From positions 51,646,001 through 51,710,000 of the forward strand of contig OX597814.1 of NCBI GenBank assembly GCA_951406725.2: a DNA stretch of 64,000 nt, in the 5' to 3' direction. This DNA is from Octopus vulgaris (lineage: Eukaryota). Below are positions 1-64,000 of the stretch, piece by piece. Within the stretch, counting starts at the first letter, position 1, and each line of letters begins with the position of its first letter. The notes beneath the pieces were generated by a model. The model saw only the letters and a program-made list of their open reading frames with translations. It had not been told where the DNA came from and did not search any database. Position numbers and translations under genes: made by a program.

Positions 1-380
1 TAATAAGTAGATGAAATTGAGGTACTTGGGTGTTTCTCTATGCTTCGTCAGATATATATATATATATGTTTTACTGATGATACACACACACACACACATA
101 CGTACATTAGAGAAAAACCACTATTATGCAATTCAAACAATGATAGACATAAACCAAATCATAAATAGAAAATAAAATATATTTTATACATATAACTAGA
201 TCACAAAAAGTACAAAAATGAATAAACAATATATAATATATATATAATGTTTATGTGTATCATTGTTTGGATTGCATAATAGTGTTTTTTCTCTAATTTA
301 TATATATTGTATATTTATATTGTGAAATTTGATTTAATACTAAATTGAATTTTTCTCTGTAAGTTTGGAGTTATACTCCC

Positions 381-381
<1 letters not shown>

Positions 382-417
<36 letters not shown>

Positions 418-464
418 TTTTTTTTTTTTTTTATTAATTATTATTATTATTATTATTATTATTA

Positions 465-498
<34 letters not shown>
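382..498. repeat. (TTA)n microsatellite with internal poly-T
   Basis: Directly visible; source of the spurious poly-I/L/N ORFs. Confidence 0.95.
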
Positions 499-503
<5 letters not shown>

Positions 504-1550
504 GGCATAAACTACAGAAAAATGGATACTTTTTAACGAAATTTTCAACAAATAATCTCTTAGATCCCTTAGATTGAGTGCGTGTAAGGATTTGTTGGAA
601 AAAACTTTTTCGACGGGTTGAGGAGAGGGTTTTCGGAAAATCACATGACCCAGCATTTTCCCCCTCATAACTTTCAGGAAAATGGGTATTTTTTAATGAA
701 ATTTTATACAAATACCTTTCAAACGGTGTAGATTACGATTACATAGAAGATTTGTAGGCAAAATGTTTTGGAATGGGGCGGCGGAGGAGTTTCGGTTCAG
801 ACAGCCCACATAAGTTGGTATTTCTCCGTTTTGACGGGGATTTTTTCCAATTTTTTTTTCAGCACCTCAGTCCGGACTAATTTTGACCCTTCCCCCACTT
901 TTTTTTATTCACTACGCACTTAAAACCCGTGAGAGAAATATTTTCGGTTAAAAAAAAAAAGATGTTTATAATTTCAGAGGAAAATGTGTGATTTAAGGGA
1001 GATCTGGCTGTTGTTTCTAGCACATTCAAAGACCCCCCCCACCGCGTTTCTTTCTCACTCTCACATTTACTGATGTTTTTCATTGTTTTTCCGCCATAAA
1101 CACATTTTTTGAAATGATAAAGCCAAAGTAATACACACGTAGTCCATTGCTGAGATATAAACAAAGAGAAAAAAATGGTAATTTAAATTTTTACTCACAC
1201 CTCAACCGAACGAGGATATGTATACATGTGTGTAAGAAAAAAAAAAATATTTTCTAACAATCACTCTGGATAAATCCCAGCAATAATCTTCTCAGGCTCT
1301 CCAATATTTTAGAATTATCGTCATCATCATCAGAGAGAGAGAGAGAGCAATAAGAAAATGGAGGGGATCAATAGGTGGTATTCATCAACTTTTAGACATT
1401 ATATTATGTTAATTTATTTATTTATTTACTAAACTGACAATTACAACAATATACATACATGTATAACATATTATGCTTTACATATATAATATATAAAGAT
1501 ACCAGTAATTATTAAAATATATAACATACAGGAATAGAAATTGGGAAAAT

Positions 1551-1668
1551 ATCTTACAGCTGTTTCAGCCAAGAGGCAAAAATACCTCATTCTACCTTTA
1601 TCCCTCCAGTAGACTGAAGTAATAAGTAGATGAAATTGAGGTACTTGGGTGTTTCTCTATGCTTCGTC

Positions 1669-1674
<6 letters not shown>
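1551..1674 (-). ncRNA. Type-I hammerhead ribozyme candidate with ~97-nt stem II
   Basis: Minus strand: atat-CTGACGA-agc...(aagtacctca/tgaggtattt paired)...gct-GAAA-c-agct-g-TA-agat. GUA site, palindromic stem III loop; 5' stem I partly replaced by (TA)n. Confidence 0.6.
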
Positions 1675-1717
<43 letters not shown>

Positions 1718-3112
1718 TATATCATTCAACCAAGGTAGTGGTTGAATATATTCTTAAGTCAACCATTTTGTCAATCGCAGTAACTTCCAAGCTTCACCAC
1801 TAATTCAGTTCTCAACTAAATTACAAACTGTTTTAAAGAAGACACCTCCTCAGCTACACTTTGGCATAAATAGTTTGAGATTTGGTTCAGTAGAAAAAAA
1901 GTTACAACAAAATATCTGTGACCTCAAGGGGGGATGCAGTAAGACACCTATTCACCTCCAATTAACATAAACTTTTTAATTTTAAAATAAAAATATACTT
2001 TTCTTAGGCTTAAATGATAGTCAAATGTATGAGGAATTCAGAGTCGTTAGTCGCATTGAACAAAAATTAATAGAAGAAAAGTTATGGGGTGAAACGTCAC
2101 AAAATTTCGTGTCAGCAAGTAAAAGAATAAGGGAGTAACGCTTAGCAATAATAATAAAGAATATATTGCTAAAATGAATGTTTATGTTCTAAGGCAGCGA
2201 GCTGGCAGAAGTGTTAGTGGACCAGGCAAATTGTTTAGCGGCATTTCACCTGTGTTTACATTTTAAGTTCAAATTCTGCCAAGGTTGACTTTGCCTTTTA
2301 TCCATTTTGGAACTATGCAATTTGATGTACAGATTATTTAATTAATTTTTTTTTTAACTAAAGACTTTGAAACTTCCGATACTGGTACAATGTGTCACAT
2401 ACAACAGGGTTTACTCTTAATGTTTTTGATAAAATTTTGTATTTTAGAAGTTATTTCGTCACAAGTTACAGAGTGACAATGGACGAATTCGTGGTTGATA
2501 AGTGCCAATACATGAAACTCTCTAACTTCTGTCAATGATATATATGCATATTATACATATATGTGTAAAAAAATCTCATCATGCAATGAAAGAGCCTCTA
2601 CTTGGTTGCTCGACATGCCAGTATTTTATAAGGTAAAATCCTAAATTATTGACACATTAATTATCTTATAACAGCGATGCCTGGAAAAATCATGGATTAC
2701 ACGGAAAAATGCGAGCATGGAAAGTAATATTCTTAAGATTATAAACCTGGAAAAGTACGGGACAAACTATTACTTCAAGTAAAGTAAAGAATAAGAAACT
2801 TTTTACTAAAAATATTGCTGCTAAAATTAAAATTTGAATATTAAAAGATATTTTATTATAGTTTACAAGTAACACTATACTTATTTAAGTAGAATTTGGC
2901 TAATTTACTACCTTAAATTCAGAAAAAAGTGACTAATTAGACAAACTTACAAATTAGCTGAACAGTTTTGTACAATAAATTTAAAAGATGAGAACTGTAA
3001 AGACTAGAAGTAAAAGCTTGTCCTATACTATTACAGGTGTAATAACTTGTCCTGTACTTTTCCAGGTTTATAATCTTAAGAATATTACTTTTCATGCTCG
3101 CATTTTTCCATG

Positions 3113-3156
<44 letters not shown>

Positions 3157-3158
<2 letters not shown>

Positions 3159-4712
3159 CATCCTTGGCTCCAGCTCGTACCTGAGCATTGGGTTTGTCAG
3201 CTTCTATCCAGTTTCCTCAGTAGATGTTTCTGCCAAATGTGACTTTGGGGTCCAAGTCAGTAGTGAAAGAGTTGTGGGCAGAATTTGCATGGGATGGTTG
3301 GTGTGTGTCAAGGATGTTGAAGTCGCTCCTTTCTTCTCCTGTGTTTTATCTCCTTGAAGGAGCTGGTTCCATTGTGGATGGCAGTCCTCCAGGCTGTCCT
3401 ATCCATGGCAATCTGTTCCCATGAAGATGGCTGGATGTTAGTTTGAGCTAGTCTTTAAAACGGAATTTCAGGCCTCCTCTGGATCTTGTTCCAATTGCAA
3501 ATTCTCCATAGAGCATGATCCTTGGGAGACAAGAGGGCCCCATACACTGGATGTGACCTGCCCAGCAGAGCCAATGGCGAAGAATAGTGGCTTTGACACT
3601 TGGTAGTGAGGAGCAGCAAGAACCTCATTGTTAGTAATGTGATCTTCCCATCAAATATTGAGGATCTATCATAGCTTGGATTACTGGAAGCATTCAAGGT
3701 GCTTGAAATTACGGTGGTACAGTGTCCAAGTTTCACAAGCATAGAGAAGAGCTGATAGGACAATGACACAGAAGACCATGATCTTTGTCCAGATGGTTAG
3801 CACATAATTGAAGAATACACTGCTGAGTCTACCGAAGGTAGAGTGGACCACACTGATCCGGTTCTCCAAGTCCTTTTTACATGTGGGTGTCTTCGAAAGA
3901 ATACTCCCAAGGTTTAAGAAGTGTTCAACTTCTTCTAGAGGTTGGCTGTTGATGCTAATGTTTGTGGGTGGACTGTTTTGGCTTGGTGCAGGTTGGATCA
4001 GGGTCTTGGTCTTTAATATGTTTACCTGCATCCCGAAGCATTCACAAGTCGCATTGTAAAGATTGGCTGGTCTTTGTAGGCCATCTATGGTCCAGTTTGG
4101 GGTGTCATTATCGTTGGCATACTGCATCTCTCAAACTGAGAAGGCGGAGGTCCTCATCTTTGCACAGAAATGTGCAAGATTGAAGAGTCCACCATCCAAG
4201 CGATAGTGCATGTTGATGAAAGGTGAATCCAGTGGAATTTCATTAAGCATGGTGGCTATGTATGAAGAGAGACAGGTTGGTACCAGGATGCATCCTTGCT
4301 TAAGATCCCCAGTGATGGGAAACGGGTCTATGAGGGCATTTTGATGGCATACTCTACCCACCATGCTGTCATGAAGGGAGCAAACCAGGGCAATGAAGTC
4401 CTCCAGACATTGAAACCGAGCAAAGATGGGGGACCTTGTCAAAGGCTTTCTTTAGATCCCAGAAGAGGAACATTGCAGGCTGTTGTTGTTCTTGACACTT
4501 CTCCTGAAGTTGGCAGGCACAAAAGATCATGTTGATTGTGCCTTGAGTCAAAAGCCACACTGGGACTCAGGGAGGATGTCTTCCATGAGGATGAGGAGGC
4601 AATTGAGTAGGATACGGGCAAAGATCTTGCTTGCAATACTCAGGAGTGAGATGCTCCGATAGTTGTTGCAATCTTCTAGGTCTCCCTTCTTGTAGATGGT
4701 AATGATAGTTTA
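3157..4712 (-). mobile_element. Decayed RTE (BovB-like) LINE, RT domain to C-terminus
   Basis: Broken ORFs read TINMIFCACQLQEKCQEQQQP, DLKKAFD, GDLKQGCILVPT, QYAND (from YADD), LEEVEHFLNLGSILS and LLYACETWTLY; frameshifts and stops throughout. Confidence 0.85.
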
Positions 4713-4734
4713 AACCTTTTGATAGCAACCTACC

Positions 4735-5790
4735 TGTGGCTGCCTGATGCCTGTATCCAACGGGCCACTGAAGAGATATGCAATATTTGGTTCAATGACA
4801 ATGTATTGCTACAGGCCACCTTACCTATCAAATATGGTGGCCTCAGCTTTTGATCTCCAGTTTCAGTGGCCCTGCCAGCTTTTCTCTCATCAGTGACTTC
4901 TTCTGTGTCTTCATTGACAAGGTGTTCCACAACACTGCTGAACCAACTGTGATTGGGATGCATAAAGTGGCCCACATGACATGGAGCCAACTCAGCCAGA
5001 ACCCTGCTGATGTCCATCCCCGCTCTTCTGTGGACACCTGGTCCACTCAAAAGAAATGAGATGTCATCCAGTGTAGCATGTTTACAGATGAGTTAGTGCA
5101 CTGACTTGACCAGTACCATTTGGCATGATTCTGTTCAGCTTCTGAATCTCATGTCACTGTTTGGCTCAATGCAGTGCTGACACTTAGCTTGATAGAGGCT
5201 GTCTGTGAATCAGTATTTCCCTGAGGCTTGGTCTTCAGATCTGAGAGCCTCATGAATGCCCCTGTTGATTTACTGTGGATTATTTTGGGCCTCACCCATT
5301 ATTATGCTGTCATAGCACAAGCCACCTTTCATGCCAGGCAACCATTATCAAAATCATAAAGCATGGCCTAGATGCTGGGTTTCCCTTACCAGCTCGAGCC
5401 AGCAAGGCTAGACTGAGGGGCTGATAAAAGGTCTGACGTTATGACAATTTCGTTATTGCATGGCAGTAGGCCCCTCATCTGGGATGTCACAGGCTGTGAC
5501 ACCTTCTCCAGCTGCAACCCGTATGACTTCAGTTACCAGCCCAGGATCTGTTGCTTGTCAGGCTGAGAAAAGCAAACTGTCAAAGTATCAGTCACTTGCT
5601 CTCCGACAGGTTTATGGTTGAGCCTGTGGCAGTGGAAACCTCCAGCATTCTTGGCATCCAAACCGTATCCCTGCTCACGATTATCAGGGCAAAGATGCCT
5701 ATCCACAATTGCGAGTCAGTGTGGCTGTTCTGGTGCATCTCTATCTCCATCCTCTGGGGAAACACTTTTTCTATCTTCTGGTCTGAATTA
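4735..5790 (+). mobile_element. CRE-like non-LTR retrotransposon, 3' part with restriction-like endonuclease
   Basis: Fragments resemble KRPD..., LIWDVT.CDTF, AEKSKLSKYQSL and DRFMVEPVAVETSSILG...ISISILWGNTFSI; homologous to 33460-34380 and 58085-59632. Confidence 0.7.
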
Positions 5791-6212
5791 CAGGAAATTG
5801 TACTTTCCACTCCTTAATGTAAAATTACTCCTGATATTTTGATCTAACTCTACATCATGATAATAATTGTTTGCTAAAGTTACCCTTTAGTAATTAAGTA
5901 TTCCTCATAATTTTATAATTGAGAAATTTCTGTTCTAAACATTTATTTAACATAGAAATAAATGTAAAAGTGTTTTACTACTTACAACCAAATTCTTTGT
6001 TATTTTCAAAATTAACAAAAACCACTTAGGCAGTGAATTTCATTTGAAATATGATCATGAAAGAATTAAAGAGTTAACAAAGTTGTTTTGATTTTTTTTC
6101 ATCGTTCAGCCAATTTTTATTCCTATCACTTTAATCTCTCCCCACGTTTTTTTTAAACTAAAATAACTGAACTTTATTGTAACTTAAACTTATCTTTTGT
6201 TTTGTTTTATAG

Positions 6213-6366
6213 TTCCTGGAGATGGAGGCAGCCAGCTTTCTGCAAAGTTGAACAAAAGCCTAAGTCCTTTTGCCTACTGCGAGACAAAAACTAATTATTA
6301 TTACACATTATGGTTGGATCTTACTCAGATCTCAATTGCTCAGTGTTGTTTTGTTGATAACATGAG
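6213..6366 (+). CDS. PLA2G15: Lysosomal phospholipase A2 (group XV PLA2, LCAT family), first visible coding exon (equivalent to exon 2)
   Basis: Acceptor ttttatag at 6211-6212, donor gtaata at 6367. Translates (V)PGDGGSQLSAKLNKSLSPFAYCETKTNYYYTLWLDLTQISIAQCCFVDNMR, matching the family N-terminus VPGDxGxQLxAKL and the lid cysteines. Confidence 0.93.
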
Positions 6367-8269
6367 GTAATACTATTTAATCATCATTATCATCATTTAA
6401 CATCCTTTTTTAATCTCTCTAAATACATGTTTGTATTTCTTGTGAGTGAATGTGTGTGTGTTGATAATTCCAGTTAAAGCATTTCAGTTCATATTGTAAT
6501 TATACTGTAGCCTCATTAATATGATGATTGCAGTATGGCCCTAATGTGATATATAATATGTATTCCTTTCTTTAAAGTCTTTCATAAAGAATTGTTTTTG
6601 TCCAATAATTGCAATCTTTATTTTACATAGTACTTTCTAGTATTTATTACCACTAACGGATGAATAAGTGACTATTTCTAGACCTAGTAGCAATTGAGTT
6701 GTTGAAATACTTGTCCATTGACCTAAAGGTCATGAGGTGAAAACAGTAGATGGGTTGAAGTTATAATATCGATGAAACTGAAGACAGTTCTTGTTTAATC
6801 TTAGACCAACCCACATCTGACCTATGAGGACATTGAAACGGAACCATCTGCTTTCTCACTCGATAATATTGTTGCAGGATATTTGACATCGCCTGAAACA
6901 AAAGATCCAGCTGATCAGTTTCTTGAAAAAAAATCAGAGTAACTTTGCATCAATTTATTCTTTGAAACACAACATTTATATTCTTTGTTACTGAGTGGTA
7001 CAGTTAAAAAAGACTGTTATTTCTGGCAAAATGTTGATAAATAATTTTCAGTCAAAGGTTTCCAGATAAACAATGCTCTTTGCTTTTCCACCTTGAGCAC
7101 TGACAAAGATTGTCTTGTTTCCAAAATGTAAATATCCAACATATAACTATCTATAAGAGAAATAGAATCTTTCCAACTATCATCCAGCTACCTTCAATAA
7201 ATGCATAAGCTTTACAATGTCCGTCAACAAATCACAAATCCTAAAGAATCTGTTGATGGACATTATAGGTTTCAGGGCATCTTTTGAAATGCTAAATCAG
7301 TAGGTCGTTATTACAGTGGTAAATATCTTTGTGTAATGAAACATTTATTAATAAAAGGTCATTAAACAAAAATATTATTAGATGTTGCTTTGTGATTTGT
7401 AGGAAAACATGAAGTTTTTAACCCAAAATTATATACATAAGAACAAAACCATTTTAATGTGAAATATGTGAGATATATTCTTAAAATTTTAATCTTGTTG
7501 TCCACCTACATTTCACTGGAATTACATATGTACACTATCATTGTGAAATATGAGGCAAAGTTGTTATTTTTTTGTTGTTGTTGTTAATAATAGTAATTTA
7601 AACACAATAAACAAATATTGACTAGAGAAAAATTCTTGTTGCAGTTGGTTAGGTGGAAAATTTTTTGTCAATAGTTGTGATTGAGAGAGAGAGAGAAAGT
7701 GAGTGCCCAAGAAAAAGGGAAATAATTAGAAAAAGTACTGGCTTACAATGTGTTGGATTTTATAAGAATTAAAAATATTATGGAATTTAATTCAGTCTTA
7801 ATAACTATCACATGATGTTGAGGCAAGGAGATGCACAATGAGAGAGACAGACAGACAGACATCAGGCTTTTTCAATGCCTGTCTACCAGATCAACTTGCA
7901 AGGTTTTGGTTGGTCTGGTTCTATAGTTGCTTGCCCAAGGTGTCAAGGGTTAGGGTTATGTAAATTTCCCTGGGTAAAGTTTAAGTATTATTTGTTAATT
8001 TCTAATTTAAAATTTAACAAAGTCTAGGCAAGTAAATCAATATAATCTGTTTCCTGTTATAAATTCCTTCTTATACAATAGAATATTATACATTTAATTT
8101 TGTTTTATTTTCAACAAAGAAACTGATGTTACGGCAAGATTAAACGAAGAAAAAATTTAAAATAGAAATCCGAACTCGTAAATCAAAATTTGAACAAAAT
8201 TGAAATTTTAATTTTTTTCTCTTTTTTGTTTTGTTTACCAAGGTTGATTTAGCTTGATAATTTTTTTTT

Positions 8270-8620
8270 TATGTGTTTTGGTCATTAAACTGCTTGAAGA
8301 ACTTTAGTTGAATGAATCAACTCCAGTGCTTATCTTTTTAAACCTGGTACTTATCCTATTGGTCTCTTTTGATGAACCAATAAGTTACAGGGGCATAATC
8401 ACATTGACATTGGTTGTCAAGCAGTAATGGGAACAAACAAACACACACACACATGATAGGCTTCTTTCAGTTTTTGTTTACTGAATCCATTCACAAAGTT
8501 TTGGTCAGCCTGAGTCTGTGGTAGAAGACACTTGCCCAAGGTATTATGCAGTGGGACTGAATCCAGGAACCATGTGTCTGAGAAGCAAATTTCTTACCAC
8601 ACAGTCATGTCCATACCTAT
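8270..8620 (-). mobile_element. Main-family SINE in a PLA2G15 intron
   Basis: gtagaagacacttgcccaagg...gggactgaatccaggaaccatgtg; decayed. Confidence 0.75.
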
Positions 8621-9350
8621 ATATTTAATTACAAATTCTATACTTTTAATGACTGTCATTTTAAACATCCTGGTGTTGAATTACAAACTGGAAGTGGATT
8701 TATGTTGATACATTTTGAACAAATATTTTATATTTTTATTGGGCCATTCACAACTTAGCGTATTTCCCGACTCAAATCCCTTTACCACCACATCACATAC
8801 ATCTTTTTCCTCCTCCCTTGTATCCTCATACTCAATCTTCATGACCTCTTTCTCTTCATTATTCTTAGGTCTTCCCTTCAACCAATACACTCTTTCCAAC
8901 ATATCCTCTTACCTTTATTTCACTATCTACCCTACACATCTAGGATGCCCTTTAACCTTTCTTTCTCTCACTCTACTCACATCCACCCCACCTTCTCTCT
9001 CTCACCATCCTTTCTCCTCTGGGGTGTTTGGGCAGCATTTACATTCTGCTCTATCCCTTCTCACTAACTCTATGCTACCATTGAACCTCTCTTTCCCTCA
9101 TTGCTCTCACCACTGCTCTAGTTCCTCATTCTCTGTGTTTTTCTCTCACTGGCCTTTCCCTTCAACATCCCCCATTAGTTTCCCCTCCTTCTTTGGCCTA
9201 CCTTCATGACCTCCCCTACCAACTTTCTGTCCATTAATGACTCTCACTTGCCACGCTAGTCTATTGCAAGTGTCTTCTGTCAAAGCCTCAGTTTGGCTCA
9301 GTTTAGTGAGTCAGATTTTGTAGATGGATATGGCAGTGAAGCTCATTTAA

Positions 9351-9384
<34 letters not shown>

Positions 9385-10020
9385 TCAGAAGGGTCATTAT
9401 GGCCTGAGTCCTTATTCAGAGTTACTTACCTCTATATGGTTGAAGACCCAAGTCACATTCATGTTTCATTTTATGTATAATTTCTATAGCTAGATGCCCT
9501 TCTTAATACCAACGACTTTACTGAGTATACTGGTTTCATTTTACTGTGGCAGCAATAGTGTGTGTTGTGTGTGTGTGTTTGTGGTGTGTGGTTTTTATAA
9601 TGTAAATCAATGTAAAATCTGTGCATGGAACAAAAATGCCATTTGATATTTTGGTATTGAGTTATGTCTCTGAGTCAAAATATAAAGTTAACCATTCAAT
9701 AGAGATTGATAAAAATATGTATCAAAATTCTGTGAGTCAGTTATAATCATATATACAGCTACTGTCCAATGACTGAAACTAGTAAAAGAAAGAAGTAGTA
9801 TTCAGTTAATTTCATTGAAGTTATGCACATTTTAATGTACTTTTCTTAGAGGCAATAAACAATGCCAATTTTGGTAGATTTTATCAACCGTACCAAAAAC
9901 TCTGTGTTTTAGTTTGTACTAGCTTGTCTTTATGAAAGATCTAAAACTGAATTTGTTATGATTTAGGTTTATATTTTCTTTCCTGTAACGTTTTACTATT
10001 CTCATTCTTTTAACTCTCAG

Positions 10021-10139
10021 ATTAATATATGATCCCAAAACTCGAAAAACATTTGACTCACCTGGTGTTCATGTAAAAGTTCCTGGCTTTGGTAAAACTG
10101 AAACAATAGAGTTTTTGGACCCTTGGAGAGAACGTTTTA
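10021..10139 (+). CDS. PLA2G15: PLA2G15-like coding exon (exon 3 equivalent)
   Basis: Polypyrimidine tract and cag end at 10020; gtgagt donor at 10140. Translates LIYDPKTRKTFDSPGVHVKVPGFGKTETIEFLDPWRERF (VPGFG...EFLDP motif); frame continuous with the neighbouring exons. Confidence 0.93.
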
Positions 10140-10525
10140 GTGAGTATTGTTTGTTTTTTACCTCAAAACTTTTTGACTTTGATTTTCATTGTAGAATACA
10201 TGGCCATAAAACAAAAACTACAGAAGCCAAAAAGAGAACTTTTATGTATCCACTTGGTCAGCTCAGTGTAGCAACTGAGTATTCCCTAAATAAATCCTAC
10301 CATGTTTTAAATGGAGATTACGTGTTCCCAGTATGAAATCTTATAACAAGCTCTCTGAGACAAGATGGTCACATTTTGAATAATAGTCAATAGATTTTTG
10401 ATTTGGTGTTTTATTTGTGTTATATGTATCCATGTAAACAGAGTTAACTGGTGTTGTTTATCAACTGCAATATTATAGTATGGTTTACTTACAATCTTTG
10501 AGCTTGTTATCTATTTTATGTTTAA

Positions 10526-10746
10526 CCCTTTAGCATTTAAACCGGCCATATCCGGCCAAAAGTATTCTGCCTGTTTTATGTTCAAACTGGCCAGATCTGG
10601 TCTCTCACACCAACCCTACAATATCGTTTTAAAAATTAACAGCTACCTCATCAAAATCTCATAGCACCAAGATAATGCCTGATTAGTTCAAGACAATTTG
10701 GATAAAAAAGGATTAGTTTTGGCAGAATAATGCGAACACTAAAGGG
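10526..10746 (+). mobile_element. piggyBac-type MITE
   Basis: Ends are TTAA-CCCTTTAG and CTAAAGGG-TTAA; TTAA duplication at 10522-10525 and 10747-10750. Confidence 0.8.
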
Positions 10747-11089
10747 TTAAACATTGTAAATCTCCAACTGGCTCACATCCTCACATACACACTTTGTGCA
10801 AAAGTCACTGCAAACCAACATAAACACTGGCTTTGACAATATCCTTTTCTATACCCTCAAACATACTAGCACTCATACTCAGAAAACACTTCAACCCTTC
10901 CATTTCTACAGGAACATAACCTAATCTTTTGAAACACACTACACTGTGTCTTATTTCCAAGAAAGGTAATTTCTCTCATTCTGCCTTTTGTTGTCCAATC
11001 TTACTCACTTTCAATGATGTTCTTCAGCACCTTAAATCTCTCACTCCTTAACAACCAGAATACAACTTCCAACAAGACAGATACACTGG

Positions 11090-11378
11090 AGACCTAATCA
11101 CACACCTGCCAGTAGGCTCTCTCCTTAGAGAAATTTGGTGAGAGCAATATTGTTGCCCTATACATCATGAAGTTCTCAGTGATGTTTAGTATATGAACCT
11201 CCTATCAAAATTGCCTGCCTATGGACTCCATCCATCTCTCATGTCTTTGATTGTTGGTTTCCTATCTGATTGCACTATTGCAGCTTGTGTTGATAAAGAT
11301 TTTTGCACCCGACTCTCAATGAACTCTAATGTACCTCAGGCTTCAGTTTTGTCCTCTATTTTCTTCCTTCTACATTGA
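11090..11378 (+). mobile_element. Non-RTE (CR1/Jockey-type) LINE RT fragment
   Basis: LLSKLPAYGLHPSLMSLIVGFLSD...NSNVPQASVLSSIFFLLH resembles the GVPQGSVLSP RT motif. Confidence 0.6.
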
Positions 11379-12211
11379 ACAAGTTACTTGCCATCACATC
11401 CCAAAATTCTACAAAGTCCAGATACAGCAAGTAAAAGCAAAAAATAATCCATACACATTAAGGTTAATCATACTGACTTCTGTACCTTGCTGTTCAATTA
11501 CTGCAATTTAAACAGATTCCAGCCAATGAAGAAGCCCTGCTGAAAATATTAGCCAAATTTTTTCAAATTACACTTTATCATCATAAAACAGGTAGAGCAC
11601 AATAAATAATGTGATCCTAATTACATAAATAGATGGGATGCTCAAGTCTGGATTGCTTTTGATCATAGACCTTGTTGATCACACCAGACTGGAACTTACC
11701 AGCAATAGGTTCCAATGCTGTAATATTAATTTTTAAACACTGCTTTTTCATAAAATTGAAAACATTCTTTCTGTAATAGAAAGGTATGTATCCATATGTA
11801 TTTTGAAAAATAGATTGTCTGATCCATTCAGCTATTAATCAAAATTTTACTTAACCCAAACAACGAGCTTCAAAATTGATAATATCAAATGCTGAAAGTA
11901 AATTTAAAGATTTTACACAGTCTTTAGATTTGCTTGAATCCAAATCATCTATTGATTCCTTCCAATATTTTTTTAAACTTTGGACAGACCTTGTAATAAT
12001 AAAACACTTGTTTTTCTGCCTAAATGTGATGACATATTTAGATGTCAGTCATCTGTCCTCAAGTCATCCCTCAGACATTTGTAAAAAGGAAAGGTTTTCT
12101 TTTACATACATAAAGTATTTGTAAACCATGTCAAGCTATTTATTTGTTTTCCACAAAAATAACAATAAATTTTTTGGAATAAAACTGCAACTCATTTTGT
12201 TAATTTCACAG

Positions 12212-12310
12212 CCAGCTACTACTACTATATTGTGGAACGACTTGTAAAACTGGGATTGACTAAAAATATTTCTATCCGAGGAGCACCTTATGATTTCAGA
12301 CGTTCTCCAA
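12212..12310 (+). CDS. PLA2G15: PLA2G15-like coding exon (exon 4 equivalent)
   Basis: ttcacag acceptor, gtaagc donor. Translates TSYYYYIVERLVKLGLTKNISIRGAPYDFRRSP (GAPYDxRR motif). Confidence 0.94.
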
Positions 12311-13115
12311 GTAAGCCTGCTTTTTCTCTTTGTTGTGTTTTCCAGAAAAATATACTATTACATTATCTAAGGAAAGTTATTCTATACATTATTATATTGC
12401 TTATAATGCAGGTATTTTTTTTATTTCTTTCATATCACTTTATATGAACAATAGTGGTGCCATTGATTACAGGTTTCAAGTTGGCTCTGCATTTCTAACA
12501 GTGAGAGTGACATGCTTGTATCTAATTTGGTATAGAACAAATATTGCAAGACATTTCTTTAATTTAAAGGACTAGTTTGTTTGTTTGTTTGTTTTATTGT
12601 TTTCTCACTTTATATGGTACAACATTTTTTTTTGTTTTTGTTATCCACTTTCTCTTTATCTTTCTGTTTTGCTCACCTTGCACATTCAACAGATCAAATG
12701 TAACTCCTTCCTCTTCAAGTCTTTGTAGATTCTCTCTATTCATTACCACATTTCTTACATAATCTTCAAAATCTTTAAGTGGTGCTGATTCTGTTATTTT
12801 AATTTAATTTTATTTTATTTATAAATAAAAATGACTGAAGTCACTAATGTCTTTTGCTAACAAATAAAAAGTAATGATGCTAGTTCAGTTTTCTGTTTCC
12901 TTCTGAATTTTGAAAATGATAATTTTATTAAAAAGATGTTGAAACACAAGGTTGATATAAAATCCTTTAAATTTTCAAGCAAGCTTTACATTTATTGTTA
13001 ATATTCTCTCCACTTCTCTCTCTCTCTCTCTTTTCACCCTTCTTTCTCCTCATACATACACACTCACATATGTATCACTATCTAAAAATAATTTTTTTTT
13101 TGTTTTTTTGTTTAG

Positions 13116-13343
13116 ATGAATTTCAAGACTATTTCAAGAATTTTAAAAATCTCGTTGAAGAAACTTACAGCATGAACAATAAATCGAAAATTACATTGAT
13201 AACACACAGCATGGGCAGTCCAACAATGCTGTATTTTCTAAATAATCGAACACAGGCATGGAAGGATAAATATATTGGGAAGATGATTACAATTTCAGGA
13301 GTTTGGGGTGGTGCTGTGAAACCTCTTCGGCTCATGATTTCTG
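13116..13343 (+). CDS. PLA2G15: PLA2G15-like coding exon carrying the catalytic serine (exon 5 equivalent)
   Basis: tttag acceptor, gtaaga donor. Translates NEFQDYFKNFKNLVEETYSMNNKSKITLITHSMGSPTMLYFLNNRTQAWKDKYIGKMITISGVWGGAVKPLRLMIS; contains the HSMG nucleophile elbow and WKDKYI. Confidence 0.95.
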
Positions 13344-15721
13344 GTAAGAATGTACTAATGTGAATCTGTGTATGTTATGGTTGTCATCATTTCTAATCTT
13401 AATATCCTATATTTTATATGCCTTTTTTCTTTCTTTCTTGTTAGCATTGGGTGGAAGGAAGGGCTTTTCAAAACTCTAGATATTTGCACACTATCAGTAG
13501 CTGAGCAGGATTTGCGAGTACTGTTTTTATATTTCATATGAAAAATGACCATTTTAAAGTACTGACTGTTGCTGTAGAGTTAGTCGAATGATCTTGACAT
13601 TTACTCATTTAGTCAAAGATTACTGTGTTTTTACCACATATAGCACCAGGTGGTGCTATAAAGTTAGACATGACCTGGGCCTATACTGGCTGAAACCTAT
13701 CAAAGTTATAGTCTTTATTAGAGATATGACATCACACTTGTTACAAATAAGTAATTTTATGAAATGTGGTTGAAACATTTGTTATGTGGCTGGGAAGCCA
13801 ACTTCTTAACTAAACATGCACACTTATACCTATGGCGTATCTGTGTTTCTTACACATCTATACCTATAAATATATGAATGTCAAGCTAAATGAAAGCATG
13901 GTTGCCCTTGCATACAGGCTTGTCCTTTGCAACCCTCTCTAGCTGAGCATCCCCAATCTTGTGGGCTCATAAGTGCTGATGCCACATAAAAAGCACCTGT
14001 GCCAGTGATGCATAAAAGCACCCAGTACACTCTGTAAAGTAATTGGCATTAGGAAGGGCATCTAGCTGTAGTAACAGAATCAGACATGGAACCTGAACAG
14101 CCCTTCAGCTGGTCAATTCCTGTCAAACTGTCCAACCCATGCCAACATGGAAAACAGGCATTAAACGACGACGATGATGTATATCTCACACACATCATTA
14201 TCATCATCATCATTTAACATCCATTTTCCCCGCTGGTATGGGTTGGATGGTTTCACAGGATCCAGTGAGCCACACAACTACATTGAACTTCAATGCCAGT
14301 TTCTGTTGCTGGATGCCCTTTCTAACCCTGACCACATTACAGTGTGTACTGGATGCTTCATTGATGGTGCTGGTACTTGTGAAGTCACTAAGTAACTTGA
14401 AAGACAAGAAAAATAAAAGCTCCTTTGACCGAGAGAGTGCATTTGAGAGGATAAAGTTGGAGAGATAAGCACAGGTGTCTTGTTATAGAGGAGATACACG
14501 GTTATCTTGCATTTTGTAAGGATGGGTGTAACTGGAAAGAAGATATAAATGGTAGTGAAAAGGTGAACATAAGAGAGAATATGGACAGTGGATCAGGGAG
14601 GAAGGACAGATGGTAATTTCATAAGACCATGAGAGGAGAGTGATAGATGGTTAGATATAGGGGTAGAGGTTAATGTAGTGAGTGATAAACAAGGATGACT
14701 GTGGTTGCTGGTAAATATCAGTATGGAGGAGAGAGAGGTGAGAGAGAGAGAGAAGTGATTCTGAAAGGAGGTGATGATAAGTGGCTACAGTATCATAAAC
14801 TTGTAGGTAGGTCAAGATGTAGGGAGATGATGCATAAAGTGTAAAAGTTGTGAAGAGGGGGATGCACAATGACTGAGTTAGAGGTTAGGGGTACAAAAGT
14901 GTGGCTGCAGTAAATAACAAAGGGGTAGGCATCTATGACAGATATGAGATGTTGAGAATGATAGCAGATATGTGAGGTATTAACCATGAGATATGGTAGA
15001 CCTAAGATGTAACCCAGAGGAGAGGGAGAAATATCTGGGGGCACAGTAATGGGAAAGAATAGTCTGAGGAAGGATGAGAATGAGGAATGAATGTTAATAG
15101 AAAGTGGTTCCAGAGGAAGGAGGAGATAACTGGTAACACAAAAGGAGTATGAAATATGTGCCAATGCAGTTCTTAAATTATTACAGCTACTGAATAGCAC
15201 TATAGTTAGAAGAGTGGGTGTTAGGAAGATGAAATATGGAGAATGCTTCACAAGTGGTGTAGGGAAGGAGGTTAAATGCAAGGGCAGGGCCCAGTATGTT
15301 CGGGCATAAGCATTTTGTCTTTAGAACCTCACTTTTGCAGTGATGGATGGGTCTTTTCAAGCTCAGCAAATTGCCAATCTTCTCAGTCCTTTGTCATCTC
15401 CTCCAAGAAGCTGAACAACTTGAAATCAATCTTTATTACATCATCTCATGTCTTCTTGGGTTTCCTTCTTCCACAAACTCCATCCACCTCAAGCAATTAG
15501 CTTTTCTTTATACATACACATCACATGACCAAACCAGTGCAGTCCTCTCATTTGCTACATCTGAACCCGCTTATCACTATCTGTTTATCATACTATATGT
15601 ATATACAGCATTAAAAGTATGCTACTATAGAATTGTCTGAGATAAAATCTCTTCACAGACTTCTGTTAAAAAGCAGTATGTATTGGAGCAAGACAAAAAT
15701 TGTCATTACAATGACTCATGA

Positions 15722-15766
15722 GAATGACAGATGCTGTTTCACCTTTCTTGAGGCTTGTCAGTATCA
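15722..15766 (-). ncRNA. Degenerate minimal hammerhead motif in the last PLA2G15 intron
   Basis: Minus strand: CTGACAA-gcct-caagaa-aggt-GAAA-cag-cat-ctg-TC. One core substitution (CTGACGA to CTGACAA, CpG-decay type); stem I poorly paired. Confidence 0.4.
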
Positions 15767-16431
15767 TGCTTAAACAAAATTTGTCTTGGTGTATTAAAAA
15801 TAGTTAACAATACATTCATGAGTATTGGGGAAGCTTGCAGAGCTCCATAAAAAACTAGTGTATGCATTGAAACAGCCACCATGAATATAAACTTTTGTTG
15901 TTGCTTAAGATAGGCTACAGAGAAGATTCATCATGAAGTTAAATAACATCTAGGATTACTGAAAATAATGATATAGCAATAATATTTTTTAATAAATGAA
16001 GACAATATTATCTTAGCAATAACAATTTTGGTAATTTTTTTGTTGGTTGTAAAACAAGTTACTAAGGCTAAAGGAAATTTACTTCAAGGATACTTGTTAA
16101 AGGGTTTTTAGTTTTTTCCTAAAAACTTTTTTCAACTAAAAGTAAAAAATCTTGCTTCAAAGTTGCCCATAATTACTTATTTATGTTTATATGTGATTGT
16201 TTCTGTCAATGTGTACATGTATCTATATCCTGTTAGTTGTGTTGTGTATATATGTGTAGACTATTTAACAATAATGAATGGCTTGGAATTGAATAAAAGT
16301 GTCCAGAAAATTATTATTATTATACGAATGATGGTAATTAACAGTAATGTTTCAAAATACATTTCCTCTCTTTCTCAAACATATTTTGTAAAGTAATATT
16401 TCAGGATATTTTTTTCTGCTTTTATTTACAG

Positions 16432-16946
16432 GAGATAATCTTGGCATTCTTGTACTGAAAGAACATGTTATTCGAATATACCAGCGCAGTGCCTCTTCAA
16501 CAGCTTGGCTTATGCCATACGATACTTTCTGGAAATCTGATGAAATTCTTGTTTCCCGTCCTGGTCGCAATTATACTGTTAAAGACTATAAACAGTTGTT
16601 TAAAGATTTGAATTATACAGCTGGCTATGAAATGCGTAAAGACACAGAGAATCTTGTGAAAGACCTCCGTCCACCTGGAGTGGAAGTTCATTGTATATAT
16701 GGAATCAATGTATCTACACCGGCTACATATCTATATGATAAAGGATTTCCTGATAGTAAACCAAAAATAATATATGGACCTGGAGATGGGACTGTAAACT
16801 TAGACAGTTTAAAAGGCTGTCTTAGATGGGCACAAGAACAAAAACAGTCTGTTCACAGTTATACTGTTGCAAATGAAGATCATTTGAAAATATTGCAAAG
16901 TAAAAAATTGATTGATCTGATACAAGATATAGTAACCAAGAAATGA
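16432..16946 (+). CDS. PLA2G15: PLA2G15-like last coding exon carrying the catalytic Asp and His
   Basis: tttacag acceptor. Translates GDNLGIL...STAWLMPY...PPGVEVHCIYG...GDGTVNL...EDHLKIL...VTKK, ending in TGA. The five exons total 1115 nt and join in frame (about 371 aa visible). Confidence 0.95.
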
Positions 16947-17107
16947 ACTTTCTATGGATAAAAGAAAAAATATTTTTATAACAATATATAAAAGCATTTA
17001 TTAAAAAAAATATCATATCAATATTTGCATTCTATTTGAAAAGAGAGAAATTTGTGATCCCTCTTATTTTTGAGTCTGGCATCTTTAAATCGTTTTGCTT
17101 TTATTCT

Positions 17108-17530
17108 TTTACTTGTTTCAGTCATTGGGCCCCATCCATGCTGGGACACTGCCTTGAAGGGTATACTCAATCTGAGTGACCCTACCAGTACTTATTTTTA
17201 ATCTGTCATTAATTCTATCAGTCTCTTTTGCTAAGCTGTGAAGTTTCAGGGACGTAAACAAGCCAACACTATTTGGAAAATGGTGAGGCATATGCTCACA
17301 CGCACACACACACAAACACACACACACACACGCACACACACGCACACACACGCACACACACACACATACACACATGATAGGTTTCTTCACAGCTTCCATC
17401 TACCAAATTCCCTTGCAAAGCATTGATTGACTCAAGCCCATAGTAGAAGACACTTGCCCAAGGTGCTGTACTGTGGGACTGAACCAAAATCTTTGTGATT
17501 GTTAAGTAAACTTTTTAATCACACACCCAT
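17108..17530 (-). mobile_element. Main-family SINE about 160 bp after the PLA2G15 stop codon
   Basis: ttttacttgtttcagtcatt...tagtagaagacacttgcccaagg...gggactgaacc. Confidence 0.8.
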
Positions 17531-17964
17531 GCTTGAATTTTTTTATTTACGTTTTTTAAAAAAGTCTTTTGAAATGTTCTTAAAAAACTTTTGTATATGT
17601 TGTTTATTTTATTTTATTTTTTTTTTTGTACATGAGTAAAACAGTGAAATTTTTATGTAGCTTGGTTGATTATGATTTTAAATTGTTAATCTCTTCTGAA
17701 AATAAAATGTCACAGTTGTATGTTTTTTAACAATTTGATGTCATTCTGTCTATTTTCATAATTCTAAGTTTTAATCCTTTGTATTTTATGTAGCATTTAG
17801 CAAATGTTATTCTGTGAAACCCAGTAAATTTTTTTAAAGCTTAAATAATTAAGTTAGTGCTTAGATGATTGAGTTAGCTGGGAAAAATTATCTGTTTCAT
17901 TAGAATTTAATTTGCTCTGCTTCTATAGTATACAAACCAGATAACTTTCATTGATAGTCTCGAA

Positions 17965-18149
17965 CAATGCTCTGCAACTGGCATGCTGCAGCACTGGTGT
18001 TCCATGAGATGGTGCTAGGTGTGCCACCGTGTAACCTGAATATAATTTTTTCCCCTATACTTTTAGTTATATGTTTTAGTTCAGGTGTACCACCAAATTT
18101 TGAAAAGAATATAAGTGTACCGCAAATGAAAAGAGGTTGTGGAGCATTG
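17965..18149. mobile_element. Probable hAT-type MITE
   Basis: 14-bp imperfect TIRs caatgctctgcaac / gttgtggagcattg; flanking 8-mers gtctcgaa and gtgtataa match at 5 of 8. Confidence 0.5.
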
Positions 18150-21100
18150 GTGTATAAAGTTGATGGTTAATCAGAGGGGAATTACAAAATTTGGTATTTT
18201 ATGTCATTCACATAGTGAGTTAAAAACAGAAGGATAATTGTATCAACTATGTCTTTTTCTTTTTGAGAGCTTACGTCTACTCTATAGTGTTTTTTTTTTT
18301 CATTGTTCTAGTGAATAGGTATTTAATATTAATATTTAACTAAAGAGGTGGTGGACTCGCAGAATCCTTATCGTACCAGACAAAATGCTGCTAAATATTT
18401 TGTCCTTTACATTCTGAGTTCAAATTCTGCTGAGGTTAACTTTGCCTTTCATCCTTTCAGGATTGATAAAATAAGTACCAGTTGAGTACTAGGGTCAATG
18501 TAATTAACTTACCTCCTCCCCTAACATTGCTGGCCTTGTGCCAAAATTCGAAACCATTATTCAATTAAAGACTAAATTACTGTTTAAATACTGTTGGAGT
18601 TAAAATTTCACTTTCATTTTCCCAAGATTTATAAAATAAGTGCTAGTAATATATACAAGATTGATTTTGTTGACTATATGTTTATACGCTTTCCCTAAAA
18701 GTTTGTTCAGGTTGACCAGAAGTTAATTCACAGTACTTTTAAATGCAAACAGAATGTTGCTTTCTCTTTTTTCTTACCATTTATTTTACCATGTTTTTAA
18801 TTTTGTATGAACTATTTCTTTTTGTATGAACAACTATAATATCTCAATGAAAGGAAACCCATTTTTAAGCATTTAGACATCTCCTATCCATCTTTATCAT
18901 TAGTTTACAGCTTTCATTTTATAAGTTTTCAAAATATTTTACTAATTTTTTTACTAAGATACAAGAAGGTAATTTTAAATTTACACCTTATGTAAAAGAA
19001 ATTATTTTTTCTTGATTGGAGTAGTCTCTCCTGTATATTGAAAAAAAATGTTTGTGTTATTTTTATTTTATTAAACTGTATTTATTTATGCCATTTTTAT
19101 TTTTAAACTGAAAGTATATGTATAATTTCATAATTCAAGTATACAAGCTGTTAGTAAACAAGTTAATCTACTGAAATTATTTGCATTTATTTTCATCCTC
19201 CATCCTAATGTGATGGTAGAGGTTAACTGTATTATGAAATTATATATTGACTACAAATCAGTATGAAAATTTTATACCCTGTGTTTGTTGAATTATAAGA
19301 TGATATTTGATTCTATTTTAAAAATTACAAAATTAAGGTTGTCTTGCACAGTGGGTATAAAATTTGGTTATGGAATATGGTGTCAAGCAGTGGTACAGCC
19401 CTTATATTAACAGATTTTGTGTATAAAGGAGTATTCTAAAAAAAGATATTTTAGTAAGAGTCTGCATGCACCATTTTTTGTTTTTTTAAATCCTGGTGAA
19501 ACCCTACCGGTGCAATCATATGAATTACAATACATGAATTAAAAACTGGTATGAATATAACATTTTACTGATTGTTGTGGATGGGAAAACATTCCTTTTA
19601 TGATTTCTAGGACTACAAAGTAAAAATAATCTGTAAAACACTCCTCATGATTTGTGAGAGTTCTTTGTAGTCTTACAGGATGTGTATAGCACAAAATAAA
19701 CCATTTTGAGAGAACATATGCTTTGTGTTGTTTTATCTTCAGTAACCTTGTATATCAGCTTATAATGTTATGATCAATCCCAATAAAACTGTTTAGTGAA
19801 GTGGTTATCATTTTTAGTGAGAAGGTTGGATAGGAAAATTTGTATACTAAAAATAGCAATCACTCACCATTTTAGTAAATAAAAACAAAGGCTTTATTTC
19901 CATTTTTCCGACATTTATTAATTTCAATAACAAAAGATAAAACTTCATTCTGTACATCAAAAATGAGCATTTACAATGGCATTCACAGTCAATGGATTCA
20001 GAAAGCATTGTGGAATCAGACAAGTTAATACACCTTACAGTTCAGCTTTGTAATTTAAGACATAATAGATCAAAGGAAATACATTAGAAAGTCTTACTGT
20101 GCAGTTTATTACAAAAGCAAGGGTATGTAAAAGATGTTAGCAAAAACATGAAGAATCTGTGGCTAAGAGTAGGTGAGTTACAGACTTCATCATTGTGACA
20201 CAGGAGAGAGTGACCAGCAATGGTTTATATAAAGACGGTCAAAGACCTTTGTGATTTCTTATAACTTTTGTAGTTTCACTATCATCCCAGTAAGCTCCTG
20301 GTAGCTCTTACTTTTTAACTTGTTTGATTGGTCAATTTAAAGTTGTTGATCATCATGCTTACAAAGTGTTGTTTTGTTTCTGCTAGTTTTACTAGGCAAC
20401 ATGACAATGTAAATGTAGGTGGCAAGAGCAATGACACATTTATTAATACAAGTATGGTAGCCAATACTGTTATAACTATATCTTTCCTGTATACTCTGAT
20501 TTGGTTGGGTCACTATCTGATTCTTTATGTTTTTACCAAGTGCTTGAAGTCCATCAATGCTTTTTTTTTTAAAAAAATAAATATGAGAGAATACATTTCC
20601 AAAAATATTTTTAAAGAAATGTACTCATCCTGGGTTTCAATATGTGAAATGGCATATTCTATAGCTAACGCCTAAAATATAAGAGTTATGTACTTATGTT
20701 AAGAATAGATAGAATTATTGTTCATGACCAAAACATTTCATGCATATTGGCCACTTCACTTTATTATAAACAGTACTATGAATAAAATTTTGTGTAAAAT
20801 ACCATTGAAAGAAGTGGAACCCTACAAAATTAAAGCTTTCTCTGAGTGGGAGTGTGTGAAAAGACCTCTTGAAAATATTGTAACATGGTTGTGGTAATCT
20901 AGTCTCATTCCCCTCTACCAATATACAAACAAATCAGTAATCCAATATCTTCGCAACACATGATCAGCATGCATCTAAAATCATAAGTTTTACAGATTAG
21001 AGATTACCACTACTAGCTCATAACTTATTAAAAAGGACAGAAGATAAATGAATTGGTAGAACACTAGACTGAAGACCACTAGGTTTGACCTCCACCACCA

Positions 21101-21324
21101 CCACCTCTGCTAACTCCCAGTCAAGTTCTGGGGTCAGTTCAATTATTTATACATCACCCTACAAATGTGAGCCTTATGACTGTAGAAATATACAGTCATC
21201 ATTATTATTATTAGTAGTATTTATGTATTTTGTTCATATTACTCTGTGTATTTATATAATTAAGATAAGCACATTATAATTATCAATATTATTTATTCTT
21301 TTTCTTGAAATTATATCAGAATTA

Positions 21325-23030
21325 TTTGTATGATGCATGTGTACGTACAACCATGCTACATGGTAGTGAAACATGGGCCGTGACTGCTGAGGATATGCGT
21401 AAGCTCGCAAGAAATGAAGCCAGTATGCTCCGATGGATGTGTAATGTCAGTGTTCATAATCGTCAGAGTGTAAGTACCTTGAGAGAAAAGTTGAACCTAA
21501 GAAGCGTCAGTTGTGGTGTGCAAGAGAGACGGCTGCGCTGGTATGGTCATGTGACGAGAATGGCTGAAGATAGTTGTGTGCAAAAGTGCTACACCCTAGC
21601 AGTTGAGGGAACCTGTGGAAGAGGTAGACCCAGGAAAACCTGGGACGAGGTGGTGAAGCACGACCATCGAACTTTAGGTCTCACTAAGGAAATGACTAGA
21701 GACCAAGACCTATGGAAGTATGCTGTGCGTGAGAAGACCAGGCAAGACTAGTCAGGCCATAACCCGTGGCCCCTACCTGGGACGTAGTCAGTCCACCTGT
21801 GCATACCTTCCTTCCTTCTTGTGACACTTGTGAAGACCTGTTGAGGCAAGTGAAAATCAAATCAAAACAAATCAAAATAGATGAACATCAATGGAATTTG
21901 TATCTTTGTGGTACCAGTGCCGGTGGCACACAAGAAAACCATCCGAACGTGGCGGTAGCCAGTACCGCATCGACTGGCCTCCGTGCTGTGGGCACGTAAC
22001 AAACACCATCCGATCGTGGCCGTTCGTCAGCCTCATCTGGCACCTGTGTCGTTGGCACATAAAAACACCATCCGAAGACCCGGCAAGACTAGTCAGGCCA
22101 TAACCCGTGGCCCCTACCTGGGACGTAATCAGTCCACCTGTGCATACCTTCCTTCTTGTGACACTTGTGAAGACCTTTTGAGGCAAGTGAAAATCAAAAC
22201 AAATCAAAATAGATGAACATCAATGGAATTTGTATCTTTGTGGTACCAGTGCCGGTGGCACACAAGAAAACCATCCGAACGTGGCGGTAGCCAGTACCGC
22301 ATCGACTGGCCTCCGTGCTGTGGGCACATAACAAACACCATCCGATCGTGGCCGTTCGCCAGCCTCATCTGGCACCTGTGTCGGTGGCACATAAAAACAC
22401 CATCCGAAGACCCGGCAAGACTAGTCAGGCCATAACCCGTGGCCCCTACCTGGGACGTAGTCAGTCCACCTGTGCATACCTTCCTTCTTGTGACACTTGT
22501 GAAGACCTGTTGAGGCAAGTGAAAATCAATCAAAACAAATCAAAATAGATGAACATCAATGGAATTTGTATCTTTGTGGTACCAGTGCCGGTGGCACACA
22601 AGAAAACCATCCGAACGTGGCCGTAGCCAGTACCGCATCGACTAGCCTCCGTGCTGCGGGCACGTAACAAACACCATCCGATCGTGGCCGTTCGCCAGCC
22701 TCATCTGGCACCTGTGTCGGTGGCACATAAAAACACCATCCGAGCGTGGCCGTCTGCCAGCCTCGTCTGGCACCTGTGTCGGTGGCACATAAAAAACACC
22801 ATCCGAGCGTGGCCGTTTGCCAGCCTCGTCTGGCACCTGTGTCGGTGGCACATAAAATCACCCACTACACTCTCGGAGTGGTTGGTATTAGGAAGGGCAT
22901 CCAGCTGTAGAAACACTGCCAGATCTGACTGGCCTGGTGCAGCCTTCGGGCTCCCCAGACCCCAGTTGAACCGTCCAACCCATGCTAGCATGGAAAACGG
23001 ACGCTAAATGAATGATGATGATGATGATGA
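21325..23030 (+). mobile_element. Young 5'-truncated RTE LINE with triplicated 3' UTR and (GAT)n tail
   Basis: Open ORF end YDACVRTTMLHGSETW...RRLRWYGHV...GRGRPRKTW with stop at 21751; CpGs retained; tail gatgatgat at about 23011-23030. Confidence 0.9.
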
Positions 23031-23490
23031 AGCATTGTCTGCTCATCCAGTTTGGTAAACCTGAACATTCGCCATGGCGTTTGGTAAAAATAAGAGGCTT
23101 ACAAAAGGTGGCATCAGTGGAATTTGTAGCTGTGATACCAGTGCCGGTGGCATGTAAGAGAACCACCCGAACGTGGCTATAGCCAGCACCGCCCTGACTG
23201 GCTTCTGTGCCGGTGGCACGTAAAAAGCACCATCCGACCGTGGCCGTTGCCAGCTTCGTCTGGTCTCCGTGCCGGTGGCACGTAAAAAGCACCATCCGAT
23301 CGTGGCTGTTTGCCAGCCTCGTCTGGCACGTAAAAAGCATCCACTACACTCACGGAGTGGTTGGCGTTAGGAAGGGCATCCAGCTGTAGAAACACTGCCA
23401 GATCAGACTGGGCCTGGTGCAGCCTTCTGGCTTCCCAGACTCTGGTCGAACCGTCCAACCCATGCTAGCATGGAAAGCGGACGTTAAACA

Positions 23491-23522
<32 letters not shown>
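23031..23522 (+). mobile_element. RTE 3'-tail element directly after the preceding copy
   Basis: Same ~60-bp subrepeats and ...ccgtccaacccatgctagcatggaaa...(GAT)n end. Confidence 0.8.
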
Positions 23523-24290
23523 CTTAGACAGTAAGGTGGATTACCTTACTTTCCCACACCTTCTCAGTTATGACAAGTACTACAAGCTTTAATTACCTCA
23601 ATTACTGCAACTCACTGGTTTGAAAAGATTAAATAAATGAAGTAACTTTAGTTTGTGAAAGAAGAAATATAGTCACAAGAAACATAATAACTGTTATCTT
23701 TGCATGTGTACTACCATCAGAACTCACAGATGAGTGAATGGACCATTTCTATGAGGCCTTCTAGTAGACTACCTTGATAACAAATCACAACCCAAATTAC
23801 CATGGCTTTACTGGACATATTGAGCAACACCTTAGTAGTTACATTGATACTCATAAAGGTTATGGATATGGTACAAGTTATGAAGAAGGATAAGGCTCTT
23901 GGAAATCTGAGTTACAGATAACCCAATCATTTGCAACACTAACTTCAGGATTACGTACCAAACAGGTAAACACATATATAAACATGGTTGTGAGACTAAG
24001 TTTTTTCCCCAGGTAAGAATGTACCACTCAATGTAGGCTACTAATTACTGACTTCAAGTAAGGACTTGATTGATTCAGAGACATTAGACAGTGTCTCGAA
24101 GGTATGGAAACTGACAGATCCCTGCAGCATACATGTTCATAAAGGTCTTCAGTGAAATGTATATTGAGAATGTGAGGGAGATAGCAACCTCTACCATAGA
24201 CAACTGGCAGCTTCTCTATATAACAACCTGTTGCGATCCACAAGCTAAATCTGTGGATGGAGTAAGGTGCCATCCTGAGAGAAGGCAACA

Positions 24291-25184
24291 TACAAGGTCG
24301 GATCAATAAGTATACAGACTGTTGCCATAGTAACAAAGCTTAAAGCACACTGAGAGAAGCCGTTTGGCAAAAAATTGACCTTGAACTCTGTTGTGCATAC
24401 ACACTAAGTTTTAATGTTCTAGCTCACTTCCACTGTTTACAGCAGTGCTTGGAAGGAAGGTATGTAGCATGTGATTGTCGCATTGACCATGACAGAGAAA
24501 GTTATCATGGTGATACCTGCTCAGAGGCCCACACAAAGTTGAAGAAAGTGTATGGAGAGGAATATGTGAGCCGCACACAAGTGTACAAGTGTTTCAGACG
24601 TTTCCAAGATGGCCAAAAAATGTCAATATTGACAAACATTCCAGGAGACCTGCAACCAGCAGAACTGAGGAAAACATTCCAGATGTGCATGCAGCTGTGA
24701 GAGAAAATCATTGAATCACCATCCGTGAGTTATCAGAGGATGTGCAGCTTGGTTACAGTTCAGTCCATTATCACTGAAGATTTGGGTTTGAGATGCATGT
24801 CTGCTAAGTTTGTGCCAAAACTGCTTTCAGCTGGCCAAAAAGACACTTGGGTTTCAGTTGCACATGATCACTTTGATTGTATCAAGAACAATGAAAACTT
24901 TTTGAAATGTTTGCAATAGGCCTCTGAGCAGATATTAGCAAGCTTTTGGCAAAATTTGATGCAGATTCTCTGCTCAACTTTCTGTCATGGTCAATGTGGC
25001 GATCACATGCTACACATCTCCCTTCCAAACACTGCTGTAAACAGTGGGAGTGAGCTAGAATGTTAAAAATTAGTGTGCAAGCACAACAGAGATTAAGGTC
25101 AATCTGCACCAAGCAGCTTCACTCTGCATGTTTTAGCTTCGTTACCATGGCAACAGTCTGGATACTTACTGATCAGAATACGTA
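24291..25184 (+). mobile_element. Internally deleted mariner DNA transposon with ~210-bp TIRs
   Basis: TA at both ends; 24293-24503 is inverted at 24975-25182. Transposase HTH remnants KLKKVYGEEYVSRTQVYKCFRRFQDG and ITEDLGLRCMSAKFVPKLLS; no DDD domain. Confidence 0.88.
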
Positions 25185-25854
25185 GTGATGCAATGGTATA
25201 GAAGATAGAGTCATAAAAGCTAAGAGACAGATTTCAAAAAATTAGAAGACAAGAGAGAAGCAGGTCATTTGGTGAGAAGCTAGGTGTCAGCTGGAGCTTG
25301 GAAAGACATGAAAAGCAAGAAGTTTATCAATGCATCTGAGCGACTTAAGCTTTGGAACATCATTGGAATGATGTCTTGACATCTTGAAATGACGAAAGCT
25401 ACACTTATCCTTATTAATGATGAGAAGCTTAGAAATATTATAAGATGTTGCTGAATGTAGAGAATACATGGGAGAAAAACTAGCTACTGCAAACAGACCC
25501 AACAAAAGGGCTGGCTATTGAAGTTGATAGCTATATTGGTTGGCTGTGTGATTAAGGATATGAAGGCAGGTAAAGGATCCAGACCATCATAATGGTTGAG
25601 ATGTTGAAAATAGCTGGTGGAATAGGGTTTATCCCAACCACTCATATTCAATCAAGTAGTTTAAGGTATTTTTGATACCTAATGACAGATATAGCAGTAT
25701 CATATTCAGCTACTACAAGGGCAAAGGAGATGTTCCCAACAGAAGCAACTGCAAAGGCATCAAGTTGATAGACCAAGTTATGAAAGATAATTAGCTTAGA
25801 AATGACATAGTTCAGCTTCGTGTCAGACCCTATGTTCCAATGTTCTCTTCCTAG

Positions 25855-26201
25855 TGATATGTATATATACATGAATCTGTAGGTACGCGTACGTATGTGT
25901 ATATACGTGAATGTATGTAGATGTATGTATGTATGAATATAACGCGTGCGTGCGTGTATGTGTACGAGTGTACGAATGAGTGAGTGTACATGCTAAAGAG
26001 TGTGCGTGAGTGAATGAGTGCTTGTTTTCCAGTAGACAGATAAATGGACTGGCTGTCATAGCCAAGATGTTTGTGACCAAGCGGCCAAAGATAACAAAAG
26101 TAATAAACGAAGATAATAAAATTAAAATTAGGGAATGGGTCTGTATTTGTATGTGTATATATATATGTGTGTATGTGTAGGTATGCATAGGTACACATAT
26201 G

Positions 26202-26234
<33 letters not shown>

Positions 26235-26600
26235 ATGTATGTGTGTGTATATATGTGTGTATGTGTATATATGTGTATATAGGGACTAGTGTGCTGTGTG
26301 TGCATGTGTGTGTGTGGATTTGTGTGTGTATGCGTGTATGTGAGTATGTGTGTGTATGTGTATATATATTTTTCTGTGTGTATATGTATGTGTGGTCGTG
26401 TGTGTATATATACATGTGTGTATACGTGTATGCATGTGAGTGTGTGTATGTATACATATATGTGTATGTGTAGATATGTATATGTATGTGTAAGTGTATA
26501 TATATGTATATATATATGTGTGTGTATGTATGTGTGTATGTATATGTATATATGTTTGTATGCGTGTGTATATATGTATACATATGTGCATAGGTATAAG
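25855..26600. repeat. Complex (TG/TA) low-complexity tract
   Basis: Directly visible; gives the HT/YI/VC-rich spurious ORFs. Confidence 0.9.
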
Positions 26601-26833
26601 TGAGAATCTCCTTATTTACCTAAAACTCTATTCCCCCTTTTTTTTATATATATATTTTTATTTTTTTATTTTATTTTTTTTTTTTTATTTATTCTTCTAT
26701 CTAATTTAACACTGACTCCTTGACCACTCCCCCAAGTATGATATTTGCGCTATGCCTACCCCCAAAAAGTCCCCCACCAACACCCCTTTAAACCTGCCTA
26801 AATGTATAAATGCCAATACAATTCTTGTTAACT

Positions 26834-26884
26834 AGCTTCCTGAAGATTTCTCTTGAATGAAACAGTTCTAGTCCTGTAGAAGCT
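26834..26884 (+). ncRNA. Type-I hammerhead ribozyme candidate
   Basis: agcttc-CTGAAGA-tttc-tctt-gaat-GAAA-cag-ttctagtc-ctg-TA-gaagct. Perfect 6-bp stem I, GUA site after 26878; U-U instead of G-C at the base of stem II. Confidence 0.75.
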
Positions 26885-27184
26885 CCTTCTATATAATAAA
26901 TTAATTTTACTCTGCTATGTATTGAGTACCTTATTTACTGTGGTTAACCCCGAATCAACCCGGGACCTACATATATATATATATATATACAGAAGAAATT
27001 CATAGCCACTAAGCCTAGCATTCATTGATCCAGAGAAAACTTTTGAAAGAATTCCATACACTATAAGAAAATAAGGTGTAAATGAATGGCTTGTGAGAGC
27101 TGTGCATATGTACAGAAATGCCATGAGTAACAAGAATTAGTAATGAGTTCAGCAAGGAATTTAGATTATGGATATGTGTTCACT

Positions 27185-27446
27185 GTGGAGGCACGTGGCT
27201 TAATGGTTAGGGTGTCAGCATCATGATCGTAAGATTGCGATTTTGATTCCTGGACCGAGCAACGTGTTGTGTTCTTGAGCAAAACACTTCATTTCACGTT
27301 GCTCCAGTCCACTCAGCTGGCAAAAAATGAGTAATGCTGCAATGGACTGGTGTCCCATCCAGTTAGGGAATACATACGCTATGGAAATCGGGAAACCGGG
27401 CCCATGAGCCTAGCTAGGCTTTAAAAGGCACATTTATTTTTATTTT
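27185..27446 (+). mobile_element. tRNA-derived SINE with 13-bp target-site duplication
   Basis: A-box tggcttaatgg, decayed B-box; atatgtgttcact at both 27172-27184 and 27447-27459. Confidence 0.85.
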
Positions 27447-28549
27447 ATATGTGTTCACTAGCCTTTATGTTTATAGTTCTCCAGCTTCTAACCAAAGTTT
27501 AAGACCATTCATATGTGGGAACTCTTGTATACTAATGGTGTAGTTCTCATAGTTGAAATTGATAAAGATTTAGTGTAGAAATTTCAGTCATAAGAACCAG
27601 GTCTAGTACTCAGCAGCTTCAAAATAAATGTAGTGAAAACAAAGTTTTTAGGTAAAAGGTAAGCAGATAGAACTATACTGTCATCTGGGAAGTAACTACT
27701 CTGGAGGTATAGAAAAAGAATATACAGGAATTCCATATGGTCTGGCCACTGTAAATTATGGGTGCCCATGAGATGTTGTGAGGTCACAGATAGACTAACA
27801 GATCTACAAGAATAATTAGCAATAAGAACAGCCTTGAAATAAATTCTTTCAAATGCTTGGAAGGCTCCCTAGAAGTAGTTGGTAGTTTTGGGTATATAAG
27901 TGACCTAATTAACAGTAGAGGTAGCTGTTCCAAAAGTATAGGGGTCAGAATAATAATAGGTTGGGGAAAGTTCAGTAGCTATTATCTCTGCAGGCAACAA
28001 ATAGATTCTCTTTTTAAGTAACAGGTTGATTATTTGAAGCTTGTGTATGAAGTGCAATGTTGCATGGTAATGAAACATGAGCACTGAAAATGGATATGTG
28101 TAGGCTAGAAAGAAAAAAGTAAATACAGTCACCTGGATGTGTAATATTGATGCTGATAAATGATGGAGCACAACTGAATTGAGAGAAAATCTGTGTAAAA
28201 GAGGAATTAGATGTAAAATGCAAGTGACAGTTCTGGTACAAACATGTAATGCATATGGAAGATGACAATTGAGTTAAAAAGTGCCAAGCAGTTCAAGTGG
28301 AAGGACCTGTGAAAGAACTAAGAAAGTTATGGGGTGCAGTTGAGAAAGCTGATCTGAGAAAGCTGATCTGAGAAAGCTGAACTGTACAAAAATGTATGTG
28401 ATTGTGACACATAGCAAAATGCTGCACTAGGAAAGACCTGTTCAACTCATGCAAGTGGGTAAAATGATGATGATCATGATGATGATAACAACGACAATGA
28501 TGATGTTGATGACAATGATGATGATATCATAATTATTATAGTAGGGAGT

Positions 28550-28875
28550 AACGTTGGGCCTCACAGAAACAATGACCAAGACCTTTGGTATTATGTCATG
28601 CTTGAGAAGAAGATCCATCAAGCCAAGTAAAATCACAGTCATGGCAGATACCAGTGTCACACAAATGGCACCCATGCCAGTGGTACATAAAAGCACCCAT
28701 TACACTCTCAGAGTGGTTGGTGTTAGGAAGGACATCCTGCTGTAGAAACCATGTCAAAACAGACTGGAGTCTGGTGCAGCCTTCCAGCTTGCCAGCCCTG
28801 GTCAAATTGTCCAACCCATGCAAGCATGGACAACGGACATTAAACGATGATGATGATGATGATAATGATGATGGA
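28550..28875 (+). mobile_element. RTE 3'-tail fragment
   Basis: Shared tail ...gtccaacccatgc...ggacattaaacgatgatgat. Confidence 0.75.
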
Positions 28876-30400
28876 GTAGCAGGAACAGTGCCAAGTCAAC
28901 AACTTTTCAGCACTTCTCTTTTGGTTCAGTTTTCTGACGCTATCATGGTCATATTAAATTATCATGGACCCGTCTATTACCCTGACATTTCTGACCTTAC
29001 ATTCTTATTGTCGCTGCACTGTTAATTTCTTTCAGGCATTCCTATACCCTACTTGTATAAAAACTATTTAATATTCTGACAGAAAATATTTTAGTCAAAA
29101 TATGAATAAAGAGGAGTGAGGAAACAAATATGCAGAAGAGGGAGTGGGAAAACATTATCAAACAATCTTGTTCTAAAACCATATCCTGAGGTACGGAAAG
29201 GCAAATGTTTGATTATAAGCATACAATCCATAATGGCTTGTAAAATAGACATAGAGCTACTTTTTTCTCAGTAAAGTCTACCAAAAAAGTCTACTACAAT
29301 TCATAGTTATAAGTGTAAGAGTTCATATAACAAACTACCTCAACATTTTGCTGATATAGTATTGTTTAACATGCAACAAATAGCAGTCACATTAACAATC
29401 AAAGATCATTTTCTGTAACTCACCCTTGCAATCACCTACTGTAATGTTACAAATGTTTTGAATTGTCTTAAAATATTTTAGAAGGAAATGACAGTATTCC
29501 CTGCTGCTGTATGTAATTAATAGAGTAAGTATGTCTTTTTGACAAACGTTTGTTGTTATTGTTCATATACTTAGTTAATTATATTCTAAACGAATAAAAT
29601 CTTGCCAAACCTCTCTTAAATCACACTATACCAGCTTAAAAAATAAAGGAAGGGCACTTTAGATAACATGGTGATTGATAAACCAAGCCTGAAAAACATA
29701 GAAAGGTCACCAGTATCTTAAATTCTAAACGACAAGTTGTTTTTTTTATGTTAAAAGCCGGCAAAATAAAGAAAACATCATAGAAAAATTGCCTGACATA
29801 GTCAATGTAATCTTTCATTTTAGATTTTAAAATATATGATGTAATCACTAATTTAACAGGTGTTTGTTTAAATCTTCTAAATCAATGCTAATCTGTTAGC
29901 ATATCTAGCTGTTGCCAGATATGTTTACAGTTGAATATACCAACATACATAACTGTCTTGCTATGCGAATTCCCTTCTGATACAAACTACTATCTCTGAG
30001 ATATTCAATTAATATCAGTTCATATGATTAATGTTTGAAATGTGTGGCGTGATTTGGAGTAAAGCATATTTGCAGATATACACAAAGCAGCATATGGAAG
30101 ATAAATACACACACACACATACACACATACACAGAGGGAAAGATTGGGATGAGAAATGCTTTGTAAACTTCTGATAAAAATGTTGTTCACTTCTTGTAGT
30201 TACAGAAATATCTATTATCAATAATTTTATTTCTGAGAAAATACAGATGGTCACTTTATTTTATAAATGAAGGAAGGATGAAAGGCAAAGATGATTATCC
30301 TGGTGCGATTTGAACTAAGACTGTAACATGCCAGGAGAAAAATCACAAAGCATTTCAATGATTCTGCCAATCCAGCACCCTGTGTATAATTTATATACAT

Positions 30401-30794
30401 GGAGTGGCTGTGTGGTAAGTAGCTTGTTTACCAACCACATGGTTCCAGGTTCATTCCCACTGCGTGGCACCTTGGGCAAGTGTCTTCTACTATAGCCTCG
30501 GGCCGACCAAAGCCTTGTGAGTGGATTTGGTAGACGGAAACTGAAAGAAGCCCGTCGTATATATGTATATATATATTTGCGTGTGTGTGTTTGTGTGAGT
30601 GTGTTTGTCCCCCTAGCATTGCTTGACAACCGATGCTGGTGTGTTTATGTCCCCGTTACTTAGCGGTTCGGTAAAAGAGACCGATAGAATAAGTACTGGG
30701 CTTACAAAAGAATAAGTCCTGGAGTCGAGTTGCTCGATTAAAGGCGGTGCTCCAGCATGGCCGCAGTCAAATGACTGAAACAAGTAAAAGAGTA
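30401..30794 (+). mobile_element. Full-length tRNA-derived SINE (main family, internal TA/TG microsatellite)
   Basis: Head ggagtggctgtgtggtaag...ggttccaggttcattcccactg; tail ...aaatgactgaaacaagtaaaagagta. A 3'-half copy follows at 30810-31010. Confidence 0.85.
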
Positions 30795-31023
30795 TTTGTG
30801 TGTGTGTGACTGTTTGTTCCCCTACCCACATCACTTGACAGCGAATGTTGGTATGTTTCTGTCTCAGTTACTTAATGGTTCGACAAAAGAGACTGATAGA
30901 ATAAGTACTAGGCTTACAAAGAATAAGTCCTGGGTTCGATTTGTTCAACTAACGGTAGTGCTCCAGCATGGCCGTAGTCAAATGACTGAAACAAATAAAA
31001 GAATAAAGGAAAAAGAATACAAA

Positions 31024-31071
<48 letters not shown>

Positions 31072-31359
31072 CACACTGACGCATACTCAAAGAAACACAT
31101 AGACACACACACAGAAAATAAAGGAATTCTCAAACACGCCTCTGAAGACAGCTTATAAGACAGTAAGAAATGGCCAGCAAGTCTCTACAGAGAATTTGAT
31201 CCTGTACCTTGGTTCGATTCTCTGTAGAGGTTTGCTGGATGCTTTCTTCCATCTTCTAAAAGTATTTACTCAATTTTCTAAGCTGTCTTCACAACCATCC
31301 TGCATACCAACTTACTTGGTGCCTCTAAGTTTGTTTACAATATGTGAGTGTGTGTGTAA

Positions 31360-31685
31360 CTGGTACTCTGTTGCTTACAATGACAAGGGTTTCAGTTGAT
31401 CTGATCAATGGAACAGCATGCTTGTGAGATTAATGTGCAAGTGGCTGAGCACTCCACAGACACATGTACCCTTAATGTAGTTCTCAGGGAGATTCAACAT
31501 AACACAGGATGTGACAAGGCTGGCCCTTTGAAATACAGGTACAACTCATTTTTGCCAGCTGAGTGAACTGGAGCAATGTGAAATAAGGTGTCTAACTCAA
31601 AGACACAAAGCACCACTGGGAATTGAACTCACAACCTTACAATCATGAACCAAATACCCTAACTGCTGAGCCATGCACCTTCACT
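31360..31685 (-). mobile_element. Third SINE family (gaaggtgcatggc head)
   Basis: Homologous copy at 50515-50842; head shared with 27185-27446 and 55451-55560. Confidence 0.75.
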
Positions 31686-31691
31686 TTATAC

Positions 31692-32078
31692 TCTCTTTAC
31701 TTGTTTCAGTCAATTGACTGTGGCCATGCTGGAACACCACCTTTAGTCGAGCAAATCAACTCCAGGACTTATTCTTTGGAAGCCTAGTACTTATTCTATC
31801 GGTCTCTTTTGCCGAACCGCTAAGTTACGGGGACATAAACACATCAGCATCGGTTGTCAAGCGATGTTGGGTGGACAAACACAGACACACAAACATATAC
31901 GCACACACACACACATACATACATATATATATACATATATACGACAGGCTTCTTTCAGTTTCCGTCTACCAAATCCACTCACAAGGCTTTGGTCAGCCCG
32001 AGGCTATAGTAGAAGACACTTGCCCAAGGTGCCACGCAGTGGGACTGAACCCAGAACCATGTGGTTGGTAAGCAAGCT
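31692..32078 (-). mobile_element. Main-family SINE, reverse orientation
   Basis: Reverse complement of 30401-30794 with few differences. Confidence 0.85.
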
Positions 32079-33459
32079 ATATTGTAAAATATTTGCCTAA
32101 TACATAAGCACACACTAGGCACAAATTATCCTAAATTGATGAATGCATAAATTGCAAAAGTTCATATGGTTTGCTTTCATTTATGCGTAAAGCTAAATAC
32201 CAAAACTGACAAACATATAATAGTTACATCCATATGCACATGCATGCAATTAGATATATAAACACTTTGATAAAGGGAATTATTTTTTACATCCACATAA
32301 ATTCATATAACTGATAAACAGAAGATTTCTGAAATATCTGATGCTTTCAAAATATGTTTTTCAAAAACATTACATCTGTACATCACACAACTTTAGTCAA
32401 TGACCGAGCCTCTGCCTCTATGAGGATGCTCAATTACCTGATATTGTGGCTAAATCTCTCTCAAATCACATCCTACTATCTCTGCACTTTTATCTTTAAG
32501 TGGGTAGATTTATTGAATAATGTACACAGTCTGAAAAGACAGGATGGTCATGACTGGAATGCCTTTGTTTAAAGTGCTGTTCAGTCAAGGTGGACCTGGA
32601 GTTAAACAACTTTGCACTATTTATGCCATGTGATAATTTAAATCTTCTGTATTTCTGTGATTTCTTCTGTATAATGACTTGCATTCCTTTACTGGTTTCA
32701 GTCATAGAACAATAATCAGGCTGGAGTTACCACTATGATGCGATTTAGACAATCATATCCACCCCAGTACTTAGTCTGGTACCCATTTTAATAAAATGGT
32801 CCCTTTTATAGACTGGCTTCTTTTTAGCATGCTACCTCACAGTTTCCTTCTACCAAATCTCACTCACAAGTTATTTGTCAACCCTAAGATATAATAGAAG
32901 ACATGTGCTTGAGTACTGCACAGTAGGATTGAACCTGGAACCATGAGATTTCAAAGTGAACACCTAAACTCAACTATACCTGCACCCATCCATTTAGGAT
33001 GGTAAAAAAATGAGTACTTTTATTACAAAGTTATTTGTCAAGTTTATCTATTTACAGGATGTTTAAAGAGTCTCAGAAAACTATAAATGTGGTTGTTGTC
33101 AACTATACAGGATGTTTTTCAAGCATGTAATTCCTAACCTAAGAGTTTATTCCCAGAAGATTAAATTAATAGAAAAACTACTGGGAAAAATAAACTTTTG
33201 AAAAACTCTGTGAACTTTATGTAGTGTCAATGAACTACTCACAGAATAAGGACAGAGCTAACTTATTTTTATTCCTTTAATGCTTTGCATAACTTCCATA
33301 GTTTCTCATGACCCATCATACTGAAGAACATACATAATTTTGTTGATTCTTTTAAAATCATATTTCAAAAGTTCTTATCTAAAATTGTGGTAGAAAGTAC
33401 AATTCTTTAATATGGACATTGTAAAATATGAAAAAATCCATTGCATAAGAAAATTAGTC

Positions 33460-34380
33460 TCTGGTCTCACTGGCCTTGTAGTTTTTCTCTCATTGGTGAC
33501 CTCTTGTCATATCCTCATTAACAACTGAATCTAATGTGATCAGGGAGTGAGAAGTGGCCTGTCCAATATGGAGCCAGTGAGGCCTGTGCTTTGCTGACAT
33601 TCATCCTTCTCTCTCCTCTGTGGCTGTCCAGTTCACTCAACAGAAATGGGACACCATCCAGTGTAGCATGATCTTGGACAAGTTAGTGCACCAACTCGAC
33701 CTGTACCATCTAGCATGTTTACACTGAGCTTCCAAGTCTCACAGTGGAGCCTGGCTTGGCACAGTGTCATCACTCATGACTGACACTCAACTTGATAGCG
33801 ATGATCTGTACATCAGTATTTTCCTAAGGTTTGGCCTCAAGATCTGTGAGCCTTACAAATGTTGCTGCAAATCCACTCTGGATTCTTTCAGCCTCCAGCC
33901 ATTGTCATACCATTATAATGCTGGCTACTTTCCACACCATACCACCCTTAACAAAATCATAAATCATGGCCTAGACGACACGGACTTTCTTCCCAGCCCA
34001 TGCAAGTGGGGCAAAACTAAGGGAACAGTAAAAGGCCTAATGTGATAACAATTTTCCCATTCTGTAGTGGCAGAACCCTCATCCAGATGCCACATGCTGT
34101 GGAACCTTCTTTGGTGGCAACTTAGTGAGTTCAGCTAGCAGCTCAGAATTCACTGGTCGTCAGGCTGAGAAAAGAAAACTGTCATGGTATCAGTCACTCT
34201 CTGACAGGTTTATGGTCAAGCCTGTTTACTGCTGTTGGTGCGGAAATGGTTGTCCACAAATGCGAGCCCTGTGAGTCAAAGTAGTTGTTCTAGTGCATCT
34301 CCCTTTCCATCCTCTGGGACAGCAGCTTTTCCATTTTGTTTGCTGAGACCATGAGGTCGTCTGAATTACAAGAAATTGAG
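33460..34380 (+). mobile_element. Second decayed CRE-like LINE 3' fragment
   Basis: LRFGLKICEPYKCCCKSTLDSFSLQPLS...HHTTLNKIINHGL (Zn-knuckle region); nucleotide similarity to 4735-5790. Confidence 0.7.
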
Positions 34381-34914
34381 AGAAAGTAAGAATTCCGTAG
34401 CTTACCAACTGTAGATGGTTAGTATACCATCATACCTGAGGACAGGAATCATATAAAAAAAATTGTTTTTTTCCTTTTATACTGTAGTAAATTAATTCCA
34501 AAATATATCATTACAGTCAAATATTTATTGTAGTGCTTCACAAATTATTGACTCATTTTTTTAATCTCAAATTAATCCATTTTGAGGATTGTCCTTCTCA
34601 AACAATGGAACTATTTTTTAATCGGAAAATATAAATTAAGTCTTTAGCATTTAATCACACCTCTTTATATTTTGAATTCAAATCACTTCAAAGCTCTTCA
34701 CCTTTTCTCTTTTGAAACTAAATAATAAATTTACAGGGGCCAATTATGATCCCTGTAAATTTATGACTGTGATAAGAAGCTTGCTTCCCAACCACATGGT
34801 TCTGGGTTCAGTCCCACTGCATGGCATCTTTGGGCCAATGTCTTGTATTATAGCCTCAGGCTGACCAAAGCCTTATGAGTGGATATGGGAGATGGAAACT
34901 GAAAGAAGTCTATC

Positions 34915-34917
34915 GTA

Positions 34918-34985
<68 letters not shown>

Positions 34986-35016
34986 TGTATGTGTGTATAT
35001 ATATATGTATGTGTAT

Positions 35017-35086
<70 letters not shown>

Positions 35087-35100
35087 CAGTATATATATAT
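34915..35100. repeat. (TG)n(TA)n compound microsatellite
   Basis: Directly visible; joins a SINE 5' half to the hammerhead palindrome. Confidence 0.95.
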
Positions 35101-35161
35101 GTAATTAGTGAATGGAAGAAATGGAGTTGAACGAAGATTGTACAGAATTCCTTTTATTACA

Positions 35162-35243
35162 TTCTACACATGTTTCAAAGAAGCCACAATTTTCCAAATT
35201 CTGATTAAATAAGGATACCATATTGTAGCTTTCTCTTCAGGAA
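35162..35243 (-). ncRNA. Hammerhead candidate, left arm of the 436-bp palindrome
   Basis: Minus strand: ttc-CTGAAGA-gaaagctacaat...attgtggcttcttt-GAAA-c-atgt-g-TA-gaa, followed by AATAAA. Confidence 0.6.
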
Positions 35244-35397
35244 AAACCAGGAATTACGTTGTCAGAACAAAACAAAACAAAGGCGCAGCAGAGCAATTCA
35301 AACGAGGACGCTCCATGGGCTCTTAAGGAGCGTCCTCGTTCGAATTGCTCTGCTGCGCCTTTGTTTTGTTTTGTTCTGACAACGTAATTCCTGGTTT

Positions 35398-35477
35398 TTC
35401 CTGAAGAGAAAGCTGCAATATGGTATCCTTATTTAATCAGAATTTGGAAAATTGTGGCCTTTGAAACATGTGTAGAA
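35398..35477 (+). ncRNA. Hammerhead candidate, right arm of the 436-bp palindrome
   Basis: ttc-CTGAAGA(35401)-gaaagctgcaat...attgtggccttt-GAAA(35463)-c-atgt-g-TA-gaa; AATAAA at 35481-35486. Confidence 0.6.
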
Positions 35478-35810
35478 TGTAATAAAAGGAATTCTGTACA
35501 ATCTTCGTTCAACTCCATTTCTTCCATTCACTAATTATATTAAACTTCAATTATCCGCGCCAACACATGGTTGCAACACCATATGGTCATATCTCCAACC
35601 GTGTTTTTTCTGCTGTGATTTTTGCTACCCAGGTATCGGTTAAATTTTTGAATAATCCGTAACAAGATAATTCATCTTTCCATTTCAACAGATATATATA
35701 TATATGTATGTATATATATATATATGTATGTATATATATATATGTATGTGTATATATATATATGTATGTGTATATATATATATGTATGTGTATATATATA
35801 TATGTATGTG

Positions 35811-35842
<32 letters not shown>

Positions 35843-35913
35843 CATACATACATATACATATATAGATAAATATATATATATCAAAATAAGCAACAGGATA
35901 TCCAGAGGTAATA

Positions 35914-35995
35914 CAGTATGATCGTTTCAAGCGACTCCATTTAATTGAACAATGCAACCATTGCATCTATTTAAATGCAGAGCAATCCTCAGCTG
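35914..35995 (-). ncRNA. Degenerate hammerhead candidate with long stem II
   Basis: Minus strand: cag-CTGAGGA-(57-nt hairpin, catttaa/ttaaatg)-GAAA-c-gatc-a-TA-ctg. Palindromic gatc loop; the C-A mismatch in stem III fits CpG decay of cgatcgta. Confidence 0.5.
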
Positions 35996-37627
35996 AATGA
36001 ATACATAGAATTAAATTAAATTAAAATAGATGGACACATAAGTATAATTTTGCCTTCTTGGAGGTTTTAGGTAAAATTTTGCTGGCCAAGGGCTATAGTA
36101 GAAGACATTTGTCGAAAACTACATGGTTGGGAACCAAGCTTCATAACAACACCTGTACTTAAGTCACTATATAAAGAATATCACCAAAATGTCACAGATA
36201 ATAATAGTTGTCATAGATAATATAGATATGTGAAGTGTATAGAAAGCATGTTTTGAAATTGCCACATATTTCAGGTTTAGTTGGTGGTTGTTTTTCATAA
36301 ATGCATTTATATATCTGTATATGTAGATAATACATTTGTTTGTTTCTCTCAAATTTAGTTATTTCAACATGCAATGCTTGCTGAAACAACTGACCCTCAT
36401 TATTGAATGTATGACCCCAAATTTGAACCCAGAAAAAGGCAAATCAAAACAAGGAGAGTGCAAAGGGGTGGACATTAATCCCACTTTAGTGTTAGTTGTT
36501 GTTTATAACATGGAATTTATTCTGATGGAAATGGGAATAATAAACAAAAAAGAATTGACAACTGCTACAAGCATTATTTAAATTTCATTTCTCCTGAAAC
36601 ATGCTGGAATTATATTGAACAGCATTTGTTTAGGATAATTCCCGGATGTTTCTTATTGTAATACTCTACAAATACTATTGTTTTGTTTTTCCTAGTAAAC
36701 CAATTCATATAAACAATTGCTCTTTTTAAATACTGAAGTGGCTTTTGTAAAAGAAATTATGTATTAATTCATTTGTACTTAGTCAAGCCTTTTTACATTC
36801 TAAGTTCAAATTATGCCAAATGATATGTAAGTGCAAACCACACATATTTGTTGCTCCTGTGGATATTGCTCTGAAATTTAGTTCATTTCAATATGTTTAC
36901 CTCTATAATGAGAATGAGCTTTTATTAGTGAATACATCCCACAGATGTTTGACTCTTGAAAATGGTGATTCAAAAATAAGGGTATGCTAAGGATCTTTTT
37001 TTTTTATATATATTTTTAACTTGCTTCAGTCTCTGGACTGCAGCTGTGCTGGGGGCACTGCTTTGAAGGGTCTTTAATTGAATGAATCAACCCCAGTGTT
37101 TATTTTATAAGCCAAGTACTGCTAATTTACAGGGGATGTAAACAAATCTCACCAGTTGTCATGTGGTAGTAGGGAACACGCATGTGCACACACACAAGAG
37201 GCTTCTTTCAGTTTCTACCTACCAAATCCACAAGACTTTGGTTGATCTGAGGTTATAGCAAAAGACACTTGCCCAACGTGCCACACAGTAGTTGGGAAGC
37301 AAACTGTTTACCATACAGCCACACCTGCACCTGTCATTATTCTATCTTCAGTGCTAATTGTTGTTGTTGTTGTTACTGCTGCTATTTTAGTTCTTAGTTA
37401 GCTCTGATTGAGAAGACCTTTAACAAAAATATTACAAACACAACCATCCTGTCATTTTAGAATCTACATGATCCAATACGTCCTTTGTTTTATTAAGATG
37501 GTGGAGAGTGATTTGAGAGAAAGCTTAGGGTGCTATATCCAGTAGGTTGTGGGACCGTGAAGATTCTCTCAAATTTTATGGGTAAGCTTCAGGTATCTGA
37601 ATAATGAATGATCTTGGCCACTGCTCC

Positions 37628-37666
37628 TCATCATCATCATCCTCCTCCTCCTCCTCCTCCTCCTCC

Positions 37667-37735
<69 letters not shown>
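37628..37735. repeat. (CAT)n/(CCT)n microsatellite, tail of a minus-strand LINE/SINE 3' end
   Basis: Followed by ttttaacttccacttttccatgc, the reverse of the common retroposon tail. Confidence 0.85.
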
Positions 37736-37736
<1 letters not shown>

Positions 37737-38025
37737 TTTAACTTCCACTTTTCCATGCTTGCATAGTTTGGATAGAATTTGTTAAGAAAAATTTTCTGTG
37801 GCCAGAGGCCCTTCCTGTCACCAACCTTCACCTGTTTCCAAATAGGATAATGTTTCCCCTTCACCTGACATGTTTTCACAGAAGATTGGTTATGACAGAC
37901 ATCCTTTGCATGATGGTGATACTCACAAGTACTACACAATGTCAAGGCAAGGAGACAGTAACACATACACATTTGCACACATGCATGCACACATACATAC
38001 ATACATACATACATACATACATACA

Positions 38026-38058
<33 letters not shown>

Positions 38059-38246
38059 CAACATCATTCAACATCCTTTTTCCATGCTGGCATGGGTTGG
38101 ATGGTTTGACAAGAGCCAGAGGACTCCGCTAGTTTCTGGGTCTGCACTGGCATGATTTCTACAACTGGATGCCCTTCCTAATGCCAATCCTGTGTGTGTA
38201 TGTGTGTGTATATATATTTGTCATTACACACACACACAAATATATT

Positions 38247-38285
<39 letters not shown>

Positions 38286-38628
38286 CAGAGATGTACTTGC
38301 ATAGCAAGTGACCTGTTCTGAGATCGTGTGCTGAAGCAAAAACAACTGCAGCATGGAAGGTATTTATAAATCATTTAAAATCACACAAAACCCATTAGAT
38401 CCACTTCAACATTTATATTTGATTTGTCAAAATATTTTCGTTGCTTTGAGACTGTGACCTGTTCACTGACAAAATTCTGTGCTGCAGCATGGAATTTTGT
38501 CAGTGAACAGGTCACGTTCTCAAAGCAATGAAAATATTTTGACAAATCAAATATAAATATTGAAGTGGATCAAATGGTTTTTGCATTTTTTTGAATGACT
38601 TATAAACATCTTCCTTGCTGCAATTGTG

Positions 38629-38673
<45 letters not shown>

Positions 38674-38884
38674 AAAAAATGAGTAGCGATGGCTTTTTTG
38701 GGATAATTTTTATTTTAATAATGTTTACACAGTAGGTAACTCATAGTAACTCACTGTAAACATGATTATTAATATAAAAATTATCCTCAAAAAGCCATCT
38801 GTACTAATTTTTTTCAAATATAGTATACTGTAGCAAGAACTTTCTTTTTATTAATCTACTATATATATGATGATGATGATGATC

Positions 38885-40098
38885 ATCATCATCATCATCA
38901 TCATCATTGTTTAACATCCATTGTCCAATGCTGGCATGGGTTGGATGGTTTGACCAGGGCTGGCAAGCTGGAAAGCTGCACTAGACTCCAGTCTGATTTA
39001 GCATGGTTTCTGCAGCTGGATGCCCTTCCTAACACCAACCACAATGAAAGTGTAATGGGTGTTTTACATGCCACTGGCACGGGGGCCATTTGCATGACAC
39101 CAGTACCTACCACAACAATGACAACCACTCCAAGAGTGTAATGGATGTATTTACGTCCTACCAGCATGGGTGCCATTTTTGTGACATCGATATCTGCCAT
39201 GACTGTGGTTTTACTTGGTTAGATGGGTCATCTCAAGCATGACATAATGCCAAAGGTCTCAGTCATTACCTCCATGCTGCCCAACACTTGAAAGGAACTT
39301 TTCCCCTGGATAATAGAGGCAATCTACTACCTCTAACTTATCCCTCTGGCAGTTGATGGAGTCTATTTTCTGTACATTTTTGGTGTTTATTGAATTTTCC
39401 CTGTTAACCTTTCTTTGATATTGCTGTAATTCTTATGTATTCATAGCTTATATCAGGTACATCCTATGGAGTTTCTACCTATGCCTTTTCTACAGATTTA
39501 GCAGGGCCATCTAACTGAAAGGATTTGTGATTTGTCTGCCTTCCTTCTTACTAAGACTTTGGTTTTTGCTAGGTTAACCCTAAGGCCCTTCGATTCTAGA
39601 CCTTGTTTTCATACCTGAAACTTCTCCTCTAGTTCTGATAGTGATTCACTTATAAGAACAAGATCATCAGCATAGCAGAGCCCCCAGGGGCAGCCTGTCT
39701 TAAATTCCTCTGTTATTGCCAGGAGGGCTATGATGAACAAGAGGGGGCTGAGGACCGATGCTTGGTGAGCCCTTACTTGTACCCTGAATTCTTCGCTGTA
39801 CTCATTGCCAATGCTCACTTTTCTGGTAGCATCCCTGTACGTGGCTTGTACAGCTCTCACCAATCACTTGTCTTTCCCTAGCTTCCACATTGACCACCAG
39901 ATAAGGGATCAGAGGACCCTGTCAAAAGCTTTCTTTAAGTCAACAAAAGCCAAGTACAGAGGTTTATCTTTGGTTATGCATTTCTCCTGCAGCTTACTAG
40001 AAATATAGCATCAGTGGTACTTCTCCCTGGCACAAAACCAAACTGCATCTTATCTAGACTAACTTTCTCCCTAATTAGTTGGGCTATGACAACCTCTG
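38885..40098 (-). mobile_element. RTE LINE, RT to 3' tail, internally deleted
   Basis: QFGFVPGRST, FRVQVRAHQASVLSPLLFII, CYADDLVLI; (CAT)n at about 38885-38907. Confidence 0.85.
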
Positions 40099-40324
40099 TA
40101 ACATACATACATACATACATACATACATACATACATACATACATGCATACATGCATACATACACACACATACATACATACACACTTACATAAAGGTGGCT
40201 TGAGCATCAGACTAAATGCATTGCAATATTTAACCCAACTTCTTAGGTCAGGTTTCAAATCCACACCAGGATTAATATCTTCTTTTTATTCTCCTTGGAG
40301 CGAAGTCAATAAGTTAATTACTTA

Positions 40325-40545
40325 TGTTCTTTTCTACTCTAGGCAAAAGGCCCGAAATTTTGGAGGAAGTGGGCCAGTTGATTAGATTGATCCCAGTATG
40401 CAGATGGTACTCATTTTATCCACATCAAAAGGATGAAAGGCAAAGTCGACCTCAGTGGAATTTGAACTCAGAACGTAAAGACAGGCGAAATAACGCTAAG
40501 CATTTCGCCCGGCATGCTAACGTTTCTGCCAGCTTGCCGCCTTTA
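40325..40545 (-). mobile_element. Second SINE family (aaggcggcaagctggcagaaacgttagc... head)
   Basis: Contains the gagttcaaatt B-box and gtcgactttgcctttcatcc core. Other copies at 2191-2310, 18344-18555, 55669-55822 and 63130-63270. Confidence 0.8.
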
Positions 40546-40878
40546 ATTACTTATTATATTGTATCAACGTGTTAAGTCTATCTGCCTTTCTATGAAAATC
40601 CACTTTAATTCAGTCAAAAGAAATCAATATTAAGTAGACTCATGAAAAGAGGGTAGAGCAGGAGATGCAACAAAATACTGGACTAAATGTCAAATATTAT
40701 GTCCATTTAAGTTTTGTGTGCACCACTTTTAAGTCAATAAATTTGTAATCTTGCACCTGAGTTAGAGACCAATATTGAGTGAACTAATGCTTTTTCATAC
40801 ACACACATATATATACAGTCCTACAAATGTGTGCATGGTAAGCGGACATTAAATGAAAATGATAACTGATGATAATGA

Positions 40879-40921
<43 letters not shown>

Positions 40922-40944
40922 CATATATATATATATACATATTC

Positions 40945-41348
40945 TTTTACTCTTTTACTTGTTTCAGTCATTTGACTGCGGCCATGCTGGAGCACTGCAT
41001 TTAATTGAGCAACTTGACCCCGGGACTTATTCTTTTTGTAAGCCCAGTACTTATTCTATCGGTCTCTTTCACCGAACCGCTAAGTAACGGGGACATAAAC
41101 ACACCAGCATCGGTTGTCAAGCAATGCTAGGGGGACAAACACACTCACACAAACACACACACGCATACATATATATACATATATACGACGGGCTTCTTTC
41201 AGTTTCCGTCTGCAAATCCACTCACAAGGCTTTGGTCGGCCCGAGGCTATAGTAGAAGACACTTGCCCAAGGTGCCACGCAGCGGGACTGAACCCGGAAC
41301 CATGTGGTTGGTAAACAAGCTACTTACCACACAGCCACTCCTGCACCT
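40945..41348 (-). mobile_element. Main-family SINE, young copy
   Basis: Near-identical reverse complement of 30401-30794; CpGs retained. Confidence 0.85.
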
Positions 41349-41616
41349 ATATATATATATATAAATTAAGAAAGGGAGTCAAATGCAGGTGTTATTCAAA
41401 CCATTTGACTAACACATGTGTTTGACTCCATTTCTTAATTTATCCATGTTATCCAAAAACATTTCACTTAATCCTGGAATTACTACCTTTATAAGTAGTC
41501 TGTAACATCTTTGGCACTTATATGAATTTTTGCTACCCCGGTAACTATTTATTTATTTTTGCTTTGTTATTCATACACATCAAAAAATATACATACATTT
41601 ATATATACATTTATAC

Positions 41617-41648
<32 letters not shown>

Positions 41649-42633
41649 GTATATATATATGTATATGTATATGTATATGTATGTATGTATGTACGTATGT
41701 ATGTATATGCATATACACACACACACACGTATATATTATCACCTTTATCAACACACACATGATTAAAACATAGTTGACACAGTCAACAAAAGAATGATGC
41801 ATATTGATACTTTTGTTTCTATTGGTGATATGAGATAGGAAATTAATTATATTTTATGAAAACGTTAGCATGTTAAGGCTAAAAATAATCTCATTTAGCT
41901 TGCCTGTAGGAATTTAAATAGATTGAAACATCAAGTTTGTTTATAACATTGACTAAAATGTTAGTTATGAATGTTACATTACTTTGTTATGCATACATAT
42001 ATGGAAATGAAAGTGGTGATAAGAGCTATCCATAACATTCAGGCTAGATTAGTACAAATACAAAATAAATGGATACCTTGCCAGAATAACAAAGGCAGGT
42101 AGGATAATGAAGCCAGAGAGATTTACCAGATTGAAGGGAAATGGTACATAGCAAAAGTAGTGAGACTAAAACACTGATATACAGAGGGTAGGGAAATAGC
42201 CGCATAATGGAAGCTGTTGTAGTAAATATAGAATAGAGCCAGTTATGTTGTATCCTGCAGTGGTCTGTGTATAGCATACTTCCATCCTTGATCAATTTCA
42301 AATGGTGTGGCTGGAGCAATATCAATAACTGCCGTTAGAATGAAGGTTATGCAAAACTGTTCTGGCAATAATACAAGTCATCTTTGGAACAATATCCATG
42401 GCTGCACAACAAAGTCCTAAGCATCCTTGCTTCTTTCATTGAAACAACAATACAACATCGTCAATGTGAGGAGAATTGAGAATTGATACCAATTTTTATT
42501 CTATGATTTTCCACAGGCAGGCAAGGAAGGAGCAATGCAAAAGGTAGCTGTATTCTTATTATAAGAACCTAAAAGTAAACAATAGTCCATCATCATGAAT
42601 GGCATAAAGAAAATCCTGACTCTGTGTGTGTGC

Positions 42634-42666
<33 letters not shown>

Positions 42667-43739
42667 CACATGTGTATCATCATCATTACCATCATCATTT
42701 AATTGGATGGTTTGGCAGGGGCTGGCCAGGCAGGAACCTGTGCCATGCTCCTGAGTGTGTTTTGGCATGGTTTTTACAGCTGGATGACCTTCCTAACACC
42801 AACCACTCTGTAGAGTGTGCCGAGTGCTTTTTATGTGGCACTAGCACAGATGAGGTCAGTTTTGGCGTGGTTTTTACAGCTGAATGCCCTTCCAAATGCC
42901 AACCCTTTCACAGGGTGGACTGGGTTCTTTTTAAGTGGCACCTGCACTGGCAGGGTCACCAAGTGACTTTGAAAGACAAAGAGTCTTTGAAGTGGGATGA
43001 GGCACTGGAGGAGGTGATCTTGTGTCAGATGATTAGTGTGACAGAGAGGCAGAAACAGATGTCTTGCTGTTGAAGAGGTCCATGGTTACCCAGCCGGAGA
43101 GAGGGAGAGAGAGAAAGAGGAAGAGAAAGAGAAGAAGCGTTAACAAGAATGAAGGCAGAAACAATTACCTAGAGAGAGAGTGAGAGTTAAGAAGAGGTGT
43201 GCTGCTGTAAAGGAGATACATGGTTACCAAGTCAGAGGTAAGAGCAAGGGAAGGAGGGAGAGAGAGTAATCAAGAGTGAGGGCAGAAACAGGTTTGTTGC
43301 TGTAGAGGAGATACATGATTATTCAGCCAGAAGGAGGAGCAAAGGAAAGTGAGAGAGAGAGAGAGAGTAGGAGACAGCAAGAGCAGGAAAGGGATGGCGG
43401 CAAGTACCAGGGTATACTTGCAAGGAACAGGGAACAGGGCTTAGATGGGATGGCAGAGTAAGGAAGAGGGAGATGAATTGTGACAGGTGTTGGCAGGGTA
43501 TTACTAAGGAGTCACGCATCAAGAGTGGGGGAATGCAGTGACAAGAGAGAATCTAGAATATAGAGGGGGGAAGGGATGGGGGAAGTGGCAATGCAGTGAG
43601 CAGGGTAGTGAGAACTGGGTTGGGGCGTGGGAAATAACCATAGTGTATAAAGAGCAAATATGAGTAAGTTGGTGTAGGGTGTGTGAAAGTTTTATTGTGG
43701 GACACAACACTTCTAGAACTCAGGATCGCTGACATGGGC

Positions 43740-44470
43740 AGGTCTTCTTTAGAACCTCATATCACCAGACATCTCAGTCAAGTGTCATTTCCTCTGTGAG
43801 TCCCAACATCTTGAGATCAGTCCTCACCACTTTATCCCATGTCTTCCTGGGTCTCCCTCTTCCACAGGTGCCATCCACTTTCAGTGATTGGCACTTCTAA
43901 ACAGCTGTCTTCATTCATGCACATCACATGTCCAAACCACATAGACTTCTCTCTTGCATGCTGCATTTGAGTCCTCTTATGCTCTACTTTTCTCTCAACA
44001 CACTAGTGCTTTGTTGTTCATGCACATTGATGCTGCACATCCAGCGGAGCTCACTGCCTTCATTTCTGTCTCATCTATGCATGTCCTTTGCATTCAGAGC
44101 CCAAGTTTCACTACCACAGAGTATAGTGGTTCATACACAAGCATCATACAATCTACCTTTCACTCTGAGAGAGAGTCCTTTTGTTGTCAGCAGAGGTTGT
44201 AGCTCTCTGAACTTTTCTCCATCTTATCTGTATTCTACAAACAATACTTTCAGAACATCCACACCCCCACCTTGCTAATTTGGTCACCTAGGTAACAGAA
44301 ACTATCTACTACCCCAAGAGAGCCTACTTGGCATTTGAAAGAATCTAACTCCTGTGTGCTCTTAGTGCTTATTGTTCCTGCACATCTACCACACACAAAG
44401 ATTTTATCCGTTAATCTACCTGTTATTCCACTGCACCTCTTATGTGTCCATAGCTTACATTTGGTGCAGC
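43740..44470 (-). mobile_element. RTE LINE C-terminal fragment
   Basis: CTKCKLWTHKRCSGITGRL...CGRC...VVDSFCYLGD; related tail at 42675-42990. Confidence 0.8.
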
Positions 44471-44906
44471 AGATATATATATATATTACATGGAAAAATG
44501 CGAGCAAGAGAAATAATATTCTTAAGACTATAAACCTGGAAAATTACAGGACAAGTTATAACACTTGGAAAAGTTCAGGACAACTTATTACACTTGGAAA
44601 AGTAGAGAGCAAGCAAATTTTAACTTAGAATATTGCAGCTAAGGATAAAATCTCAAATAAAATATTTAGATTTAGAAAATATTAGCTTTTATTAAAACTA
44701 AACATTCTATAACAAATTATTACTTATATTTGCTATTACTTGTTAATTCTATAAAAAATAAAAAATTAGCTTGCTTACCAACCACATGGTTATGGGTTCA
44801 GTCCCACTGTGTGGCACCTTGGGCAAGTTTCTTCTACTATAGCCTCGGGCTGACCAAAGCCTTGTGAGTGGATTTGGTAGACGGAAACTGAAAGGAGCCC
44901 ATCGTA

Positions 44907-44960
<54 letters not shown>

Positions 44961-45076
44961 AGAAGGCATTATATATACATGCCAAACGCTAAGAGGGACA
45001 ATTAGTCATTTCTACCAAAAATATTACTAATCCCACCGAATGCAATTTTTCAAAGTAAGACATTTAAAAAAATATA

Positions 45077-45122
45077 GACCTGTATCACAGTGATTTCATA
45101 CTTACGTACTCATCAGCAGGCC
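45077..45122 (-). ncRNA. Canonical minimal type-I hammerhead ribozyme
   Basis: Minus strand: ggcctg-CTGATGA-gtac-gtaa-gtat-GAAA-tcac-t-gtga-TA-caggtc. 6-bp stem I, 4-bp stem II with a GNRA loop, palindromic stem III, AUA site. Confidence 0.85.
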
Positions 45123-46492
45123 AGAATGCATTATAAATAAACAACGACCCTGCCCCGCTTAAGTTGATCAGCTAACTGTTCAACATCAACGAAGCACATG
45201 GGTGAGTTTACATATATTACAATCGGTCAAATGGCAAACTTTTACGAATTGCATTTCGGGAGAGGAAAAGTTTTTTCGGAATAAAAATTTAGCAATTAAG
45301 GACAACTACTTAATAAGGAAAACTTAGCAAGAAATTGTCAGGTAGATAGCGTAAAAACCTCATAAGAGAAAAAATTTCGAAAATATTTATTTCTTATTGA
45401 ACATATTAATTTATATATAGAGGGCATTATACATATATGCCAGAAGGCATTATATATACATGCCAAACGCTAAGAGGGACAATTAGTCATTTCTACCAAA
45501 AATATTACTAATCCCACCGAATGCAATTTTTGAAATCACTGTGATACAGGTCTATATTTTTTTAAATGTCTTACTTTGAAAAATTGCATTCGGTGGGATT
45601 AGTAATATTTTTGGTAGAAATGACTAATTGTCCCTCTTAGCGTTTGGCATGTATATATAATGCCTTCTGGCATGTATGTATAATGCCCTCTATATATAAA
45701 TTAATATGTTCAATAAGAAATAATTATTTTCGAAATTTTTTCTCTTATGAGGTTTTTACGCTATCTACCTGACAATTTCTTGCTAAGTTTTCCTTATTAA
45801 GTAGTTGTCCTTAATTGCTAAATATATATATATATATATATGTATATACAAAGTGAGATAGGGGTTATGAGTGTAACCCACTATGGGATATCAGTTATCC
45901 AATATACTGCTGGTGAAGTACCCAAAAAGCAAATACATAAATGCTTATAATTGCAATGCAATTAATTCATTTATTGTAATAGATGGGCGAAGGTAAAATA
46001 TTTTACCTCAAATTCATAATACAAATAAGAAAATGGAGGCCTCATCAGAGATTATAAAGTACAATTATAAAAATATATAAATGCAAATATAAATATGAAA
46101 CAAAATACACATACACAAGAATCTATATATATATAGGCCTTGAGATATATATATAAGTAACTCATTTTTAACTGCATATTACCTCAGTACATCTGACTAA
46201 TATAGGCACAATGAGATACTCTTATCTACAGGCTGAAACAGCTGTAAGATCCATTTTATGTGTATTATTTTTATGGTATTATCTTACTTACTGATGTATA
46301 TTGTTTTATTCTGTTGGATTTGGATGTTACTATTTAAGTAGTTAATAAATAATATGAATTGGTAATATCTGTAAGTCGATGATTGAAAGGAATCTGTTCC
46401 TCCATTTTCTTATTTGTATATATGTATATATATATATATATATATAAATATAAATAAATGGAGTTTAACGCAGGTGTAATTCAAATACTTTT

Positions 46493-46581
46493 ACTTCTGA
46501 CACATGTTTCGAAGATATCACTGATATTATTCCAAAGGAATAAAATGGTGTAAAACAATGTAATCTTCTCTTCAGGGAAGT
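46493..46581 (-). ncRNA. Type-I hammerhead candidate with 58-nt stem II
   Basis: Minus strand: acttcc-CTGAAGA-gaagat...(ttattcc-ttt-ggaataa)...atcttc-GAAA-c-atgt-g-TC-agaagt. G-C closed 6-bp stem II base, GUC site, one C-A mismatch in stem I. Confidence 0.75.
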
Positions 46582-47174
46582 GAAGAAATGAAACTCGTCA
46601 ATGAGACATTTTAATAGAAAATGATGGATATGTATAGTGATTTACTGAATGCTATTAATATTTTTTCAAAAAAACGTTATAGGATATAATGTCAGAAGTA
46701 GCCTATAGAAAGAGGAGGGATAAATTAAGGAAAAGTTAAATAAATGAGAAGTATATGACTATATGTATATTAAATACAACCTTAGGAAAATATATATTTT
46801 TTTAGTGTATGTTAAATATAAAAAGAAAAATAATGTTTAAATTATATATAATATTAGAGATTACTTATATGAACTAAAGGTGTGTTTTTGCACACCTTTA
46901 GTTCATATCTGTATGCACGCTCTATAAACTCCTTTTATTTATACATATATTATACAAAAAATTTACATCGATATGCATGCTCTATAAACTCCTTTTATCT
47001 ATCTATATATTATACAAAAAATTTCCCGTAAACCCGAAGTTTCTACCTTTAAAAACAAGGAGTTACAATCTCTTTACTTGTGTGATTTTTTGCTACCCTG
47101 GTAACTATTTATCTATTCTTTCCGAGATAATTGTTAACAAGGGAAAAATACACACATCTATTTATATATATATC

Positions 47175-47214
<40 letters not shown>

Positions 47215-49728
47215 TATATCTGTGTTTGTCCCCCCAACATTGCTTGACAACCGTTGGTGGTGTGTTTACATCCCTGTAACTTAGCAGATTGGCAAGAGAC
47301 TGATAGAATAAGTACTAGGCTTACAAAGAATAAGTCCTGAGGTCAATTTACTCGACTAAAGGCGGTGCTCCAGCATGGCCGCAGTTAAATGACTGAAACA
47401 AATAAAAGAATAAAAGAATATATGTATATATATTTTGGAGGTGCAACATCAGTGTACATGTACAACAAAGTACAAATGCACTACGAGAAAAATTAGTCAT
47501 AAGAGGAATTAGATGTAGTATGCAAGAAAAAAGACTGTGCTAGTATGGTCATGTGATGTGTGTAGATGAGGACAGCTATATAAAGAAATGTCAGTCACTT
47601 AAAGTGGATGGCACTTGTGAAAAGTGGGAAAACCAGGAAGAATGTGGTACCAAGTTGTGAAGGCTAATCTTAAGATGTTAAACCTCAAAAGACCAAGTAA
47701 ACTGACAATTTGCTGTAATCAAGAAGGCATATTAATCATAAAGAGAATGAGGTCCTAAAAGTATAAGGTTTATGATTACACATGCTAGGTCCTGCACCTG
47801 TACCCAATTTACCTCCATTAAGCATTTCCCCACATCCCGTCTTCCTCACACCCATTCTTCCGTCACTCTTCTAACTATGGTACTAGTCAGCATCAGAATC
47901 AGCACATATCTCATCCTTCTTTTTTTGTTACCAGTGACTCCTTCACCTCCTGGAACTATTTCCTTCACCATCCATCCCTCATTATCATTATCATCCATAA
48001 GCAAAACCATATACACATACACAAAACGCACATACAAAAAACACAAAGACACACACACATACAGATACAGATGAAAATGCATGCGCAGATAAAGATACAC
48101 ACCAAAAAAAGAAAGAATAGACTAAACAGAACAGGAGACACATGGGATAGAGAGTTGGGGAAGAGGTCACAGGATCTGTGATGAAAGATTTTCAGACAAA
48201 GGACAGTAAAATAAGAGCAATAATAAATTTGAAGTGATGAACAAATATATAGTGTGTATGTTTATTTGGCAAAAAAGTAAAAAAAAGAAATGACCATCCC
48301 AAAATACAACAATATCTGTTTCAACACATGATTTCATATCAGGAATCTTACAAAACAAATACATAAACGTAACATCCTCAGACTATTTTACCCCAATTGC
48401 CTCCTTTCTGTGCCTTCGGTTATCTCTCTCTCTCCTCTGAGCTACATCTTAGGTTTGCCATACCTTCTTTATTACTTCTCATATCTGAAATCATTCTCAA
48501 CATTCAAACCAACTTTACCTTTGATCTCTATCTCTATCACTTACATCTTCTACCACTTCCACACCTTGTACATCTTCTCCCTACTCTCCGATGTATCAAC
48601 AGGTTTATGATACAGTAGGTTTCTTCACCTTCCTGTGCTGTCACTTGTCACCTCCTCCTTTTTGAGCCACTTCTATCCATAACTTAGGTAGTGGGTAGCG
48701 ATTTTCTTCACTACTTCAGGGAGTGACGACCCTGCATGACATGTGTCCCAGGCTCAGCTGGCTCTGGCTGACAGTACCCAGTATGGGCCCCTATCCAGGG
48801 TTACAGAAATGAGACAACCTTCAAAGAAATCCGGAATGGAGCCCCATAGGCAGTTTAGTGTTTGACTCAGCACTCTTCTGGCAGCTCCTGCAACCAAGCT
48901 GGTACCAAACGTAATGCTCTGCACTCCTTTGGACTACATCAGCAAGGTCGAAAGACGAATCCTGACGATTGGGTTACCCAGGATTTTCTTACATCTAGCC
49001 CAGGCCTGCGCAAAACTGGAGAGGACATGAAATGTAAAAACCAAACTGGATTAGTTTATGCACAACTCCATTGTCTCCCGAGACAAAAGGATGCCAACAA
49101 CTATCCATAACACCTTCCCCACATCCAATACTGATGTTTATCCTTAACCACACCTCCACCTTTGTTCATTACTCAATACATTCACCTATATACCCCATCT
49201 TATACTACCTGTCATTCTCCTCTCATAGTCTTATGAAATTACCACTTCTCCTTCCCATCCATATCCTCACTTATGCTTATCTTCTTATACCTTGAGAAGT
49301 TGCTCAGGCACCTCATCATCACCCTTATCTTCTTTCCTGCTATTTACACTCACCCTCATATAATGTGGGATAGCTGTGCTTTTCCTCTATAGCAAGACAC
49401 CTCTGCTCAACTCCCTATCAACTTTAACCTTTCAACATCTGGCATAACACCATCTCTCCCTCTTAAATACATTCTTACTCAGTCCAGGGAGCTTTTACCT
49501 CTATTTTTCTTACATGTTACTTGGTGAACTCACTAATATTGGTATCACAAGAAAAAAAAACAAAAACAAAAACACAACCAGTGCACACTGTAAAGTGATT
49601 AGCATAAGGAAGTGCATCGAACCTTAGAAATCATGCAAAGACACTTTGGAACTCTTGTGTTGAGATGCTGTCAAACCATTTAACCTATCCAATGATGGAA
49701 AACAGATGTTAAAATGATGATGATGACG

Positions 49729-49786
<58 letters not shown>

Positions 49787-49787
<1 letters not shown>

Positions 49788-50165
49788 CTCTTTAATCTTT
49801 TACTTGTTTCAGTCATTTGACTGTGGCTATGCTGGAGGACCACCTTTAGCTGAGCAAATCGACCGCAAGACTTATTCTTTGTAAGCCTAATACTTATTCT
49901 ATCGGTCTCTTTTGCTGAACCACTAAGTTACAGATATAAACACACCAGCATTGGTTATCAAACAATGTTGGGGGGACAAACACAGGCACACACATATACA
50001 CACATGACAGGCATCTTTCAGTTTCCATCTGCCAAATCCACTCACAAGGCTTTGGTCAGCCTGAGGCTATAGTAAAAAGACACTTGCCCAAGGTGCCATG
50101 CAGTGGGACTAAACCCAGAACCATGTGGTTGGTAAGCAAGCTACTTACCACAGCCACTCCTGTGT
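49787..50165 (-). mobile_element. Main-family SINE
   Basis: Same head and tail as 30401-30794. Further partial or decayed copies at about 34765-34920, 37020-37330, 44768-44910, 47215-47420, 51720-51890, 54535-54710 and 60880-61335. Confidence 0.8.
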
Positions 50166-51894
50166 CTATAAATTTTTAGTGTAATATATGGATTCATAGA
50201 ATTGTGTTGCTGTCACAGAAAGTTCATAGCAGACCTCATAGTAAACCAATATGGAGGAGTATAAGGCAAAGTACTATGCAGCTGAAATCCAAGAGATCCA
50301 ATCAATGAGATTATTTCACAAGGACTATATAAACCATAGAAAGTCAGGAGGTTTGAGAGGAGAACATATTTAGTTAAGAACTTGTCATCCTTAGGATTAG
50401 GACTGTGAAATAGCCATAATCTCAAGGATGACAAATGGTTGAATAAATATGTTTACCTCTCATACCTCCTGACTTTTTATGGCTTAAACACACACACACA
50501 CACGTATATATTAACTGGCACTCTGTTGGTTACGATAATAAGTGTTCTAGTTGATCTGATCAACGGAACAGTTTCTTGTGAAATTAACATGCAGGTGGCT
50601 GAGCACTCCACAGACACACATATCCTCGACACAGTTCTCCAAGAGATTCAGCATGACACAGAATGTGACAAGACTGGCCCTTTGAAATACAGGTACTACT
50701 CGTTTTTGGCAGGTGAGTGGACTGGAGCAACATGAAATATAGTGTTTTGCTCAAGGATACAATCCATGGCCAGGAATTGAACTTACGACCTTATGTATGA
50801 TCATGAGCCAAATATCCTAACTATTAAGTCATGCACCTTCACTATATATATATATCAATCATTGTCGTCGTCATCGTCATCATTGTCGTTTAACATCACA
50901 TATACAGATACTAGGATTGCCACAATAATATAATTTGAAAAGATTTCTCATGCTCATATTGAAAAGTTTTTTCTGTTTACACTGGGCAAGCAAGGCAGCA
51001 AAGTTTTTGGTCCCACTGTAAGCACATTTTATGTTATTTTTCTTGAAGATGTTATGATGACAATGATCTAAGGGAAAATAGTTTATTTAACAGAAAGACC
51101 TCGTGATATTAGATTGAATAGTTAGTTAGGCTTGAGAGAGGATTGTAGTATATAATTAATGTTTTCTATTTTGCATTTTTTAATGTTAGGTTCTGTATGC
51201 AACATATTCTATCTTTGAAGCCCCTATCTTTAAATGTTTCGTTGTAATAATAAGCACAATCAAGGGATTCCTTATCTGAGAGTATTCTGAATATTTATAT
51301 ACGAATGTACAAACTAATTTTGTTGGGGTTACTATCTTAATCATCACTAAAACTTCATCCACAAAAGTCACTTTCTTTAGTTGGAGAAGATGTATTGAAG
51401 ATCAAAATTTTAACACAAATTCTTATAGTACTACAAGTTACTTCCCTTGAAATAAATGCTTATAGATAAAACAGATTAGAGCAGCCGTAAATTCTTGCAT
51501 TATAATTAAGCATCTAATGTATCTTTTTCAGTTGTACCAAATTCCATTCTGTCAAACAACAGTTAGTAATGGTAGGAGATAACGTAGGAGGAGATAGTAT
51601 CAGAAAGACAGTGAAAGAGGGAGAGGTGAGCATGTGTGAGACTAGGAGTTGTAACTACAATATCAACCAAAAGAGCAGATGACATATTTTTGGTATATTG
51701 CTTGTGTAAAATATTTCAGGCATAGCTGTGTGGTAAGAAGCTCGGTTCTCAACCACATGGTTCTGGGTTCAGTCCCACTGCATAGTACTTTGGGTAAGTG
51801 TCTTCTACTTAGGGTAAGTGTCTTCTACTTAGGGTAAGTGTCTTCTACTCAGGCCAACCAAAGCCTTGAGAGTGGATTTGGTAGATGATATATA

Positions 51895-51897
51895 TAT

Positions 51898-51968
<71 letters not shown>

Positions 51969-54247
51969 TGTTAAACGTCCGTTTTCCATGTTGGCATGAG
52001 TTGGATGGTTTGACTGGAGACTGGCAAGTCAGGAGGTCACACCAGGCTCCAATCTGATCTGGCAAATTTTCTACAGCTGGGTGCCCTTCCTAATGCCAAC
52101 CACTCCAAGAGTGTAGTGGGTGCTTTTTACGTGACCCTGGCATGGGAGCCAGTCAGGTGGCATGGGAGCCAGTCAGGTGGCATGGGAGCCAGTCAGGTGA
52201 CATGGGAGCCAGTCAGGTGGCATGGGAGCCAGTCTGGTGGCACTGGCATCGGCCACAACTACAATTTCCATTTGATTATGATTTGATCTTTGATTTTGAT
52301 TTTGATTTTAATTTTACTTGACTCAATAGGTCTCCTCAAGCACAGTGTGTCACCTGACGACTCTAAGGTATTTTTGAAATGGGCTGGTTATGCGACACTG
52401 GTGTAGGCTATGGCTATAATCTCACTTTACTTGCCAGGTCTTCTCAATCACAGCATATCTCTAGAGATCTCGGTCTTTCGTCATTGCCTCTGTAAGGCCC
52501 AACATTCGAATGTCATGCTCCATCACCTCATCCCATGTATTCCTGGGTCTCCCTCTCTATGGGTTCCTTCCACTATTAGGGAGTGACAATTCTTCACACA
52601 GCTCTCCTCATCCATATGCAGCACATGACCATACCAGCGCAGTCGTCTCTCTTGCACACCACATCTGATGCTTCTTATGTCCAACATTTCTCTCAGTGTG
52701 CTTACACTCTGTTGTGTGTGCACACTGACATTACACATCCAGTGGATCACACTAGCATCATTTCCTTCAAGTCTATGCATGTCTTCAGCAATCACGGCCC
52801 GTGTTCCACTGCTGTGTAGCATGGCAGTTTACACATATGCATCATATAATCCACCTTTCGCTCTGAATGAGAGGCCCTTTGTCACCAGTAGAGGTAGGAG
52901 CTTTCTGAACTTTGCCCAGGCTATAGTTATTCTAGTGGCAACGCTCTCCGAGCATCCCCCACCATTACAGACTTGGTCATCTAGGTAGCTGAAACTATCA
53001 ACTACTTCTAGTTTCTCCCCCTGGCATGTGATGGAATCAGTTTTCTAAGCATGTGCAGTGTATATTGCCCCTGTGCAGCTGCCACACACAAAAGCTATCT
53101 TCCCAGTTAACCTTCTTTTGATGTTGCTGCACCTCTTATGCATCCATGGCTTACATTAAGTACATCTTATAGAGTTTCTACCTACACCTTCTCTACAGAT
53201 CAAGCAGGGCCATCTACCTGAAGGGGTTTATGATACGTTCGCCTTCCTACTTACTAGGACTTTGGTTTTTGCAACATTGACTCTAAGGCCCTTTGATTCT
53301 AAACTTTACTTCCACACCTAAAATTTCTTCTCTAGTTCTGGTAGTGATTCTGCTATGAGAGCCAGGTCATCAGCATAGAGGAGCTCCCAATAGCAACCTG
53401 TCTTGAATTCCTCTGTTATTGTCTGGAGGACTATGACGAATAAGGGGGTGCTGAGGGCTGATCTTTGCCTGGAATTCTTCACTATACTCATTGTTGGCCC
53501 TTACCTTACTAACAGCATCCCTGTACAGGTCTTATTAACCATTCGTCAATCCCCACAGATTGGTGGGGGGCCTTGTCAAAAGCTTTCTCCAAATCAACAA
53601 AAGCCAAGTATAGGGGATTATCTTTGGCTAAGTATTTCTCCTGCAGTTGCTGTAACAAGGAATATAGCATCAGTGGTGCTTCTACCCGGCACAAAACTGA
53701 ACTGCATATCATCTAAGCAAGCTCTCTCTCTATTGAGAAAGGCTATGTCCCTCTCTGTGACCTTCATCACCTGATCCAGCAGTTTGATACCCCTGTAGTT
53801 ATTTCTATCTAGAGCATCACCTTTACCCTTGTATCAGTTGACTATGGTGCTGCTACACCAGTCATTGGGTATGACTCCATCATGAACTACCTGCTTTACA
53901 ATACGGGTGACTGGACCATAGCTCACACTACCAGATGTTTTAAGCATCTCAGCAGTGATTCCTGATGGGCGGGTGGCTTTTCCTAGTTTCATACCCTTAA
54001 TCACTTTTTCTACCAGGGTGCTGTCTATTCGGATAGCTGGTTCCTCTACTGGGTCAACATTTGGCAGGCTCTCCTCCCCACATTCATAATGTCTTTCATA
54101 ATGGCTTCTCCAAGCCTCTTTCTTTTCAGAATCATTAAAAGCAAGTGCACCATCATCCATGCGGACACATTTCTCTCCTGTGACATCACAATTTTCTCTC
54201 ACACACAGTCTTGCAATCTGAAATACTTCAGTTCTTTGGCCCTCATG
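51895..54247 (-). mobile_element. Longest RTE LINE relic (pre-RT, RT, C-terminus, 3' UTR, (CAT)n tail)
   Basis: GKATRPSGITAEMLK, IPNDWCSS, LAFVDLEKAFD, LYADDL and RRLRWYGHV in broken frames. Confidence 0.88.
52139..52240. repeat. 20-bp tandem repeat, about 5 copies (ggcatgggagccagtcaggt)
   Basis: Directly visible inside an RTE 3' UTR. A separate 20-bp triplication (gggtaagtgtcttctactta) lies at 51792-51850. Confidence 0.9.
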
Positions 54248-54451
54248 AAAATTACTTGAAACAGTTTTTAAAAAATATTTTTTGTTTAATTATTTAAAAA
54301 AAAAAAAGATTTAAATTCTTTATCAAAACATCCCTAACCCTTTTTGGTAGATGTTTCTTTCTAGTGTGTGTGAGTACTTTTGATTATCTTTTCAGACACA
54401 CTTGCTATTTGGATAATATATACATGGTCATGATCCACATGTTCTTGGATA

Positions 54452-54488
<37 letters not shown>

Positions 54489-57400
54489 CATACACATATA
54501 TATGTATATATCTATGTGTGTGTGTCTTTGTGTCTATGTTTGTCCCCTTATCACTGCTTGACAACCAGTGTTGGTGTGTTGCCATCCCCATAACTTAGCA
54601 GTTTGGCAAAAGAGACTGGTAGAATAAGTACTAGGCTTTAAAAAATAAATCCTGTGATTGATTTATTCAACTAAAACCCTTCGAATTGGTGCTCCAGCAT
54701 GGCAGCAGTTTGATTGAAAACTGCTAAGCCAGGGGGCTGCACCAGGTTCCAATTTGATTTGGCAAAGTTTCTATGGTTTGATGCCCTTCCTAATGCCAAC
54801 CACTGAGAGTGTCGTGGGTGATTTTTACATGCCACTGGCGCAGGTACCATTCACTTGACACCAGCATCAGCTACGACTACGGTCTCACTTGGCTTGACAG
54901 GTCTACACAAGCTCAGTATATTACCAACAGTCTTGGTCTCCTGTCACTGCCTCCATGAGGCCCAATGCTCAAACGGTGCTTTAAATGTGTCACCAGCATG
55001 GGTAACAGTCAGATGGCACTGGCATTGGCCACATCTACGATTTCACTGAGCTCAACAGGTCTTCACAAGCACAGCATATCACCCAACGATTGAAGGGTGC
55101 TTTTAATGGGCCAGTTATAAAACACTGCACAAAATAAATCACAAAAATTAGCTGGGTAAGCATTTTATAGTGTTAAAAATTAAAATTCTAAATAACTTTT
55201 ATACCTTACCGTAGACAAGTGTATTCTGTTTTCAGTACTTCCACTATATTCTGCATGAAATGAAGGCATGTGTAAAGTTTTCCAAATATTTGTTTCATGA
55301 AACAACAAAATGGAAGAAAGTAAATAAGCAAAGTAACAATTTAAGTATTTATATAGTGAAAATATAGTTCAACTGAAAATTTTGCTTTTGTAAAATTGTT
55401 TCCCCTTGCACCATAATCAGAGTATTAGTTAAACAGAATTATTTTTATGTGAGGGTGCATGGCTTTGTGGTTAGGGTGTTGCACTCATGATTGCATGATT
55501 GCGGTTTGAATTACTGGCCATGTGGTATGTTGTGATCAAAACACTACATCTCACATTGCTCCGCAATCAACTTGACATCTGATGTGTGGCACACAGCACA
55601 CCTGATCAGGCAAAACTAATTTGATAAAGGTAATGAGCTAATGTACAACACAAACATTTGATCACCAAATTCCACGGAGGTCGACTTGGCCTTTCATCCT
55701 TTCGGGGGTCGATTAAATAAGTATCAGTTATGCACTGGGGTCGATATAATCAACTTAATCCATTTGTCTGTCCATATTTGTCCCCTCTGTGTGTAGCCCC
55801 TTGTGGGCAGTAAAGAAATAAGAATAAACAAATTATTTGTGCAAGTTATTCAGCAAGAAATTGCAAACCTGTCTTTTTATGGACTATGAGAGATTACCAT
55901 CATAAGAGACTACTGGCTGATTGCTGAGCAACGTGAGATGTAGTGTTTTGATCAAGATCACAAAATACCACATGGCCAGTAATTCAAACCACAATCTTGC
56001 AATCATGAGTGCAACACCCTAACCACAATTCCATGCACCCTGACATAAAAATAATTCTGTTTAACTAATACCCTGACAATGGAGTGGGGAGAAAATTTTA
56101 CAAAAGTTAAATTTTCAGTTGAACTATATTTTCACTATATAAATACTCAAATTGTTGCTTTGCTTGTTTACTTTCTTCTATTTTGTTGATTCACGAAACA
56201 AATATTTCATTGTGCTTGTACAAAAAATTTGAAATAAATTCTAATTTTCAAAAAATAAATTTTTAATAAATTCTAATAAGATTCAGTAAAACTAAGCAAA
56301 ATTATCATACGTATGTTTGCAATATATTTGTTCGAGCCATATCAGCAAGGAAAGCAGACATTAAATGATGATGATGTTATCAATAAATTTAAATAGTTTG
56401 TTTATGGTGATCAAATGTTTGCGCTGTACATTAGCTCACTCCCTTTATCAAATTAGTGTTGCCTGAACAAGTTATGTAAATATTACATAACATCAAAACC
56501 ACCCCTTCGATCCACCAATACTCCATTCATAATCTACCCATTCTAATTAAGTTAGATGTTCTTAAAAGCTGGGTCAAGGGTATCTTAGATATACTGTGTT
56601 TTTCCCTCTCTCCCTTTACCATCACTTTCTGTTCTCCTTATTTTCTCTCCTGCTCCTACTACTCCTACTCTCGCACCTTCTTCTCTTCCTTCTTGCTGTT
56701 TTTTTTTTTTTGCTTCTGTTTTGATGTTTTTATTTGGCCAAATGTAGCGTATTTAATTTATGCCATTTTTTCATTAATCTTTATTCTATCAAACCTAGTC
56801 ACATGCTCTCTGGAGCTATGAACTAGTGGTGATAGGACAAATGCTGTGGTACAACAGCTGTGGTAGCAGAACAAATAAAGTAGTAGGCCAAGTATGGTGG
56901 TGAGACAAGTTTGGCTATAGGTCCAATAAGTCACAGACCAAATTCCTCAGTCTTTACAAATGCAATTATATTCACTATTTATCCCTTCACTACAAACACA
57001 CACTGAACTTTGTCCTTTGCACTCATAGGCAACACACACACACAAAAAGAAAAAGTGAATCTGTTAATCTTTTTTTTTTAATACAAAATTTAATCCCATT
57101 TCATGTGTTTACCCCTCCCTCTGCAGCCTGACTTAGTCATCATCTACTCTGAAAACAATTTAAATGCTTTAGTTGAACAAGTTCTTTTCTTTGAGATGAA
57201 AGGTCAATCTCAAAACAAATTCAATCTTCTCTCTTTGGCATATAACCTTAATCAGACTCATGAACATTCACTATTTTCCCTTGTTTTCTCACCACTCATT
57301 ACTGTTTCTTTCCCCATCTATCACACATTCCTCTTTTTGCATGAAGTATACCATAATTTCAATTCTCCTCCTACTCCTACTCAACATACACACACACACG

Positions 57401-58084
57401 TATGCACACGCATGCATGCACACACACACACTCATACGCACATGATGCAAAGGAAGATAAAAAAATAAAATCTAAGGAGACTAGTAGAGGTCTACATCTG
57501 CAAAAACTATATTCGTTTTGCAACTGAAAACAAAGAAAAGCCTTCTATCAGACACCCAAAGAATGTCACAGTCTGAAAAACCATAAACTCTTCCCCAACC
57601 CTCTGCAATGGCACAGGAATTTAAGAAATTTTTACACTTTACCAACATATATATATATATACACATACATACATATATATATCATCATCATCATCGTCAT
57701 TGTTTAACATCCGTTTTCCATGCTAGCATGGGCTGGACAGTTCAACCAGGGTCTGGGAAGAGTTTATGGTATTTCAGACTGTGACATTCTTTGGGTGTCT
57801 GATAGAAGGCTTTTCTTTGTTTTCAGTTACAAAACGAATATAGTTTTTGTAGATGTAGACCTCTACTAGTCTCCTTAGATTTTATTTTTTTATCTTCCTT
57901 TGCATCATGTGTGTATGAGTGTGTGTGTGTGTGCATGCATGCGTGCATGTGTGTGTGTATGTGTTGAGTAGGAGTAGGAGGAGAATTGAAGTTATGGTAT
58001 ACTTCATGCAAAAAGTTGTTTGTTTTTTTTTTGACATACATTCACTGCCTTTATTCGAATTAATTTTGAAAAATCTTGCTTCTC

Positions 58085-59632
58085 ACAATATAGAAACATT
58101 TCTCATGGCTTCAGCAGACAAAATGGAAAAAGTATTACCTTGAAGGATGGCAAGGGAGATGTTCTGGAACAGCCACTCTGACTCACAGATCTTGCACCTG
58201 CAGACAGCCATCTCCACCCTGATAGCGGTGAGCAGAGATATGGTCTGGAGGCCAAGAATGCTGGAGGTCTCCACTGCTACAGGCTCAACCATAAACCAGT
58301 AAGAGAGCAACTGATACCTTGACTGTTTGCTTTTCTCAGCCTAATGAGCAGTGGATCCTGGACTGGTAGCTGATAACACAAAGTTGCCATTGGAGAAAGT
58401 GTCACAGCATGTGGTTTCTATGATGAGGGGCCTGCTGCCATGAAACAGGAAAATTATCATATTGTCAAGCCTTTTACCATCTCCTCACTCTAGCCCTGTT
58501 GGCTTGAGCTGTAAAGGGAAACCTGTGGTGTCTAGGCCAGGCTTTATGATCTTGTTAAGGTCGGCATGGCATAGTAGGCAGCCAGGACTATGACAGTGGG
58601 TGCAGACCAAAAGAATCCATAGTAAATCTGAAGTGACATTCATGAGGCTCACAGATCTGAAGACCAAGCTTCAGAGAAATGCTAATGCACAGCCAGTAGC
58701 TATCATGCTAAGCACCAGTTGTGAGTGATGGCATCACATTGAGCCAAGTTCTGTTACAAGGTTCAGAGGCTGAGCAGAAACATGGCAGACAGTGCTGGTC
58801 AAGTCAGTGCGCTAACACATCTGTGGTCATGCTACACTGGATGGCATCCCATTTCTTTTGAGAGGACTGGACGTCCACAGAGGGGACTGAAGAATGGACA
58901 TCAGTCGGAAGCAGGCTAAGCTGGCTTCATGATGCATAAGCCACCTCGCATTCCCTAATTGCAGATGGTTCAGTTGTGCTATGAAGAACCCTGTTAAGAA
59001 CATGGCAAGAGGTCACTGACAAGAAGAAAGCTGGCAGAGCCAGTGAGACCAAGGATCAAAGGCCAAGGCTGCCATATTTGAGGAGAAAAGTGGCTTGTTG
59101 CCATCCAATGTCATTGAACTAAATATTACATCTCTCTTTGGCAGCCCATTGGAAACAGGCATCAAAATCCATGAGGAGAGATATGTGAATGTTGCAAGAG
59201 GCTCTGTGGAGGGTATATAGCAACTTTGGCATTACAAAGCTGTTCCTTAACAGGAACAGTGTTGGATGGGCATTGATCACCTTCAGTCTGACTATCAATC
59301 TTTCAAGCTGGAGGATTGGCAAACCAAGGATGAGGACATCCTCTTTTGTGGTTGCCTATACCTGGTGCAGTAGTGAAGATACATCCAAGATGGTGACCAC
59401 AAAGCCCTCTGTGTTGTAGTTGACGTTCATGACCTCTCACTTAAACAAGTTTATCTTGAGGCCAATCCCAGCTAAAGCAGGAACCACTTATTGGAGATCA
59501 TGGCAGACACTCTCTACTGGCCCACCTATCATCACATCATTCTAGGCACCAGAGATTGAAAGGAGCCATGATGCTCAGAGCAATGCTGTCCACTCGAAGA
59601 GCAAACAGGAGGAGGCCCAATGGATCACCTTG
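58085..59632 (-). mobile_element. Third and longest CRE-like LINE copy, including part of RT
   Basis: Minus strand gives QGDPLGLLLFAL, AHPTLFLLRNSFVMPKLLYTL and VEPVAVETSSILG...ESEWLFQNISLAILQGNTFSILSA. Confidence 0.75.
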
Positions 59633-60251
59633 CAATCATTACCACAAGTAACAACATCCTCAGCAATTATAGAGTTTGCATGGCTTAAGTGATAACCTGT
59701 TTTATGTTATGATATCTACTTCTTAATAAATTATACCATGTGTGACTAGGACACAAAATATAGTACAGCACTAGTAAGAGGGTTTTAGTTATCAAACGTT
59801 TTGCTGGTTGATTGGTTGGTTTTATGTCAAACCAAACAACTGTAGCTTTGAATATCATGTGAGAAAGAAAAGTTAACAAGACATTCACCTCTATTCTAAC
59901 AATGAAATAATTGTAAATGAAAAAAGGACTTTATTCACTAGTAGTTATTGGTATCAGTACACTAACATTTATCATACAAGTGGTGTCTGTATAGTGATAC
60001 AACTAGTGAAGCAGAAATGTCAATCCATTCTATTCAGTTTGAATTGGTAACAAATGTTTATGATCTCTTTTATTACTTTTGTATTTATTTGTGTTAATAA
60101 TCCTAGATTTTGTTCCCCTGGAAATATAATAGAAATATGTTATAGAAATAAGTTATAGATACACACTCACACTCACCCTATTCTATGTAGTCATTTAACT
60201 TGCTCTGTGTAGCAGTCAAATATAATTCCTTAAAAAAACTACTTAGTGTCT

Positions 60252-60480
60252 TTGACCTTTTAGCATTCAGATTACTCTCTCAAATGTTATGCTTTCTTAA
60301 TCACATTGTTCTGAATTAATCATGCATTATCTCGTAGCTTTGAGATTCTTACAATGTAATTGTTTATTTTATAAAATGACATTATAGAGTAGGTGTGAGA
60401 GACCAGATCTGGCTGGTTTGAACATGGGACTGGTAGAACATTTGGGCTGGACATGGCTGGTATAGATTTTAAAGGATTAA
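60252..60480 (-). mobile_element. Decayed copy of the same piggyBac-type MITE
   Basis: gaccagatctggctggtttgaacat is the reverse complement of sequence inside 10526-10746; ends are degenerate ccttttag and taaaggattaa. Confidence 0.65.
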
Positions 60481-61157
60481 AAAATAGAGGAATAACAAGC
60501 TTTAAATCTTAAATCTCTTGGTAGCATACATTATAATAAAGTTAGGATGATCTCAGCTATAAATTCCAAATAAATGCTTATTCAAAAGTTATACATTTAC
60601 AACAATTACTTGTAAATAATTCAGCAACTGCCAGGCCAATTAGTATTATAAATACATGTGTGTCATGAGTATTTGTGGTCAATAAAATACGATAAACATG
60701 TTCTATAGCTGAATAAATGGAGTAAAAGAAGAAATAAATGAATAAAGTAGATAAAATGCACGAGATAATTAGAAGTCAATAATGTAACTGACCAACTGGT
60801 AAGCAGTTGGAAGTCTATCATTAATACTGCACTGCATCACATACAGTTAGTATTCAATATACTATCATTCTTCTTTTACTTGAATGATTTATTGAAATAT
60901 GGTCATCATATGGGGAATCACCTTGAAGAGTTTTAGTCAAACAAATTGACCTCAGTGCTTATTTTTTAAGTTTGGTACTTATTCTATTGATCTCTTTTGC
61001 CAGACTGCTAAGTTATGGGGATATTAACAAACCGACATTAGTTGTCAAGCAGTATGTGTGTGTAGGGGGAACAAATAGACACACATACACACACACATGA
61101 ACACGCACACATGCGATGGTGCGCGTGCACATATACACACATGCACGCACGCACGTG

Positions 61158-61189
<32 letters not shown>

Positions 61190-64000
61190 ATGGACTTCCA
61201 GACAGTTTCCATGTACCAAATTCACTCACAAGGCATTGGTTGGTTTGGGGCTATAGTAAAGGACACTTGTCCAAGGTGCCATGCAGTAGAACTGAATCTG
61301 AAGCCATGTGGTTGCAAAGCCATATCGGCACCTGTATTGCTGCCGATAGTATCATACAAGTACATAGTCTGTAGGGAGTATATCTTATTAAAGGAAACGG
61401 TATATCCTTTTTCCTGATGTCAACAGAATTATTGTTGATACAAAAAAGTATATAAATAAAACAAATATCAAAACATTAATTAAATTATATCATCATCATC
61501 ATCATCATCAGTAGCAGCAGCAGCAACAAAAGCAACAGTGGTGGTAGCATCATTTCCATGTCTGCTTTCTAAGTAGGCATTGATTGGATGGTTTGACAGA
61601 ATCTAGTGGATCTAGCTCCAGTGTCTCATTTTGGCATGGCTTCAATGACTATTTGCACTTCCTAATGCCAACTACTTTATAGAGTGCACTGCATGCTTTT
61701 TTTCCATGGGATCAGCACTAATGAGGTTGCTTTGTAACTCACAAGACTGATGAGTCACATTTCTTAAGAGGGAGAATAGGGGAGAGAGTGGTTGCTCTAA
61801 GTGAAAGATTGAAAAGTTAATGTATGATAGGAGAAACTGGGTAAGGTTTTTGTAGGGGAGAGTCATAGATATTTTGTAGTATACATAGATGGTGCCACAA
61901 AGAGAGGTGAATAATTTGGTGATGAGGTGTCAGAGGATACCCTCAAGGTAACATGGCCAAGAAGATGAAAAAAAATGAGCACAAAGACAGGAGAATCAGC
62001 AAGGGTGGCTGAGGTCGCAAAGAGGGTGAGGGGAGGGTGAGAGATGGATATAAACATGGGGTGAAGGTAGTATGAAGTATATAGGATGTAAAGTAGAGAA
62101 TGATAAACAGGAGCAGGAGGCAATCATTGATGAATATGAGTGGAATGAAGAACTATAAAGTTAATGGACAAATGTCAGTTGGGAGTACCTTGGAAGAGAA
62201 AGGGTAGTGATTGGCAGGACGAAATTGATGATATGAAATGGTTTTTAGTTTTAGGCTCTTTGTTCATTATTTACGTCCCCCAGAATAAGACAGTAGATAG
62301 GAAAGTGATGGGGGGATTGAGTGATAGAGAGAAGATGGGTGCAATTAAAGGATGCAAGAGTGACAGGGTGGGAGAGTGAGAAATGAATAAAATAGTGGAG
62401 TCAGATAATGGTAAAAATGATGGCAAATATGTGTAGGTAAGGGGAATACATACAGGAATAAAAACATGTAAATAAATGAATAAATAAATAAATATGTATT
62501 ATAATGCAAGTGACTGAGTATTCTACAGATACATACACTTTGTAGTTTTCAGGAAGAATCAATGTGACAAGATTGTCCTTTTCAAATACATGTACAGTCC
62601 ATCTGATAGGCTTACAGTTTCTATCAACCCAATTTCACTCATAAGGCTCAAGCCAACCTGAGTTTGTCATGAAGGATGCTTGCCCAAGATGTCATCTAAT
62701 AGGATTCAAGCTCATGATTGTGAAGTTAACTTCTTAACCACTTGGTTAAGTAAGTGAGAGTTAAGACTTATAGGCAGAAAAAGCTGATAGTGCTAGCCTT
62801 TATTTTTCCTTTAACAGATGATACTAACTTTCATTGAATGCAGTTTATTTATTTATATAAATGTTGGAGTGATCGATGAAATGTTTCAGAATAATGTCAG
62901 TTTCATTTCTACGTCTAAATACTGGCAGAATAATTTTTATCTTGTATTCTGGAATTTATCAAGAAGATTATTATCAAACAGTAGGCTTAATTCAGCTGGT
63001 TATACCCTTCCATTCAAAAATGTAAGACCATGCATCAATATAAAAAAATCATTTGTTTCTAATCATAAGAATACTGAATTAACAGAATCAGTAGAGTACT
63101 GAACCAAAATGTGTTGGTGATTGTTATATCTCTATGTTCAGTTTCAAATGAGGTTAACTTTGCTTTCATTCCTTAGGAGGTAGATAAAATAATTAACAGC
63201 CAAGTACTGGATTCAATATGATTGACTGTTCCGCCCAGCCATCAAATATTGGATTGTGTCTATGTTACAAACCATTAATTATTAACATATGAATTTAGAA
63301 TTTCTCTAAGGAATATATACATCATATATTCATATCTCTACTTTCTATACAATTGCCTACCCACGAAATATTTGACCTTGTATCTGAGTTAGAAACCATT
63401 ACTTATAGACATAAGAATTTAAGATTTCTCAATGGAATATACCCTTCATTTATTTATTTTTCTGTTTCCTATACAACTTTCTATTCAATTGTTTTAATCA
63501 GATAAAAACTGGATAAGTCCATTTTAATGTTAAAACTTCATTTCTATATTTTTCTTTTGTGTTTGTAGCTTTTAGCATTTTGAATTAAAACTCTCAAACG
63601 TGTATAGGTCAATTTGAAGAGATATAAGAAATTTGATATACTAGTCTACCATGTGATGTTGTTGTGAGAGTAGCTTTTCTTCAATGAATAAAGTTCAGAG
63701 TCTGCTCTGGAATTTCGTTGAACAAGGAAATAACTGTCAGAAACTTCAGCAAGCATAGCATACTTTTACCATTTTCAAAAAATTCTCACATCAAGCAGAG
63801 AATTTAGGATACGCTATACATTTACAAGTAGTAAACATGTCTGTATATGTATATATGTATGTACGTATGTATGCATGCTTGTATTCATATATGTATACAC
63901 ATGTGTATGTTTGTGTATGTGTATGTATGTATCTATGTATTTATGTATGAAATATATATACAAGAAATTGTAGTATGTATGCATGTATATATGTTCTTTT

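Follow-up and report, generated by a model that had tools for sequence, protein, structure and literature searches.

A 481-nt unit in tandem and inverted form between two TA tracts

In the 64-kb stretch of octopus DNA analysed here (hereafter the window), a 481-nt unit is found at positions 44957-45823 as one full pass, a partial second pass in tandem and an inverted copy, and (TA)n borders it on both sides (Table 1). Within the unit, positions are given as u, that is, the position minus 44956. The first-pass annotation of this DNA had deduced a period of 481 from the recurrence of 44957-45050 at 45438-45531. This period was found again, as the sequence matched itself at an offset of 481 with zero mismatches over 44952-45050, the first mismatches lying at positions 44951 and 45051. 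The same annotation had described 45531-45823 as an inverted copy that starts inside the ribozyme and reads across the unit junction, and indeed this segment matches the reverse complement of u331-481 and u1-142 at all but 2 of 293 bases (u430 and u480). It starts inside helix II, 16 bases upstream of the predicted cut, spans the unit junction and contains only the 3' half of the hammerhead. Over u1-94 all three passes are identical, and over u95-142 the two passes are identical as well. That both ends are (TA)n and the copies nearly identical was likewise recovered, with TRF on the left and by eye on the right. The tandem with its inverted copy is therefore confirmed as an observation, and it is highly probable that the insertion is young and not an artefact. 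No second copy of the unit was found elsewhere in the 64-kb window.

Table 1. Coordinates of the features at the insertion, in positions of the window; helices and cut are predictions.
Feature	Position	Strand	Remark
Left (TA)n target tract	44905..44956 (44905-44957 by TRF)		tail of SINE-like repeat 44764-44925
First full unit, u1-481; left arm, first pass	44957..45437	- (RNA sense)	non-coding, 32% GC
Predicted long rod, hammerhead as side branch	45020..45296	-	fold prediction and variants
Complete type I hammerhead	45073..45126	-	strict motif scan, fold, Rfam score
Helix I, 6 bp	45122-45117/45082-45077	-	predicted
Helix II, 4 bp, GUAA loop	45109-45106/45101-45098	-	predicted
Helix III, 4 bp, palindromic	45094-45091/45087-45084	-	predicted
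Predicted cut (u126)	45083/45082	-	hammerhead prediction
Two 23-nt internal repeats spanning the unit junction	45419..45465	+	TA-like context of left-arm start
Left arm, second and partial pass, u1-94	45438..45531	-	identical to first pass
Head-to-head joint of both arms	45531		1 shared base, 4/5 alike
Right (inverted) arm, u142 down to u1, then u481 down to about u331-333	45531..45823	+	
Right (TA)n target tract	about 45823-45841		by eye

The unit carries one complete type I hammerhead

To define the ribozyme, we used a strict motif scan, which gave a single match in the window, whereas a match was obtained in 1 of 200 dinucleotide shuffles. The core (CUGAUGA, GAAA and an AUA triplet) agrees with CUGANGA / GAAA / NUH in type I order and the three helices are present around it, so that the minus-strand hammerhead and the cut site proposed in the first-pass annotation hold as a complete type I motif. 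With Rfam, no hammerhead match reached the gathering score and none appeared in an E-value scan of 1.2 kb; on 121 bases, Hammerhead_HH9 was matched at 18.8 bits (E 0.014), its gathering score being 52. In full-length contexts, helices I and II are predicted with a probability of about 0.9, while helix III is found in only 2% of the predicted ensemble, core bases mispairing with it, and, in all such contexts tried, the catalytic fold is predicted to be 3 kcal/mol less stable than the best fold. Transcripts that begin at 45160-45170 are predicted to misfold by about 14 kcal/mol, unlike one that begins at 45230. The palindrome of helix III is also predicted to be able to self-dimerise (-12.1 kcal/mol), and the GUAA loop II and the U-rich strand beyond helix I could perhaps form a loop 1-loop 2 contact. 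AUA triplets are reported as slow in engineered hammerheads (PMC3138052). Because of this triplet and of the competing fold, calling the hammerhead active is uncertain; by analogy with the dimer or protein requirement reported for axolotl retrozymes (PMC7229834) and for the anole Penelope (PMC11167929), its activity may be low or may depend on a dimer or on a protein. Our expectation was that, in read-through transcripts, the hammerhead would be blocked by the inverted arm, but the fold disagrees (helix I 0.89, helix II 0.98), and this idea was rejected. In total, the locus holds one complete hammerhead core. For this reason it cannot release a monomer or a circle by itself, and the circular or concatemeric RNA source put forward in the first-pass annotation fits the locus as a template from elsewhere but not as a product of this copy.

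The unit is non-coding and highly self-paired

The longest open frame of the unit has 54 codons. When the hammerhead strand was folded as a circle, the energy was -123.6 kcal/mol, compared with -87.2 +/- 5.6 in 40 shuffles, none of which was as stable (z -6.6); the opposite strand gave a z of -3.3. Among 54 GC-matched stretches of the window, 3 were as stable as the unit, and all 3 contain microsatellite tracts. Linear permutations of the unit reached -123.8 to -130.3 kcal/mol, as good as the circle, and hence the fold is no proof of circularity. We then compared the predicted rod with the variants of the unit in public contigs. Seventeen common variants were picked before the test, namely those with at least 10 contigs in run X5 or present in all 4 runs, together with the junction variant. 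One of these 17 breaks a predicted pair where 6.5 were expected (P 0.0009), bearing in mind that a single sequence gave the fold, so that its private mutations are partly bound to lie in unpaired places. For all variants the count was 5 of 36 against 11.0 expected (P 0.005), and in the 19 minor variants alone the signal was absent (4 breaking, 4.5 expected, P 0.49). With the variants at 45109 and 45123, helix II is retained and helix I becomes longer. Since every kept pair results from a one-sided G-U/A-U change, with no compensatory change on both sides, the variants support the rod without proving it. Rfam matches to microRNAs were rejected, as they arise from the inverted repeat and the TA tracts. 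A sigma-70 promoter scan was discarded too, being irrelevant to animal DNA, and its result was below chance.

The unit belongs to a family present in public contigs

Of 24 public runs listed (8 studies, 5 organism labels), 20 contain part of the unit, and in X5 4017 contigs, a number of contigs and not of copies, lie on exactly one unit with many alleles. The unit is thus multi-copy, and the single-copy state that the first-pass annotation had named as one case against its reading is not what was found. X5 is dominated by another subfamily of the unit. The four runs examined for coverage each cover the unit continuously, with every one of the 29 bins filled; a single joint was listed, that of the unit closing on itself. 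In X2, X11 and X15 (3 of 4 runs, 2 studies), contigs extend across the junction from 45437 to 44957 by at least 31 letters to either side, and X5 shows it with 27 letters; X2, X4, X11 and X15 are presumed to be RNA, and their contigs were used for bridging and not as a measure of expression. The presence of this junction in other runs indicates that the head-to-tail form is a trait of the family and not a quirk of the assembly.

Compared with the form that prevails in X2, X11 and X15, the locus copy is changed at about 7-8 positions out of 481. At u371 (45327), both arms carry G, while the other letter is near-fixed in six of six runs: it makes up 705312 of 705869 in depth in X5 and all the listed depth in X1, X2, X4, X11 and X15, although these figures cover about 76% of X5 and 80% of X1, so that the shared allele may be less rare than it appears. 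Where the arms disagree (u430 and u480), the right arm carries the common letter of the family, which suggests that the left arm was mutated later. We also looked at the loose ends of the contigs, 20 of 73 being shown. Among these, the beginnings of the long ones resemble diverged sister units; two ends consist of (TA)n and one turns to the opposite strand. In X11, a contig passes into (TA)n at 45290, which is 2-3 bases from the start of the right arm, and has a different joint, another X11 contig joins at 45409 (a start from (TA)n), and an X15 contig switches to the opposite strand at 45256/45071; each of these ends is a single contig among the 20 of 73 shown. No link of the unit to a coding element was seen among the same 20 ends, where the 30 letters given per end could miss one. 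The ends resembling sister units come from X2, X11 and X15, and one of them has the same palindromic helix III with another centre and another helix I.

Origin of the insertion

In RNA sense, the two arms meet head to head and the 3' end of each arm faces its own TA tract, a geometry which fits priming by the 3'-OH of each flank. The smallest template that explains both arms measures 1.3 units (623 nt if linear), and the earlier claim that the unit had been read more than once round was upheld by this size, a minimum, and by the head-to-tail junction in other samples. Reading through the predicted cut site, the left arm continues for 449 bases and the right arm for 16 bases, and in both the site is crossed with no base added or lost. 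A linear monomer cut at this site is therefore excluded as template, unless the enzyme jumped cleanly. Moreover, the rare G at u371, common to both arms, makes it likely that both came from one template or source. At the left start, 9 of 10 bases are alike between the TA tract and the template, against about 2 at the right start; the two starts are about 150 nt apart, and a target-site duplication is unreadable within (TA)n.

We give about an even chance to an origin in which Penelope-type priming from both DNA ends, on an uncut RNA that was most likely a ligated circle, wrote the insertion into (TA)n in one event, leaving a young dead-end copy of a non-LTR retrozyme. The more specific proposal, that a Penelope enzyme took a single viroid-like RNA circle as template and, from two distinct fixed starts, wrote it simultaneously into the two ends of a cut (TA)n, is tentative. 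In the origin favoured here, transcripts of tandem source arrays would cut themselves into monomers, which a host ligase would then close, as in coral, mussel and axolotl. A Penelope RT/GIY-YIG protein would cut both strands of (TA)n, and from the left DNA end copying would start at u1 and proceed for 575 nt (1.2 turns), while from the right end it would start at about u332 and proceed for 293 nt. Finally, the two cDNAs would be joined head to head with little homology. In favour of this origin, the anole Penelope protein in purified form was shown to cut and extend AT-rich DNA on both strands and to start inside the RNA (PMC11167929). Other points count against it: the anole protein prefers unprocessed RNA and starts without target homology (PMC11167929), the latter in contrast with the left start here; the distance between the starts is to be compared with a Penelope tail of 30-40 nt; and the unit is longer than the circles of 170-400 nt shown in invertebrates (PMC7229834).

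The same element and the same two-ended insertion could also be obtained with no circle, the template being an uncut linear multimer from a tandem array or a cut monomer copied with seamless jumps. We consider this somewhat unlikely. A linear template of 1.3 units accounts for both arms, the linear permutations fold as well as the circle, and the AUA triplet with the barrier of 3 kcal/mol would leave much RNA uncut; in addition, eight of nine Xenopus retrozyme dimers stayed uncut in vitro (bioRxiv 10.64898/2026.07.22.740005). On the other hand, the identity of the passes over u1-94 and u95-142 fits one small molecule, even though a young array would look the same, and the pairing closes across the unit junction with a core that is intact in the locus copy. 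It is improbable that the locus is instead the 5'-truncated end, with pseudo-LTR partial tandem and inverted copy, of an autonomous Penelope having 481-nt hammerhead repeats in its terminal region. Such elements typically lie in microsatellites as a partial tandem next to an inverted truncated copy (PMC8557442, PMC3846280) and tandem minimal hammerheads occur in axolotl Penelopes (PMC7229834), but here the period is 481 with no ORF above 54 codons, the helices have canonical sizes and not those of the minimal Penelope-like form (PMC4209133), and the continuous cover in four of four runs, with a single listed joint, closes the unit on itself. Furthermore, neither a GIY-YIG match nor a partner Penelope ORF was found among the 35 of 51 flanking ORFs scanned, nor such an ORF in the unit, the one RT match reading as an RTE-like LINE. 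Because of the closed junction and the lack of coding, our reading moved from a truncated pseudo-LTR to a retrozyme written by Penelope machinery. In this way the two options of the first-pass annotation are compatible and read best together: from its Penelope tandem with inversion, the footprint layout stands, and the pseudo-LTR of a coding element is not supported, as nothing links the unit to an ORF.

Another way to obtain the inverted arm from a single primed DNA end would be fold-back self-priming of the cDNA, or a later inverted duplication at the DNA level, to which we also assign little probability. Palindrome self-priming was proposed for head-to-head Penelope repeats (PMC3846280), the palindrome of helix III lies 5 bases from the joint and the shared u371 allele would be accounted for as well. 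Nevertheless, the right arm runs without a break into the 39-nt spacer, which could not be made by fold-back of the left cDNA, whereas fold-back of the right cDNA ends at u331 and leaves u1-330 in need of a second cDNA. The joint has an exact homology of 1 base, and the end of the right arm on (TA)n is clean and close to a start found in another copy. As for the tandem or the inversion being an artefact of assembly, this is very improbable. The central inversion joint is absent among the 15 of 174 public-contig joints listed and is not the one joint listed on the unit alone, contigs mapped to the locus being dominated by the neighbouring SINE and giving no view of the empty site or of the central joint. 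Against an artefact, the arms differ at 2 sites with the family's common letter in the right arm at both, the tandem junction is present in other samples, and two other TA-flanked inverted pairs of the window, 87-96% alike, are too diverged to be fold-back artefacts.

These pairs came from a survey of the 16 stretches between TA tracts in the window. Three of them, including this locus, are mostly filled by an inverted pair of at least 87%; three more have weaker inverted matches (74-79%) and one a short inverted match with its parts far apart. The first of the two other pairs (35101-35692) is 96% alike and of unrelated sequence; its right arm is about 150 bases longer, and each arm bears a CTGAAGAGAAA core-like motif without helix II. 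The second (38284-38632) is older, at 87%, has no spacer and has a left arm about 57 bases longer. Since unrelated sequences of the window form such inverted pairs, the two-armed footprint is ordinary here and not specific to the 481-nt unit.

Comparison with retrozymes and Penelope-like elements

The locus fits an element built like a non-LTR retrozyme that works like a Penelope insertion, and the sequence-level features of retrozymes are found in it. As in the metazoan non-LTR retrozymes of coral, mussel, axolotl and vertebrates, the unit is a non-coding, low-GC (<50%) head-to-tail repeat with one type I hammerhead, highly self-paired as a monomer and present in many copies, and Penelope mobilisation has been proposed for retrozymes (PMC7229834). 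Cervera and de la Pena (2020, PMC7229834) showed such repeats as circles and proposed primed circles and Penelope partners, while Li, Clavereau and Pollet (2026, bioRxiv 10.64898/2026.07.22.740005) linked vertebrate retrozymes to pseudo-LTRs by sequence. The unit differs from these retrozymes by a length which exceeds that of the invertebrate circles (PMC7229834) but lies within the 51-972 bp of Li et al., by a longer, palindromic helix III and by its AUA triplet. Two consecutive complete hammerheads, by which Li et al. define an active retrozyme, are not present in the locus copy; this concerns the copy and not the family. The word inverted is absent from the main text of PMC7229834 and the two-armed layout was not found in the passages considered of that paper and of the preprint of Li et al., bearing in mind that their supplements, in particular supplementary figure S9 of PMC7229834, may show inverted copies. 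In an index-level literature search, no description of octopus or cephalopod retrozymes, or of inverted retrozyme insertions, was found.

Penelope partial tandems with an inverted copy were described by Craig et al. (2021, PMC8557442) and Arkhipova et al. (2013, PMC3846280), and hammerhead pairs on opposite strands by Cervera and de la Pena (2014, PMC4209133). With these GIY-YIG Penelope-like elements, the locus shares the partial tandem and the adjacent inverted truncated copy, their head-to-head orientation, the AT-rich or microsatellite target and a hammerhead in the repeat; a likeness is also seen with the non-autonomous Penelope-like forms of Chlamys, which have head-to-tail insertions (PMC8557442, PMC3846280, PMC4209133). 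Unlike them, it has no RT/GIY-YIG ORF, the repeated unit is the whole element and the hammerhead is canonical and not minimal. The optional Penelope-like tail of 30-40 bp is not seen either, in view of the spacing of the arm starts. Poseidon_Ac of Anolis, studied in vitro by Frangieh et al. (2024, PMC11167929), resembles the proposed mechanism in that both strands are cut and extended at AT-rich targets from preferred internal starts. It differs in being autonomous, in having two adjacent starts without target homology and in having been used, in the experiments considered here, with linear RNA only.

The return of retrozymes to DNA and the cause of the tandem and inverted repeats of Penelope elements are both stated as open in the papers cited here, where the retrozyme-Penelope link is built on shared motifs, co-occurrence and sequence trees. 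A retrozyme with a Penelope footprint and mapped starts makes both questions testable. If the proposal of one circle copied from two starts is true, the insertion would be direct genomic evidence for animal ribozyme circles as a template of transposition, and the unexplained inverted repeats of Penelope elements would come from two-ended priming. By itself the locus adds little, being a short dead-end copy, but it gives a mechanistic hint that deserves to be followed in the genome as a whole.

Surroundings of the insertion in the window

The SINE-like repeat at 44764-44925, whose TA tail is the insertion target, has a very high copy number, with at least 4 more copies in the window (88-94%). 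On the plus strand, 12971-16946 contains exons of an LCAT-family gene (lysosomal phospholipase A2-like, PF02450), the insertion lying about 28 kb beyond the last exon found. Broken LINE remnants with RT and PHD-finger matches are present on the minus strand at 39400-40100 and 44253-44543; as Penelope sequences these nearby matches were rejected, since by eye they are RTE-type LINE remnants. Also on the minus strand, identical CTGACGAAGCATAGAGAAA motifs with the same downstream sequence were detected at 33-51 and 1652-1670, each directly after (TA)n, and are possibly cut-off hammerhead-like ends. Inverted pairs of 85-97% without TA flanks, at 24374-25103, 55284-56207 and 57333-58015, are possibly DNA-transposon remnants or opposed repeats. 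Finally, a 332-bp tandem of 3 copies, 96% alike, lies at 21733-22743 and adjoins repeats of 62-63 bp.
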